Shown one piece after another: positions 1 through 64,000 of a stretch of DNA of 64,000 nucleotides; the first letter of the stretch is position 1; the number at the start of each line of letters is the position of its first letter. Origin of the DNA: an uncultured Spirochaetota bacterium. Its GTDB lineage: Bacteria; Spirochaetota; Spirochaetia; SZUA-6; Fen-1364. The stretch covers positions 768,001-832,000 of the forward strand of contig CAWAHW010000002.1 in assembly GCA_963781885.1 (NCBI GenBank), in the 5' to 3' direction. The notes under the pieces are model-generated. The model did no database searches and had not been told where the DNA came from. It saw nothing but the letters and a program-made list of their open reading frames with translations. The translations under genes were made by a program, and so were the position numbers.

Positions 1-60
1 GGCATAGAACGCATCCAGGTCGACGTGGAAGACGACGGGACGGACGGATGGGTCGCTCAC
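1..60 (-). CDS. dinB: DNA polymerase IV (Y-family), N-terminal 20 codons; runs off the window
   Basis: GTG at 60 overlaps the upstream stop and reads MSDPSVRPVVFHVDLDAFYA. HVDLDAFYA is the DinB motif I. Confidence 0.8.
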   Translation of the reverse strand, partial: MSDPSVRPVVFHVDLDAFYA

Positions 61-2271
61 GTCTTCAGGTCCAGGCCGTTGATCACGCGCACGCGCGTCG
101 ACACGCGCAGGTCGGGACGCGTCCCGACGTCCACGCCGATGAGGGGGGAATCGAATTCCGCGGAAACGGAGAGCGTGAACTCGCCGCCCACGGGCAGCGT
201 CAGCTGGAGCGCGAGCGGGTCCGGGGCAAAGGCTCCGACTTGCAGCCGGTATTCCCGGGGGCTCACCCGCACGGCGGGAAAGGAGCTGTCGTACAGGATG
301 AAATCGCTCAGGGAGGTGAGGGTGACCTCAAAGAGCCTTGGTCGGAGGGGCATGCGCACGTCGAGCGTCACCGTCCGCTCCCCCAGGAACTGTCCCGAGG
401 TGACGCTCACCTGGACCGGGGAGGCCGCAAGAGGCAGGGCGAGCGTTGCGCGGTTCGCATTCGACGGCACAGCAAGCCCTCCGTCCCCGTCGCTCACGGA
501 AAGCTTCCCAAGCGGCGCGGCGCTTGCAAGAGAGAGATAGGTGGAGGTCGTGCGGCCCTGCGTGTCGACCACCAGCGTCTGGGTCGCCGTCACCTGCTGG
601 GGGTGGGCCGGGGAAAACGGAGCGAAGGTCAGGAGATGCACGGCAAGCGCCGCCCCCGCGGCGAGGAAGACGCCCGCGATGACCAGCTCCCTTCTGCCGC
701 GGCGGAGGATGCCCCTGCCCCGAAAGAGGAGCCCGACGCGCAGAAAGGCGAGCACGATGGGGAGGCATGCCCCCGCGACCAGGAGATTGCCCCACAGGGG
801 GGAGAGCATCAGAAAACGGCAGAAGGGGAGCGCCGGTGCGAGGAAGACGGAGATCACCCCTTTCACGCCCCAGAACGGCGCGGGAAGGATGAAGAGCGTC
901 TTCACCCATCGGTTGCGCATGAGGGTGGAGAGAAAGACGAAGAGGAAGGCCCAGAGGAAATAGAACGTGAAGGAGATGTCGAAGACCGCCACCACGACGA
1001 CGTTGACGAGCAGCACGAAAAGGGCGGCGGCGGCATAGAAGCTTCCGCTGCGCGCGATGCGCAGCCGCCGGAGCGGGATGTACAGGATGGCGGCGAGAAA
1101 GGCCGCCGTGCAGATTTTCAGCGCGAGGAAGGGAAGCGGCACGAGCGTCCACAGGTCGGGGAAGCCCCGCAGGGAGAGCACGCCCTCCAGGACGTAGGTT
1201 CCCGCCGCGAGGAACGCGAACGGGAAGGCGACGGCCGGCACCAGCACGAGGATGTGGCGGACCAGGGTTCGCGTGTACTTTTTCAAGCCCCTTCGGAAAA
1301 GCTGTGCGTAGAGAAGGACAACGGCAAAGACGGCGCAGATCAGAAGCACGTACTCCTGCTCCCCGATGATGACGGAGAAGCCGCCCACCTGGGCCTCGAG
1401 GTAGTGCAGGTCCCAATCCTCGGGGATGCCGGAGACGCCGTCCCGCACCAGCGCCCGCAGGAAAGAGGCGAGCGTTGCAAGCCTCTGGTCCGCCGGGCAG
1501 GGTGTCGGTCCCGCCGTATTCGCCCTCGATGCCCACCGACGGATAGCCCGCTTTCAGCCAGGGCTCGATGAGGGTCCTTTCATCGGTGGCGCCGATGCGG
1601 AAGATCTGCGTTTCCTCGCCGGGCAGAAGGAAGGGGACACGCGCCTCCCGCAGCGCATCCACCGACCTGTTCATCAGCCAGTACGGGCTCACGATGCCTC
1701 TCCCGCCTCCCCTCACGATGACCCGGGAAGGCACGGCGTGGAGATTCAGGTAGACCACCGCCGCCCGGTAGTTGGGCTGGAAGTCGCGCAGGAACAGGTT
1801 GCTCCCCATCGGGTATGCGTCCGTGTCCCCGTATTCGGCTCCCAGGAAGAGCACGGTGACGCCCGTCGGCGGCGTGCTGCCCTGGAGGCTCTCGATGAGG
1901 TTCACGGCGATCGCCACGGCCACGGACCCGTCGGCAGCGGCATCGGCGTCGGGCGGCGCGTCCAACGGCACCGCCACGATCAGGGTGTCGCGCGAAGCGC
2001 CGGGCAGGTCGACCCGGAGGCACGTGGAGAAGGAATGCCCGGCTTCCGCCTGGCTGAAGTCGAACCGGGCGGACGTGATGCCCCGGGCGCCGAGGCTCTG
2101 CTCGATCCACGCGAGCAGGGCACGCTCCGCCATCGAGCCTTCCTGCCGCGGGGCAAACGCGGCAACGGCGCGCAGCGTGTCTTCCAGGGAGGCGGCAGGC
2201 GCCGTCGCGGTCGCCTCGGCGTGGAGGGGAGCCGCGGCGAGCAGGCACGCGAGCAGGAGCGCCACGATCAT
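57..2271 (-). CDS. Membrane protein with an N-terminal M28-peptidase-like domain and multiple TM helices; one frameshift near 1480
   Basis: ORF 328..2271 gives a signal peptide and peptidase-like segments (DGSVAVAIA, VLFLGAE, YLNL). ORF 57..1448 gives the hydrophobic C-terminal half. Confidence 0.6.
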
Positions 2272-2367
2272 GGTGGGCCCAGCATAGGAGAAGCCCTGCC
2301 GGCCGTCAATCGCGGCGGCCGAATCTTGAATTGCGCAGGTGATTTCATTACTCTCTTGATCGAAGCC

Positions 2368-2877
2368 ATGGAAGTCATGCCGGAGATCGTCCAGCGCCGC
2401 AGTGTGCGATCGTTCACCTCCCAGCCTGTCGAAAAGGAACAGATAGAGCGCATCATCGAAGCCGGTCGGCTCGCCCCGTCCGCCAAGAACAGGCAGGAAT
2501 GGCGCTTCATCTACATCCAGAAGAAAGAGACCCGGCAGAAGATGATGGAGGCCGCATTCAGCCAGGATTACGTGGGCCAGGCCCCCCTCATCATTGCCGT
2601 GTGCACGACGAATATCGACTACCGCATGCCCAACGGCCAGGCGTCATACCCCATCGATCTTGCTTTTGCCGCTTCCCATATGGTGCTGCAGGCCGTCCAC
2701 GAGGGACTGGGGACCTGCTGCATCACGACCTTCGACGAGCAGGAGGTGCGGGAGGTGCTCACCGCCCCCTTCTCCATGCGCATCGTGCTGCTCATCCTCG
2801 TCGGCTACGCGAATGAAGTGCCCGAACCGACGCCGCGGAAATCGCTGAAGCTCATCTCCGGAAAGGACCACTGGTAG
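2368..2877 (+). CDS. Nitroreductase family protein
   Basis: RRSVRSF, APSAKNRQEW and GLGTC motifs. The start is placed at MEVMPEI within ORF 1426..2877. Confidence 0.9.
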   Translation: MEVMPEIVQRRSVRSFTSQPVEKEQIERIIEAGRLAPSAKNRQEWRFIYIQKKETRQKMMEAAFSQDYVGQAPLIIAVCTTNIDYRMPNGQASYPIDLAFAASHMVLQAVHEGLGTCCITTFDEQEVREVLTAPFSMRIVLLILVGYANEVPEPTPRKSLKLISGKDHW

Positions 2878-2938
2878 GGGGCGGCGCGCCGACCGCGTGC
2901 CTTTCACCGCGCTCCGCCAGCGAAACAATGCATCGACG

Positions 2939-3280
2939 CTAGACCCCGTTGCCGCTGTAGTACGCCACGAGCTTCTCGAATGATGAAAGCGCGGCCGGGT
3001 CATCGAATTGCTCGATCTGGGCGCCCAGGGCAAACCAGATTGCATCCTGCTTCAGCCAACGCACCCGCAGCGTGATCGGAAAGGGCGTGATGCTCGGATC
3101 GTGCTCCGCGATCACGCGCAGCGTGATGACGTCTCCGACGGCGGCGGGCACCGGTTGCATGAAAGCCACCTGGCAGCCGGTCCGGCTCAGGTCCCGGATG
3201 TAGCCGGGGGCGGGAGGCGTGAGCAGTATCGCCTTGGCGTAGCTGGAGACGCGGGGGTCTTTGCGCTGCTCAGTTCCCAT
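2939..3280 (-). CDS. Stand-alone PilZ domain protein (c-di-GMP receptor)
   Basis: RKDPR (RxxxR) and DLSRTG (DxSxxG) motifs. Confidence 0.85.
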   Translation of the reverse strand: MGTEQRKDPRVSSYAKAILLTPPAPGYIRDLSRTGCQVAFMQPVPAAVGDVITLRVIAEHDPSITPFPITLRVRWLKQDAIWFALGAQIEQFDDPAALSSFEKLVAYYSGNGV

Positions 3281-3872
3281 TGCCTGCCTCCGCCGCGCTT
3301 GCTCCGCGCGTGTCCCCGGCCGTGCTCACGGCGAGCGTGATGAGCGTCCCGGCCGTCTTGCCCGGATGGAAGCTCATGGGCCGATCCCGCTCGTCCAGGA
3401 AAACGAGTCGGAACTCGTCGAATGTCTTCCGCGCGACATAGATCCCCATTCCGAAGCGCTTGTACTCGTGCTGCTTCTGGTAGGCATCGAAGGACGCGGA
3501 GTGAAGGTCGAGCGTCCGCGGGTCGGTTGACAGGTCGTAGGGCAGATTCTTCGTGTCGAAGCCGCCGCCGAAGTCCCGCACGGAGACCATGAACCGGCCG
3601 TCGAGCGCGCTCAGGTCGATCCAGATGTCGCGCGATTCCCCTTTTTCCCGGTGGGCGCGGATGGAATTGTTGAGGAGCTCCAGGATGGCGAACCGGATGT
3701 GCTCGGTGCTCACCCGTGACGGGGGGATGACGATGGCGTCGAGGATGCGGATGACCTCACGGAAGTCCGCATGGGGGTCGATGGACAGACGAATGGTCCT
3801 GCTCTGCAGACCGTTCATCTTGAGTGCGGGCGCGGGTTCCATGTCGTCCGTCTCTTTTCCTCTCTCCGACAT
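3270..3872 (-). CDS. ATP-binding protein, RsbW/anti-sigma-like HATPase_c
   Basis: ELLNNSIRAH (N box), VRDFGGGFD (G1), FGMGIY (G2). Confidence 0.75.
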   Translation of the reverse strand: MSERGKETDDMEPAPALKMNGLQSRTIRLSIDPHADFREVIRILDAIVIPPSRVSTEHIRFAILELLNNSIRAHREKGESRDIWIDLSALDGRFMVSVRDFGGGFDTKNLPYDLSTDPRTLDLHSASFDAYQKQHEYKRFGMGIYVARKTFDEFRLVFLDERDRPMSFHPGKTAGTLITLAVSTAGDTRGASAAEAGNGN

Positions 3873-3889
3873 TCGTGGATACTGCGGGA

Positions 3890-6800
3890 ATGGTATATGT
3901 TATCGCGGAGTTGCGCAATTACCGGCAGCTCGTGCGCCTGAGGGCGAAAGACCTCGCGAGCCTGGAGGGGTCGCTCCTTGCCGCCCTTGACACGCACCTC
4001 GCCCGGCCCGCGGCCGCGGGTCCAGGCGTCTGGACGGCCGCGGTGGGGCAGGAAGCCGAGATGGACCCTGCGTCCGCCGCCCTCGGCGCGGCCCGGATAC
4101 GCGACCTTCTTCTTTCCCTCCGCGGGCAGCTCTTCGGCTTCGCGGTGCTGATCGCGGCCCTTGATGCCGATACACCCCCTTCCTCGGCCCTCCGCGGTCT
4201 GCTCGACGCGGCGGAGGAGGACGAGCAGCTCTGGATCGCGCGCGGGTGCGCGGAGCTTTTCGCGGATGCACTCGCCTGGGAGGCCGGCGGCGCCGTCTGC
4301 AAGGTGACGGGTCTGCGCCGGCCGGCGCCGCGCGAGGAGACGCAGCCGGACGCGCCGCGGCCCTGGGTGCGGGAGGCGCTGGTGGACCGCGCGCTTGACC
4401 TCATGAGCGGCAGGATCAACAGCGGCGAATCGCACGACGTCCTCTGGGTGCGGGGACCTCGCGGCGTGGGAACGACGGACCTCGTAGGGGAGATCGCCGC
4501 GCGGCTGCAACGCGACCCCGACACGCCGTGGCTGCGCATGCGCACGATATTCAAGAGGCGCTCGCCCCTGCATCCCTTCCTGCCGACGCTTCTCCCCGGT
4601 CTCATCGACGCCGTGCCGGATTCGCTGCGCGGTCCCGAGAGGGAGGTCTGGTCCGACGTCGGGGGGCTGCTCGCCTGGCTGCAGGACCCTGCCGGCCGGG
4701 AATCCCGGGGCGTGATACGGCCGCTACCCGATCACATCCTGGAGGACTTCTGTCTCGGTTACAGGCTGTACCTCCTGGCCTGGATACGCGCGGCGGAAAG
4801 GACCCTGGCTCCCGCGATCTTCGTCTGTGAAGGCATCGACGCGTATCATCCGGCCGCCCGCAGGATCGTGGGCCAGCTCATCGACGAGCTGCTTGCGCGC
4901 CCGGGTTTCCTTCCCGTCGTGACCACGTCTTCCGTGCGGGCCCCCGACGAGATCGCCGGGCTCTCCCTCGTGCCTTTCCACGTGCATCCGCTGGGCAAGC
5001 GCGAGATACGGTCCCTTGCGCGGCATGTCTTTCCGGGTCTTGCGGTTCCCGCCTCTCTCGCGCGGATCCTCCATCATCGATCCGGCGGGCTTTCCGTTTC
5101 CGTCGTCTCCTACCTCCACTACCTTGCAAAGACCGGGCGCATTGTCGCCCGCGGCGACGGCTTCGCCTGGGTGCAGGACGCGCAGGAGACGCTCGTCATC
5201 CCCGCCAACCCCCTCTCGGTGTCCTGGTTCCTCATCCGGGACCTGCGTTCGGACACCTTTCTCTTTCTCTACGCCCTCTACCTTGCGGCCGGTCTGCTCG
5301 ACCGGCACGGCTTCCAGGACTTCCTGGCCGAGGCGGGCTTCGACGCGGCGACGATTTCCCGGTCCTTTTCCGATCTGGCAGCCTCCGGTCTCATGGCCGA
5401 CGAGCCCGAGCTCATCCCGCTTTTCCCCGCCCTGCGCCGCAAGCTGGAAGAGCTGCTGGGGAGGGAAGGCGTGAGCCTGCGCGAGCGTTTCATCGCCCAC
5501 ATGTTCGCGCTCTGGACCGGCGGACGTTACCGTCACCCCGTGCTCCTCTTCACGTTTCTCGCGCGCAACGGGAGGACCGACCTTGCGCTGCGGATCCTGC
5601 CCGACATCATCCGCCGCAAGCTCGACGAGTGCGATCCCGCCGGCGCCGTTGTCTTCTGCGACCTGCGCTCGCTCGACTTCGCGGTGCCGCCCACCCCGGA
5701 GCAGGCGCGCGAGCTCGCCGCCGTCGTGGCGCTGGGACGCCTGCGCGCCGCGCTGATGCGCCAGGATGCACCCGCTGCCGAGGCGGCGCAGGCCGAGGCC
5801 CGCAAGTGGGCTTCCACCGATGCGCCGGTCCCCCTGCGCGGGGAGGTGGGCGTCGAGCGGGCGAAATATTTTCTCTCCACCGGCAACTCCGGCGCCGCGC
5901 TGGAAGAATTGAAGAAGGGCCTTCTCCTGAGCCAGGAGTCGCGGAGCGACGCGGCGGACTCCGCGGGGGCGGAGAAGGGCGATCGGCCGTTCTATCTCTG
6001 GCTGGGTGCCACGATGCTCGCCGAGGGACGGCTGGGCGAAGCGGTGGAATACCTCGGGATGTCACAGAGATTGTGCCAGGAGGCCGACGACGCCCCGGGG
6101 CTGCTCTGGACCCTCGTGTACCTGGCGGACAGCTGCTTCATCGCGGGACGCTACACCCAGTGCTTCACCGTACTCGAGCAGGGATTGCGCAAGGCGCACG
6201 CCCTCTACCGCCGCGAGGTGGAGCTCTTCCTGGAGTTCCTGCGCGCGCGCGTGCTCTTCCAGGTCGGCTCCTATGAAGAGTGCTCGCTGTGCCTCCAGGC
6301 CTGTCTCTGCCTCGCCACCCTGTACGGCCGCGACGATGCGCTTCCCGTCCTGCGCGCGTGGCTGGGACGCACGCTTCTGCACCAGGGTGAGTCGGCGTCC
6401 GGCACGCGTCTCCTGGAGAGCCTTTCGCGGCAGACGAAAGAGGTCCTCCTTTTCCAGGCGGAGGGCTGCCTTTTCTCCGGCAACCTCGAAAATGCCTCCC
6501 TCTATGTCGAGCGCGGGCTCGGGCTTTCCGCGGCATCGCGCTTTCCGGCGCCGGAGGGCGTCCACTGGCAGGATGGCTTTGCCTGCGCGGAAGGCCGCTG
6601 CTTCCGTCTCAGCAGGGGGGACGCGTACCTGCGGCGCACCCTGGGCGGGCTTCGCGCCTATCTTCTCGGTCTGCGCGGTTTTCGCGAGGAGGCGATACGC
6701 GAGCTGCGGCAGCTCACCCGCGGTGAGAAGGCCGTGGAGGAGGATCCCGGCGTTTTCGTCCTGAACTACCTCTACTCGCAGGTCCTGCCCGAGGCCGGCG

Positions 6801-6964
6801 CGGACGAGGTGGACGACAAGGTCACCGTCCTCAGCAAGAGCCTGAAGAGCCTCCAGGAACGCGCTTCGCGCATCGACGCCCCAGCCGAACGAAGCTCCTT
6901 TCTCTGGCGCAATCGATGGAACCGCATGATCATGGACGAGGCGCGCGAAAGAAAGCTCGTGTGA
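3890..6964 (+). CDS. Large protein with a degenerate P-loop NTPase region and C-terminal TPR-like repeats
   Basis: Long ORF with GPRGVGTT (degenerate Walker A), FVCEGID (Walker-B-like) and TPR-like helices. The start is placed at MVYVIAEL. Confidence 0.65.
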   Translation: MVYVIAELRNYRQLVRLRAKDLASLEGSLLAALDTHLARPAAAGPGVWTAAVGQEAEMDPASAALGAARIRDLLLSLRGQLFGFAVLIAALDADTPPSSALRGLLDAAEEDEQLWIARGCAELFADALAWEAGGAVCKVTGLRRPAPREETQPDAPRPWVREALVDRALDLMSGRINSGESHDVLWVRGPRGVGTTDLVGEIAARLQRDPDTPWLRMRTIFKRRSPLHPFLPTLLPGLIDAVPDSLRGPEREVWSDVGGLLAWLQDPAGRESRGVIRPLPDHILEDFCLGYRLYLLAWIRAAERTLAPAIFVCEGIDAYHPAARRIVGQLIDELLARPGFLPVVTTSSVRAPDEIAGLSLVPFHVHPLGKREIRSLARHVFPGLAVPASLARILHHRSGGLSVSVVSYLHYLAKTGRIVARGDGFAWVQDAQETLVIPANPLSVSWFLIRDLRSDTFLFLYALYLAAGLLDRHGFQDFLAEAGFDAATISRSFSDLAASGLMADEPELIPLFPALRRKLEELLGREGVSLRERFIAHMFALWTGGRYRHPVLLFTFLARNGRTDLALRILPDIIRRKLDECDPAGAVVFCDLRSLDFAVPPTPEQARELAAVVALGRLRAALMRQDAPAAEAAQAEARKWASTDAPVPLRGEVGVERAKYFLSTGNSGAALEELKKGLLLSQESRSDAADSAGAEKGDRPFYLWLGATMLAEGRLGEAVEYLGMSQRLCQEADDAPGLLWTLVYLADSCFIAGRYTQCFTVLEQGLRKAHALYRREVELFLEFLRARVLFQVGSYEECSLCLQACLCLATLYGRDDALPVLRAWLGRTLLHQGESASGTRLLESLSRQTKEVLLFQAEGCLFSGNLENASLYVERGLGLSAASRFPAPEGVHWQDGFACAEGRCFRLSRGDAYLRRTLGGLRAYLLGLRGFREEAIRELRQLTRGEKAVEEDPGVFVLNYLYSQVLPEAGADEVDDKVTVLSKSLKSLQERASRIDAPAERSSFLWRNRWNRMIMDEARERKLV

Positions 6965-7058
6965 CACGTTTTTCCGTCCGTGGGGTTACAGCCATCGTGA
7001 TGGCGCCCCTCACTCTTGACTCGCGTGGCGAAAATCGGGACTTTCTTCTGGAAAGCCA

Positions 7059-7856
7059 ATGATGCGTTTCCGTCTTTCTTTTCCCGCGGCTCTCGTGAGG
7101 CCCGACAGGACCTTTGCGAGCCGCGAGATCTACGCGATACCAAAAGTCATCCTCGTTCTCTCCCTCTTTGTCCTCTACATTGCCGGTGAGCGTCTCGTCC
7201 AGGGCTACTACCAGAACGAGCATGCAAAGACCCTGGCGCTCCTGGAGGTGGATTCCCGCATGGGCGGCTTTCTCCAGAACGCCCCCGCCCAGGTGCAGCG
7301 GCAGGCGCGCGACCAGATGCTGGACTCGATACTCGGCCGCCGCAGCGCGATGATGACGGCGTTCGGCATCGTTTCCGCCGGCGTGAGCTTTCTTCTCGTG
7401 CTCCTTGAGTCGTGGATCGTGAGCGCGGTGGCGTGCCAGTTCTTCGGCGGTCAGGAGGAGAAGACGGGCAGGGGACGCCCATCTGCCACGCTTTTCGTGG
7501 TGGCATGGTTTCCCCTGGCGCTGCGAAGGCTCCTGGCGGGCGTCATCATGGCGGCCCGCAGCCCCGATGCCGCCTCCAATGCGCTGACGCTTGCGGACTA
7601 TCGGAAGCTGAGCGCCGTCCGCTTCGACCTGTACTCCCTCCTCCATCTGCCGAACGTGGGGCCATTCCTCACGGCGGTGGCGACCATGGCGACCGATCCC
7701 TTTCTCCTCTGGACGCTCGCGATCCTCTGGTTCGGAGGCAGGGAGGTCTACCATATGCCGCTGCGGAGCGCGGTGATGCTCACCGCGGTTCTCGTCGTTC
7801 TCCTGGGGCTGCAGAGCGCGCTTCTGGGGCGCATCGGTGTTCAGTGGGAGCTGTAA
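7059..7856 (+). CDS. YIP1-family membrane protein
   Basis: About five TM segments with LVRPDRTF and DPFLLW patterns, lying upstream of a TolC/MacAB-type operon. Confidence 0.65.
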   Translation: MMRFRLSFPAALVRPDRTFASREIYAIPKVILVLSLFVLYIAGERLVQGYYQNEHAKTLALLEVDSRMGGFLQNAPAQVQRQARDQMLDSILGRRSAMMTAFGIVSAGVSFLLVLLESWIVSAVACQFFGGQEEKTGRGRPSATLFVVAWFPLALRRLLAGVIMAARSPDAASNALTLADYRKLSAVRFDLYSLLHLPNVGPFLTAVATMATDPFLLWTLAILWFGGREVYHMPLRSAVMLTAVLVVLLGLQSALLGRIGVQWEL

Positions 7857-7998
7857 TGATGAAACCAGCGACTCTCAGTATGGTGACTGAATGATGCAGT
7901 TCTCATTTTGTCCCATGATAAATGACCGCTTTCTATGTGTGTCGTACACGTTCCAAACCCAAGAAGGCCCAAAATGAGACAAGCCGCATCGAGCATGG

Positions 7999-8580
7999 TT
8001 GCAGGCTCTTGAGTTGGAGGATCCGCTGGAGCAGTTGACTCTCACCGAGTACCGCTGCCAAGTCGACGAGCTGGAGGAGAAGTGTCGGCGGATCAAGGCG
8101 GGCATCGAAGAGATCGCGGCACGTAAAAGCTATGCCGAACCTGTAGCCAAGCTGAAGGCGTTCAAGGGCGTGGAGACGCTGATCGCCTTGTCGCTTGTTT
8201 CGGAGATCGGGGACTTTCGGCGCTTTGCAGGTGCGGATCAATTCATGGCGTTTTTGGGGTTGGTGCCCTCCGAGCGATCCAGCGGAAACAAGAGGCGCTT
8301 GGGAGGAATCACAAAGGCGGGTAATTCCCACCTGCGCAAACTTCTGGTGGAGGCCGCCTGGCAATACCGCAGCTACCATCCCAGTAGCACTCGGTTGATG
8401 AAACGACGCGAGGGTCTTTCTCCATCCTTGGTCAGCTATGCCAACCGTGCGTGCAGGCGGCTAAACAAGAAATTTCTGCGTCTGCTTTTTCGCGGCAAAG
8501 CTTCTCAGACCGTGGTGACGGCGGTGGCGCGAGAGCTCTCGGGGTTCCTGTGGGGCGCGATGGTTGATCGGGTGGCTTGA
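7999..8580 (+). pseudogene. IS110 transposase, C-terminal (Tnp20) half only
   Basis: Matches the last 193 aa of ORF 46273..47466, including GLVPSERSSG and GNSHLR. The DEDD domain is absent. Confidence 0.92.
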
Positions 8581-8847
8581 GGAGGCTGCGTATGCAATCG
8601 AGGCAACCGGGACGGATGGGGAAGGTTCGTGGCGAACGGAGAATCCTCGAGCGGTTCTGCAGGCAGACTATGGTCTGATCCTGGTAATGAGACGGAGGCA
8701 AGCTCCTGACGATCACATTGGCCTGCGGTAACCAATCCACGCATATCAGACTGGTCGATCGTCGGTTATGCCCTTCTCCATCTCTTCGGGTTGGCCTCGA
8801 TGTTCAGAAGGAGTTCTAAAGAAAAAAGGAGGCTTTTAGAGCTTGAC
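8581..8847 (+). ncRNA. Putative bridge/seek RNA in the IS right-end non-coding region (copy A); exact ends unknown
   Basis: Two stem-flanked internal loops (8644-8698, 8706-8765) carry segments matching the target (AGCGGTTCT, AATGAGA) and the donor junction (ATTG, CATATCAGAC). Confidence 0.75.
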
Positions 8848-8875
8848 GGGGGCACATCATATCAGAACTGCTGTG

Positions 8876-10456
8876 ATGAAACGTGTCCTCTTGACGTGCA
8901 TCGCGGCGGCGCTTGCGCTGCCGGCCCTTTTTGCCGACGACGCGGCGACGCCGCAGACTCTTTCACTCGGCGATCTGCCTGCCCTGGTGCTCGGTCACGA
9001 CACGGGCGCCGCGATCTCGGCGCAGACCACGCAGTTCGCCCTCCACACCTACCGGGGAGCCATCGCGCAGGCCCTTCCCCAGATCGACTTCACCTCCAAC
9101 TATTCCCTCGCCTATACGCCCCTGTACGAGTCGGAATCGATCAGCCTCGGAGTCCCCCCGTACGGCTTCGGGATAGACGACACGAAGACGCAGGACCAGG
9201 GGAATCACTTCCTGGACACGAAGCTTTCCCTGTCGCAGCTCCTGCCCACGGCGGGCAACCTCTTCTTCAGCCTCGAAAACAGCATGACGATCAGCGCCGT
9301 CGGCAGCCAGACGGTGAACGGCATCGCCGTGACCACGGCCGACACGCAGTTCAGCGAGAAGCCGAAGGTGAGCCTCAACCTCACGCAGCCGCTTCTCCTC
9401 AATGGCAAGCTGATCGACTTCGACCTCTTTCCCGCAACGCTCCGCAAGGCGGAGCTGGGCTATCTCGAGCAGGACGCCGCGGACATGGCGCAGAGGAACC
9501 AGCTCGTGGGTCAGGCCGTGCAGAGCTATCTCGCGGTCATCCAGCTTCGCCGGAATGTCGCCCAGACGCAGAAGAGCATCGACGTGACGCAGGGCAATCT
9601 CGACGTGATGGAGAAGAACTACTCGCTGGGGCTCGTGGCGGAGCCTGACCTGCTGGACGCGCGCATCGGCCTTTCCCGTCAGAAGCAGGCGCTCCTGGAG
9701 CTCTCCTCCACGCTCGCGAAGACCGAGCGCCTGCTCGCACACGCAATCGGCAGGACCGACGTTGCAGCCGTCGTGTTCTCGGAGGACATCCCGCCGCTCG
9801 CCTTCGGCCTCGGCCGCGAGGAGGCAGTGGCGCGGGCCTTCAGCGGTCACCCGCTCCTCCGTCAGAAGGGGCTCACCGCGGAGGAAAGGCGCCTGGACAC
9901 GATACTCGCCGGGCAGCAGTATGCCTCCACGCTGTCCCTTTCATTCTCCTGGTCGCCCCGTTACCCCTTCACCACGAACACGCCGTACATGACGGACTTC
10001 AACTCGTCGTTCTCCGATCTGTTCAAGACGGGCGCGGGAAACGATTACTCCCTCGCCGCGGGTCTCACGATCCACCTCTATGATGGCGGCAGCCAGAGGG
10101 AGGGTCTCGCGGGCCAGGCGGCGCTCGGTGCGGCCGCGGACCAGGGTCTGGTTGCCCAGAGGCAGGAGGTGCAGGACCAGGTGGAGCTGGACCTCCTGGA
10201 AATGGCGAGTCTCCAGGAAAAGGTGGCGCTGCTGGAAGAATCGGCGCGGCTGGACGAGCGGCGGCTCTCGACGGAGCAGAGCCTGCTCGCGTTGGGCAAG
10301 TCAACCGAGCTTGCGGTGGAGTCGAAGGCTGCCGACGTCGATGCCGGGGCAAACGAGCTGTGGCGCGCGCGGGCGGATCTCTATCTCACGATTCTGGACC
10401 TGCATTCCCTCACGGGGGATGACGTGGCGAAGATCGTCCAAGGAAACGGGAAATGA
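8876..10456 (+). CDS. TolC-family outer membrane efflux protein
   Basis: Signal peptide MKRVLLTCIAAAL and OEP-type repeats (ALPQIDFT, LTIHLYDGG). Confidence 0.85.
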   Translation: MKRVLLTCIAAALALPALFADDAATPQTLSLGDLPALVLGHDTGAAISAQTTQFALHTYRGAIAQALPQIDFTSNYSLAYTPLYESESISLGVPPYGFGIDDTKTQDQGNHFLDTKLSLSQLLPTAGNLFFSLENSMTISAVGSQTVNGIAVTTADTQFSEKPKVSLNLTQPLLLNGKLIDFDLFPATLRKAELGYLEQDAADMAQRNQLVGQAVQSYLAVIQLRRNVAQTQKSIDVTQGNLDVMEKNYSLGLVAEPDLLDARIGLSRQKQALLELSSTLAKTERLLAHAIGRTDVAAVVFSEDIPPLAFGLGREEAVARAFSGHPLLRQKGLTAEERRLDTILAGQQYASTLSLSFSWSPRYPFTTNTPYMTDFNSSFSDLFKTGAGNDYSLAAGLTIHLYDGGSQREGLAGQAALGAAADQGLVAQRQEVQDQVELDLLEMASLQEKVALLEESARLDERRLSTEQSLLALGKSTELAVESKAADVDAGANELWRARADLYLTILDLHSLTGDDVAKIVQGNGK

Positions 10457-11754
10457 AACGACGACGGGTCCTGTATGTGATCGGTGCAATCATCGTCCTC
10501 ATCGCCGCCGTGGTGATCCTCAACTTCACGCTGAAGGGGAGCAAGTACGATACGGCCATCCCGGTGCGCGGCTACGTGGCGGCAAAGGGGAGGCTGGAGG
10601 ACCGGGTGAGCGGCGACGGCACCTTCAAGGCCCGCAGCACCGTCACGGTGGTCGCGCAGGTCTCGGGCGAGGTGAAGACCATACCCGTGGATGAGAACTC
10701 CATCGTCCAGGAGGGCACGGTGCTCGTGACCCTCCGCGATGACGACTATGCCCTCTCCGTGCAGAAGATGAAGGCGTCGCTCGACTCCACGCGCCGCAGC
10801 ATCCAGCAATCCCTGGTCACCCTGCGGGCCCAGTACAGGAGCGCGGTCTCATCTCTTTCCGATGCCCAGCGCACCTTGGACAAGAACAAGGAGCTTTTCG
10901 CGACAAAATCCATTTCGGAAGAGGTCTACCAGCACTCCTCCGACGCGCTTGCCACCGCGAAGGTGAGCTGGCAATCGGCGCGCGAGCAGCTCGACCTGCG
11001 CTGCGATCTTCCGCTGGACGCGGAACCGCCCCTGGACGGCTCCCACGATGCGCAGGTGATCGAGGCGTCACCCGAGGTGGAGCAGGCGCTGCTCTCCCTG
11101 CGCTCGGCGGAGGACAGCGTGGCGCGCTGCACCATCACCTCACCCGTCGCGGGAACCGTCACGAAGGTGATGCCGTCCGTCGGCGACATGGTCGCGCCGA
11201 ATACCCAGCTCGTTCGGGTGGAGGACCTGGGCGACATGCAGGCGGAGATACAGATCGACGAGGTGGACATCGGCAAGATCCACCTCGGCCAGCCCGCCGA
11301 GATCACGAGCGATTCGCTCATCGGCCTCACGCTGCACGGCGCCGTGGAGACCATCGCGCCGACCATCACGAGCCTCGGGTCCACCCGCGTGAGCCTCGTC
11401 GACCTGCGCATCGATCGCCGCGCGATTCTCAACCCGGCGACCGTGACGCTGCGCTCGGGGGCGTCGTGCACGGCGCGCATCACCACGAGCATCACGGAAG
11501 ACGCGCTCCTCATCCCGCTTTCGGGCTTTCTCGCGGAAGAGAACGTCAACTCGGTGTTCCTCCTCACGTCGACGGGCCGCACGTCCCCGGCCGGCCAGGA
11601 CATCTACCTCGTCACGAAGCGCGACGTGACGATCGGCGCGAGCGACGTGAACAACGTGGAGGTGACAAAGGGTCTTGCCGCGGGCGACACCATCGTCGCG
11701 GGCAACCTGAAGCTGATCCGGGACGGCATCCTCGTGACGCTCCGTCAGGACTGA
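10453..11754 (+). CDS. Efflux periplasmic adaptor subunit (MacA-like)
   Basis: N-terminal TM, lipoyl-like half motifs ([17 protein letters not shown]) and IDEVDIGKI. Confidence 0.9.
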
Positions 11755-11756
11755 CG

Positions 11757-12470
11757 ATGATCCAGCTGGAGGCGATCACGAAGGTCTACCACATGGGCAA
11801 GCTGGACGTGCCGGCGCTGCGCGGCGTCACGCTGCGCGTGGAGGAGCACGAGTTCGTCGCCATCATGGGACCCTCCGGCTCGGGCAAGTCCACGCTCATG
11901 AACATCATCGGCTGTCTCGATCGCCTGTCGGAGGGCAGCTATGTCCTGGACGGCATCGACGTCTCGCGCATGGCCGACAATGACCTCGCCGAGGTGCGCA
12001 ACCGCAAGATCGGTTTCGTCTTCCAGACCTTCAATCTCCTCCCCCGCATGACGTCGCTGCGCAACGTGGAGCTCCCCCTCATCTACAGCGCCGTCTCCAA
12101 GCGGGAGCGCCGCGACAGGGCCATGACGGCGCTGAAACAGGTGGGCCTGGAGAACCGCGCGCTCCACCGCCCGAACGAGCTTTCCGGCGGCCAGCGCCAG
12201 CGGGTGGCCATTGCGCGCGCGCTCATCAATCGTCCCGCCATCCTCCTTGCCGACGAGCCGACGGGGAACCTCGACTCGAAGACCGGGGAGGAGATCATGG
12301 CAACCATCCAGGACCTCAACGACCAGGGGGCCACCATCATTCTCGTCACGCACGAGCCGGACATCGCGGCCTGCGCGCGGCGCATCGTCGCCATTCGCGA
12401 CGGCCTCGTGACGCGCGACGAGCCGGTCGCGCACCGGACGCTGCACTCCGTTGGCGGCTTCGAGTCATGA
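11757..12470 (+). CDS. ABC transporter ATP-binding protein (MacB/LolD-type)
   Basis: [16 protein letters not shown] and [12 protein letters not shown]. Confidence 0.95.
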
Positions 12471-13684
12471 ACGTCACCGAGGGTTTCCGCGAATCCTGGG
12501 ACACCATCCGCCACAACCGCCTGCGCACCATCCTCACCATGCTCGGAATGAACATCGGCGTCGCCTCCGTGATCGCCGTGATGGCGACGGGTCTCATGGG
12601 GCGCGGTGCCATCATGAAGGGCATCGAGAACATCGGCTCCAGCCTCCTCTGGGTGCAGGCGGCGCGGGATTCCTACCCCACGGGTCGCGATATCACCTAC
12701 TTGAAGCCCGTGGACCTGTCGACGCTCGCCACGATCGTGCAGGACGCATGGATATCGCCCAACCTGCGCGCGAACTATTCCATGGGATACCGCGGCGACC
12801 AGGAGATGTCCTCCGTCTACGGCGTATGGCCGGACTACCAGCGCATGTGGGGGAGGGCGCTGCAGGCCGGACGCTCCATCAGCAAGGAGGACGTGGACCA
12901 GCGCCGACGCGTCGTGGTCCTGGGCATGAACACCGCGCGCGCGTTCTTTCAGACCGAGGACGCCGCCCTTGGCAACAGCGTGAGCTTTGCCGGCAAGGAT
13001 TTCACCGTGATCGGCGTCATGGCGAAGAAGGAGAGGTCCCCCGTGGACGACGGCTCCGACGACGACACCGCGTACGTACCCTACGAGATACTGTCGGATG
13101 TCACGAACTGGGACCAGTACGGCGGCCCCCGGATCATGCGCATCTATCTCAAGGTCCATGACATGGCGGACCTCGACTTCGTCTCCGGGCAGATCGACCA
13201 GTACCTCGATCACAAGTACGGCAAGGTGGAAGGGAAGCCCCGATTCGTCGTGAAGAAGGCGGAGGACAGCATCCAGACCACCAACAAGGTCTTCGACATC
13301 ATCACGACCGTCATCACGCTGATCGCCGGCATCTCTCTGGTGGTCGGGGGCATCGGCATCATGAACATCATGCTCATCACGGTCACCGAGCGTACGCGCG
13401 AGATCGGCATCCGCAAGGCGCTGGGCGCCAAGCGCCGCGACATCCTCGCCCAGTTCCTCATCGAGTCGATCATCATCTGCCTCATCGGCGGCGGCGTCGG
13501 CATCCTCTTCGGCATCGGCATCACCGCGATCATCTCCGTGGCCCAGAAATGGGAGTACCTTCTTCCCTGGGCCGCCATCATGCTCGGGCTCGGGGTCTCC
13601 ATCGGCATCGGGCTCTTCTTCGGCATCTACCCGGCGCTGAAGGCGGCCCGGCTGGACCCCGTCGTGGCGCTGACGAAGGAGTAG
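12467..13684 (+). CDS. ABC transporter permease (MacB_PCD + FtsX)
   Basis: [28 protein letters not shown] motif. Confidence 0.95.
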
Positions 13685-13687
13685 GCG

Positions 13688-14920
13688 GTGCGGCTGATCT
13701 CCCTCTTCGAGGAGGCGTGGCTCGCGATACGGACCAACAGGTCCCGCACCGCCCTCACCATCCTGGGCATCGTGATCGGGGTCGGCTCGGTCATCTCCGT
13801 GGTCGGCGTCGGTGAAGGAGCCAAGCGGGTCGTGGGGGACCTTCTCGGGCAGTTCGGGTCCACCTCCATCATCGTGGCGCCCAATTTCACCGCCATCCGC
13901 GAGAGCAAGGGAAAGTTCCGTTTCGAGGAGATCTCGCGGGACGACATCGAGACGATCAACACCCGCGCGCCCGCCGTCCGCGGCGTCACGCCGCAGATCC
14001 AGATGGATGCCGAGGTGAAGTACGGGGACACCACGGAGAAGGCGACGCTCTTCGGCACCATGCACCAGTACCTCTCCGCGAGCAAGCTCTCCCTGCGCCG
14101 GGGTCGTTTCCTCGATCCCGATGACGACACGTTCATGAGAAAGGTCGGCGTGCTGGGCGCCGATCTTGCCCAGAATCTTTTCGGCGCGGACAACCCCGTC
14201 GGCAAATACGTGCGCATCAACAATATCGTCGAGGTCGAAATCATCGGCGTTCTGGAGAAGGAGGAAAAATCCTTCATCTCCACGGTCTCTGATTTCGACA
14301 CGTCCAACAACAACCGCCTTTTCGTCCCGTCCTCCGCCATCGAGCGGGTGGGCGGGAGCTCGCAGGTGTACTTCCTCATCGGTGAGGCGGTGTCCGAAGA
14401 CCGCATCGACGAGGCGAAGCAGCAGATCATGGCCATCCTGGACAAGAGCCACGGCAAGTGGAGCGGCACGGTGGAGAAGTACTTCGTGCAGGAGATGGGC
14501 CAGGTGCTCGCGATGATCGACACGGCCACGAGCACGCTCACCACCGCCATTTCCATCATCGCGGGCATCGCGCTCCTGGTGGCCGGCATCGGGATCATGA
14601 ACATCATGCTCGTCTCGGTGAAGGAGCGCACCCGGGAGATCGGCGTGCGCAAGGCGCTGGGCGCCCGGCAGTCATCGCTGCTCAACCAGTTCCTGCTGGA
14701 GACGCTCATTCTCTGCGGCGGCGGGGGTCTGTTCGGGGTCGGCTTCGCGGTCGCCGCCATCCAGCTCGTCGCATCGCTGTCAAAATGGCCCGCCGTTATT
14801 TCCCTCAGCGTCATCGAGCTGGCCGTCATCCTTTCCCTCGTGACGGGTCTCATCTTCGGCCTGTATCCGGCAAGCCGCGCGGCAAAAATGGATCCCGTTG
14901 AGGCGCTGCGCTACGAATAG
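13688..14920 (+). CDS. ABC transporter permease (MacB_PCD + FtsX), second paralog
   Basis: [27 protein letters not shown] motif; ends DPVEALRYE. Confidence 0.95.
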   Translation: MRLISLFEEAWLAIRTNRSRTALTILGIVIGVGSVISVVGVGEGAKRVVGDLLGQFGSTSIIVAPNFTAIRESKGKFRFEEISRDDIETINTRAPAVRGVTPQIQMDAEVKYGDTTEKATLFGTMHQYLSASKLSLRRGRFLDPDDDTFMRKVGVLGADLAQNLFGADNPVGKYVRINNIVEVEIIGVLEKEEKSFISTVSDFDTSNNNRLFVPSSAIERVGGSSQVYFLIGEAVSEDRIDEAKQQIMAILDKSHGKWSGTVEKYFVQEMGQVLAMIDTATSTLTTAISIIAGIALLVAGIGIMNIMLVSVKERTREIGVRKALGARQSSLLNQFLLETLILCGGGGLFGVGFAVAAIQLVASLSKWPAVISLSVIELAVILSLVTGLIFGLYPASRAAKMDPVEALRYE

Positions 14921-15022
14921 CGCAACGCGGTCGCTCCTGGCGACATTTTGGCCTCAACGAGGGCGGCAGCTGTTTCGTAGAAACGGCGGGAGCCCAGGCC
15001 CCGCGCTGCGCTACGAATAGCG
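14903..15022 (+). repeat. 20-bp direct repeat duplicating the permease 3' end around an 80-bp insert
   Basis: GCGCTGCGCTACGAATAGCG at 14903-14922 and 15003-15022. Confidence 0.9.
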
Positions 15023-15122
15023 GCCTGAAAGGCCGCCACGGCGGGCGTCTTTTTACGTTGACGGCGGCCGGCTGATTGCGCCTATACTTCCTGGTAGCTC
15101 GTCATTCTCTGGGAGGGGAACG

Positions 15123-16876
15123 ATGGCCGAACAGCTCATTGCTCAAGAATTTGCCCTTCATCAAGGTGCTTCCTGCCTGGGCACAGGAGCTCTCGTACAA
15201 GTACTGCTCGAAGACCGCCAACCTCTATCTCCTGTCCGGCAACATCCGCGACTTCATGCCGCACAAGATGAAGGAAGGCGAGTTCAACTTCGTGAAGATC
15301 CAGGACTACGTCTCCGAGGTCCTCTTCGGCAACCGCGACATCATCTGCTTCTACGACCGCTCCTCGGGCGTGAGCTTCTGCAAACCCGAGATGAAGAAAG
15401 ACTACTTGATGCACATGCGACAGCTCGCGCCAAAGGCCACGCCGGGCTCGCTCCTGTCGCGCAACCCCGTGAAGGCGCTGGCGAATCTCGAGAGGTACTT
15501 CTACGCCAACATCAAGAACAACAAGCGCATCGTGCTCATCATCGACTATTCGGAGACCGTGGTGCCGAACACCGACATCTCCCGCTACACCGACGAGGAC
15601 CGCTACTGCCTGGTGACCCTCAACCGCTGGGCCAATGACCCGATCTTTACGCAGGGCGACGTCTCCATCCTCCTCCTCACGGAAAATCTCTCCGACATCA
15701 ACCCGACCATCGTCCGCTCGCCGAGCGCCATCAAGGTGAACATCCCCATCCCCGATGAAAGGGTGCGGGAAAGCTTCCTGCACTTCCTCGACAGGAGCGG
15801 CAAGCTGCTCCTGGAGCAATCCCTCACGATCCCCGAGTTCGCGGGCATCACGAGCGGTCTCAACCTGGTGAACCTCAACCAGCTCGCCGCGGAGAGCTTC
15901 CAGGAGGACCGGGAGATCAACCTCGGCTATCTGAAGGAAAAGAAAAAGCAGATCATCGAGGCCGAGGCCGTGGGGCTGCTGGAGTTCATCGAGAGCGAGC
16001 ACGACCTGGCGGCGGTGTCCGGCCACGATTTCGTCAAGAAGCGTTTCCGCAGCGCGGCAAAGGCCATCCGCGAGAGCAGGTTCGACGTGTTGCCCATGGG
16101 ATACCTGATCGCCGGGCCTGTTGGCACCGGGCAAGAGCTTCATGGTCACCGCCTTTACCGGAGAAATCGGCATCCCCATCGTGAAGTTCCGCAACTTCCG
16201 TTCCAAGTGGCAGGGCGTCACGGAGAGCAACCTGGAAAAGATCCTCAACATCCTGAAGGCAATGGCTCCGGTGGGAGTCATGATCGACGAGGCGGACGCG
16301 TTCCTCGGCGACCGCAACCAGGATGGCGACTCCGGCACGAGCAACCGCATCTTCGCCCAGATCGCCTCCTTCATGGGCAATACGGAATACCGCGGCAAGA
16401 TCATCTGGTTCCTCATCACCTGTCGGCCCGATCTCCTGCCCATCGACTTGAAGCGCCAGGGCAGGGCGGAGGAGCACCTCGCCCTCTTCTACCCCGACAC
16501 CATCGAGGAGAAGGAGGACCTCTTCTCGACGTTGGTGAAGAAGCTCGCCCTGCGCATGCAGAAAACGAATGTGGCCGAGCTCTTCCGCCGGTACAAGTAC
16601 GACTTCTCGGGAGCCGACCTTGAATCCGTCCTGATCCGCGCGAAGTTCCTCTCCGCGATGAACAACCATGTCTTCATCACCAAGGGAGACCTGGAGGAGA
16701 CAATTCAGGACTTCATGCCTCCCGCGTATCCGCACGAGATCGAGCTGCAGAACCTCGTGGCCGTGCTCGAGTGCACGAGCCGCGAGATGGTCCCCCGGCG
16801 TTTCCGTGACATGACGCGCGACAAGCTGGTGACCGAGATCAAGCAGCTGAAGGTGCTGCTGCACGAGAGGGAGTAG
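15123..16876 (+). CDS. AAA+ ATPase (degenerate N-terminal module plus active C-terminal AAA); frameshifts near 15130 and 16130
   Basis: GGAGG RBS before ATG 15123. The joined frames give Walker A GPVGTGKS, Walker B VMIDEAD and arginine finger LKRQGR. Confidence 0.8.
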
Positions 16877-16929
16877 CGGCCGTGCCCCGGCCTTGATTTC
16901 ATACACCGCCACCGTCACACTCCGGGGCA

Positions 16930-19453
16930 ATGCACGTTCGTCCAGCGCCGGCCGGCGACATTCTTCGGGCGCGCGTCCCGTTCTTCAGCCGCATGGCGGT
17001 CAAGCTCGCCCTTGCGGGGAGCGGCCTCGTGCTCCTGGCCGTTTCCTTCACCGCCGGTTTCATCGTCCGCTTTGCCACCGACGAGCTCCGCGGCACGCTC
17101 CTCCAGCGCAACCGGCAGATCGCCACGCAGGCGGCAAACGAGATCGGCTCCTTCATCGACGTTGCGCGGCGCGACCTGCTCTCCACCTCCGACTTCATGC
17201 AGCTCGTGTCGCATACGCCGTGGGTGCGTGACGTCCTCCTGAAGAATCACGTCATGTCCGCGAGGCTCTTCGAGTCCGTCATCGCGGTCGACCGTGCGGG
17301 GCAGGTCGTCGCCGACAGCGGCATCGGGGCGCCCGACATCACCTCTTTTCCCGCGGAGGCTTTCCGGCGCGCGCAGACGGGCGCCGGCTGGACGTCTCCC
17401 GTCAGCATCGACGCGCACCAGCTTCCCGTCATGACGTTCGTCACGCCCGTGGACGCGGACATTGCCCTCATTGCGCGTCTGCCCCTGCAGAAGATCTGGA
17501 GTCTCATCGACGGCATCGATGCGGGCCCGGGCGGATTTGCCTATCTGGTTTCCGCGGAGGGGACCCTCCTGGCCTATCCCGACAAGGCGGTCATCATCCG
17601 CGGCCAGAAGCCCGCGCAGGTCCGCGCCCCGGGCATCGCCCCGCCGCTTATCGTGAGCAGCGTCGTGCCCGGCCTGGAGTGGACGGTCTTCATCGAGCAG
17701 CCCGCGGCGAAGGCCTACCTCCCCGTCTTCCAGATGGTCCGCCGCTCACTCGTCTATTTCCTGGCCGGGCTCTCCATGGCGGTGCTGCTCGGCGGCGCCT
17801 TCGCGGTGCTCTACGCGCGCTCCCTGGACGCCCTGCTCCTCGGCACGGCCCGTATTGCGGAAGGAGATCTCTCCTACAGGATCGACGAGACGCGCCGGGA
17901 CGAGTTCGGCGTCCTTTCCGATGCGTTCAACGACATGGTGGAGCGCCTGCGCGAGCGCACGACCGCGCTGGAGGAGTCGGAGAGCCGATATCGGCGCGTG
18001 GCGGAGAGCGTCTGGGACATCATCTACTCGATGGACGCCGCCGGTTGCTTCCTTTTCCTCAACACGCGCGTCGAGACGATCCTGGGGCGCCATGTGGCCG
18101 ACATGATGGGCCGACCCTTCATCGAGTTCATCGCCCCGTCGCAAAGGGTGAGGAAGGAGCGGGAGCTGCGGAGGTTCATCGCCGATGCCCGGCCGTCCGG
18201 CGTGGCGGGGGAAGTGCGCGCCATGGCCGCGGATGGCGGCGAGGTGATCCTCGAATACACGAGCATCACGATGAGTCTCCCCTCGGGGGAGGTCCAGGTC
18301 TTCGGCGTTGCGCGCGACGTCACCGCACGTCGACGCATCGAGGAGAAGCTCCGCAGGGCGGAGAAGCTCGCGGCGCTGGGCGAGATCGTCTCCAAGGTCG
18401 CGCACGAGCTGCGCAACGCCGTCGCGGGGATCACCGCCTCCATGGAGCTCGCACGCGACCGCGGCGGGCAGGGAGCCCTTGCCGATGACCTGGACCGCGT
18501 GCTTTCGGAGGCGCGCAACGCGCAGGGCATCGTGGAAGGGCTCCTGGGCACCTCGGCGCCGACGGGGGCCGCGAATGTCTCCTGCGGCCTCCACGACGCG
18601 CTCCGCGCCGTGATCGGGCTGCGCCGCGGCCGATGGGAATCCAGCGGGATCGCGGCGCACGTCGCACTGTGCGACCGGGAGCTTTTCGTCGTCGCCAATC
18701 CCGGGCAGCTCCGCCAGGTATTCCACAACATCATCGACAACGCGGAGCGTGCCGTCGCGGCGATGCCGGGCGCTTCGCCCCACGAGATGTGGATCAGGTC
18801 GTGGCAGGCCGCGGGGCGGGCCTGCGTCGAGATCGAGGACGCGGGCCCCGGGATTCCCGCCCAGAACCTGCCGAAGCTCTTCGACCCCTTCTTCACGACG
18901 CGCGCGCCCGGCGAAGGCACCGGCCTGGGGCTCGCCCTCTCCCTTGGTTTCGTGGAGTCCTTTGGCGGCGACATCAAGGCCGGCGAATCGACCCGCGGGA
19001 GGCGCCTTCTTCAGGGTGGAGCTGCCCTGCACCGGGGAGGCCGGAGAGGCGCGCCCCGCGGGACCCGCGATTGCCGCGGCCCGACGCATCCTGGTTGCCG
19101 AGGATGAGACGGCCATCCGGGAGTTCGCCCACGATTTTCTGGAGAGCCTCGGTTACGCGGTCGACCCCGCGGCAAACGGGCAGGAGGCGGTCGCCCTCCT
19201 TGCGGCCGGCGCGCCGTATGCCTTGGTGATCTCGGACTTCCAGATGCCCGACCGCGACGGTCGCGCGCTCTACGACTGGATCCGGGCGAGCAGGCCGAAC
19301 CTGCTTTCACGGCTCATCTACATCACCGGCGACAGCCTCAATCCCGCCACCCGGCTCTTCCTCGAGGAATCCGGCGTGCCCTATCTCCTGAAGCCCGTGC
19401 GCGCGCCGATCCTCGCGTCGATGGTGGAGCGCATGCTCGCCAGCGGGGGGTGA
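16930..19453 (+). CDS. Hybrid sensor histidine kinase (Cache-like, HAMP, PAS, HisKA, HATPase, REC); frameshift near 18995
   Basis: VAHELRN H-box, FDPFFTT and GTGLGL. The receiver domain (ILVAEDE, ISDFQMP, LLKP) is in the next frame. Confidence 0.88.
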
Positions 19454-19484
19454 GGCGCGGAGGCGCAGAAGGGAATTTCGCGTG

Positions 19485-19512
19485 TTGACGTTCCGCGGCG
19501 CGCGGTTAGAAT
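19485..19512 (+). promoter_or_regulatory. Sigma70-type promoter upstream of hisB
   Basis: TTGACG-16 bp-TAGAAT. Confidence 0.6.
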
Positions 19513-19596
19513 AGCGCGAATGCCGCGGAGTCACACGGGGGGACCGTGTATGACGCCGTGGCCGGCACGGACTGCCGATTGCGAAAGGTGGCCACA

Positions 19597-20181
19597 ATGT
19601 CATCTCGCCTCGTACAGCTCTCCCGCGCGACGCATGAGACGCAGATCAGCCTCGCCCTCGACCCGGACGCGGCGGTGGAAGGCGGCATCGCCACGGGGCT
19701 CGCCTTTTTCGATCACATGCTCACGGCGATGTCCTTTCACGGAAGGCTGGGTCTCATGGTGGCGGCCACCGGTGACATCGCGGTCGACCCCCATCACCTC
19801 GTGGAGGACGTCGGCCTTGTCCTCGGGCAGGCATTCGCGGACGTGCTGGCAAAAGGCGGCGCGGTGGCGCGCTTCGGCCATGCCGTGATCCCGATGGACG
19901 AGGCGCTCGCGGAGGTCACCGTCGATGTCTGCGGGAGGCCGACGCTCGCCCTGCACGCGGTCTTCGTCCATCTGTGGGCGGGCACATTCGATCTCTCGCT
20001 CCTGCGCGAGTTCTTCACGGCGCTTGCCTCATCGGCGCGGATCAGCCTTCACATCGACGTGCGGCGCGGCGAGAACGGCCACCATATGGCAGAGGCCGCG
20101 TTCAAGGCGCTCGGACGGGCGCTCGCCGCCGCCTACGCACGGGACGACCGCGCGATGTCTTCGAAGGGGCGCATCGGATAG
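19597..20181 (+). CDS. hisB: Imidazoleglycerol-phosphate dehydratase
   Basis: FFDHML, DPHHLVED, PMDEAL and NGHHMAEAAFKA motifs. Confidence 0.95.
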   Translation: MSSRLVQLSRATHETQISLALDPDAAVEGGIATGLAFFDHMLTAMSFHGRLGLMVAATGDIAVDPHHLVEDVGLVLGQAFADVLAKGGAVARFGHAVIPMDEALAEVTVDVCGRPTLALHAVFVHLWAGTFDLSLLREFFTALASSARISLHIDVRRGENGHHMAEAAFKALGRALAAAYARDDRAMSSKGRIG

Positions 20182-20301
20182 CTCCTCGCAATGGCCGACT
20201 TTCATCCGACAGCAAGGTGTTTACTCTAGAACGCCAATCAAGTATCTTGAAATCACCGTCGGGGAGAGCGCAGACGAGGCCGCGCGGCAGTGGAAGGGCA
20301 A

Positions 20302-20649
20302 ATGAGTGCGCAGGACATCCTGAAGAAGTTGCCTTCCGGTGGATTTTTGAAGATCCAGGGCGAGATTCCTGCATCGCTCGACAGCGACAAGAGAGTGGCG
20401 CTCATCCGCAAGGGCAATGAGTTGTTCAACAAGGGGGATTTCGCGCTCGCGGAGAAGATTTTCGTCACGACCAGATATTCTGATGGGCTGATCAGGGTGG
20501 GAGACCGATACCGGAAAGAGGGGCAGCCGCTCAAGGCCTTGCAGGCGTATTGGCTTGCGCCGGCGCCGGATAAGAGCGCGGTGCTCGTCGAGCAAATCGC
20601 GCAGGTGATGAAACAATGGCTTTCAGAGGAGAACACGAAAACGAAATGA
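20302..20649 (+). CDS. Hypothetical protein, TPR-like, coupled to the downstream TPR gene
   Basis: Coding-like ORF whose stop overlaps the next ATG (ATGA). Confidence 0.7.
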   Translation: MSAQDILKKLPSGGFLKIQGEIPASLDSDKRVALIRKGNELFNKGDFALAEKIFVTTRYSDGLIRVGDRYRKEGQPLKALQAYWLAPAPDKSAVLVEQIAQVMKQWLSEENTKTK

Positions 20650-21746
20650 GCAGCGAGGAGAAAATGTCCGAGCCCGTACCCGTCTCCATTTCGGAGCTTT
20701 CCAAGAGGGGCTACCAGCTGCTCAAGGAAGAGCATATCGCGGAGGCGGAGGAGAATTTTCGCCGGATCCTCACCATCGAACCGCAGAACAACTACGCCCT
20801 CGTGGGCATGGGGGACGCGGCGCGCAAACGCAAGTCCTACCACGAGGCAATCCGCTACTACGAGGAATGCCTGGGCTACCACGTCGGGAACAAGTACGCG
20901 CTCGTCGGCCTCGCCGACAGCTACCGTTCGCTCAAGCAGTTCCACCGGGCGATCGAGATCTGGGAGAAGTACCTTGCCCAGGGGGACAGCGACGTGACGG
21001 TGCTCACGCGCATCGCGGATGCCTACCGGAAAGTCCTCGACTTCAGCCGGTCAAAGGAGATCTATCACAAGATCCTGGAAATCGACCCGGGCAACCCCTA
21101 CGCGCTCACGGGTCTGGGCTACCTGCACTTCGATCTGAAGGAGTACCGCGAGGCGCTCACGTACTGGGAGAAGATGCACGAGAAGGACCCCAAGAATATC
21201 TGGGTGCTCACGTCAATAGGTAACTGCTACCGCAAGCTGAAGACCTACGAAAAGGGCATCCCTTATTTCAAGAAAGCCCTGGAGATACAGCCCGGCAACT
21301 TCTATGCCCTCTTCGGACTGGCCGACTGCTATCGGGGCATGAACGACCCGCAGGAATCGCTATTCTACTGGCAGAAGATCCTCGATGCCGATCCCGACAA
21401 CAAGGTGATCCTCACGCGGATCGGGGATTCGCACCGGGCGATGAACAATCTCGACACGGCGCGGGAATACTACAGCAAGGCCCTCAACATCGAGTTCGAC
21501 AGCTACGCGGTGCTCGGGCTGGCCCTGATCAACAAGGAGAAGGGCAATTACCTCGAGGCCATCGAAAGCCTTTCCGGGCTTCTGGTCAACGACGCGAAGA
21601 ATCCCCGGCTGTACCTGGAGATCGCGCAGAGCTGGCTCGCCCTGGACAAGAAGGACAAGGCGCTCGACGTGCTCACGCGCGCCCAGCGCATGGGCATCAA
21701 GAACCTCGGCATCGGCGAGCTGCTGGAGAAGCTGCAGAGAGGATAG
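20646..21746 (+). CDS. Tetratricopeptide repeat protein
   Basis: Multiple 34-aa repeats (NNYALVGMG, NKYALVGLA, NPYALTGLG, NFYALFGLA). Confidence 0.92.
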   Translation: MSSEEKMSEPVPVSISELSKRGYQLLKEEHIAEAEENFRRILTIEPQNNYALVGMGDAARKRKSYHEAIRYYEECLGYHVGNKYALVGLADSYRSLKQFHRAIEIWEKYLAQGDSDVTVLTRIADAYRKVLDFSRSKEIYHKILEIDPGNPYALTGLGYLHFDLKEYREALTYWEKMHEKDPKNIWVLTSIGNCYRKLKTYEKGIPYFKKALEIQPGNFYALFGLADCYRGMNDPQESLFYWQKILDADPDNKVILTRIGDSHRAMNNLDTAREYYSKALNIEFDSYAVLGLALINKEKGNYLEAIESLSGLLVNDAKNPRLYLEIAQSWLALDKKDKALDVLTRAQRMGIKNLGIGELLEKLQRG

Positions 21747-21748
21747 CC

Positions 21749-21882
21749 CGGCCACGGTACTCCGTGGCATTCGCGGCCACGGTACTCCGTGGCATTCGCG
21801 GCCACGGTACTCCGTGGCATTCGCGGCCACGGTACTCCGTGGCATTCGCGGCCACGGTACTCCGTGGCATTCGCGGCCACGG
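21749..21882. repeat. Tandem array of a 25-bp palindromic REP-like unit (5 copies + 9 bp)
   Basis: CGGCCACGGTACTCCGTGGCATTCG repeated head to tail, each with stem GCCACGG/CCGTGGC, between convergent genes. Confidence 0.95.
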
Positions 21883-21950
21883 GCTCGTTGCCGTATCCAA
21901 CTCCGCTAGGAACGGAAGGTACTCGCTCGCCCTTGCCCTCCCTGGCTAGG

Positions 21951-23738
21951 CTACTCCAGCACCGCCCGAATCCGCCGCACACCGGCGGATGACGACTGTT
22001 CCTTCTGGATCACGAACTTTCCCAGGACGCCGGTGCGCTCGACATGCGGGCCGCCGCAGACTTCCTTGGAGAAATCCCCGATCGTATAGACCTTCACCTT
22101 TTCTTCGTACTTCTCGCCGAACAGCGCGATGGCGCCCGCGGCGCGGGCCTGCTCGATCGTCATGATCTCCATGCTCACGGGGAGATTCCGCGTGATCTGC
22201 TCGTTGACGATGGCCTCCGCCTTGCGCACCTCCTCTTCCGTCATCGGCTGGGGATGCGAGAAGTCGAAGCGCAGCCGCTCCACGGTGATGTTCGAGCCCT
22301 TCTGGGCGACGTGCGGACCCAGCACCGTCCGCAGCGCCTGGTGGAGGAGGTGCGTGGCGGTGTGCAGCCTCGTCGTCATCTCGGAATGGTCGGCGAGCCC
22401 GCCCTTGAATGTCTTTTCAGCTCCCGCCTTGGAAAGCTCCTGGTGCTTTTCGAACGCCTCGTCGAATCCCTTGCGGTCGACGGCCATGCCGTTCTCTTTG
22501 GCAAGCTCCTCCGTGATCTCGATGGGAAAGCCGTACGTGTCGTAGAGGCGGAAGGCGACCCTTCCCGGGATGGTCTTCTGGGGGTTTTTGAGGAGATTGG
22601 GCAGGAGCTTTTCGAACTCCTTTTCACCCTTCAGGAGGGTGTCGGAGAAGCGCTCCTCCTCCGCCGCGAGCTCCGATGCGATGGAGGACGCATTCTGGCG
22701 CAGGATGGGATAGAAGCCCTCGTAGATGGCGATCACTTCCGCGGCCAGTGCCCCGAGGAAACTGCCCTCGAATCCGAGCTTGCGGCCGTGGCGGATTCCG
22801 CGCCGGATGAGACGCCGCAGGATGTAGCCCTGCCCGACATTGGAGGGGGTCACACCGCGCTCGTCGCCGATGATGAACACGGCCGAGCGCACGTGGTCCG
22901 CGATGATCCGGAACGAGACGTCCTGGGCGGCATTGGCGCCGTATTTCTTCGATGAGATCTCCTGGAGGCGGGCGATGATCGGCCAGAAAAGCTCCGTCTC
23001 GAAGACGGTCTTCTTGCCCTGGATCATGGCCAGGGTGCGGTCCACGCCCATGCCCGTGTCCACCGTCCTCTGCGCGAGCGGAAGGTATTTTCCCTCCGCC
23101 GTCTTGTTGTACTGCATGAAGACGTCGTTCCAGACCTCGATGTACTTGCCGCAATGGCAGCCGGGCTTGCAGTCAGGCCCGCAGGCGGGGGCGCCGGTGT
23201 CGATGAACATCTCCGTGTCCGGGCCGCACGGACCCGTCTGTCCCGCAGGGCCCCACCAGTTGTCCTTGCGGCCGAGGAAATGGATGCGGGAGGCCGGTAC
23301 CCCGATGGTCTTCCAGATTTCGGCCGCCTCGGTGTCGGGCGGCACCTCCGCGTCACCGCCGAAGACGGTCACCGACAGAAGGTCAGGGGAGAAGCCCAGC
23401 CACTGGGGCGAGGTGAGGAACTCGAAGCTGTACGCAATGGCGTCCTTCTTGAAGTAGTCCCCGAGGGACCAGTTGCCCAGCATCTCGAAGAACGTGCAGT
23501 GCGCGGCGTCGCCCACCTCCTCGATGTCGTCCGTGCGGACGCATTTCTGGCAGTCGACCAGGCGCTTGCCCGCCGGGTGCGGCTCACCGAGGATGTATGG
23601 CACCAGCGGATGCATGCCCGCCGTGGTGAAGAGCACCGTGGGGTCGTTTTCCGGGACGAGGGACTTGCCCGTTATTTCTGCATGCCCTTTTCCCTTGAAA
23701 AAATCGATGTATGCGCGCCGAAGCTCGTTGCCCGTCAT
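21951..23738 (-). CDS. alaS: Alanine--tRNA ligase, short form lacking the C-Ala domain
   Basis: LFTTAGM, FFEMLGNWS, HTATHLL and EVCGGPHV; ends just after the editing domain (GVRRIRAVLE). Confidence 0.97.
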   Translation of the reverse strand: MTGNELRRAYIDFFKGKGHAEITGKSLVPENDPTVLFTTAGMHPLVPYILGEPHPAGKRLVDCQKCVRTDDIEEVGDAAHCTFFEMLGNWSLGDYFKKDAIAYSFEFLTSPQWLGFSPDLLSVTVFGGDAEVPPDTEAAEIWKTIGVPASRIHFLGRKDNWWGPAGQTGPCGPDTEMFIDTGAPACGPDCKPGCHCGKYIEVWNDVFMQYNKTAEGKYLPLAQRTVDTGMGVDRTLAMIQGKKTVFETELFWPIIARLQEISSKKYGANAAQDVSFRIIADHVRSAVFIIGDERGVTPSNVGQGYILRRLIRRGIRHGRKLGFEGSFLGALAAEVIAIYEGFYPILRQNASSIASELAAEEERFSDTLLKGEKEFEKLLPNLLKNPQKTIPGRVAFRLYDTYGFPIEITEELAKENGMAVDRKGFDEAFEKHQELSKAGAEKTFKGGLADHSEMTTRLHTATHLLHQALRTVLGPHVAQKGSNITVERLRFDFSHPQPMTEEEVRKAEAIVNEQITRNLPVSMEIMTIEQARAAGAIALFGEKYEEKVKVYTIGDFSKEVCGGPHVERTGVLGKFVIQKEQSSSAGVRRIRAVLE

Positions 23739-23940
23739 GGCCCCAAGGTACGGGGAGCGGGGGAGCGTTGTCAATGGGAGGCGCGCGCGTCGAGACCATG
23801 TGAGCCGAAAAATGATAGAAAGGTGCGGTGAGCGAAGCCGAAAAGCGAAACCCGGCCCTCATTGTCGCCTGTTATGTCACGATCTACCTTGTCGCGGTGG
23901 AGCCTGTCGAGGGCCTCGTGCTGCGAAGGAAGCCGACGCG

Positions 23941-26145
23941 GTGAAAGCGGGTCCGCGTCTCGCGCGTCGTGTCGCTCTGCTGATCGGCATTCCCTGGCTG
24001 CTTTCGACCGCCCTCCTGCTCTCTCCCTTTCCGCGGCTGGACCGCTTCGTGGCCGATCCTGCCGGCACCCGCATCACGGATGCCGCGGGCGCATTCCTCG
24101 GGGCAATGCCCGGCGAAAGCGACACGTTTCAGCTCAAGGAGGCGCCGTCCGCGATCCCCGCCGCCTGCGGCGAGATATTCGTACGGCTGGAGGACGCGCG
24201 GTTCCGCGTTCATCCCGGCATCGACCTGCTTGCCGCGGCGAGGGCGATGGTCGCGTTCGTCACCGGCAGGGGAGCGCGTTCGGGCGCCTCCACGATCACC
24301 ATGCAGCTTGCAAGGCTCGTCGCGCCGCACGCGCGCGGCCCGGGTGGCAAGCTCGTGGAGGCGTCAAACGCGCTCCGCATCGAAGCGAGGCTCACGAAGG
24401 ACGGCATCCTCGTCGCGTATCTCAACGACGTGCCCTTCGGCCGCAACACCCGCGGGGTCGGGGCCGCGGCGTGGACGTACTTCGGCACGGAGCTCGGCCG
24501 CCTGTCGCGCGCGCAGCTCCTTGTCCTCGGCGTGATTCCGCGCAATCCGACGCTCTACGATCCCTTCACGAACCCCGACAGGCTGATCGCCGTCGCGCGC
24601 GACATTGCCGCACGGTATCGACTCGGCATCGACCCCGCGGACGTCCAGGCCGCCGTGCGCGGCGCGAGGCAGGGCCGGCCCGAGGGCGATGCGCCTCATT
24701 TCACCCGCTACGTGGCGGGCCTCGCACAGGCCGGCAAGGTCACGCCCGTCGACGGCGTTGTCGCCACCACTCTGGATCTTTCCGTCAACCGTTATATCGA
24801 GGCACGGATGAGCTCCGTCCTGGCCCGCTACGAGGCAGCCCGCATCACCAACGCCTCAGTCGTGGCGATCGACAACGACACGGGCGCCGTCGTGGGATGG
24901 GTCGGCTCGCGCGATTTCTCAGACGCGACGCATTCCGGTCAGATCGACGGCGCGTTGATCCGCCGGCAGAGCGCCTCGACTCTCAAGCCATTTCTCTACG
25001 CGCGCGCCATGGAGAAGGGATGGACCGCTGCCACGCTGCTGCCGGACCTGCCGCTCGTGTTCGGGGCCGCGGACGAGGAATCCTACAGCCCTGAGAACTT
25101 CGACAAGCGCAGCCACGGCGTCGTGCGGGCAAGGACGGCGCTCGCGAGCTCGCTGAATGTCCCCGCCGTGTACACGCTGTCCCACGTCGGTCTTTCGGAT
25201 TTCCTCTCCACCCTGAGAAGCCTCGGTTTCACCCTGCCCGCGGACGCCGCCGCACGTTACGGCATGGGAACGGCTATTGGCAACGCGGAGGTATCGCTTG
25301 CCGAGCTGGTCCACGCTTTTTCCGTCTTTCCGCGACGGGGGGTGCTTTCCGATCTCGTTGTCCAGCGGGGCCGGACAGCGAGGAGTCGCCGGATATTCGA
25401 TCCCTTTGCCGCGTGGATCGTCGCGAACATCCTTTCGGACCCCTCGGCGCGCGCGACAGGCTTTGGCACGCATACCTATTTCCGCACGCCCGTTCCTGCA
25501 ATGTTCAAGACCGGCACCTCGAGTGAGTTCACCAATCTCTGGTGCGTCGGGGCGACCGCGCGCTACACCGTGGGCGCATGGGCCGGCAACTTCGATGGAA
25601 GGGCCGTGATCAACAAGACGGGGAGCATCGTGCCCACGCAGATCGTGTCGGACCTCCTCACGTGGCTGGAATCGCGGGACGGGAGCAACGAGTCGGCGCG
25701 CGGTTTTCCACAGCCGCCCGGCACGATCGCCGCACGCATCTGCACCGTCTCCGGCGGCCAGGCCACACCCGAGTGCCCCTCCACGCGCACGGAGTATTTC
25801 CGCAGCCTCGCGGACGTGCCGCCCGACTGCCTCTACCATCCGCGGCAGGAAAGCGACCAGGCCCTGCTGGACGATGCCTTCCTTGCAAAAGGCCAGGCCG
25901 TGCGCATCCTCTTTCCGGTGCCCGGCCAATCCTTCTACAGGGACGAGACCTTACGGGCCGGTGTCCAGAGCATCCCCGTTGCATTCGCCGCGCGACGGGC
26001 AGAGAATGCTTCGGTCACCTTTGACGGCGTGAGGGTTTCGCCCGGCGCGGCCGGCTCGATCGCGGTGCCCCTGGTGCGCGGAGCCCATATTGTTGTCGTC
26101 ACCTGCCCGGACGGGAGCGACAGGGTATCCTTTTCAGTCCGCTAG
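23941..26145 (+). CDS. pbpC: Penicillin-binding protein 1C (transglycosylase + transpeptidase)
   Basis: EDARF, GASTITMQL, STLK (SxxK), SLN and KTG motifs plus a C-terminal PBP1C-like domain. The start is approximate. Confidence 0.85.
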   Translation: MKAGPRLARRVALLIGIPWLLSTALLLSPFPRLDRFVADPAGTRITDAAGAFLGAMPGESDTFQLKEAPSAIPAACGEIFVRLEDARFRVHPGIDLLAAARAMVAFVTGRGARSGASTITMQLARLVAPHARGPGGKLVEASNALRIEARLTKDGILVAYLNDVPFGRNTRGVGAAAWTYFGTELGRLSRAQLLVLGVIPRNPTLYDPFTNPDRLIAVARDIAARYRLGIDPADVQAAVRGARQGRPEGDAPHFTRYVAGLAQAGKVTPVDGVVATTLDLSVNRYIEARMSSVLARYEAARITNASVVAIDNDTGAVVGWVGSRDFSDATHSGQIDGALIRRQSASTLKPFLYARAMEKGWTAATLLPDLPLVFGAADEESYSPENFDKRSHGVVRARTALASSLNVPAVYTLSHVGLSDFLSTLRSLGFTLPADAAARYGMGTAIGNAEVSLAELVHAFSVFPRRGVLSDLVVQRGRTARSRRIFDPFAAWIVANILSDPSARATGFGTHTYFRTPVPAMFKTGTSSEFTNLWCVGATARYTVGAWAGNFDGRAVINKTGSIVPTQIVSDLLTWLESRDGSNESARGFPQPPGTIAARICTVSGGQATPECPSTRTEYFRSLADVPPDCLYHPRQESDQALLDDAFLAKGQAVRILFPVPGQSFYRDETLRAGVQSIPVAFAARRAENASVTFDGVRVSPGAAGSIAVPLVRGAHIVVVTCPDGSDRVSFSVR

Positions 26146-26165
26146 GCTCGATGATACCGTGAGTC

Positions 26166-26460
26166 ATGGATGGAGGCGATTTCTTCACGTCGAACGGAAA
26201 GCTCCTCTCGGTCAGGGTTCACGCCAGGCCCGGAGCGAGAGAGGACGCTTTTCTTGGCATCCGCGCGGGAGAGCTGGTCGTGGCGGTCCGTGCCGTCGCG
26301 GAGAAGGGCAAAGCGAACGACGGAATCACCAGGCTTCTTGCCCGTGCGCTGGGCGTCCCCCGCGACAGCGTCAGCCTGCGCATGGGTGCGGCCTCTCCTC
26401 ACAAGGTGTTCCACGCGCCGCTTTCGTGTGAAGCGGCACTGCGGAGGCTCGGCGGGAGTC

Positions 26461-26474
<14 letters not shown>
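26166..26474 (+). CDS. DUF167/YggU family protein
   Basis: [15 protein letters not shown] and GAASPHK pattern. Confidence 0.85.
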
Positions 26475-29037
<2,563 letters not shown>

Positions 29038-29067
29038 CTTTGTCTCCGGGAAGTTCTTTTACAGATG

Positions 29068-29096
29068 AAGATACGATCCGGATTCGATCCGGTCAA
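29068..29096 (-). promoter_or_regulatory. Sigma70-type clpB promoter overlapped by an 8-bp direct repeat
   Basis: TTGACC-17 bp-TATCTT on the minus strand. CGATCCGG at 29074-29081 and 29085-29092. Confidence 0.55.
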
Positions 29097-29332
29097 ACCT
29101 CTGCGGCTGGATCCGTTTGCTTGTCGGGGGTCATGTCTGCAATCAGCCGCGGCGTGCAGTCGGGGCAGACGCCATGGGAGAAGGACCGTACGGGCATCGC
29201 CGCGTGCACGGCACCCCTTTCCCGCCAGCCCCCCTGGCCATCGCTCACCCTGCCGCAGTACATGCAGATGCGGATAAAGGGAGCTCTCCGGGAGGGGGAA
29301 GGGTGGGGGTTGGTTGGATGCGACGATCCCAT
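29093..29332 (-). CDS. Small putative Zn-binding protein
   Basis: ICMYC...W...FSHGVCPDC pattern. Confidence 0.6.
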   Translation of the reverse strand: MGSSHPTNPHPSPSRRAPFIRICMYCGRVSDGQGGWRERGAVHAAMPVRSFSHGVCPDCTPRLIADMTPDKQTDPAAEV

Positions 29333-29424
29333 TTTCTGGCCTCATGATATTATCGGCAGCCGCGGCGGCCCCTTTGACAATGAAATGCCATTCAACGACA
29401 ATGGCGCCACATCAGGAGCAAAGC

Positions 29425-30780
29425 ATGCCCGCAACGGAGTTTCCGAAGGGGTTTCTCTGGGGCGCCGCCACTGCCGCCTACCAGATCGAAGGCGCCGTGC
29501 ACGACGACGGGCGCGGCGAATCGATCTGGGACAGGTTCTGTCGCCGGCCCGGCGCGATAGAAAACGGCGATACCGGCGACGTCGCCTGCGACCATTACCA
29601 TCGGTGGCGCGACGACCTTGAGAACATGCGCGCGCTGGGGCTGAAGGCGTACCGGTTCTCCGTGGCATGGCCGCGCCTCTTTCCCCAGGGGCACGGGAGG
29701 ATGGAGCAGCGGGGTCTTGCCTTCTATGAGGCGTTGGTCGACGCGCTGCTGTCCGCCGGCATCGAGCCTGCCGTGACGCTCTATCACTGGGACCTGCCGC
29801 AGGCGCTCCAGGACAAGGGCGGCTGGACGAACCGCGACACCGCCCTGTGGTTTGCCGACTATGCCGCCTGCCTCTTCACGCATCTTGGAGACAGGGTGAA
29901 GACCTGGATGACGCTGAACGAGCCGCATATTTCCGCCTTCCTCGGGCACGCTTTGGGCATTCATGCGCCGGGGCTGGCGGACTATGCCGCGGCCGTCCAG
30001 GCTTCCCACGTGCTCTTTCTTGCCCACGCCCGGGGCGTACAGGCCTTTCGGGAGCTGGGCCCGGCGACGCACCGCATCGGCATCGCGCTGGACCTCCACC
30101 CGGTGCATCCCTTCACCGACGGGATGTCGGACGTGGAGGCAGCGCAGCGCGCCGACGAGGTCGACAACAGGTGGTACCTGGACCCGGTGCTCCGGGGCAC
30201 GTATCCCGCCGACCTCCTGGCGCTGTATGCCAGGCATCGCGTCGCCCCGCAGGTGCTGGCGGAGGACCTTGCGCTCCTGGCGGCGCAGCGCGCCGACTTT
30301 GTGGGCGTGAACTATTACTTTCCCACGCACGTCTATGCAAGCGACGAAGGCGGCATGCTGGGCTACAAGGAAGCTGCAAAAAGGGATTGCAGGCGCACGG
30401 CCATGGGGTGGGAGATTTCAGCCCCCGATCTGCACGACCTGCTCCTGCGGATCCACAACGACTACGCCGGGCCCGCGCTAATGATCACGGAAAACGGGGC
30501 GGCTTTCGCGGATGACGTGGTGGAGCGCGGCATCGTCCAGGACGACGCGCGCATCGACTACATCGGCAGCCATTTGCGCGAGGCACGCCGCGCAATCGGA
30601 CACGGCGTGAAGCTCGAGGCCTATTTCGTCTGGTCGCTCATGGACAATTTCGAATGGTCAATGGGCTACGCGAAGCGTTTCGGGATCACGCACGTGGACT
30701 ATCGCACGCTCGCGCGCACTTGGAAGAAAAGCGCCCACTGGTACCAGTCGGTGATCGACAGCAACGGCGGGGTGCTGTAG
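29425..30780 (+). CDS. GH1 beta-glucosidase
   Basis: FLWGAATAAYQIEG, TLNEP (acid/base) and ITENG (nucleophile). AGGAG RBS. Confidence 0.95.
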   Translation: MPATEFPKGFLWGAATAAYQIEGAVHDDGRGESIWDRFCRRPGAIENGDTGDVACDHYHRWRDDLENMRALGLKAYRFSVAWPRLFPQGHGRMEQRGLAFYEALVDALLSAGIEPAVTLYHWDLPQALQDKGGWTNRDTALWFADYAACLFTHLGDRVKTWMTLNEPHISAFLGHALGIHAPGLADYAAAVQASHVLFLAHARGVQAFRELGPATHRIGIALDLHPVHPFTDGMSDVEAAQRADEVDNRWYLDPVLRGTYPADLLALYARHRVAPQVLAEDLALLAAQRADFVGVNYYFPTHVYASDEGGMLGYKEAAKRDCRRTAMGWEISAPDLHDLLLRIHNDYAGPALMITENGAAFADDVVERGIVQDDARIDYIGSHLREARRAIGHGVKLEAYFVWSLMDNFEWSMGYAKRFGITHVDYRTLARTWKKSAHWYQSVIDSNGGVL

Positions 30781-30800
30781 CGCACCCCGTCGCCGCTACA

Positions 30801-30823
30801 AATGCCACGGAGTACCGTGGCCG
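30801..30823 (-). repeat. Solo copy of the 25-bp REP-like palindrome
   Basis: AATGCCACGGAGTACCGTGGCCG is the reverse complement of 23 of the 25 bp of the 21749 unit; lies between convergent genes. Confidence 0.85.
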
Positions 30824-30825
30824 CC

Positions 30826-31549
30826 CTACATCGTGCGGCCGCCGAATGTTGCCACCAGGTCGTCCACTTCCATGACGCCGTGGATGCGAAACGGCTCGCC
30901 GTATTTCTTGCCGATCAAATGCCCGTAGTGCGCCATGCGGGCAAAAAGCAGCTCTTGGAATTGCTCGCTCGCAATGAAGGTGGGAGGCCCGCTCGATGCC
31001 GTGCCGGCGACGAAAACCTGGGACGAATAGGCATGCAGGGCACGGCGCTTCTCGTCGATCACGGCGCTGATGTCCACGATGAAGCTCGGCTCGAACTCCC
31101 AGGTCGACATGTAGGAGACGAGCTGGGCCGGCCGATAGGGCTCCTGGCCCGTATCGATCTTCGCAAGCCCGGGCAAGGAACGCCGCTTCCTCGACGATGC
31201 GCGCGGTGGCGGGGTGGTCGGGGTGCCGGTCCTCATCGTGGGGGAGAAGCACGATCCGCGGGCGATGCGCGCGTATCTCGCGCACCACGGCGAGCTTGGA
31301 CTCCCGGTCCGGCGTGAGCCACCCGTCAGGAAGGCCGAGCATGCCATGATGGGCGAGCCCCAGGATCGCCGCGGCCGCGTCGAACTCCGCCGCGCGCGCC
31401 GCAATGGTGCCCCGGGTGCCCATCTCACCCCGGGTGAGCGTGATGACGCCCGTGGACGCGCCGGCGCGCGCGGCGCGGATGAGGGTGCCGGCGGCGGCCA
31501 GCTCCACGTCGTCGGGATGCGCGCCGAATGCAAGGATGTCCAGGCTCAT
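30826..31549 (-). CDS. bshB1: Bacillithiol biosynthesis deacetylase BshB1 (PIG-L family); frameshift near 31170
   Basis: AHPDDVE, TRGEMGTRG and DRHPDH; C-terminus GLAKID...YGEPF in the second frame; adjacent to bshC. Confidence 0.85.
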
Positions 31550-31559
31550 GCGTCCACCA

Positions 31560-31680
31560 AAGCAGTTCTCATTTTAGACCTTCCGGAGACCTGGAACAGG
31601 TATGCACACTTTGAAAACGGCCGTCCCTCATGGGACAAAATGAGAACTGCATCATTCAGTCACCATACTGAGAGTCGCCG
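31560..31680 (-). mobile_element. MITE copy B (121 bp), uninterrupted
   Basis: 14-bp inverted arms GCAGTTCTCATTTT (31562-31575) and AAAATGAGAACTGC (31637-31650) plus a 30-bp extension. Flanked by CGTCCACC(A/C) at 31551-31559 and 31681-31689. Confidence 0.9.
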
Positions 31681-33304
31681 CGTCCACCCCCAGCACGCGG
31701 TGCTCCGGTGCAAAGGGGTCCGCGCAGTCGATCAGCTGGGACACGATCCTGTCGCCGTGCCGCGCGAGAAAGGGCAGCGCGCAAAGAGTCCGTTCCTGCA
31801 GGCCGCCCCGCGGCGCGAGCGTGGACACGAGTCTCTGCACCTTGCCGCGCAGGATCACGTTCTTCTTCCGCGCGGCCTGTGCGATCTTTTTTTCCAGCCG
31901 GTCGAGCTGCCACAGGGAACGCGACTTTCCAAGCTCCGCGGTCCTGTGCAGCGTCGCGTCCAGGCCGTCGATCTCTCCCACGATCCCGCGCCACGTCTCC
32001 TCCACGGCTGCGCGGCTCTGCGCCATCCGTGAGGTGAGGGAGGCGGGGATCTCCCGCTTGAGAATGTCGTCGATCACGCGCTCGCCGCGCCGCAGCGCCT
32101 GCACGAGACTCACGCCGAGCCGCGCCTGCAGCCGGCCCATCTTTTCGTCCATCAGGGTGAAGGAGGAGCGGGGCATCATGATCGGCATGGGGATGCCCAT
32201 GCGGTCGTAGGCGAGCGTGAGCTGCGCCCAATAGGCGATCTCGGACGGCCCCAGCACGGCGGCAAGCGTGGGGAAGACCGCGTCCTGGAAGAGGGGACGC
32301 AGCATCGCGTTCGGCGTGAATGCGTCGGGATCGGATTCGAACAGGTCCGCAAGCTCGCGCGGGGAAAAACGCCTGCCCGCGGACTTGAGCTGGTAGCCGT
32401 CGCCGGCAGTCAGGATCGCGTCGCGGCCGGGGGCCTGGTGGAAAAGGGTGAGGAAGCCCTGCCGCAGCTCGATCTGGGCGTGGAAACCGGCCTTCTCCAG
32501 ACGCGCGGTCTGCTCGAGGGCGGCATTCGTGACGGGGCTCTTCTCCAATATCTCCCGCCGGAAAAGGGGCATCGCCATTCTCTTCAGCCGCGCATCCGAG
32601 GGATCGACGAGCACGAGCCCCGTGCCGATGAAGAGACGCTTCATCCATGCCTTGAAAGCCTCGGTGTAGGTGCGTCCGGCAGCGTAGGCAACGCGCAGGT
32701 CGGCAATCATCTCGGCGGAGAATCCACCTTCCGGCAGCGCGGCGGAAAGCCCGTCGATCAGGGTGTCGACCTCCGCGCCCAGCGTGACGCGGGAAACGGG
32801 AATCTTTGCCGCGCCTCCACCAGGCATGCGCAGCTCCTGCAGCGCACCGTCACGGTCCGTGATCCACGCGTGATTGATCTCCTCCAGATCGCTGTCCTCC
32901 GAGGCGATCCAGAAGATCGGTATCACGGGCCGGCCGAGCTTCTTCTCCCGGCTGCGGGCAAGGGAAAGGATCGTGGCCGCCTTGTGAATGGTGTAGAGCG
33001 GCCCGCCGAACAAACCTGCCTGCTGGCCGCCGATCACCACGAGTGATTCCGGCTGCTCCAAGCGGGCGATGTTTTCCCCGACCGCCGTGTCGGCGTCCGC
33101 GCCCCCATTCTGATCGCGCAGGATGCCACAAAGCGACCTCCTGTCGTACGTCGCCGCATCCACCCGGCGCGCCTGCCGTTCGAAGACCCCCGGGTCCTGG
33201 AAGTGATGCGGCAGGAGGGCCGTCACGTCGGGACGCGCTTCCCAGAATCCGGCGTACAGACCGGTCGTGGAGGGGATGTCGCGCAGGGAGATGCTTTGAA
33301 CCAT
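31652..33304 (-). CDS. bshC: Bacillithiol biosynthesis cysteine-adding enzyme BshC
   Basis: GGQQAGLFGGPLYTIHKA, FWIASED, GPSEIAYWAQ and LQER motifs. Confidence 0.92.
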   Translation of the reverse strand: MVQSISLRDIPSTTGLYAGFWEARPDVTALLPHHFQDPGVFERQARRVDAATYDRRSLCGILRDQNGGADADTAVGENIARLEQPESLVVIGGQQAGLFGGPLYTIHKAATILSLARSREKKLGRPVIPIFWIASEDSDLEEINHAWITDRDGALQELRMPGGGAAKIPVSRVTLGAEVDTLIDGLSAALPEGGFSAEMIADLRVAYAAGRTYTEAFKAWMKRLFIGTGLVLVDPSDARLKRMAMPLFRREILEKSPVTNAALEQTARLEKAGFHAQIELRQGFLTLFHQAPGRDAILTAGDGYQLKSAGRRFSPRELADLFESDPDAFTPNAMLRPLFQDAVFPTLAAVLGPSEIAYWAQLTLAYDRMGIPMPIMMPRSSFTLMDEKMGRLQARLGVSLVQALRRGERVIDDILKREIPASLTSRMAQSRAAVEETWRGIVGEIDGLDATLHRTAELGKSRSLWQLDRLEKKIAQAARKKNVILRGKVQRLVSTLAPRGGLQERTLCALPFLARHGDRIVSQLIDCADPFAPEHRVLGVDAATLSMVTE

Positions 33305-33405
33305 GCCACTATCCTACCCAAAGCGCGGAGCAGAGGCAATCTTGCCCCTGCTCCACCCCCGCCGCCTGCCGTTGATTTCCCCCGGCTGCACATTATACTA
33401 GGAGC

Positions 33406-35064
33406 ATGAAGCTGACCCGCCCCGTCTTCGCGATCCTCCCCGCGGTCTTCGCATTCACTCTCCTTGCCGCGGCATCGGCCTCCGCCGCCGCGCTCGGCGT
33501 CGACACGAACGAGCTGAAAACGGCCCCGAAGATCGATTTCGTGAACTACACCGGGTCCGTGAACATATTCGACACCGACCTGGACATCCGCGGCATCGGC
33601 ATGAATCTTGCCCGCCAGATACACGGCGGCCAGCCCGTCGCGAGCTTCTGGACCAAGTATTCAGCGATCCACGCCACCGACACGGCGGAGCCTGACAAGC
33701 TGAGCGCGGACATCATCTCTTTCGACAAGGACGCGAAGATCGACCACATCGACAACGTGCGCCGCGTCGTCTCCGCGTACCTTTCTTCGCTCTACCAGTA
33801 CCCGCGGCGGGACTCCGATCTCCTGGCGCTTTTCGTGTCCTACTACAATGCCGCCAACCGCGGCATCCTCGCCTATTTCACCGGCAAGTACAAGAACGTC
33901 GTGCTCTCCCACCTCACCGCGGACAAGGTGGGGCTTTCCACGAAGTACTTCGACTGGCCCGGGAAGACCCAGATCGTCATCCCCCTCAATGAGAGCGCGA
34001 CGAAGGACATCTTCGGCGCCCTCAACTCCTCGGAGATCTCCAACAAGGCGGTGATCGACCAGCTCAAGGCGCAGGACAACAAGGGCATCCCCGAGCGCAC
34101 GGCCATCAACACCCTGAAGCAGCAGGAGGTGAACCAGGGCCAGGCGGTCATCAACCAGGAGGCGAAGAAGCTCGCCGACCAGCAGCAGCAGACCGCGCAG
34201 GCCCAGGCAGCCCTGGATGCCGCCCGCAAGGCGGCGGAGCAGGCAACGACCGACCAGCAGAAGCAGGCGGCGCAGCAGCAGGTGGCGCAGCAGCAGCAGG
34301 TGGTGGACCAGAAGCAGGCGCAGCAGCAGGCCACGGAGCAGAAGATCGCGACGCAGGAAGCCGCCGTGCAGCAGAAGCAGCAGGAAGTCCAGCAGGAAAA
34401 GAAGGACATCGCCGCCGACCAGACGGCGCAGAGCGCGGCGCAGAACCCCGCGCAGGCGCAGAAGGATCTCGCCGCGCAGCAGGCGCAGGTGGCGCAGCGG
34501 GAAGCGACGGTCGCGGCCGCCGAGCAGTCGCTGAAGAACAAGCAGACCGACCAGGCGATCTTCGCCGGCAAGCTCTACTACCTGAAGATCAAGGAATACC
34601 TGACGGGCGGGCACTACAACAACGACATGCTCGTCATCGACGCCGCCACGGGCGCGGTGCTGCTGAAGTCCACCGAGGCGCAGATCTGCGGCCGCAAGTT
34701 CGACCTTTTCACCAACGGCGTCGTGGTGATCACGTACAAGACCAACCACAATGAAGGCCACTACCTGACGCTGCTCGACCTGGATACGCTCCAGCGCAAG
34801 GCCATCAGCGACGAAGCGGTCTTCTTCCGCAGCTTCGTGGAGACGCGCGACAATTTCACCTATGTCGTCGTCCAGCGCGACAACTCGTATTACCTGGGCA
34901 AGTTCAGCTCCGACATGAAGCTCGCGGCCATCTCCAAGGAGGAGGTTGACCCGGATTCCTTCATCAGCTTCTTCAACGACCTGGTGTACATCAACGGCAA
35001 GGACAAGAACATCCTGGTCCTGAACAAGGCGGACCTGACGACGAAGAAGGCGATCACGCCGTAG
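33406..35064 (+). CDS. P83/100-family spirochete protein with a Gln-rich coiled coil
   Basis: Signal peptide, IDFVNYTG, IDHIDNVRR and WPGKTQIVIPL patterns, and a Q/A-rich central region. Confidence 0.8.
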   Translation: MKLTRPVFAILPAVFAFTLLAAASASAAALGVDTNELKTAPKIDFVNYTGSVNIFDTDLDIRGIGMNLARQIHGGQPVASFWTKYSAIHATDTAEPDKLSADIISFDKDAKIDHIDNVRRVVSAYLSSLYQYPRRDSDLLALFVSYYNAANRGILAYFTGKYKNVVLSHLTADKVGLSTKYFDWPGKTQIVIPLNESATKDIFGALNSSEISNKAVIDQLKAQDNKGIPERTAINTLKQQEVNQGQAVINQEAKKLADQQQQTAQAQAALDAARKAAEQATTDQQKQAAQQQVAQQQQVVDQKQAQQQATEQKIATQEAAVQQKQQEVQQEKKDIAADQTAQSAAQNPAQAQKDLAAQQAQVAQREATVAAAEQSLKNKQTDQAIFAGKLYYLKIKEYLTGGHYNNDMLVIDAATGAVLLKSTEAQICGRKFDLFTNGVVVITYKTNHNEGHYLTLLDLDTLQRKAISDEAVFFRSFVETRDNFTYVVVQRDNSYYLGKFSSDMKLAAISKEEVDPDSFISFFNDLVYINGKDKNILVLNKADLTTKKAITP

Positions 35065-35126
35065 CCAGGGAAGGCGAGGGCGAGCGAGTGCAGGGATGCA
35101 CGGGAGCGAGTCCATAGCCAGGGAAG
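35062..35126 (+). repeat. Short dispersed intergenic repeat
   Basis: 35062-35089 matches the reverse complement of 21921-21948 at 26/28. TAGCCAGGGAAG is repeated at 35062-35073 and 35115-35126. Confidence 0.7.
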
Positions 35127-35182
35127 CGTCGTGCGCCGAAGGCGCGCGGACGGCGAGAGCCGTGACGGCACCGTCGGCCGGC

Positions 35183-37102
35183 CTATTTCGCGAAGATGGC
35201 CGCGATCTCCTTCTTGTACATGTCGTTCACGACGTCGCGCTTCAGCTTCAGCGTCCCGACGGTGAGCTCGCAGCCGACCTCGAAGTGCCGCGGGATGAGG
35301 GTGAAGCGGAACACGCGCTCGAAGAGGCGGAAGCCCTTCTTCTCGTTCACCCGTGAGTTGATCTCGTCAGAGTAGTGTTCAAGGATCTGCGGATTGGCCA
35401 TGAGGTCCTCGCGGGCCACCCAGTCGATGTCGTTTTCCTTCGCGTACTTTTCCAGCGCGTCGATATTGGGGATCACGAGGGCGCCAAGGAATTTCTGGTC
35501 CTGTCCGACCACCATGACCTGGTCGATGAGCTCGCTCTGGAGGATCGTGTCCTCGATGGGAACCGGCTCGACGTTTTCACCGCCCAGGAGCACGATCGTC
35601 TCCTTGGTCCTCCCGAGGATGCGGAGCTCGCCCCGGTGCGTCATCATGCCCACGTCGCCCGTGTTCAGCCAGCCATCCGGGGAGAGAACCTCCGCGGTCT
35701 TGTCGGGGCTCTTGTAATAGCCCTTCATCACGTTGGGGCCCTTGCAGAAGAGCACGCCCTTTTTCCCCGGCCCGACCTCGGCTCCGGTGTCCGCGTCCAG
35801 GAGCTTGATCTGCATCTCGTCGAGCGCGGGTCCGATGGTCCCCACGACGGGCCTTTTCTCCAGTCGGACCGAAACCACGGGCGCGGTCTCCGTGAGCCCG
35901 TAACCTTCGAGGAGAAGGATACCGACGGCCTGGAAGAAGCGGTCGACGTAGGGCGGCAGCGCACCGCCACCGGACACCGAGAAGCGGAACTTCCCGCCGA
36001 AAAGCGCCTTCACCTTCTTGAATACCAGGACATTGCCCAGCGCCTTGAAGGGGCTGAGGAGCAGGTAGGGGATGATACCCATCAGGAAGTCCGTCACGCG
36101 GAAACGACGGCGAAACTGCAGGGCCCATCCGCGGACGAGCGCGCGCATCATGGTGTGCGCCTCTCCCACTTTCACGAAGAATGAAAACAGGGAAGCCTTG
36201 ATCCCACCCTCTTCCCGGATCTTGCGGAATATGCCCGCGCTGACGTTCTCCCAGATCCGGGGGGCGCCCGCCATGACGGTGGGCCGCACGTCGATCATGT
36301 CGGCCATGAGCACCTTGCCGATGAGCTTGGAGTAGGCAAGTGAAGCGCCATTGCGGAACACGATGTACTCCACGATCCGCTCGAAGGAATGCCAGACCGG
36401 CAGCACGGAGAGGAAGCAGTCCCTGTTGTCGACCGTAATGCACTGGGGAACCGTGGTTCGCAGGTTGTGCAGGAAGTTCTCATTGGAGAGCATGACGCCC
36501 TTGGGCTCGCCCGTGGTGCCCGAGGTATAAATGAGCGTGGCAAGCTCGTCGCGCGTTCCCTTCTCCACCTCCCGCATGTAGACCGGGGGATCCTTTGCGA
36601 TCGCTGTCTTTCCCCTTTCCATCACGTCAGCAAAAGCATGGAGGATCACGCCGGCCGTGGCTTCCGTGAACTGTGAGGGCGCGAATTCGCCGTCCATGAC
36701 GATGATGGACTTCAAGGCCGGAAGCCCTTTCTTCTGGGAGAATATCTTTCTCACCTGCTCGGCGTTTTCCGCCACGACGAGCGCGCATTCGGCGTGGGCC
36801 AGGATGTAGCGCATTTCCTCCGGCAGGGTATCGGCTCCGCGCGGCGTGTCCGCGGCGCCGATGCCCAGTATGCCCTGGTCGGCGATGATCCATTCCTTGC
36901 GGTTGTCCGCGATGATGCCGACGTGGTCGCCGCGCTTGACGCCCAGGGTGAGGAGACCGGCACCGAAGCACGCGGAGAGCTCCGCAAACTCGGCATAAGT
37001 GACGGTTTCCCATGCGCCGCTTTTATTCTTGCTGATGAGCGCCGGTTTGTCCGGCTGACGAGCGGCGACGGCGCGAATGACCTTGACGACCGTATCTTCC
37101 AT
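35183..37102 (-). CDS. Long-chain-fatty-acid--CoA ligase
   Basis: YTSGTTGEPKG, EGYGLTET and GWLNTGD motifs. Confidence 0.93.
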   Translation of the reverse strand: MEDTVVKVIRAVAARQPDKPALISKNKSGAWETVTYAEFAELSACFGAGLLTLGVKRGDHVGIIADNRKEWIIADQGILGIGAADTPRGADTLPEEMRYILAHAECALVVAENAEQVRKIFSQKKGLPALKSIIVMDGEFAPSQFTEATAGVILHAFADVMERGKTAIAKDPPVYMREVEKGTRDELATLIYTSGTTGEPKGVMLSNENFLHNLRTTVPQCITVDNRDCFLSVLPVWHSFERIVEYIVFRNGASLAYSKLIGKVLMADMIDVRPTVMAGAPRIWENVSAGIFRKIREEGGIKASLFSFFVKVGEAHTMMRALVRGWALQFRRRFRVTDFLMGIIPYLLLSPFKALGNVLVFKKVKALFGGKFRFSVSGGGALPPYVDRFFQAVGILLLEGYGLTETAPVVSVRLEKRPVVGTIGPALDEMQIKLLDADTGAEVGPGKKGVLFCKGPNVMKGYYKSPDKTAEVLSPDGWLNTGDVGMMTHRGELRILGRTKETIVLLGGENVEPVPIEDTILQSELIDQVMVVGQDQKFLGALVIPNIDALEKYAKENDIDWVAREDLMANPQILEHYSDEINSRVNEKKGFRLFERVFRFTLIPRHFEVGCELTVGTLKLKRDVVNDMYKKEIAAIFAK

Positions 37103-37232
37103 GGCCTGCCTCTTCAAATGCGCGAAAATCAGGTTAATTGCCCAACGATCCTAACATAGCTGACTATTGCGGTCAAGAAATTTTCGCAGCGTTTGGCATG
37201 CCCGGACGCGGGAGTCGCCCGTCGGGGCGACC

Positions 37233-38426
37233 CTATGTGAGGACCTTGAGCCTTTTGCCGACTCGCGTGAATGCGCCGACGCACGCCCGAAGATCGTCCT
37301 CGGTGTGCAGCGCGGAGACCTGCACCCTGATGCGCGCCTGGCCTTTGGGCACGACGGGATGGCTGAACCCGACAACGTAAATACCCTCGTCAAGCAGCTG
37401 CCGCGCCATGTCCACCGCGCGACGCTCGTCGTACAGCATGATGGGGACGATGGGATGGATGCCGGGCTTGATGTCAAAGCCTGCCGCGGAAATCTCGCGG
37501 CGGAAAAAGGCCGTGTTGCGCTCCAGGGTGTCGCGAAGCTCCGTGCTCCGGGAGAGCAGGTCGATCACCGCGATGCTCGTCGCGGCGACCACGGGCGCGA
37601 GGGTGTTGGAGAACAGGTAGGGCCTGCTGCGCTGCCGCAGCAGCTCCACGATCTGGGCGCGCCCGGCGACGCAGCCGCCCGTGGCCCCGCCAAGGGCCTT
37701 GCCGAATGTCGTGGAGATGAGGTCCACCCTGCCCATGACGCCGCAGTGCTCGGCCGTGCCGCGCCCCGTCTTCCCCATGAATCCCGTTGCGTGGCTGTCG
37801 TCGACCATGACCAGCGCGTGATGCTTCTCCGCGAGACCGCAGATTTCCGCGAGCTTCGCGATATCCCCGTCCATGGAAAAGACGCCATCGGTCACGACGA
37901 GCTTCAGGCGCGCCGTCGCCGCGAGGGTGAGCTTCGCATCGAGGTCCGCCATGTCGCCGTGCGCGTAGATGTGGCGCGCAGCCTTGCACAGCCGCGTGCC
38001 GTCGATGATGGACGCATGGTTGAGCTGATCGGTGATGAGGGCGCAGTCGCCGTCCAGCAGGGGCTCGAAGACCCCGCCGTTGGCATCGAAGCAGGATGAG
38101 AAAAGGATGCATGCATCGGTGCCGAGGAATGCCGCCATGCGCTTTTCAAGCGTTTCGTGCACCTCCTGGGTGCCGCAGATGAAGCGCACGGATGCCATGC
38201 CGTATCCCCAACGGTCCAGCGCCTCGTGGGCGGCCGCGACGACGGCGGGGTGCGACGCGAGCCCGAGGTAATTGTTCGCGCAGAAGTTGAGGACCTCCCG
38301 ATCGGGTCGGACCCGGATGCGCGCCCCCTGGGGCGTAGCGATCGCGTGCTCTTCCTTGTAGGTGCCGGCCGCGTGGATCTCGGCAAGACGCGCCGCGACC
38401 AGATGCCGGGATTCCTCGTCAAACAT
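37233..38426 (-). CDS. kbl: 2-amino-3-ketobutyrate CoA ligase (glycine C-acetyltransferase)
   Basis: [26 protein letters not shown] and RPYLFSN; coupled to tdh. Confidence 0.95.
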
Positions 38427-39460
38427 GGTCGGCCTCCCCGGCGAGCTCCAGGATCACCTTGCCGCATTCGCCGCTCTGCATGACGGCGAATCCTTCCGCG
38501 AAGCGTTCAAGCGGGTAGCGATGGGTGAGCACGGGCCGCACGTCCAGACCGCTCTGCAGCATCGTCTGCATCTTGTACCACGTCTCGAATATCTCCCGCC
38601 CGTAGATTCCCTTGATGACGAGCCCTTTGAAGATGACCTGGTCCCCACCGGATGCCCGTCGAGTTCGGCAGGATGCCCAGCAGCGCGATCCTGCCGCCGT
38701 GGTGCATGTTCTCCAGCATCGTCTCGAAAGCCGTCCCATTGCCCGACATCTCGAGGCCGATGTCGAAACCGATGATGCCCAGCCGCGTGCGCGCCTCCTC
38801 GATGCTCTCCCGGCGCACGTTTACCGTCAGCGTCGCCCCCATCTTTGCGGCGAGCGCGAGCCGGTAGTCGTTGACGTCGGTGACGACGATGCGCTGGGCG
38901 CCGCAGTGCCGGCAGATCGCCGCGGCCATGATGCCGATGGGGCCGGCCCCGGTGATGAGGATGTCCTCGCCGACAAGGTCGAAGGAGAGGGCCGAATGGG
39001 TGGCATTGCCCAGCGGGTCGAGGAAGCAGGCGATCTCCGAGGGAATCTTCGGATGCACGTGCCACGCGTTTGACGCGGGCAGGGAGAGGTATTCCGCGAA
39101 GCAGCCGTCACGGTTCACGCCGATGCCCACGGTGTTCGTGCAGAGATGGCGCCGCCCGGCGCGGCAGCTCCGACAGACGCCGCAGACGATGTGCCCTTCG
39201 CCGGACACGCGCTCCCCGATCTGGTACCCGCTCACGTTCGCGCCCTTGTCCACGATGATGCCGACGAACTCGTGCCCCGTGATCAGGGGCGGCTTCAGGG
39301 TCCGCTGCGACCACTCGTCCCAGTTCCAGATGTGGAGGTCCGTGCCGCAGATCGCGGCTTTCGTGACCTTCACCATCAGGTCGTTGCCTCCGATGCGGGG
39401 CAGCGGCGCTTCCACCAGCTCCAGTCCCGGACCGGAGCGCCTCTTCATGAGCGCTTTCAT
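38419..39460 (-). CDS. tdh: L-threonine 3-dehydrogenase; frameshift near 38644
   Basis: [14 protein letters not shown], Zn-cluster cysteines and GAGPIG; C-terminus KGIYGRE...CGKVIL in the second frame. Confidence 0.93.
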
Positions 39461-39526
39461 GCGGCTGAGTATACGGCCGGGCCGGCCCTTGCGCAATTCG
39501 CGTGATGCTGCTATGACAACCGACCG

Positions 39527-40621
39527 ATGAGCACGGAACTACTTTTTGCAAGCTATCTGCCCGCGACGCTCGAGCCGAAGAACTCCATCGGCGCCAAGTG
39601 GACGCGTCTCCTGGCGGGGCTCGACCTGGCCCGGGTCGTGCGGGGAAAGCGGACGGCGATCAAGGTCCACCTGGGCGGCGGGTCGGGATTCACGACCATC
39701 CATCCCTACTTCATGCGCAGCCTCGTGGCGGCCGTGAAGGAGGCCGGCGCGCGCGACGTTTTCGTCACCGACACGCATTCCGGCGTGAAGAGCGCCATCG
39801 ACCGGGGCTACACCGCCGAAGTGCTCGGGTGTCCGATCCTTTCCATGTCCGGCCCGGACGACACCGACCTCGTGAATCTGCCCGTGGAACCGGCCTTTCG
39901 CGCGCTCTCCGGCATCTCGCTGGGCGCCGAGATCATGCGGGCGGAGGCCCTCATCGACTTTTCCCACCTGAAGGGCCACGGCTCCTGCGGCTTCGGCGGC
40001 GCGGCGAAGAATCTCTCCATGGGATGCGTGAACGAAAAGACGCGCAGCGTGCTGCATTCGCTGGAGGGCGGGCTGGAGTGGGATGCCGAGGGGTGCACGC
40101 TGTGCAAGACGTGCGAGGAGAACTGCCCGAACAAGGCCATCTCCTTCCCCGAAGACACCTTCACGGTCTTCTATCACAACTGCAAGCTCTGCCAGCACTG
40201 CGCCCTCATCTGTCCGCAGAAGGCCATCACGATGACCGGCGGCGCCTTTGCCGATTTCCAGAAGGGGCTCGCGCTCGCCGCCGACGTCGTGCTGAAGCAT
40301 TTCCCCCGTGAGAACCAGCTCTTCATCACGATGCTCATGAATATCACGGTGTTCTGCGACTGCTGGGGCATGACGACGCCGGCGCTCGTTCCTGACGTCG
40401 GCATCCTCGCCGGCAGGGACATCGTGGCAATGGAGCAGGCATCGCTGGACATGGTGCGCACGGAGAAGCTCATCCCGGGCTCCCTGCCCGCCGGCTGGGA
40501 GCTGCGACCGGGGGATCACCTTTTCGAGCGCGTGCACGGCAAGAACCCCTTTGTGATCGTGGGTGAGCTCCAGAAGCTGGGCTGGGGGCACCGCGCCTAC
40601 ACGCTCACGGAGATCGCATAG
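39527..40621 (+). CDS. DUF362 domain protein with a 2x[4Fe-4S] ferredoxin domain
   Basis: AIKVHLG, SHLKGH and GGAAKNLSMG; CTLCKTCEENCP and CKLCQHCALICP. Confidence 0.85.
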   Translation: MSTELLFASYLPATLEPKNSIGAKWTRLLAGLDLARVVRGKRTAIKVHLGGGSGFTTIHPYFMRSLVAAVKEAGARDVFVTDTHSGVKSAIDRGYTAEVLGCPILSMSGPDDTDLVNLPVEPAFRALSGISLGAEIMRAEALIDFSHLKGHGSCGFGGAAKNLSMGCVNEKTRSVLHSLEGGLEWDAEGCTLCKTCEENCPNKAISFPEDTFTVFYHNCKLCQHCALICPQKAITMTGGAFADFQKGLALAADVVLKHFPRENQLFITMLMNITVFCDCWGMTTPALVPDVGILAGRDIVAMEQASLDMVRTEKLIPGSLPAGWELRPGDHLFERVHGKNPFVIVGELQKLGWGHRAYTLTEIA

Positions 40622-40632
40622 CCGTCTCCCTT

Positions 40633-41433
40633 TCAGCCCGCGAGATCGAATCTCCGCGCCATGATCGCCGCCACCACGCCGCGCGGCAGGTGGCGGGCAA
40701 GAAAGCCCTGCACGCGTGCGAATCGTCCGGTAAAAGAGAGCGGCCTCGGGTTGCGCGCGCGCAGGAGGGAGAGCACCGTGCGCGCGACGACCGCGGGGGC
40801 GGAAGCTGCGGCGGTCTGGCGCGCCCGGCTCGCTCCCACGCGCGCCACCGCCGCCGCATACGGTGAGTCGGGCTTCATGACGAGCGTCTGGCCGAGCCCG
40901 GTCCGGATGAAGGTCGGCGCAACGACGCAGACCTTGATGCCGTACTCCGCGACCTCCATCCTGAGGCACTCGGCAAAGGCCCGGATGGCGGCCTTGCTCG
41001 CGGAGTAGAGCGAGGAAAAGGGGGAGGGGGCCTCGCTGCGCATCGATCCGATGAAGATCACCGTGCCCTGGCGCCTCTCCCGCATGCCCGCCAGCACCGC
41101 CTGCGTGAGCTGGATCGAGCTGAAAAGGTTGAGCTGAAAAAGCTCGCGCACCTTTTCCGGGCCCGCCTCTTCCGCGGGCCCGAGGGGGCTCGCCCCGGCA
41201 TTGTTGATCAGGACATCGACCTCGCCCGCCTGCCGCGCGAGCTCGGCGGTGGACTGCGGATCGGTTGCCTCGAAGGGGAGATACGTCACGCCATCCAGCC
41301 TGTCGGCCGGGGAAAGCTTCTCCGGAGCCCGGCAGGTCGCCACGACCCCCCATCCCTCCGCGAGCATCCCCTCCGCGATCGCCCGCCCGATGCCCTGTGA
41401 CCCGCCGGTAACGAGCACTCTGCCGTATGCCAT
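40633..41433 (-). CDS. Short-chain dehydrogenase/reductase
   Basis: TGGSQGIG, NNAG and YSASK. Confidence 0.92.
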   Translation of the reverse strand: MAYGRVLVTGGSQGIGRAIAEGMLAEGWGVVATCRAPEKLSPADRLDGVTYLPFEATDPQSTAELARQAGEVDVLINNAGASPLGPAEEAGPEKVRELFQLNLFSSIQLTQAVLAGMRERRQGTVIFIGSMRSEAPSPFSSLYSASKAAIRAFAECLRMEVAEYGIKVCVVAPTFIRTGLGQTLVMKPDSPYAAAVARVGASRARQTAAASAPAVVARTVLSLLRARNPRPLSFTGRFARVQGFLARHLPRGVVAAIMARRFDLAG

Positions 41434-41442
41434 GGTGTGCCG

Positions 41443-42852
41443 CTATTCCAACGCGTCGACGAGCCGGCCGAAAGCCGCGACCGCCGCGTCGTTGTCCCGG
41501 GTGGTGTGGACGCAGGAGACCATGTCCCTCCCGTTGCGCGTGAGAACGCCCTGCGCGTGCACCATCATCGAGTACTCCTCGAGGAGTCCGCGGCGGTGCA
41601 GGATTTCCTGCATCGACTCGGGGCCGACGATCGGCACCGCGTGTGCCGCCGTCATCTCGATGCGGACGATGCCGCCGAAGTTGTAGGCGAAAAAGCCGCA
41701 CCCGCGGGCGGCGAACATGCCGTTGAGCTTGTCGACGTAGTCCGAGGCGACGGCGAACATCCGCTCGATGACGCCGGGCTTTTCGAGCTCCAGGATCGTG
41801 TAATACGCGGCCGCAGCCGACAGGGTATTGCCCGGCAGCGTGCCGGCAATGTAGGCGAAAGGCTTGCCGTCGGGTATGACCCCCACGGTTGCCGTGTCGA
41901 TCACGTCCGCCCGGCCGCCGACGGCGCCGGCAGAGGGCCATCCCCCCATCAGCGCCTTGCCCAGAAGCGTGAGGTCCGGCGTCACGTTCAGCGCCGCCTG
42001 CGCCCCGCCAAGCCCCATGCGCAGACCCGTCACCACCTCGTCGAAGACGTAGAGGGCGCCGTGACGATGCGCGATGTCGATCGCGGCGGCGTGGAAGCCA
42101 TCGGCAAAAGGCACGAGGCCCGACTCCGCGCCCATCGGCTCGCAGAACACCGCGGCGATTCCCCCGTCGGCATCGTGCTCCACGAAGGCTCTCTCCAGCG
42201 CGTCCAGGTCGTTCGGCGGAACCAGGACGAGAAGATCGAGGACCTCGTCGGGCACGCCGTACGAGATGAAGCGCCCGCTGCCCGGCACCTCGAGGTCCGT
42301 GAGGAACTGGTCGCTCCAGCCGTGGTAGCCGGCGAGAAACTTGACGATGCGCTTCTTTCCGGTGTAGGACCGCGCGATTTTCGCCGCGGCGGCGGCCGCC
42401 TCCGTGCCCGAGCAGGTGAAGCGGACCCGGTCGATGCCGGGGAAATGCCGCACGATCTTCTCCGCGGCCTTCACTTCCATCTCGTCGCAGTAGCCGTGGA
42501 AATACGTCCGCTTCCCGATGACATCGAGCATGCTGCGCCGCAGTCCCTCGTGGTTGTGCCCGAGGATGAGCGGTCCGCCCGCGAGGATGTAGTCGACATA
42601 TTCGTTGCCGTCGACGTCCCAGACACGGCTCGCCTTGCCGCGCTCCATGAAGAGGGGGTAGGGGTAACTGGGTGCCCATGCGTGGCCGCACCCCCGCGGA
42701 ATCACCTTGCCCGCCTGCTCGAAGAGACGGGCGGAGCGTGTCGTGCGCGCCGTGATGTCGGCAAGCGCGGCCTTTTTCTTTTCCGGGTGGAGCCCTCGCA
42801 CGGGGCTCGACGCGATGGCCTTCGTCCGGCTGACGATATCCTGGTGCTTCAT
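41443..42852 (-). CDS. Class-III PLP aminotransferase (glutamate-1-semialdehyde aminomutase-like)
   Basis: WDVDGNEYVD, SGTEA, FDEVVTGLR and LGKALMGG. AGGAGG RBS. Confidence 0.85.
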   Translation of the reverse strand: MKHQDIVSRTKAIASSPVRGLHPEKKKAALADITARTTRSARLFEQAGKVIPRGCGHAWAPSYPYPLFMERGKASRVWDVDGNEYVDYILAGGPLILGHNHEGLRRSMLDVIGKRTYFHGYCDEMEVKAAEKIVRHFPGIDRVRFTCSGTEAAAAAAKIARSYTGKKRIVKFLAGYHGWSDQFLTDLEVPGSGRFISYGVPDEVLDLLVLVPPNDLDALERAFVEHDADGGIAAVFCEPMGAESGLVPFADGFHAAAIDIAHRHGALYVFDEVVTGLRMGLGGAQAALNVTPDLTLLGKALMGGWPSAGAVGGRADVIDTATVGVIPDGKPFAYIAGTLPGNTLSAAAAYYTILELEKPGVIERMFAVASDYVDKLNGMFAARGCGFFAYNFGGIVRIEMTAAHAVPIVGPESMQEILHRRGLLEEYSMMVHAQGVLTRNGRDMVSCVHTTRDNDAAVAAFGRLVDALE

Positions 42853-42960
42853 GAGGCCTCCTCGTGACGACCCCGGAGTATAGGGAAGCCGCTCGGGTCT
42901 TTCCAGAGCACGGGCGGGCGCAGTTGAAGGCATGCACGGCGGAGGCTACACTGCGCAGAA

Positions 42961-44862
42961 ATGGATGCCACCGGGCTCGAACGGCTTCTCTCCGACATCC
43001 GGCGCGCGCGCATCGGCGTGATCGGGGACTTCTGCCTCGATGGCTACTGGACCATCGATACATCGCTCTCTGAAATCTCCGTGGAGACGGGCCGGGCCAC
43101 CCGGTCGGTGCGCCGGCAGCGCTACTCCCTGGGCGGGGCAGGGAATGTCGTGGCGAATCTTGCCGCGCTGGGTGTCGCGCGTATCGCGGCTCTCGGCGTC
43201 ATCGGGCCCGATCCTTTCGGCCGCGAGGTGCTGCGCATACTTGGGGAATGGGGCGCGGACATGAGCGGCATGCTCGTCCAGGACGACGGCTGGGACACGC
43301 CGGTGTATCTCAAGCCCATGGAGGGCGATGTCGAGCAGGGCCGTATCGATTTCGGCAATGCCAACTGTGCTCTGGCCTGAAATCGGCGCCCGGCTTGTTG
43401 CGATGGCGGCCACCGCCCTCACGGAGCTCGACGTCGCTGATCGTCAACCAGCAGCTCCTGCACGGCATCCACACGGAAGCCGTGCGCGCGGGTCTTGCCG
43501 CCGTCATCCGCGGGGCGCACATCCCCGTGGTCTGCGACAGCAGGACCTGGAGCGACAGCTACGACGGGGCGCTGCGCAAGCTGAACGGCCGGGAGGCGCT
43601 CCGGCTGTGCGGCGCACAGGGGGAGGCCGGGGACACCATCGGGCTTGCCGATGCCGAACGCGCGGCTGACGCCCTCTACGCCCGCTGGCAGAAGCCTCTT
43701 TTCCTCACGCGCGGCGAGCAGGGCATCCTCGTACGCGACGAGCGCGGCGCGCATGGCGTGCCCGGGCTCCAGGTACTCGGCCGGACGGACACCGTGGGCG
43801 CAGGGGACAGCGCGCTCGCCGGCATCGCCGCGGCGCTCGCCGCGGGCAGCCGACCCGGTCACCGCCGCGACGCTGGGCAACTTCGTGGCCGGCGTGACGG
43901 TGCAGAAGCTCTTCGTCACGGGCACCGCGACACCGGAGGAGGTCCTGGCGATCGGCCGGGAACCGGACTACGTCTTCAACCCCGAGCTTGCCGACGACCC
44001 GCGCGCGGCGCGCTTTCTCCCCGGCGCGGACATCGAGGTCGTGAGCGCACCGCCGCGCGCCCGGTTCCTGCACGCGATATTCGACAACGACGGCACCATC
44101 TCCACGCTGCGCGAGGGGTGGGAAGGAATCATGGCGCCCGTCATGATCCGCGCCATCCTCGGCAGCGACTGGAAGACCGCGAACCGGGGTCTTTACGACC
44201 AGGTGAGCGGGCGCGTGTATGCCTACATCGACAGGACCACCGGCGTGCAGACACTCGTGCAGATGCACGGACTCGTGGAGATGGTAAAGGAGTTCGGCAT
44301 CGTTCCTGCATCGGACGTGAAGGACGCCGCGGGCTACAAGGAGCAGTACAACACGGAGCTCCTGGCCCTCGTCGCGGGGCGCATCGCGAAGCTTGCAGCC
44401 GGGGAGCTGTGCGTGGACGACCTCACCGTCAAGGGCGCCCTGCCATTCCTGCGCGCGCTGGCCGCGGCGGGCGTCACGCTGCACCTCGCAAGCGGCTCAG
44501 ACGAACCTGACGTGATCGCCGAGGCGCGCGCCCTGGGCTATGTCGATCTTTTCAAGGGGCACATCCGCGGGGCCGTGGGCGACGTGAAGGTCGAGGCGAA
44601 GAAAATCGTATTGGAGAAGATCCTTGCGGAAGCCGGGAGCGCGGGCCGCGGCGCATTCGTCACGTTTGGCGATGGCCCGCTGGAAATGAGAGAAACGGGG
44701 CGGCGCGGAGGCTTCACCGTGGGCGTGGCAAGCGACGAGCTGCGCAGGTTCGGGTGGAACATGAGGAAGCGCGCGCGGCTGATCCGCGCCGGGGCGGACC
44801 TGGTCGTGCCGGATTTTTCCCAGTGGCAGGCCCTGATCGGCGTGCTGGGGATGGGACAATGA
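42961..44862 (+). CDS. PfkB/RfaE-like sugar kinase fused to a HAD hydrolase; several frameshifts (~43375, ~43435, ~43850)
   Basis: IGDFCLD, LGGAGNV and DTVGAGD in successive frames, then HAD motifs FDNDGT and FGDG. Confidence 0.72.
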
Positions 44863-45961
44863 GCTTTCCACTTTTCGACAGGAAGCGGCTTGTCTTCAGG
44901 CCCCTTTCGGAGCGCGCCAACAAGGTGCGCTTCCCGGAGAATGCCATTTCACCCGACGCCGTGCCCGCCGCGCTCTCAGTGAAAGCCGCGCAGACGCTCG
45001 CCGACACCGTGGAGAAGATCAGGAGTGCCCGTGCCGGGGGAAGACCCGTGATCTGCGCGTTCGGCGCGCACACGATCAAGAACGGATTGGGCCCCGTTCT
45101 CATCCGGCTGATCGAAGACGGGTGGATCACGCACCTGGCCACAAATGGCGCCGGTATCATCCACGACTGGGAGCTCGCCTTCCAGGGACGCACGAGCGAA
45201 GACGTGCGGGTGAATGTCGCGCGCGGCGAGTTCGGGATCTGGGAGGAAACGGGCCGGTACATCAACCTTGCGCTGCTTGTCGGCGCCGCGGAGGCAAAAG
45301 GATACGGCCAATCCATCGGCGCGCTGATCGCGACGCAGGGCCTCGACATACCGTCCCGTGCAGAGCTGCACCGGCAGGCCGCCGCGCTTCTGGACGCCGA
45401 TCCTGAAAGGGCGGCCGCTGCCGCGGACCTCCTTGCAGCGGTGCAGGATTTCGACATCCCGGCGGCCGGCTGGAGGTGCCGCATCCCTTCCGCGCGTCGA
45501 GCCCGCAGGCCGCGGCATACGCGCGGGGCGTGCCATTCACCGGCCACCCGATGATCGGCCACGACATCATTTACACGCATCCGCTCAACAGCGGCGCCGC
45601 CGTCGGCCGAACGGCGCTGCGGGATTTCCTCCTGTACGCCGAGGCGGTGAGCAGGATCGAGGGCGGGGTCTACCTTTCCGTGGGCTCGGCCGTCATGTCG
45701 CCCATGATATTCGAAAAATCCCTCTCCATGGCCCAGAACATCGCGCGCCAGGAGGGGAGGTCCATCACCACTCACTACATCCTGGTCGTCGATCTTGCCG
45801 AATCCGCCTGGGATTGGAAGAGGGACGGGGAGCCGCCGGCCGACAATCCCGCCTATTACCTGCGTTACGCCAAGAGCTTTGCGCGCATGGGCGGGACGCT
45901 GGCTTTCCTCCCGGCGGACAACAGGGATTTCTTTCTCTCGCTCCTGCACGCGCTGGCGTGA
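44859..45961 (+). CDS. Hypothetical protein, deoxyhypusine-synthase-like fold; frameshift near 45475
   Basis: FGAHTIKNGLG, LATNGAGIIHD, IGHDIIY and VGSAVMSP; ATGA-coupled to the upstream gene. Confidence 0.6.
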
Positions 45962-46005
45962 CGGGCGGGCGCGCCGGGTCAGCAGTTCTGATATGATGTG
46001 CCCCC

Positions 46006-46272
46006 GTCAAGCTCTAAAAGCCTCCTTTTTTCTTTAGAACTCCTTCTGAACATCGAGGCCAACCCGAAGAGATGGAGAAGGGCATAACCGACGATCGACC
46101 AGTCTGATATGCGTGGATTGGTTACCGCAGGCCAATGTGATCGTCAGGAGCTTGCCTCCGTCTCATTACCAGGATCAGACCATAGTCTGCCTGCAGAACC
46201 GCTCGAGGATTCTCCGTTCGCCACGAACCTTCCCCATCCGTCCCGGTTGCCTCGATTGCATACGCAGCCTCC
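46006..46272 (-). ncRNA. Putative bridge/seek RNA (copy C); exact ends unknown
   Basis: Same sequence as 8581-8847. Target loop 46155-46209, donor loop 46088-46147. Confidence 0.75.
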
Positions 46273-47367
46273 TCAAGCCACCCGATCAACCATCGCGCCC
46301 CACAGGAACCCCGAGAGCTCTCGCGCCACCGCCGTCACCACGGTCTGAGAAGCTTTGCCGCGAAAAAGCAGACGCAGAAATTTCTTGTTTAGCCGCCTGC
46401 ACGCACGGTTGGCATAGCTGACCAAGGATGGAGAAAGACCCTCGCGTCGTTTCATCAACCGAGTGCTACTGGGATGGTAGCTGCGGTATTGCCAGGCGGC
46501 CTCCACCAGAAGTTTGCGCAGGTGGGAATTACCCGCCTTTGTGATTCCTCCCAAGCGCCTCTTGTTTCCGCTGGATCGCTCGGAGGGCACCAACCCCAAA
46601 AACGCCATGAATTGATCCGCACCTGCAAAGCGCCGAAAGTCCCCGATCTCCGAAACAAGCGACAAGGCGATCAGCGTCTCCACGCCCTTGAACGCCTTCA
46701 GCTTGGCTACAGGTTCGGCATAGCTTTTACGTGCCGCGATCTCTTCGATGCCCGCCTTGATCCGCCGACACTTCTCCTCCAGCTCGTCGACTTGGCAGCG
46801 GTACTCGGTGAGAGTCAACTGCTCCAGCGGATCCTCCAACTCAAGAGCCTGCAACCATGCTCGATGCGGCTGCGTCCATGTGGCTCCTTGTTCATAACGT
46901 ATCCGCCTCCGCAGAAGAAAACCCAGCACGCGCTGCTTGGCCTTGCGCAGATCGGACTTCATGTCCTCCAGCATTCGTAGATAGTCGCGAACCGCTTCGT
47001 CTTCCCGCGTGGGTACATGAACGGCACTCACATCCCCGCTCCGAAGTGCGCGAGCAAGCATCACAGCGTCCCTTCTATCGGTCTTTATGCGATCTCCCGG
47101 ACGATGTGGAATCTGAGACGGAGCCAGCACCGCACACGGCACACCCAGTTCCGTCAATTGTCGATACAGGGAATACCCTAGACATCCCGCCTCGTAGCAT
47201 GTCACCAGGTCCCCCGCGGACTGGAGCTTCTTGAAATAGGCCTGGATTACGCTCTTTTCATTGCGAATCACCGTCTCGGCCCTCGGCTTCTGATCGCGCC
47301 CGCTCAGGATCGCTATGGCGATCTTTTCTTTGTCGACGTCCATGCCAACGTAATGTACAATACCCAT
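46273..47367 (-). CDS. IS110-family recombinase (DEDD + Tnp20), 364 aa
   Basis: GMDVDK, CYEAG and KTDRRDA (DEDD) plus the GLVPSERSSG serine loop. RBS AAGGGGG before ATG 47367. Confidence 0.97.
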   Translation of the reverse strand: MGIVHYVGMDVDKEKIAIAILSGRDQKPRAETVIRNEKSVIQAYFKKLQSAGDLVTCYEAGCLGYSLYRQLTELGVPCAVLAPSQIPHRPGDRIKTDRRDAVMLARALRSGDVSAVHVPTREDEAVRDYLRMLEDMKSDLRKAKQRVLGFLLRRRIRYEQGATWTQPHRAWLQALELEDPLEQLTLTEYRCQVDELEEKCRRIKAGIEEIAARKSYAEPVAKLKAFKGVETLIALSLVSEIGDFRRFAGADQFMAFLGLVPSERSSGNKRRLGGITKAGNSHLRKLLVEAAWQYRSYHPSSTRLMKRREGLSPSLVSYANRACRRLNKKFLRLLFRGKASQTVVTAVARELSGFLWGAMVDRVA

Positions 47368-47669
47368 GACTGCCCCCTTGTGCGTTGTTTGTGGCGTGCC
47401 GCATCGAGACGCCAATCTCATGATACGGCCGATCCACGTTGTAGCAACCACCTGGGGGCACTTCATATTGTCTCATTTTGGACCTTTCTGAGGTCTGGAA
47501 CGTATGCAGACTTGGAAAACGGCCTTTCATTAAGGGACAAAATGAGAACTGCATCATTCAGTCACCATACTGAGAATTGCTGGCGCCGGGTTTCTTGTCA
47601 CAACCGGCGATTTGCGATAGTATCCCTGTCAAAGTCCTCAACACCCTTTCACGAAAGAAGGTTTCACAT

Positions 47670-51241
<3,572 letters not shown>

Positions 51242-51245
<4 letters not shown>

Positions 51246-52714
51246 CGTCCGCCCCCGGGCGCGGCGCGGAGTCCGGCGATACGCCCGACCACGCGCGCGC
51301 CCTGCCTTCCTGGTACGACGATGCGAAGCTCGGCATCATTGTCCACTGGGGTCCGTACTCGGTGCCCGCGTGGGCCCCGGCGATCGGGGAGATGCCGCGG
51401 GTCGTCGCCGAGCAGGGCTGGGACTACTGGTTTTCCCACAATTCCTACGCCGAATGGTACGCGAACAGCATGGCCGTTCCCGGCAGTCCCACCCAGGCGC
51501 ATCACCGCGCCTCCTGGCACCGGCTCACGCGCTACGACACGTTCGGGCGCACCTTTCGTCAGGGTCTGAAGGAATGGGATCCGGCGCCGCTGCTCGACGC
51601 CCTTGCCGCAAGCGGCGCCCGCTACGCGATCCTCGCGGCAAAGCACCACGACGGCTTCCTGCTCTGGAACGCGCGCAGCCGGCATCCCCGCAAGCGCGGC
51701 TGGCAGGTGACACGCGACCTCATCGGTGAGATCGCCTCTGGCGTGCGGGCCCGCGGCCTCCGCTTCGGCCTGTACTACTCCAGCGGCCTCGACTGGACGT
51801 TCCGCGGCGCGACGATCAGGAGCCACGAGGACCTGGCCGCGGCCATGCCGCGGACGCGCGCCTACGCCGGCTACGTGAACGCTCACTGGCGCGAGCTCAT
51901 TGCCCGCTACGAGCCTTCGATCCTGTGGAACGATCGCGGGTGTCCTCCCGGCCTGGACGTGCGCGGTCTTTTCTCCACCTACTACGCGGCGGTGCCCGAT
52001 GGCGTCGTCAACGACCGGTTCGGACAGACGGATTTCGCCGACGCGGGTGGATTCGTGCAGCGCACGGTGCGCGCCGCGCTGCGCGCATTTCGCGGCGGCC
52101 GCACGCCTGCCCGCGCAAAGGCGGGCTTGCAGCAGGGACATGCCGATTTTACCACCGCCGAGTACGAGCTCGCGCCCGGCGATGGCACCACCAAGTGGGA
52201 GCACGTGCGCGCCCTCGGGCGCTCGTTTGCTCTCAACACGGAAGAGACCGACGAGCACATGCTGTCCACGACGTCGCTCGTGAGGCTGCTGGTCCAGGTC
52301 GTCTCGGAGGGCGGGAACCTGCTCCTCGGCGTCGGCCCGAACGCGGACGGCTCGCTGGGCGAGCTGCAGAGAACGCGCCTCGAGGGCCTCGGGAAGTGGC
52401 TTTCCCAGAACGGCGTGGCGATTTACGGCTCGCGACCATGGGGGCCCGGGGAAAGCGCCACGGAGGACGGCATCGAGCTGCGGTTCACGACCCGCGGCAT
52501 GACCACCTACGCCATACTCCTGGGCACGCCCGCCGGACGCACGATCGTTCTCCCGTCCCTGCGGCTGCTACCCTACGCGGGTCTTCGCATCATCGGCTCG
52601 ATCGGCTACGTGGCATGGTTCCAGGAAGGAAAGGACGTGCACATCCGGCTCACGGAGCCGCTGCGGGAATCCCCCGCCCACGTCATCAGCATCACGCCCC
52701 CGCCGCGCTCCTGA
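51242..52714 (+). CDS. Alpha-L-fucosidase (GH29)
   Basis: AKLGIIVHWG, AKHHDGF, LWND and GGNLLLGVGP. Confidence 0.9.
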
Positions 52715-52772
52715 GCGCGGGCCGCACGCGCTTCGCCGCGCCCGGCGCCGCCGCAGAGGACCGCCGCGGCCG

Positions 52773-54203
52773 CTACAGGGCAAGACCGCGAAATGTCCCC
52801 CCCATCTCCGCGCATGCCTTCATGAAGAGACGAAAAAGCTCGTCGTAGGCGTCGCGCGTGCGCTCATTCGGCATGAACACCTTCTGGAAGCGCACGAGGT
52901 GGTCGGCCGCGTGCGCCGGACTGTCGAACTCCTCCAGGCCGAAAAAGCCGACGCAGGCATTGCCGACCAGGTCGGCCTCTTCCTGCTCGGGCAGCAGGAC
53001 CTTCTTGCCCGTGACGTCGGCCCGGGCCTGGCACCAGCGGGGAAATCGCGCGAGGCCTCCAGTGACGCGCAGGTCCGCGATCTGGCAGCCGGCGTCCTCC
53101 ATCAGCGCGATGACCGACCGCACGGCGAAACCGCTTGATTCGAGCACCGCGCGCATCATCTCGCGCCTGCCGTGCTCGATCGTGAGCCCGAGGAACGCGC
53201 CCCGCATGTGGGGGTCCCAGATGGGGAAGGGCTCGGGCGTGAGAAAGGGCAGGAAGAGGAGCCGACCTGCGCCCGGCGCGACCGCGGCCGTCTCTTCCAG
53301 GATTTCTTCCATGCCCTCCGCGGGCGCCCCGAAGGTGCGCACCGCCCAGTCGAGCGCCGAGCCCGACGAGGAGATGATTGCGGAGATGTTGTAGGCGCCT
53401 CGTACGACGTGCGGGAAGCAGAGCAGGCGCTTGTCCTTGACGGGCGCCGACCAGCAGAGATTCACGCCTTCGGAGGTGCCGGCGCGGTCGCAGACGCGGC
53501 CCGGCTGCGTGCTTGCCGCGCCAATGATGGACATGATGTAGTCGGGCCCGCCGGCGATCACCGGGAGCCCTGCCGGCACGCCGAGTGTTTCCTCCGCTTC
53601 GGCACGCACGGTTCCCAGCAGGTCCCCGATCTCCACGAGCGGCGGAAACTTGTCCTGGTCCATCCGCAGGTGCGGGATGGCGGCCTCGTTCCAGAAGAAG
53701 TCCTTGAACACCTGCGTCGGCACGACACGCACCGCGTTGCCCGTGAGGAAATACGAGACATACTCCGCGCAGGGCAGGAAATGCCGCGTGCGCTCGTAGA
53801 TGTCCGGCTTGTGGCGCATGATCCAGAACGCCTTGGGAAGGTAGAAGGAGGCGTCCAGCGGGGTGTCGGAAAACTCCGCCACGATATCGGCCTCTTCCTG
53901 CGCCCGCCGATCCATCCACGTCATGGCGAAGTCCAGCGGCTCGCCGTCGCGGTCCACCGGCACGAGGGTCGGCCCGTTCGCGCTCACGACGACGCCGCGG
54001 ATGCGACCGAGCTCCCGCAGCCGCAGCTGCGCCGTGGTCATGGCGATTCCGGACAGCCACGTATTCGCGTCGCATTCGCGGCGCGCGGGATCGTTCGTCT
54101 CCACCATGCGGATCGGGATGCGCGCGCTGGCCAGGATCTTGCCGTCGATGCTCACCACAGCCGCCTTCAAGTACGTCGTGCCGATGTCGTAGGCGAGGAT
54201 CAT
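52773..54203 (-). CDS. FGGY-family carbohydrate kinase
   Basis: LAYDIGTT, WMDRRA, AGTS, FLPFL and TGG motifs. Confidence 0.9.
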   Translation of the reverse strand: MILAYDIGTTYLKAAVVSIDGKILASARIPIRMVETNDPARRECDANTWLSGIAMTTAQLRLRELGRIRGVVVSANGPTLVPVDRDGEPLDFAMTWMDRRAQEEADIVAEFSDTPLDASFYLPKAFWIMRHKPDIYERTRHFLPCAEYVSYFLTGNAVRVVPTQVFKDFFWNEAAIPHLRMDQDKFPPLVEIGDLLGTVRAEAEETLGVPAGLPVIAGGPDYIMSIIGAASTQPGRVCDRAGTSEGVNLCWSAPVKDKRLLCFPHVVRGAYNISAIISSSGSALDWAVRTFGAPAEGMEEILEETAAVAPGAGRLLFLPFLTPEPFPIWDPHMRGAFLGLTIEHGRREMMRAVLESSGFAVRSVIALMEDAGCQIADLRVTGGLARFPRWCQARADVTGKKVLLPEQEEADLVGNACVGFFGLEEFDSPAHAADHLVRFQKVFMPNERTRDAYDELFRLFMKACAEMGGTFRGLAL

Positions 54204-54372
54204 GGTTGCCCAGCATAACACAAGCGGCGGGGCTCATCCATGGCGCGGGGCGCCGCACGGCCCGCAGGCGCCGGGTTCGGCCGGCGAGGCGCCACGGGCC
54301 GCCGGCGCCGGCGGCAGGGCACCCTGCCGTGACTTGACTTTCGACCGATTTATCGCATTCTTATATCCATAC

Positions 54373-54503
54373 TTTTCTTCGAGGCAGGGAGCATTTCCCG
54401 ACCGGCGGTAGAGCCCGCAACCTGGATCGCGACCGCGCGCGGCGCGTGAAGGTGGAAACGGTGTGATTCCGTTGCCGACAGTACAGTCTGGATGGGAGAA
54501 GGA
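54373..54503 (+). promoter_or_regulatory. FMN riboswitch (RFN element)
   Basis: Conserved blocks TCTTCGAGGCAGGG, TTCCCGACCGGCGGTA, GCCCGC, GGTGTGATTCC and GCCGACAGTACAGTCTGGATGGGAGAAG. P1 abuts the RBS. Confidence 0.92.
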
Positions 54504-54509
54504 AGGAAC

Positions 54510-56078
54510 ATGCCGGAACCGTTGATCGAGGCGCGAAGCCTCGGATTTTCCTACCCGAACATGGACGTGCTGGACACGCTCACTTTCACCGTGGAGACGG
54601 GGAGCTTCGTGTCGTTTCTGGGCCCGTCGGGCTGCGGGAAGAGCACGCTCCTGAACCTGATCGCCGGCATCCTCCACCCGTCGCGCGGCGAGCTGCGCGT
54701 CAACCCTTCGCGGATCTCCTTCGTCTTCCAGAACGATACGCTGCTGCCGTGGCGCTCGTCGATCGCCAACGTGCTCCTTCCCTTTGACCTGCTGGGATTG
54801 CCCGCATCCGACGAGCTTCGCGGCCGCGGCATGCGCCTCCTTGCGGACCTTGGCCTCGCGGGGAGTGAAGAGCTTTTCCCGTCCCAGCTTTCGGGGGGCA
54901 TGAAGAAGCGCGTGGAGCTTGCGCGGGCGCTCGTGACGGAGCCCGAGCTTCTCATCCTCGACGAGCCATTCTCATCGCTGGACATCATGACGCGCGAAAG
55001 ACTGAACGTCATGGTCCGCGCGCTTCACCGGCGGACGGGCGGAAGCGTCGTGATGGTGACCCATTCGGTTGAAGAGGCATGCTTTCTGTCGGACCGCCTC
55101 TTCGTGCTCTCCTCCGCCCCTGCCCGCATCATCGAGGCCCATGAGCTGTCGAAAAATGGAGAGGAGCTTCCGGCCCATTATCTGCTCTCCCGGACGGAGA
55201 GGGGTGTTGCAGAGGACGTCCGCAGGAATGCAAATGCGCTCTGGACGGTTCCGTTTGAGAAGGTCGTTTTGCAGAAACGAGACAAGGAAGAAACGGGCGC
55301 GGGTCGCGCGACGGGGCGAGATTTTCTCCGCCGCCACTACGGCTGGGTGCTGGTGCCCGCGGAGCTCGCGGCGATCTTTTTCGTGCTGGTCTTCCTCAAG
55401 GTGCGCATTCCCATTCCCGACTACATCCTTCCGCATCCGTGGGGCGTGCTCACGCGCTTTGCCACGACATTGTGGCGCGGCACCATACTTCCCGACGTCG
55501 GCATGACGGTCTATGAATCCCTCGCCGGTTTCGGGATCGCATTCGCCGCATCGCTCGTGCTGGGCTACGGCATCGCGAAGTCGCGTCTCGCATCACGCCT
55601 CCTCATGCCGTACCTCATCGCGGCCAACACCATCCCCACCATTGCGCTTGCACCTTTCCTGGTGCTGTGGCTGGGTTTCGGGGCGGCTCCCCGTATCGTG
55701 ACGTCGGCCATCGTGATCTTCTTCCCGATGCTGGTCACCACGATTTCCGCGATCGGCATCGCCGAGCGGGAGATGAGCCAGCTCATTTCTTTCTTCCGGC
55801 CTCCCCGCCTGCGGCGTTTCGCGTATTTCGAGCTGCCTGCCTCCCTGCCGATGATCGCGAGCGGTGTGAAGGTGTCGATCACGCTTTCGGTGATCGGCGC
55901 CGTCGTCGGGGAGTTCGTCGCGGGCAATCGGGGGCTGGGGGCTCTCGTGAGCATCGCGAAGGCCAATTTTGACGTGGAGCTGATGTTCGTGGGTTTGATC
56001 TGGCTCGTGCTGCTCGGCCTTGCGTATTACGCGGCCGCGGGCCTTGCCCACAGGCTGGTGGCACGCTCGCTTCGATAG
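54510..56078 (+). CDS. NitT/TauT-type ABC transporter, fused ATPase + permease (probable riboflavin uptake)
   Basis: GPSGCGKS, LSGGMKKR and LDEPF, followed in frame by a permease domain (IPTIALAP, VIGAVVGEF). Confidence 0.85.
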   Translation: MPEPLIEARSLGFSYPNMDVLDTLTFTVETGSFVSFLGPSGCGKSTLLNLIAGILHPSRGELRVNPSRISFVFQNDTLLPWRSSIANVLLPFDLLGLPASDELRGRGMRLLADLGLAGSEELFPSQLSGGMKKRVELARALVTEPELLILDEPFSSLDIMTRERLNVMVRALHRRTGGSVVMVTHSVEEACFLSDRLFVLSSAPARIIEAHELSKNGEELPAHYLLSRTERGVAEDVRRNANALWTVPFEKVVLQKRDKEETGAGRATGRDFLRRHYGWVLVPAELAAIFFVLVFLKVRIPIPDYILPHPWGVLTRFATTLWRGTILPDVGMTVYESLAGFGIAFAASLVLGYGIAKSRLASRLLMPYLIAANTIPTIALAPFLVLWLGFGAAPRIVTSAIVIFFPMLVTTISAIGIAEREMSQLISFFRPPRLRRFAYFELPASLPMIASGVKVSITLSVIGAVVGEFVAGNRGLGALVSIAKANFDVELMFVGLIWLVLLGLAYYAAAGLAHRLVARSLR

Positions 56079-56089
56079 GAGGATTTCCG

Positions 56090-57031
56090 ATGAAAAGGTT
56101 CCTGTTTTCCCTGCTTGTCATTCTTTTCGCTGTCGGCACTGGCGCCGCGGCTGCGGAAAAGGTGCGTCTGGCAATCGGATACATCCCGCACGTCCAGTTC
56201 ACGCCGCTGTACGTCGGCATCGACAAGGGATTCTACCGCGACGAGGGGATCGACCTGGAGTTGAGCTTCGGTTTCCAGTACGACGTCTTCTCGCTCCTGG
56301 CCGCGGGCAAGATCGACATCGGGCTGTCGGACTCGGACCAGCTCATCCTCTCCGGCGCCAAGAACATGGGCCTGAGCGCGATCTTCCAGTACTACCAGAA
56401 GTATCCCGTGGCAATCGTCGCAAAGGCCGATGCCGTGAAGGTCCCGGGCGACCTGAAGGGAAAGATCATCGGCACGCCGGAGATGTCGGGAAGCTCCTAC
56501 ATCGGTCTGGAGCTCTTCCTGCGCAAGTACGGCCTGACGGACAGCGTCCAGGTGGAAAAGATCGGCTATACCCAGGAGGCAACGCTCCTCAGCGGCAAGG
56601 CGGATGCCGTTGTCTGCTTCTCCAACAACGAGCCCGTGGTCTTCCGATCCGAAGGGGTCGCCATCCGCCAGTGGAATGTGAATGACTTCAGCGACATGGT
56701 GGGCGCGTCCTTCATCAGCTCGAAGGCGATCGTCGCCGCGCGGGGGGATGTGATTGCCCGTTTCGTGCGGGCGACGCAGAAGGCCATGGCATATACCATG
56801 GATCACCGCGACGAGGCGGCGCAGATCGCGCTTCGCAACGTGGGCAACGTGAAGAAGGAGGACGAGCCGCTTTTCCGACAGCGTCTGGACGCCACGTGCG
56901 AGCTTTTCCCCAGTGCCCATGGATACGGCTACCTGGACCAGGAGCGGTACGCGCGCTCAATCGCCGAGCTTGCCTCCCTGGGGCTCATTCCCGCAGTGTT
57001 CCCGGCGCGGGACATCCTGCAGCAATTCTAG
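56090..57031 (+). CDS. ABC substrate-binding protein, NMT1/THI5-like (RibY-like)
   Basis: Signal peptide, GYIPHVQFTPLYVG and DLKGKIIG; downstream of an FMN riboswitch. Confidence 0.85.
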   Translation: MKRFLFSLLVILFAVGTGAAAAEKVRLAIGYIPHVQFTPLYVGIDKGFYRDEGIDLELSFGFQYDVFSLLAAGKIDIGLSDSDQLILSGAKNMGLSAIFQYYQKYPVAIVAKADAVKVPGDLKGKIIGTPEMSGSSYIGLELFLRKYGLTDSVQVEKIGYTQEATLLSGKADAVVCFSNNEPVVFRSEGVAIRQWNVNDFSDMVGASFISSKAIVAARGDVIARFVRATQKAMAYTMDHRDEAAQIALRNVGNVKKEDEPLFRQRLDATCELFPSAHGYGYLDQERYARSIAELASLGLIPAVFPARDILQQF

Positions 57032-57075
57032 CGCCGTCCGTGCCTACGGGCGGGCCGTGCCGGGGCGGCCCTCGC

Positions 57076-57425
57076 CTACAGCCGCGCGCCCATCCTGTTT
57101 CCCGATTCATAGGCCCGAAGGCCGAGGCGGAAGGTCCCCCAGGCGACAAGCGCGACGACTGCATCGGCGCCGACGAGGACCAGGAGCCGGAGCGGATCGA
57201 ACGACTTCCAGAGCGCCATGGGGATGTAGGCGATCAGCGCGGCCGGGATAAGCGTGTGCAGAAGGATTGTCGCGGGCCCCTGGAATATGGAGCCAGGACG
57301 ACCGCGTTCACGGTCCGATAATGGGGGGCGAAGAAATCCCGCAGCAGCCCGGTCCGGCCGGCGGCATTCTTCTTACGCGCGACAAAAGTTTTCCGCAGGT
57401 TTGTGACGGTGAGGACTGTTTCCAT
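57076..57425 (-). pseudogene. Remnant of an ABC-2 operon: ATPase N-terminus joined to a permease C-terminus
   Basis: METVLTVTNLRKTF...VNAV stops before Walker A. From ~57298 another frame reads PGSIFQG...LIPAALIAYIP...GLRAYESGNRMGARL-stop. Confidence 0.7.
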
Positions 57426-57549
57426 GGCACATTCTATCGAAGCTCGACATTTTGGAAAAGAGCGGAGGCATGAGTGCCGTGGAGCCCGCGGGAGCGGACG
57501 GCGTCCGCAAGCGGCCGGTGGCGCGCGGGGCGGCGCGCGGAATCCGGCC

Positions 57550-58140
57550 TTATGCGGCGCGCCCGCGGAGCTTTGCGGCTGCCAGGGCAACGACGCTGAG
57601 CAGGCCCCACCCCGCGGCGATCTTCAACGCATCCCCGACGATGAAGGGAACAAGGCCGAGGGAGATTGCCTTGCTCATGCCGGTGAATGCCCCGAGCCAC
57701 ACGACGCCCGGGACATAGGTCGCGAGGTCGCCGACGACAAGCGCCAGGAGCCTTCCCGGCCACTTCACGCAGAGCCCGCGCTCGGCGAACAGCCCGACGA
57801 TGAAAGCGCACAGAGCGAAGCCCAGCAGGTAGCCTCCCGTGGGACCGAGAAGGTGCGCAATACCCGACGTGCCGCCGGAAAAGAAGGGAAGACCGATGCT
57901 GCCTTCGGCAACGTAGGCCACGACCGACAGGGCTCCCCGGCCGCTGCCGAGCAGACAGCCCGCCAGAAGTATTGCGAACGTCTGGAGCGTCACGGGCACC
58001 GGCGTGAAGGGCAGGGGAATGGCGACCTGGGAACAAAGAGCGATCAAAAGGGAGAATCCGGCGATGAGCGACGCATCGTAGAGCACGGCGATGCTGCGGC
58101 GCGTCGGCCGGATGAGGTCAACGTAGACCGAAGAGCTCAT
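57550..58140 (-). CDS. bioY: Biotin transporter BioY
   Basis: PFTPVPVTLQT, GLPFFSGG, GPTGGYLLGF and PFIVGD. GGAGG RBS. Confidence 0.93.
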   Translation of the reverse strand: MSSSVYVDLIRPTRRSIAVLYDASLIAGFSLLIALCSQVAIPLPFTPVPVTLQTFAILLAGCLLGSGRGALSVVAYVAEGSIGLPFFSGGTSGIAHLLGPTGGYLLGFALCAFIVGLFAERGLCVKWPGRLLALVVGDLATYVPGVVWLGAFTGMSKAISLGLVPFIVGDALKIAAGWGLLSVVALAAAKLRGRAA

Positions 58141-58288
58141 TCTGTACCTCCACACAAAGTGACGGAAGGATAGCGGGAAAAATGGGGCCTTTTCAAGGCC
58201 GATGCGCGCCGCAGCCTTCTTCCGCGGGCGCGTCGTATTGACAATCCCGGAAGGCCGGGCGATCATCCCATCCTGAACTGGGATTAAA

Positions 58289-59743
58289 ATGGCCGAAAAG
58301 AACCTCACACTGAGGCTCGCGAGAACGGAGCGTGCCGGGTATTTTTCTCTTCGCCCCGTCCGACCCGGCGAGCTGCCCTCGCTCATGAACAAACATATCC
58401 TGAGCGGCTGCCTGGGAGCGATCTGGGCCAACCTCATCACGGGCATCATCTACATCTACTTCGGGAATGCCATCGGCATGACCCAGCTCGAGTGGGGCAT
58501 CCTGGGCGGCGTCAGCTCCTGGGTCGTGGCCGCGCAAGTATTCGGTGCGGTCCTGGGCGAGCGGGTGAAATCGCGGAAGGTCGTCTGGTTCTGGTTCGCC
58601 ATCGCCGACCGGGTCGTACGGCTCATCGGCATTGCCTTCGCGTATATGATCTGGCGCGCGGGAAACCATGCCGGCTATCTCGTCTTCATGATGGCAATCT
58701 GCGTCGGGACGCTGATAGGGACAGTCGCCAACGGCCCGTGGTACGGCTGGCTTGCCACCATCATCCCGCAGCAGGTGCAGGGCACGTTCTGGGGACGTCG
58801 GGACAGCCGTATCGCGCTGGCGACGGTCGTCGTGCTGCTGCCTTCGGGTCTCCTCATGGACCTGATCCCGGAGGCGGGAAAGCTCGATGCCGCCTTCGCC
58901 ATCCTTGTGGCCGCCAGCTTCATCGGCTTCACGGACCTGATCATCCACGGTACCATCCCCGAGCCGCCGCACGAGACCAGCCCCGCGCGCGGGTCGCTCT
59001 CGAACATCATGAATCCATTGCGCGACACGCGCTTCCGACCGTGGCTGGTTTTCACCGCTTCCTGGAACTTCGCCATGTCCCTTGCCGGGGCGCTGTGCAC
59101 CCTGTACTTCATGCAAAACCTGGGCTTCAACAACGACCTGCTGGGCGGCATGATCGCCATCAACGGGGTCGGGTTGGTCGGCACGCTCCTCGGCGCGCGC
59201 CGCGTGGGGCGCATGGTCGACCGTCTCGGCATCAAGCGGATGCTCATGCTGGGGTACCTGTTCTGGTCGACCCTGCCGTTGATCTGGCTGCTGGCGACGC
59301 CGCGGACGGCCATCCTGTGGGTGGGCCTCGCGAGCCTCGTGGGCGGTGTGTTCCCCGCGGCGGCGAACAACGCAGGCATCAAGCTGGTAACGAGGTTTCG
59401 CCGGCCGGAAGAGAGCTCCATGTACATGGCCGTGTCCACGACCGTCGGGGGCATCGCGGGCGGATTCGGCTCGATTGCCGCGGGATTGTTCGTGAGCGCG
59501 ATGGGGAGCCGCTCCTTCGGCGTATTCGGTCTCGTCGTCAGCGCTTTCCCCCTCCTTTTCATCATCTCCTCGGCGCTCCGTTTCACGACTTGTTTCCTCA
59601 TCATTCCGCGCATCCGGGTCATGGAGAGACCGGTCGAGGAGAACAGGCCCTTCCTCCTGCCTCTCTTCTTCGAGGCGGTGCCGGGCATCAGCAGGATCAT
59701 GCGGGGAAGCGGCCGGCAAAATGCCGCCAGGAGCGGCCGGTGA
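58289..59743 (+). CDS. MFS transporter
   Basis: About 12 TM segments and the GRMVDRLGIKR motif A. Confidence 0.85.
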   Translation: MAEKNLTLRLARTERAGYFSLRPVRPGELPSLMNKHILSGCLGAIWANLITGIIYIYFGNAIGMTQLEWGILGGVSSWVVAAQVFGAVLGERVKSRKVVWFWFAIADRVVRLIGIAFAYMIWRAGNHAGYLVFMMAICVGTLIGTVANGPWYGWLATIIPQQVQGTFWGRRDSRIALATVVVLLPSGLLMDLIPEAGKLDAAFAILVAASFIGFTDLIIHGTIPEPPHETSPARGSLSNIMNPLRDTRFRPWLVFTASWNFAMSLAGALCTLYFMQNLGFNNDLLGGMIAINGVGLVGTLLGARRVGRMVDRLGIKRMLMLGYLFWSTLPLIWLLATPRTAILWVGLASLVGGVFPAAANNAGIKLVTRFRRPEESSMYMAVSTTVGGIAGGFGSIAAGLFVSAMGSRSFGVFGLVVSAFPLLFIISSALRFTTCFLIIPRIRVMERPVEENRPFLLPLFFEAVPGISRIMRGSGRQNAARSGR

Positions 59744-59944
59744 GCGCGAGGGAGAGGCCGCGCAGGCCGGGGAAAAAAGGGACGCGGCGGCGGTCCCTGT
59801 GACGAAAGGCAAGTCACCGCAGAAGGCAGCGGGCAAGACATCGGTTGTCAGGCGCAAAGGCAAGACGGACAAGTTGCCACCGGCATCGGCCGGTCGGTCC
59901 GAGGGCTCCAGGGATCCGAAGCGCCGGCGGTGAGCCCGCCGGCC

Positions 59945-61243
59945 TTACTCTCGTGTATAGGGTTTTCCGTCCGCGGCGGGCGGCAGCACTTTTCCTACCA
60001 GTCCTGCCACGGCAAGTATCGTGGCGAGATAAGGGAACATCGTCAGGAATGACGACGGTATGGGGACATTCAGGATTGAGAGCGCGAACTGCAGCGCGTC
60101 CGTGAATCCGAAGAGGAGCGCCGCGCCTAGCGCCCCCAGCGGGCGCCATCTGCCGAATATCATGGCGGCAAGGGCGATGTAGCCCAACCCCGAGGTCATG
60201 TTCGGCGCGAACTGCCCGGTCGATCCGATGGTGAATGACGCGCCGCCGATGCCGGCGACGATGCCGCCGAGGATGACGTTGCGGTAGCGGACCCGTTGCA
60301 CGTTGATGCCGACCGTGTCGGCGGCGCGGGGATGCTCGCCGACGGCGCGCACCCGCAGGCCCCAGCGCGTGCGGAAAAGCGCCACTTGCACGGCGACGAG
60401 GATGGCGATCGTCAGGTAGACGAAGATGTTCTGGTTGAAGATCAGCGGCCCGACGACGGGAATCCGGTCCAGCAGCGGCAGAGGGATGGGGGAGAACACG
60501 GCGGGGCTGTTCAACGTGTCCTGGTGGGGCGCGAGGAGGCTCTGCAGGAAGAAGCTCGTGAGACCGAGCGCGAACGCGTCCAGCACGACGCCCACGATGA
60601 TCTGGTCCGCGGCATAGGTGATCGTGAACACGGCGAGCACGAGCCCCACAAGCGCGCCCGCCGTGGCGCCGGCAATGAGACCAAGGTACAGATTGTGGCT
60701 TGCGCTTCCGACCAGGGCCCCGAGGAAAGCCGAGACGAGGAACTGGCCTTCTATGGCGATGTTGATGACCCCGGCACGCTCGCACAGGAGACCGGAAAGG
60801 GCACCGAGGGTGAGCGGCACGGCCTCGATGAGCGACGTCATCAGGAGGCCCTCGACGTCGACCGTCGCGCCCCTGCCCGACCAGGCGAGAAATGCCACGC
60901 CCGTCAGGGCGAGCCCAATGCCCAGCAGGAGGTATATCCGCTTGTTCCCTTTCCAGAGGATCTGCAGCACGCCCAGGAGCGCACAGACGATGCCCAGCCC
61001 CAACAGCACGGGAAGAGCGCGGAAGGGCAGGGGCGGCAAGGAGGGCGCGGGAGGCGCGGAGAACTGAAATGTCGTGCGCGCATCCGGAGTGGTTCCGCGC
61101 GCAAAAAGGAGAAGGATGATGGCCGCCAGCACGAAGAGGGCGATGCCGAACCCGCGCCGTCGCGCCGCCGCCACGTCCCGGCGCAACTCGCCCTGCTGGC
61201 TTGCCGGATCGCTGCGCGCTCCTCCGTTCACCGTATCGCTCAT
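59945..61243 (-). CDS. Nucleoside/sugar ABC transporter permease (NupC-like)
   Basis: ERAGVINIAIEG, GLRVRAVGEHP and GYIALAAMIFGRW. Confidence 0.9.
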   Translation of the reverse strand: MSDTVNGGARSDPASQQGELRRDVAAARRRGFGIALFVLAAIILLLFARGTTPDARTTFQFSAPPAPSLPPLPFRALPVLLGLGIVCALLGVLQILWKGNKRIYLLLGIGLALTGVAFLAWSGRGATVDVEGLLMTSLIEAVPLTLGALSGLLCERAGVINIAIEGQFLVSAFLGALVGSASHNLYLGLIAGATAGALVGLVLAVFTITYAADQIIVGVVLDAFALGLTSFFLQSLLAPHQDTLNSPAVFSPIPLPLLDRIPVVGPLIFNQNIFVYLTIAILVAVQVALFRTRWGLRVRAVGEHPRAADTVGINVQRVRYRNVILGGIVAGIGGASFTIGSTGQFAPNMTSGLGYIALAAMIFGRWRPLGALGAALLFGFTDALQFALSILNVPIPSSFLTMFPYLATILAVAGLVGKVLPPAADGKPYTRE

Positions 61244-62505
61244 CCTGCCCACCCTCCAAACACGCGGCCGCCGGCTCGCGTGAGCCTGATTCGATAGATG
61301 GTGCGGATGACGCCCGGAGCAGCCACGAAGAGCACCAGCACGGCCTGCAGCACCTGCACGAGCTGCAGGGGAATGCTCGTGTTCACCTGCATCGTACGGC
61401 CGCCCGCGGTGAATGCCCCGAACAGAAGCGCCGAAAGCCCCACTCCTAGGGGCGTGCCGCGGCCGAGTATCGCCACCGTGATGCCGTCAAAGCCGATGGT
61501 TCCGCTGTACAGCGGCGACAGGCGGAAGTCCACGCCGAGCACCATGAAGGCGCCGCCCAGCCCCACGAGCATGCCGGCAAGGGTCATGGCGATGGTGAAG
61601 TGCCGCTCGATCTGCACGCCGGCAACGCGCGCCGCCTCGCGATTGGCGCCCAGCATCCGGAACCTGAACCCCAGTGTGCTGCGGTTCAGGAGCCAGCCGA
61701 CTCCCAGGACAAGGAGCACGGCCAGGACGATGCCCAGGTTGACGCGCAGCGATGATCCCGTGATGGACGGAAGCCGCGCGGCGGCGACAACGATCTTGGA
61801 GATGGCCTGGTTGCGGGGCGGCGCCTGCACCAAGCCGGTGGTCAGGAGCCACGTGAGGAGGTTCATGCCGACGTAGTTGAGCATCATCGAGGTGATCACC
61901 TCGTGCGCTCCTGTTCGCGCCTTGAGCACGCCGGGGATGAATCCCCAGGCCGCGCCGAAGGCCGCGCCCCCGAGGATCGCAAGCGGAAGATGAAGGACCG
62001 CGGGAAGGGAGGGGAAGGAGAAGCCGACGATGGTCGCGCCGATCGCTCCCAGCACGAGCTGGCCCTGGCCGCCGATGTCGAAAAGTCCCGCGCGAAACGC
62101 CAGCGCGATGCCGAGGCCTGCCATCATCAGCGGGGTCGTTGACACGAGGGTTTCCGAAAGGGGGATGAAGGCGGCGACGACGGCCGTTGCGTTCCCGGAC
62201 CGCAGCGCCTCCACGATGCCGCGCGGGCTGCCGATGGAGCCCAGGAAAAGCGAGCTGTATGCATTGGCAATGGCCATCCAGCTCTGGAGGAAGGCCTGGC
62301 CGGGCGCGTGCCCGAACTCATGCCAGGCGCGTGTTGCCGCCGGCGTGGCCAGGATGATGATGAGCCCTCCGACGACCAGCGCGCTCACGAACGCGAGGAA
62401 TGTCACCGTGAAGGTGTTGCCGCTCACGATGAAATCGAGTGCCCGGCGGAGAGACGGGCGGCGCGGGTCCTTTCCCGTCGCTGCAGACGTTGCATTCCCG
62501 CTCAT
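61240..62505 (-). CDS. Nucleoside/sugar ABC transporter permease (NupB-like)
   Basis: AFRAGLFDIGGQGQ, HEVITSMMLNY and GFDGITVAILG. Confidence 0.9.
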   Translation of the reverse strand: MSGNATSAATGKDPRRPSLRRALDFIVSGNTFTVTFLAFVSALVVGGLIIILATPAATRAWHEFGHAPGQAFLQSWMAIANAYSSLFLGSIGSPRGIVEALRSGNATAVVAAFIPLSETLVSTTPLMMAGLGIALAFRAGLFDIGGQGQLVLGAIGATIVGFSFPSLPAVLHLPLAILGGAAFGAAWGFIPGVLKARTGAHEVITSMMLNYVGMNLLTWLLTTGLVQAPPRNQAISKIVVAAARLPSITGSSLRVNLGIVLAVLLVLGVGWLLNRSTLGFRFRMLGANREAARVAGVQIERHFTIAMTLAGMLVGLGGAFMVLGVDFRLSPLYSGTIGFDGITVAILGRGTPLGVGLSALLFGAFTAGGRTMQVNTSIPLQLVQVLQAVLVLFVAAPGVIRTIYRIRLTRAGGRVFGGWAG

Positions 62506-64000
62506 GCGGTCTCCCCCCCGTGTGTCGCCGGCCCGCTTCCCGCCATCAAAAGCCCGATCTGCTCGCGGCTCAGGCTGGCTGCCTCGAACGGGCCGGTCAG
62601 GCGGCCGCGGTACATGACGACGATGCGGTCCGCCAGGGCCATCACCTCGTCCAGCTCGGATGAGATGAGGAGCACCGCCACCCCTGCATCGCGCGCCGCC
62701 ACCAGCCGGTTGTGCACGTATTCGATGGAGCCGATGTCCAGACCCCGGGTCGGCTGCGCGGCGAGGATGAGACGGATGTCCCGCGGCAGCTCGCGCGCGA
62801 CGATCACCTTCTGCTGGTTGCCGCCGGAGAGCGTCTTCACCGGCGCATGCACGGACTGCGCGCGGATGTCGAAGTCTTTCAGCCTTTCCTTTGCGACGCC
62901 GAAGATCGATTGCCAGCGGAGAGCGCCCCCGCGCGAATACGGGACCTCGTCGTGCACGTCCAGGACGATGTTTTCCGCGATCTCGAAATCCCCCACGAGG
63001 CCGTCACGCTGACGGTCCTCGGGGATGTTCGCCACGCCCGCACGCAAAATGGCCTTGGGCGATGCCCCCGTCAGGTCGCGGCCGGCAATGCGGACCGATC
63101 CGCCGATGACCAGCGCAAGGCCGGTAATGCCCTCCGAGAGCTCGGTCTGGCCGTTTCCCTGGACACCCGCCACGGCCACGATCTCCCCGGCCCGCACCTC
63201 GAGGTTGAGCCCGTCGACGGCGATGCGCCCGGACTTGTCGAGGACGGTCAGGTTGTGCACCTGCAGGATCGGCTCCCGGGGGTGCGCCACGCCTTTTTTC
63301 ACCTGAAGGTCGACGCCGCGGCCGACCATCATCGAGGCGAGGTCCTGCTCCGTGGTCTGTGCGGGGGTCGTCGTTCCGATCACCCTGCCCTGGCGGATCA
63401 CGGTGATGCGGTCCGCGATGGCAAGGACCTCCTTCAGCTTGTGCGTGATGAAGAGGATGGTGCGGCCCGACACGCGAAGGCTTCGCATGACGGCGAAAAG
63501 CTCGTCGGTTTCCTGGGGCGTGAGAACCGCGGTCGGCTCGTCGAGGATCAGGAGGTGCGCCTCCCGCGCCAGCGCCTTCACGATTTCCACGCGCTGCTGC
63601 TGCCCGACGGAAAGCTCCCCCACCACGGCATCGGGATTCACCTCGAGGCCGAAGCGCCGCGACAGCTCGGCGATCTCCTGGCGCGCGCGCCTTTGATCCA
63701 GGAACCCCAGGCGGCTTGTCCGTTCGAATCCGAGCATGACGTTTTCGGAAACGGTGAAGACGGGGATCAGCATGAAGTTCTGGTGCACCATGCCGATGCC
63801 GGCCTTGATGGCCTCCCCGGGATTGGCGAAATGAACGGGCGCGCCGTCGATCAGGATGACACCGTCGTCCGGCCGGTACAGCCCGTCGAGCACGTTCATC
63901 AGGGTGGTTTTGCCCGCCCCATTTTCGCCGAGGAGGGCATGAATTTCGCCCTCCTCGGCTGTGAGACTGATGCGGTCGTTGGCCACAAGGTCTCCAAACC
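62502..64000 (-). CDS. Nucleoside/sugar ABC transporter ATP-binding protein (NupA-like); 5' end outside the window
   Basis: GENGAGKT, LSVGQQQR and LSGGNQQK; the frame is open to the window edge. Confidence 0.92.
   Translation of the reverse strand, partial: FGDLVANDRISLTAEEGEIHALLGENGAGKTTLMNVLDGLYRPDDGVILIDGAPVHFANPGEAIKAGIGMVHQNFMLIPVFTVSENVMLGFERTSRLGFLDQRRARQEIAELSRRFGLEVNPDAVVGELSVGQQQRVEIVKALAREAHLLILDEPTAVLTPQETDELFAVMRSLRVSGRTILFITHKLKEVLAIADRITVIRQGRVIGTTTPAQTTEQDLASMMVGRGVDLQVKKGVAHPREPILQVHNLTVLDKSGRIAVDGLNLEVRAGEIVAVAGVQGNGQTELSEGITGLALVIGGSVRIAGRDLTGASPKAILRAGVANIPEDRQRDGLVGDFEIAENIVLDVHDEVPYSRGGALRWQSIFGVAKERLKDFDIRAQSVHAPVKTLSGGNQQKVIVARELPRDIRLILAAQPTRGLDIGSIEYVHNRLVAARDAGVAVLLISSELDEVMALADRIVVMYRGRLTGPFEAASLSREQIGLLMAGSGPATHGGETA

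Follow-up and report, generated by a model that had tools for sequence, protein, structure and literature searches.

The described systems closest to the locus analysed here are the IS1111-family elements ISEc11, ISPa11 and ISKpn4, which encode their seekRNAs downstream of the transposase, in a long non-coding stretch (Siddiquee et al. 2024, PMC11187229), and IS621, whose bridge RNA has separate loops for target and donor, every guide reading a single strand to one side of a short core (Durrant et al. 2024, PMC11208160). In the handshake guides of IS621, a base of the target loop beside the core matches the donor (Hiraizumi et al. 2024, PMC11208158). A further case that bears on ours is ISPpu9/Ssr9 of Pseudomonas putida, in which repetitive extragenic sequences are home to an IS110-family element, the transposase is followed downstream by a small RNA gene, and extra copies of the RNA gene occur without the full element (PMC12288879). 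In the portions of the literature that we draw on, here and below, RNAs of this kind are shown or predicted for most IS1111 elements (PMC11187229, PMC11208160; 93% in the latter), and the group is marked by a long 3' non-coding end, subterminal repeats of 7-17 bp and a GL-P----SG motif. Since such RNAs are already this widely shown or predicted, the one described here does not open a new class, and the supplements of both 2024 papers may already list the present clade or a consensus structure.

The locus examined here closely resembles these systems. The window, by which we mean the whole 64,000-nt stretch of DNA that was analysed, holds an intact insertion sequence of 1484 bp on the minus strand (45987-47470) and a defective copy of 887 bp on the plus strand (7980-8866), both delimited by comparison of copies. 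The original prediction had placed a bridge/seek RNA at 8581-8847, 3' of the transposase of an IS1111-type element, and that proposal is supported both by covariation within the RNA structure and by covariation of its loops with the flanks and ends of the elements that carry it. We put at roughly 90% the probability that 8601-8798, together with the identical minus-strand stretch near 46055-46252, encodes the seekRNA/bridge RNA of an IS1111-type element, a reading derived from sequence comparison. The likeness to the described IS1111 elements extends to the site of insertion, a repeated and potentially folded sequence in both cases (PMC11187229), and the likeness to IS621 to the two loops and to the strand-specific, one-sided guides. 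The present target, the terminal repeat of a MITE-like element, nevertheless differs from those of ISEc11, ISPa11 and ISKpn4 as described in PMC11187229, and the present element is known from its sequence alone.

The transposase gene of the intact copy (46273-47367, minus strand) encodes 364 amino acids followed by a stop, and a domain search with its translation finds the DEDD_Tnp_IS110 and Transposase_20 domains (PF01548, E = 3.7e-13; PF02371, E = 4.8e-22). The protein scores 237.3 bits against the NCBIfam model NF033542, named 'IS110 family RNA-guided transposase' (cut-off 140), and its C-terminal domain resembles the solved transposases of IS621 and ISCro4 (E = 1.1e-07 for 8wt6, IS621), with the similarity to IS621 confined to ~68 residues of that domain. 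The C-terminal domain also carries the GL-P----S(t)G motif of the IS1111 group, which reads GLVPSERSSG in the translation; among 36 relatives the residues G258, P261 and G267 do not vary, and L259 and S266 hardly do. The gene is flanked by 286 nt of non-coding sequence on its 3' side (45987-46272) and by 103 nt on its 5' side (47368-47470). The subterminal inverted repeats are 15 nt long, complementary at 14 of 15 positions, and lie 2 nt and 4 nt from the element ends; on the intact copy the left repeat occupies 47454-47468 (minus strand) and its partner 45991-46005, and on the defective copy the right repeat, GGGGGCACATCATAT, is found at 8848-8862 (plus strand), as read from the repeat of the intact copy. 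Because the domains, the subterminal repeats, the long 3' non-coding end and the motif agree with the described marks of the group, we classify the element as a member of the IS110 family of the IS1111 type.

Comparison with the described systems brings out both shared and divergent features. Subterminal inverted repeats together with the GL-P----SG motif are found in the IS1111 seekRNA elements (PMC11187229) as they are here, and in their length the present repeats are unlike IS621 (PMC11208160). The RNA lies in the right end of the present element, whereas that of IS621 lies in the left end (PMC11208160). At 364 aa, the protein compares with the 330-350 aa quoted for the family in PMC11187229. 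Its identity to the transposases of IS5075 and IS4321 is 26-27%, with 71-80% of the query covered. Another IS1111-type element also lands in the terminal inverted repeat of another mobile element and does so in a single orientation; the present case differs from it in that the host is a ~121-bp MITE-like repeat with duplications of 8-12 bp and that the transposases are distant (26-27%).

Nine copies of the element are present in the assembly (7 contigs, 4.64 Mb), seven of them full, one partly readable and one deleted, and they are 98-100% alike across the genome. The transposase frame is open and free of stops over 399 codons in eight of the nine, a count that takes in the partly readable copy, and the translations are 100% identical (99.7-100% by tblastn). 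The RNA region is identical in all eight genomic copies in which it can be read.

The deleted copy is the one at 7980-8866. An internal deletion of 597 bp took nearly the whole left end, the left subterminal repeat and the DEDD domain, and the third base of the left end is joined directly to sequence from the middle of the transposase. With the left end and the DEDD domain gone, the recombinase next to 8581-8847 is a fragment, namely the C-terminal 193 codons of an open frame (7999-8580, plus strand) in which the domain search finds PF02371 only, and the copy of the RNA region at 8581-8847 sits in a dead element that is unable to move by itself. A search for a sigma-70-like promoter within 7800-8950 returned none, and a search of sequencing runs listed no RNA run that contains the stretch. 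With AGA common to donor and target, the boundaries of the defective copy are free to move by up to 3 nt. A second copy of the RNA region had been placed at 46006-46272 on the minus strand, and it is indeed there with identical sequence; the plus- and minus-strand IS copies are identical from 7982 on, and the arms 7961-8873 and 45980-46892 are 99% complementary. An additional RNA copy outside a full element recalls ISPpu9/Ssr9 as described in PMC12288879, as does the repetitive setting, with the differences that element and host are others and that an internal deletion, which spared the C-terminal half of the gene, gave rise to the extra RNA copy here.

The defective copy interrupts a ~121-bp host repeat that we read as a MITE-like element resident in the genome before the IS. 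The left part of this repeat (7865-7979, plus strand) ends in the left target half, AATGAG (7973-7978), followed by A7979, and its right end, which is at the same time the right target half ACTGCTG, follows the IS at 8867-8873; the whole is enclosed by two copies of the 8-bp direct repeat TGATGAAA, at 7857-7864 and 8874-8881. An unoccupied example lies at 31559-31679 (minus strand) between 9-bp direct repeats, GGTGGACGC, and in it the 13-nt target AATGAGAACTGCT runs uninterrupted at 31561-31573, so that the point of insertion is narrowed down to the shared AGA. The host repeat has terminal inverted repeats that begin CCAGCA[A/G]TTCTCA, plus a third, internal copy of that motif, and each of its copies is flanked by a different direct repeat of 8-12 bp. 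We consider the MITE-like repeat to be older than the IS since its copies have diverged to 74-89% likeness as against 98-100% for the IS copies.

All nine IS copies sit at one point, between AAAATGAGA and ACTGCTG near the right end of the ~121-bp repeat, and in one orientation. Insertion of the IS produces no duplication of its own beyond the shared core, as judged from nine of nine copies at the junction of AATGAG(A) and ACTGCT and from the empty site. Across the whole assembly the 13-mer target is intact four times (at three MITE ends and once elsewhere) and split by the IS nine times; occupation of 9 of 13 target-bearing sites explains the frequent interruption of MITE-like repeats in this genome. 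The internal MITE motif, in which the last base alone is different, accounts for 16 of the 20 matches to the 12-nt word, and none of the nine IS copies lies in it.

These counts also bear on whether the element still moves. We regard it as unlikely that the RNA is genuine for the family while the element itself is inactive in this genome, its nine copies being old insertions and 8581-8847 a silent relic: the copy at 7980-8866 has indeed lost its left end and catalytic domain, and the contigs of four DNA runs contain no joints or circle junctions (a weak sign, as contigs break at repeats, and these stop at the IS ends, 45980 and 47584), but the transposase frame is open in eight of nine copies, the eight readable RNA regions are identical, four perfect targets are still empty, and the greater likeness of the elements (98-100%) than of the host repeats (74-89%) points to recent spread.

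The reading of 8601-8798 as the guide RNA of a mobile IS1111-type element starts from its fold. The stems proposed in the original prediction are present at the positions it gave. In loop 1, the target-binding loop, the closing stem P1 pairs CCTCG (8645-8649; CCUCG in the RNA) with CG(G)AGG (8693-8698) around one bulged G, and within 8660-8683 the stem P2, CAGG/CCUG (8660-8663 with 8680-8683), carries an apical hairpin, CAGAC-uaug-GUCUG (8664-8668 with 8673-8677). In loop 2, the donor-binding loop, the outer stem pairs CTGACGATC (8706-8714) with GATCGTCGG (8757-8765) in nine pairs, one of them U.G. Outside both loops, a long closing helix joins 8601-8634 to 8765-8798, with a predicted duplex energy of -40.8 kcal/mol, so that the structured unit spans ~198 nt (8601-8798). 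This is in a range comparable to, and somewhat longer than, the 'long seekRNA' of about 145-170 nt in PMC11187229; a long form of roughly 150-200 nt is common to both. The minimum free energy fold of 8581-8873 recovers both stem-loops, but the energy itself is unremarkable (z = -1.77), and for that reason relatives were examined.

A protein search returned many relatives of 364 aa with 58-91% identity. The sample of loci comprised at least 175, with 40-67% identity to the transposase and from many phyla, taken from two public collections and from the window's own order; scans of the public collections gave relatives of 40-59% identity among the matches listed, and four closer loci came from the window's order. 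Thirty-four downstream regions that aligned well were passed to RNAalifold, which found both stems of loop 1, outer and inner, as well as the outer one of loop 2, and from these the covariance model R1 was built. R1 matches 165 of the 175 listed relatives' loci (95/99 and 70/76). The matches in the set of 99 lie downstream of the gene and on its strand, with the sole exception of a second, inverted match in locus L039, and R1 also matches downstream of a 46.5%-identical gene on a plasmid of Leptospira interrogans. In the window it matches the guide RNA core with its two loops at 8633-8766 on the plus strand (104.5 bits, E = 1e-24) and the identical guide RNA gene of the intact copy at 46087-46220 on the minus strand (104.5 bits). 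In Rfam nothing reached the gathering score for the guide RNA region, the best hits being at chance level (E = 2-7).

Compensatory change is widespread in the alignment. Among 93 distinct rows of R1 matches, pairing extends to 95.3% of cells, and both sides vary in 19 of 20 pairs, including all five pairs of helix 2 (P1) and all four of helix 3 (P2); the outer stem of the donor loop is helix 4 of this test. None of 500 shuffles attains the observed values, and partners slid out of register are 21-60% paired. The alignment used, A3, was fitted to R1, and these pair counts accordingly lean towards the structure. The closing helix lies outside the model, and there the cognate arms have a mean duplex energy of -43.3 kcal/mol as against -20.6 for non-cognate arms (n = 129; 0/2000 permutations). 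Two pairings were set aside. A hairpin AUCA/UGAU that RNAalifold placed inside the loop 2 guide was dropped from R1 because it would bury the conserved guide, and a pairing ATTGG/CCAAT that the window sequence would allow lacks conservation among the aligned relatives.

In that alignment G.U pairs occur on the sense strand. Since all of our covariation tests were made on DNA sequence, where an RNA is indistinguishable from single-stranded DNA of the same strand, and since DNA can form G.T pairs too, the same patterns would also be expected if the region acted as folded single-stranded DNA of the right end, in the manner of the subterminal hairpins of IS200/IS605. We nevertheless hold this to be highly improbable: the partner in this family, as reported in the parts of PMC11187229 used here, is an RNA that co-purifies with the transposase and is RNase-sensitive and DNase-resistant, the present protein matches a model named for RNA-guided transposases, and its C-terminal domain matches the IS621 recombinase that was solved with its RNA (8wt6, E = 1.1e-07).

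If the region is instead read as an RNA, its loops contain segments that match the DNA on which the element would act. The original prediction had named four such guide segments, of which three covary with their DNA partners and the fourth, ATTG, is at chance level. In the 5' strand of loop 1, the guide AGCGGUUCU (8650-8658) would pair with the top strand of core and right flank, AG followed by AACTGCT; the complementarity that had been claimed, between AGCGGTTCT at 8650-8658 and AGAACTGCT at 8864-8872, is there with one G.T at G8653, and owing to this G.T the exact Watson-Crick run of the window's 5' guide is only 5. In the 3' strand, AATGAGA (8686-8692) is identical to 7973-7979, as had been proposed, and the identity extends by one further base (C8693 = C7980), giving the guide AAUGAGAC (8686-8693), which consists of left flank AATG, core AG and left-end AC. 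In shuffles of 8581-8847, a pairing run of 9 to the right flank arises in 343 of 20,000 and an identity run of 8 to the left in 75 of 20,000.

The relatives provide a stronger comparison, in which each guide was set against its own flanks and against the flanks of other elements. Loop strands were taken from the model alignment, the right end was located by the locus's own loop 2 7-mer and the left end by the subterminal repeat. From 170 rows, removal of 5 incomplete ones left 165, and removal of 15 without a right end and 9 with a short flank left 141, which contain 118 distinct 5' guides. For the 5' strand, a run of at least 6 against core and right flank was found in 86 of 118 cognate pairs and in 112 of 13,806 non-cognate pairs, with mean runs of 5.94 and 2.10, respectively (0/2000 permutations). 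A separate extraction by text patterns gave 6.14 against 2.11 (0/5000 permutations), several of its low values being extraction errors. The 3' strand likewise covaries with the left junction, with a mean of 5.89 for the element's own junction and 3.85 for those of others (n = 97; 0/2000). The relatives are kin, and these permutation counts are therefore not exact probabilities. The match is not uniform: the right run is shorter than 6 in 32 of the 118 non-redundant relatives, and in L176, the closest relative among the matches listed, the right flank misfits the guide and the gene carries a stop.

From these patterns we infer bottom-strand pairing for the 3' strand of the target loop; the sequences of ~120 relatives show pairing rules of roughly 8-9 nt on the right, core included, and 6-8 nt on the left. 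IS1111 seekRNAs carry their match to the top strand on the 5' side of that to the bottom strand, with an overlap of the two in the target (PMC11187229), an order that is the same here and the reverse of that in IS621 (PMC11208160).

The donor loop offers one clear guide. Its 3' strand, CAUAUCAGAC (8742-8751), comprises right-end CATATC, core AG and then AC. It had been described as identical to the predicted circle junction, and CATATCAGAC at 8742-8751 does equal the right end, CATATCAGA (8858-8866), followed by the C with which the left end opens, and the identity of 9 to the right end arises in 9 of 20,000 shuffles of 8581-8847. Among relatives, the loop 2 7-mer changes together with the right end: ATATCAG is found at the end in 99/129, ATACCAG in 3/3, ATCCTAG in 2/2, ATAAGAG in 2/2 and ATGAGAG in 2/3 of the elements with that word in the loop. 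The elements with ATAACAG in the loop have an end that reads ATAACAG in 13 of 15 cases and ATATCAG in none of the 15.

Barely credible, and already disfavoured, is the idea that the region is a structured 3' tail or regulatory RNA of the transposase gene, serving stability or translation, that matches the flanks by chance: the ordinary fold energy of the window sequence (z = -1.77) and the appearance of single matches in 0.05-1.7% of shuffles would fit it, but the right-flank, left and right-end matches arise jointly in 0 of 20,000 shuffles of 8581-8847, and in relatives the loop bases change along with flanks and ends, which such a tail does not predict.

For the guide RNA that we prefer, the proposed guide for the left end found no support. 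ATTG (8717-8720, plus strand) is literally complementary to CAAT of the left end, but a 4-nt match is at chance level. As a candidate left-end guide, the 5' strand of loop 2 gave 3.95 for cognate and 3.81 for non-cognate pairs in 88 non-redundant relatives, a difference reached in 90 of 2000 permutations, and in the alignment of relatives the segment lies in a variable part that is able to pair within the RNA. The description of the RNA as a bispecific guide is supported for the loop that reads both target strands and for the second loop that reads the right end, and is not supported for the left-end guide; a donor loop with a single clear guide, for the right end, is unlike that of IS621 (PMC11208160). 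Recognition of the left end may depend on its long subterminal repeat, with either the protein or the CAUAU guide itself acting as the reader; the guide could do so since the two ends are mirror images by virtue of the repeat.

The 3-bp AGA core of the original prediction also needs revision. AGA (8864-8866) is just the stretch shared by donor and target here, as seen from the occupied and empty sites, and what follows AG at the right junction of relatives differs according to the target, which leaves AG (8864-8865) as the core and the third base unassignable. At the left junction, relatives almost always read AG and then the element's initial base, A or T. In the 3' strand of loop 1, the position that follows the core agrees with this initial base of the left end in 82 of 88 relatives and with the initial base of the right flank in 15 of 88; it is a target-loop base beside the core that matches the donor, much as in the handshake guides of IS621 (PMC11208158). 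The corresponding base of the donor loop is ambiguous, agreeing with the right flank's initial base in 38 of 88 and with that of the left end in 40 of 88. Donor and target share just the A in 25 of 141 loci, the G differing from the loop 2 word. We take the shared core of the family to be A(G), judging from these alignments, with AGA an unassignable stretch in the present element, and with this core the left match of the window runs over 8686-8693 (AAUGAGAC). Taken as a property of the clade, an RNA with three guides, in which the target loop reads both strands and carries the handshake base, the donor loop reads the right end only, and part of the clade shares A alone, is a tentative suggestion that we think has the odds against it.

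Combined with what has been established for tested relatives, these features suggest how the element might work. The RNA would be read in the direction of the transposase, with the long closing helix enclosing the two loops. By analogy with those relatives (PMC11187229, PMC11208160), the element would excise as a circle. Joining of the ends would place an outward -35 of the right end, the hexamer TTGACG (8843-8848, plus strand), ahead of a -10-like hexamer of the left end, CAATAT, with an 18-nt spacer. Of 141 relatives, 129 have a TTGACA-like hexamer 16-19 nt ahead of where the core ends, and the left ends of relatives begin ACATAAT, ACATCAT or ACAATAT and carry -10-like hexamers. As in the tested relatives, transposase and RNA would be transcribed jointly from this junction promoter, and the RNA would then be trimmed and bound by the recombinase. 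The 5' strand of loop 1 would pair with the target top strand, core AG plus AACTGCT, and the 3' strand, which has the top-strand sequence AATG plus AG, with the bottom strand, extending 1-2 bases into the left end in a handshake-like manner; loop 2 would contribute a single strand with the right-end sequence CATATC plus AG. In this way the DEDD/Tnp recombinase and its RNA may bring the joined ends of the circle to the site in the right terminal repeat of the MITE-like element, with loop 1 on both strands of the AATGAG/AACTGCT junction, loop 2 on the right end, and strand exchange at the core. That the recombinase would be reprogrammable, as originally proposed, is suggested by analogy with family relatives tested by others.

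The element adds a natural example to the IS110/IS1111 RNA-guided recombinases, one in which the ends, the target, the empty site and three guide strands can be read from the sequence. Three points stand out: the left end apparently has no guide, some members of the clade have a core of a single base, and the element lands in the end of a MITE. It offers a place to begin testing an IS1111-type system whose protein has 364 aa, and to ask how such a system recognises its left end. If the three-guide reading is true, bridge recombination would have in it a variant mechanism whose strand exchange follows a different geometry.

The guide RNA encoded 3' of the transposase gene extends to a cultured organism. 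A plasmid of Leptospira interrogans (NZ_CP136246.1; locus L199) carries an IS110-family gene 46.5% identical to that of the window, and our covariance model recovers the same RNA downstream of it, at positions 1835-1976 of the locus, with a score of 81.1 bits. The covariance-model search also returned a second, weaker match adjoining the first in two relatives, at 3669-3811 and 3880-3975 in locus L072 and at 3645-3739 and 3837-3973 in locus L088. Such pairs could represent duplication of the guide RNA region, either in tandem or in degenerate form.

In one sub-clade, the donor-binding loop (loop 2) and the right junction do not carry the same word. At 25 of the 141 loci, including L043, L058, L059, L128 and L142, CAA or CAC stands at the right junction, whereas the corresponding word in loop 2 is CAG. 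The 5' target guide, the 5' strand of the target-binding loop, agrees with the right junction in this sub-clade, and donor and target there have only a single A in common.

The repeat that hosts the insertion sequence (IS) is MITE-like and about 121 bp long, with terminal inverted repeats CCAGCA[A/G]TTCTCA... whose motif is present a third time internally. The direct repeats on either side of it are 8-12 bp long and differ from site to site. One copy in the window is uninterrupted (31559-31679), and two are split by the IS (7865-7979 with 8867-8873, and 47471-47583 with 45980-45986). The first of the split copies is intergenic, lying between the stop of the ORF at 7059-7856 and the start of a signal-peptide protein gene (ATG at 8876), and its flanking duplication, TGATGAAA (7857-7864 and 8874-8881), contains the start codon of that gene. 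Elsewhere in the window, repeat family D1 is a tandem array (21724-21907) in which a 25-nt unit occurs about six times, with four identical copies. Two further repeat pairs are present, one direct, 128 nt long and 80% identical (13302-13429 and 14538-14665), the other inverted, 82 nt long and 71% identical (54886-54967 and 63535-63616). A plus-strand FMN riboswitch (54371-54507) scores 99.8 bits, where the gathering score is 66.2.

Beyond the window, near position 720262 of contig C4 of the source assembly (G000), there is a perfect but unoccupied copy of the 13-nt target that is not part of a MITE; its context is TCTTGAAATGAGAACTGCTTTGAAATAC. Within the MITE, the internal motif gives, in the opposite orientation, AATGAGAACTGCA (for example at 7895-7907 and 47542-47554 of the window), which matches the target at 12 of 13 positions. 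A genome-wide word search found 16 occurrences of this sequence in the assembly, and none of them has an IS copy inserted. It seems that either the last base of the target or else the sequence context matters.

Follow-up and report, generated by a model that had tools for sequence, protein, structure and literature searches.

An IS1111-type insertion sequence in the terminal inverted-repeat arm of a Spirochaetota MITE, with a predicted guide RNA

Layout of the locus

The window is a 64,000-nt stretch of a 4.64-Mb Spirochaetota genome (G000). At 45971-47591 it holds a nested unit, which consists of a 9-bp target duplication, a MITE of ~121 bp and a 1481-bp insertion sequence (IS) inside the MITE. 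The range is bounded precisely by the two 9-bp duplications, GCGCCGGGT. A second occupied MITE and an empty one lie in the same window.

45971-45979, no strand: 9-bp target-site duplication of the MITE (GCGCCGGGT) on the side of the MITE right tip; the 9-mer is single in the congeneric genome G005
45980-45989, minus: MITE right tip, severed by the IS (plus strand CAGCAGTTCT), from reading of the junction
45990-47470, minus: IS1111-type IS, 1481 bp plus one core copy, bounds set by comparison with empty MITEs
45991-46005, minus: right subterminal inverted repeat, GGGGGCACATCATAT in transposase orientation
46059-46250, minus: conserved structured non-coding RNA of ~190 nt in the 3' non-coding region, bridge RNA / seekRNA candidate, from the predicted fold
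46102-46111, minus: candidate donor-binding guide CATATCAGAC, identical to the right end, the core and the first two bases of the left end
46160-46167, minus: putative bottom-strand guide 5'-AAUGAGAC-3', identical to target AATGAGA plus base 1 of the IS
46195-46203, minus: putative top-strand guide 5'-AGCGGUUCU-3', pairing with target 5'-AGAACTGCT-3', from covariation with the right flank in relatives
46273-47370, minus: transposase gene, 365 aa, from Pfam and NCBIfam matches
47454-47468, minus: left subterminal inverted repeat, ATATGAAGTGCCCCC in transposase orientation
47471-47582, minus: MITE body and left arm with the outer left inverted repeat CAGCAATTCTCAG; the first 3 nt are the second core copy
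47538-47552, plus: inner inverted copy of the target, CAAAATGAGAACTGC, in the MITE left arm, unoccupied
47583-47591, no strand: second copy of the 9-bp target-site duplication
7857-8882, plus: second occupied MITE, whole unit, with the MITE body at 7866-7977 and the tip at 8864-8873
31550-31688, minus: empty MITE (31559-31679) with its duplication GCGTCCACC (31550-31558 and 31680-31688), target intact

In transposase orientation the left junction of the IS reads AAAATG-AGA/CAATATG... and the right junction ...CATATC/AGA-ACTGCTG, and the uninterrupted MITE reads AAAATGAGAACTGC. The final 2-3 nt of the severed right tip make up one copy of the crossover core (AG or AGA in the same orientation). 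Only this 2-3-nt core is common to both junctions. AGA at the two junctions is a shared crossover core, probably AG, and not a true target duplication. The core dinucleotide of IS621, CT, is the complement of the AG core here.

The duplication of the second occupied MITE is GTTTCATCA on the minus strand (TGATGAAAC on the plus strand), at 7857-7865 and 8874-8882. The IS inside it (~7978-8863) has an internal deletion of 597 bp. The counterpart of 46872-47467 is gone, so that the left inverted repeat is lost and the transposase lacks its N-terminal part, while the remaining ~882-892 nt are 100% identical to the full copy of the window. We read the loss as an ordinary deletion with 1-nt microhomology. 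A core-mediated origin was rejected, as the junction GAGACA/AGCCGC misfits recombination at AG. The initial annotation of the window had placed both IS copies at the same MITE position with these junctions, and had noted an uninterrupted repeat near 31560-31680; both points are borne out by the sequence. It had also taken the two IS copies to be identical wherever they overlap, which holds, with the second copy now seen as an internally deleted derivative.

The transposase contains the DEDD (RuvC-like) N-terminal domain (PF01548, E 3e-13) and the C-terminal domain (PF02371, E 4e-22) and scores 237 bits against a cut-off of 140 for NCBIfam NF033542, 'IS110 family RNA-guided transposase'; these matches support the IS110/IS1111 identity given initially. 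The match to the IS621 transposase is distant (E 1e-7). The C-terminal motif GLVPSERSSG fits GL-P----S(t)G of the IS1111-group C-terminal domain, as defined in PMC11187229. The same source gives 330-350 aa for IS1111-family proteins. The 365 aa found here, with the start set by alignment with relatives, exceed this range; the relatives' transposases are equally long (365 aa), and the departure is a minor one. The subterminal inverted repeats, ATATGA[A/T]GTGCCCCC, are 15 bp long with 1 mismatch, compared with 11-13 bp or more in the IS1111 group, and lie 2-3 nt inside each end. The exact lengths of the extensions beyond them (7/3 bp in the group) are ambiguous, the core being assignable to either end. 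Downstream of the transposase gene there are 283 nt of non-coding DNA, compared with ~100 nt upstream. Relatives of 59-67% amino-acid identity also have subterminal repeats and a long downstream non-coding region. Just inside the right subterminal repeat, TTGAC is invariant in 9/9 homologs and is a candidate -35 element of a circle-junction promoter. By these sequence features the element is an IS1111-type member of the IS110 family.

Insertion into an older MITE

The MITE is a non-coding, multi-copy element of 119-122 bp with terminal inverted repeats and target-site duplications. Its 18-nt ends, CAGCAATTCTCAGTATGG and CAGCAGTTCTCATTTTGG, agree at 15/18 positions as counted by eye. There are 13 matches in G000 (four of them empty), 21 in G005 and 9 in a further congeneric genome, G019. 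Uninterrupted full-length MITEs were recovered 20 times in G005 and 8 times in G019, and the IS query gave no match in either genome. At the orthologous locus G005 has the 9-mer once, with neither MITE nor IS. The MITE is older and more widely spread than the IS. That each MITE carries its own 9-bp duplication, as initially described, is true in the strict sense for 10 of the 12 fully recoverable copies in G000; one of the other two matches at 8/9 positions and one at 6/9.

A 13-mer scan for MITE ends with 3 mismatches returned 633 matches, mostly noise, and exposed a 1653-bp DDE-transposase IS in G000. It is present in three identical copies with 9-bp duplications, and its ends, CAGCAATTCGCATTATGG and CAGCAATTCTAACTATGG, are similar to the MITE ends. 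Its 446-aa ORF matches DDE_Tnp_1 and DDE_Tnp_1_assoc only below the Pfam cut-offs, with weak IS4-type similarity. This IS probably mobilised the MITE.

All nine copies of the IS1111-type element in G000, one of them interrupted by a masked run of N, share one MITE base and one orientation relative to the MITE. Genome-wide tabulation of occupied and empty sites found 0/9 copies outside the MITE or at another position in it. This is not due to chance, because the 13 MITEs together span ~1.6 kb of the 4.64-Mb genome. The seven full copies show 0-2 differences per 1484 nt, and the nine copies overall are 99.87-100% identical. Between occupied MITEs, pairwise identity is only 66-95% (median 77% over the 28 pairs of 8 copies), and their cores are of at least two types. 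In one pair of MITEs at 99% identity, one carries the IS and the other does not. The clear divergence of the occupied MITEs had been recognized in the initial annotation, which proposed recent and independent insertion into older MITEs in place of movement as a composite. The difference in divergence, together with the presence of the MITE without the IS in congeners, supports separate, recent insertions of the IS into older, diverged MITE copies. The IS1111-type element is very likely active or recently active. That the MITE serves it as a 'renewable landing pad' is plausible, given the candidate mobilising IS in three identical copies.

It could also be imagined that the IS entered a MITE once and that the resulting MITE::IS unit was then spread by the transposase of the MITE. 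In favour of this, 9-bp duplications flank all occupied units, the DDE IS found in three identical copies has similar ends and is likewise flanked by 9-bp duplications, and the unit, at ~1.6 kb, is close in length to this 1653-bp IS. However, co-transposed MITE parts would be as similar to each other as the IS copies are, and the values of 66-95% identity with at least two core types, compared with at most 2/1484 nt in the IS, largely refute co-transposition. A right terminal repeat that is cut 8 nt from its tip should also cripple recognition by a DDE transposase. We consider this course of events very improbable. The idea that the 'MITE' belongs to the IS itself, whether it forms extended ends or an IS-derived satellite like MITEPpu9 of ISPpu9, has a vanishingly small probability, even though IS and repeat adjoin in all nine G000 copies and an associated MITE-like module is described for ISPpu9 (PMC12288879). 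It is refuted by sequence comparison: four MITEs in G000 are empty, 28 uninterrupted MITEs were recovered from G005 and G019, neither of which gave an IS match, the inverted repeats and 9-bp duplications are the MITE's own (IS110-family elements make no such duplications), and blast of the 1484-bp IS against G000 returned IS copies only, with no detectable similarity to the MITE.

Candidate guide RNA and choice of target

The conserved RNA fold, predicted for a 200-nt segment, has 46 pairs, with 99% of cells paired and compensatory changes in 13 pairs. Slid alignments gave 2-4 compensatory pairs against these 13, and 0/500 shuffles matched the observed fold. This segment was used instead of the last 220 nt, for which a single-alignment fold failed to show the closing stem. 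Scoring left out the inner hairpin of the target module, as its register differs between two groups of relatives. In Rfam there was no matching family and no bridge-RNA family, only two chance-level matches with E > 3.

Both guides lie in a predicted internal loop, between the stem CCTC/GAGG and the inner hairpin. The top-strand guide makes 8 Watson-Crick pairs and 1 G.T pair with its target, and the bottom-strand guide matches its own left flank at 7/7 positions. Jointly they match the target AATG-AG-AACTGCT (13-14 nt) and overlap at the core AG(A). When guides and flanks were paired in a matrix of own and cross combinations, the element of the window scored 8.5/9 with its own flank, and the relatives L002, L003 and L004-6 scored 9/9 each. 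Among the relatives, 31 loci with both a guide and a right flank gave 22 distinct combinations. Over these 22, the mean own pairing is 6.93/9, compared with 4.88 +/- 0.32 after shuffling, and 0/10000 shuffles reach it. Some loci fit poorly: L001/L065 score 5.5/9 and L007, L069 and L090 at most 2/9, and the motif-based extraction is perhaps wrong in some of them. For L001/L065 (reverse complement of the guide AGAATTGCA, right flank AGAAGCTTA), the other end of the host IS, seen in L091, gave no explanation. Covariation of guide and flank and the conserved RNA fold support RNA guidance of target choice, which had been suggested from the window alone. On the donor side, ATATCAG within the candidate guide CATATCAGAC is invariant in 9/9 homologs, and the donor ends are likewise invariant. 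For the other donor strand only a 4-5-nt candidate match (ATTG) is found.

It is very likely that the target of this IS1111-type element is set by a bridge RNA / seekRNA from the 283-nt downstream region and that the element thereby lands in the MITE arm. The ~190-nt RNA would have a long closing stem and two modules. The internal loop of the first module would present a 9-nt segment complementary to the top strand (AGAACTGCT) and, ~30 nt onward in the RNA, a 7-8-nt segment identical to the top strand (AATGAGA plus C). Overlapping at AG(A), the two guides together would specify AATG-AG-AACTGCT. The IS would then recombine at the core, 8 nt from the MITE tip and in a single orientation, which would split the MITE terminal repeat. 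Following the mechanism published for the family, the element would be excised as a circle with the predicted junction ...CATATC-AG-ACAATATG..., a promoter would form at that junction, the RNA would be expressed and processed, and a loop in it would bind the donor. Four sequencing runs, available as contigs and so carrying no information on circles, empty alleles or expression, showed no joints.

In G000 the target AATG-AG-AACTGCT is almost confined to the right terminal arm of the MITE, and 9/12 intact MITE targets are filled. Four perfect 13-nt targets are left empty, including one 13-mer outside the MITE (G000:C4:720262). The inner inverted copy in the left arm holds the IS in 0/13 cases despite identity over 15 nt. 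These inner left-arm copies have A or G as the 9th base of the top-strand match, and the right arm has T; sites with T at this position are occupied in 9/13 cases and sites without it in 0/13 (Fisher p = 0.0005). A single distal mismatch is a thin explanation for the unused left-arm copy. The MITE amounts to a natural experiment: within 121 bp it holds the target twice, with 15 nt identical, and only one copy is ever used. This suggests that specificity depends on the 9th guide position or on the structure of the local DNA.

The unused inner copy and the empty 13-mer outside the MITE would also fit a choice made mainly by the protein or by DNA structure, such as the palindrome or hairpin of the MITE, with the RNA matches being secondary. 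A target stem-loop is presented as a second layer of specificity for ISPpu10 in a 2026 preprint (10.64898/2026.03.19.712850). Against this, guide and flank change together among relatives with quite different targets, and relatives occupy the same repeat position in full-length ISs, not palindromic MITEs. A choice governed mainly by protein or structure is improbable; a layer of structure may supplement guidance by the RNA but not take its place.

Relatives and comparison with known systems

In other phyla, relatives are inserted into full-length ISs: they lie in the upstream inverted repeat, at the same distance from its tip (8 nt, followed by the core). The transposases of these host ISs, found by tblastn with the transposase of the candidate parent IS, are 46-57% identical to it. 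There are at least four independent events of a relative in a host IS (L001/L065/L091, L066, L067 and L003). The relative at L093 sits in a related palindromic MITE, and matching repeat-like tips are present in four more relatives (L002, L068, L094 and L113). The G000 guide matches the right arm of the MITE, not the ends of the candidate parent IS in the same genome. For the group 2 relatives (target ACATAGAG/TTSAGYTGC) there was no parent-like transposase nearby, and a search of the relatives' left flanks for inverted repeats of the right tip gave nothing convincing. We tentatively suggest, at somewhat less than even probability, that this IS1111-type lineage is a dedicated parasite of one DDE IS family and its MITEs in several phyla, with the guide retuned for each variant of the host repeat. 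If so, the copy number of the IS would be capped by the number of host-element ends, each insertion would disable one host end, and the whole would form a two-level transposon ecology traceable in genomes.

Insertion of IS1111-family elements into MITEs and transposon inverted repeats is already in print, and the element is a new example, not a new kind; understanding of the mechanism is unchanged by it. It adds a well-resolved natural case for the RNA-guided IS110/IS1111 recombinases, with a 13-14-nt target, a predicted guide RNA of ~190 nt and near-saturated sites. In the account of Wachter et al. (2018, PMC5896051), IS1111 of Coxiella burnetii inserts into the MITE QMITE2, with twenty IS1111 copies in QMITE2. 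QMITE2 is given there as 150-190 bp long with direct repeats of 7-11 nt, mostly 9 nt, and as older than the IS1111 insertions. The two cases share an IS1111-family element with an older MITE as its landing site. They differ in the host, here a member of the Spirochaetota, and in the MITE and target sequences, which are unrelated. In Coxiella the target is described as a REP-like palindrome in the interior of the MITE; the present element uses the terminal inverted-repeat arm instead and sits 8 nt from its tip.

The seekRNA-guided IS1111-family elements ISEc11, ISKpn4, ISPst6 and ISPa11 (Siddiquee et al. 2024, PMC11187229) resemble the present one, as they are described, in having subterminal inverted repeats and a non-coding region that follows tnp, and in the natural reprogramming seen between relatives. 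In their seekRNAs, too, the match to the top strand comes first in the 5' to 3' direction, and the match to the bottom strand overlaps it at the crossover. The targets given for them are a linear site, attC and REP, unlike here, and the RNA here is a predicted one. Its fold is ~190 nt long, compared with 70-100 nt for mature seekRNAs in that report. With the IS621 bridge RNA system, as presented in PMC11208160 and PMC11208158, the element shares a DEDD recombinase and, by prediction, a structured RNA with a target loop and a separate candidate donor loop, as well as a core that is probably a dinucleotide. IS621 is described as an IS110-group element with the RNA upstream of the gene and without subterminal repeats, unlike the present one, and the similarity of the proteins is weak (E 1e-7). 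ISPpu9, ISPpu10 and ISPa11, also of the IS110 family, reside in REPs, which are short, palindromic, non-coding and repeated (PMC12288879, PMC1525189). REPs are not known to transpose with target duplications, whereas the host element here is a true MITE that has duplications and a candidate parent IS.

IS4321/IS5075, as cited in PMC11187229, target transposon inverted repeats, including those of Tn21. Like the present element they belong to the IS1111 family, insert in one orientation into the terminal inverted repeat of a different transposon and split the end of their host. Their host is a Tn3-family transposon, whereas here it is a DDE IS family with its MITE derivative, and the target sequence differs. 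If the whole lineage is tied to inverted repeats of a single DDE IS family, this would extend the IS4321/Tn21 observation to IS-on-IS parasitism in environmental bacteria.

The insertion site and its copies

45971-47591: MITE::IS unit, bounded by two copies of the 9-bp duplication GCGCCGGGT
Between the 9-bp duplications of 45971-47591: IS1111-type element (IS), 1481 bp, inside the right arm of a ~121-bp inverted-repeat element (MITE)
46273-47370, minus strand: IS transposase gene
31559-31679: uninterrupted MITE, reading ...AAAATGAGAACTGCTT

In transposase orientation, the left junction of the 45971-47591 IS reads ...GGTCCAAAATG-AGA|CAATATGAAGTGCCCCC... and the right junction reads ...GGGGGCACATCATATC|AGA-ACTGCTG, followed by the duplication. 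Together with the uninterrupted MITE, these readings bear out the AGA junctions proposed in the initial annotation. In the window's other IS copy, 597 bp (left repeat and gene start) are missing and the remainder is 100% identical; this copy lies at the same position in a different MITE copy. The shared position and the sequence identity agree with the initial annotation. A 1222-aa ORF has its start codon (47670) 79 bp downstream of the end of the MITE::IS unit (window 47592-47670); we take it, by eye, to resemble a pyruvate:ferredoxin oxidoreductase gene.

The assignment to IS110/IS1111 stands. The transposase matches PF01548, PF02371 and, above cut-off, the NCBIfam 'IS110 family RNA-guided transposase', and weakly resembles the IS621 transposase. 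In the IS, the subterminal inverted repeats are 15 bp long, 283 nt of non-coding sequence follow the transposase gene, and the protein contains the motif GLVPSERSSG; subterminal repeats, a downstream non-coding region and such a C-terminal motif are marks of the IS1111 group according to PMC11187229. At 365 aa the transposase is slightly over the 330–350 aa range given there. Relatives with the same repeats and proteins 59–67% identical come from assemblies labelled Spirochaetaceae/Spirochaetota, Pirellulales, Terriglobales, NC10 and Deferrisomatales, and two of their records share flanks with loci of the congeneric genomes G018 and G009, which places the window's genus within the Spirochaetota.

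Blast searches of the window's own genome, G000 (7 contigs, 4.64 Mb), extend the single MITE position to all nine IS copies, of which seven are full, one is interrupted by an N run and one carries a deletion; position and orientation within the MITE are identical (9/9). The cut copy runs into 16000 N (approx. G000:C4:144001-160000), and its right junction is not readable. Four of the 13 MITE copies are empty; one has a perfect target, two end in ...CTGCTT, not ...CTGCTG, and the fourth has a 1-bp deletion in the target. This last MITE (G000:C6:136170-136300) reads AAAATGAGA-CTGCTG; the deletion could be a simple mutation protecting the site, and we found no evidence for reading it as an excision footprint. 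Single-base variants at IS positions 264 and 741, each alone in one of two copies and both present in a third (C6:138596), suggest recombination or conversion among IS copies.

Predicted guide RNA and choice of target arm

Alignment of the 3' regions of nine elements reveals two short variable segments amid conserved sequence. In the window IS the first of these is AGCGGTTCT, the complement of AGAACTGCT at the right junction apart from one G.T pair, and the other is AATGAGAC, identical to the left junction. Among relatives the first segment tracks the flank (AGGAATTCT with AGAATTCCT, AGCAATTCT with AGAATTGCT, AACTGAACT with AGTTCAGTT), and where the target differs by a C/G switch (AGTTCAGTT or AGTTGAGTT) within a second group of relatives, the guide mirrors it. 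A metagenome scan gave 57 further loci; guide and right flank are both present in 31 loci, representing 22 distinct combinations. Own guide/flank pairing averages 6.93/9, against 4.88 +/- 0.32 with flanks shuffled (0/10000 shuffles), with exceptions at L001/L065 (5.5/9) and at L007, L069 and L090 (<=2/9).

A 200-nt segment is predicted to fold in 9/9 elements into a long closing stem enclosing two modules. Forty-six pairs make up the consensus; 99% of cells are paired and 13 of the pairs show compensatory changes, compared with 2–4 in slid controls, and shuffling never attained the observed values. This conserved predicted fold and the guide/flank covariation uphold the claim of RNA-guided targeting. 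The target guides face each other across a predicted internal loop bounded by stem CCTC/GAGG and an inner hairpin. Within the second module, CATATCAGAC is identical to the right end plus the core and the initial two bases of the left end, and is a candidate donor guide; the donor ends that it matches are invariant among relatives, so guide/end covariation cannot arise. The shared core is best read as AG, not AGA, since the right flank starts AGT in some relatives. TTGAC, invariant in the nine aligned elements immediately inside the right repeat, would in a circle form sit about 17–18 nt upstream of the left-end CAATAT as a putative junction promoter, by inference from the IS1111-family literature (PMC11187229).

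The left arm of the MITE carries an inverted target copy identical over 15 nt (CAAAATGAGAACTGC), occupied in 0/13. That copy is followed by A or G, where the 9-nt guide expects T; sites with T are occupied in 9/13 (Fisher p = 0.0005 vs left-arm copies). The simplest reading is that the 9th guide pair is required. A structural gate is the alternative, resembling that reported on the target of ISPpu10 in preprint 10.64898/2026.03.19.712850. The four empty T sites are three MITE arms and one site outside any recognisable MITE, G000:C4:720262. This last has a perfect, unoccupied 13-nt target, AATGAGAACTGCT, adjoins an apparent gene start on the opposite strand, and may mark where a different mobile element ends.

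The MITE, its candidate parent and the order of events

The small repeat hosting the IS is a true MITE (119–122 bp; ends CAGCAATTCTCAGTATGG and CAGCAGTTCTCATTTTGG). That the target is itself a transposed element with 9-bp duplications is affirmed by perfect duplications in 10/12 G000 copies and by the congener G005, where the 45971-47591 locus is empty, the 9-mer is single-copy, and the upstream gene directly adjoins the region 5' of the pyruvate:ferredoxin oxidoreductase-like gene. G005 and another congener, G019, contain 21 and 9 MITE matches, with 20 and 8 full-length uninterrupted MITEs recovered, most with their own duplications; the IS query gave zero matches in either genome.

A 1653-bp IS has ends similar to those of the MITE (CAGCAATTCGCATTATGG / CAGCAATTCTAACTATGG) as well as 9-bp duplications, and is likely the mobiliser of the MITE. 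Its 446-aa ORF matches DDE_Tnp_1, DDE_Tnp_1_assoc and IS4 only below threshold, so it may belong to a poorly described DDE family.

Identical copies of the 1653-bp IS in G000
C1:278052-279704
C4:220865-222517
C6:77551-79203

At G000:C1:278040-281330 this IS adjoins an occupied MITE, and the 9-mer GCTTCTCGG occurs three times around the pair; one target was used twice in succession.

Pairwise identity among occupied MITEs is 66–95% (median 77%; 28 pairs of 8), and their cores are of at least two types; the seven full IS copies show 0–2 differences over 1484 positions, and in one MITE pair 99% identical, one is occupied and the other empty. These comparisons argue that the IS entered diverged, pre-existing MITEs one at a time, in agreement with the recent, independent insertion proposed initially. 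For most or all copies, MITE divergence against near-identical IS rules out movement as a MITE::IS composite.

Relatives and known systems

Several relatives lie ~100 bp upstream of parent-like transposase genes pointing away from the IS.

Relatives next to a parent-like transposase (tblastn with the 1653-bp IS ORF, identity)
L001/L065/L091: 57%
L066: 57%
L067: 56%
L003: 46%

L001/L065/L091 represent one event, because one flank is common to all three. Flanks at these loci resemble the same terminal repeat (e.g. L067 TCTCATTATGGCC; L003 TCTAAATG after CAGCAATT), with the same insertion point as in the window MITE. L093 is located in a related palindromic MITE-like element, and the right flanks of L002, L068, L094 and L113 resemble repeat tips (AGAAYTSCTG). 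From the shared terminal-repeat flanks and the parent-like transposases, this subgroup seems to specialise in one DDE IS family and the MITEs belonging to it, inserting at their ends. The guide of the window IS suits the MITE arm rather than the ends of the candidate parent IS in the same genome.

In L003:1-1119 (Pirellulales) the targeted host IS is itself interrupted; its transposase ORF ends after ~195 aa and is followed by a 373-aa reverse-transcriptase ORF (PF00078, E 1e-34), making these nested mobile elements. The second group of relatives (L004-L008, L070-L084 and others; 58–66% protein identity) inserts at ...ACATAGAG|TTSAGYTGCC..., a site that recurs in many unrelated metagenome contigs and is evidently also a repeated element; no parent-like transposase was found near these loci.

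The initial observation is confirmed and its interpretation supported. A full-text search for literature joining IS110, bridge RNA and MITE found ISPpu9 work only, and, in line with the initial annotation, our literature searches turned up no description of this IS, MITE or host IS family. IS1111-family use of a MITE and RNA guidance are already known; what makes this case worthwhile is the clean assignment of guides to target, the puzzle over arm choice and the tie of the lineage as a whole to one IS family. Published work has established RNA-guided targeting as well as its natural reprogramming (PMC11187229; PMC11208160), and other IS110-family members target REPs and attC sites (PMC12288879, PMC11187229). 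The segment complementary to the top strand comes before the other guide in the window IS, the same order as that reported for IS1111-family seekRNAs (PMC11187229). According to PMC5896051, 20 copies of IS1111 itself lie in QMITE2, a MITE whose direct repeats are mostly 9 nt; the window IS is like Coxiella IS1111 in using a MITE with 9-nt-class duplications as its landing site.
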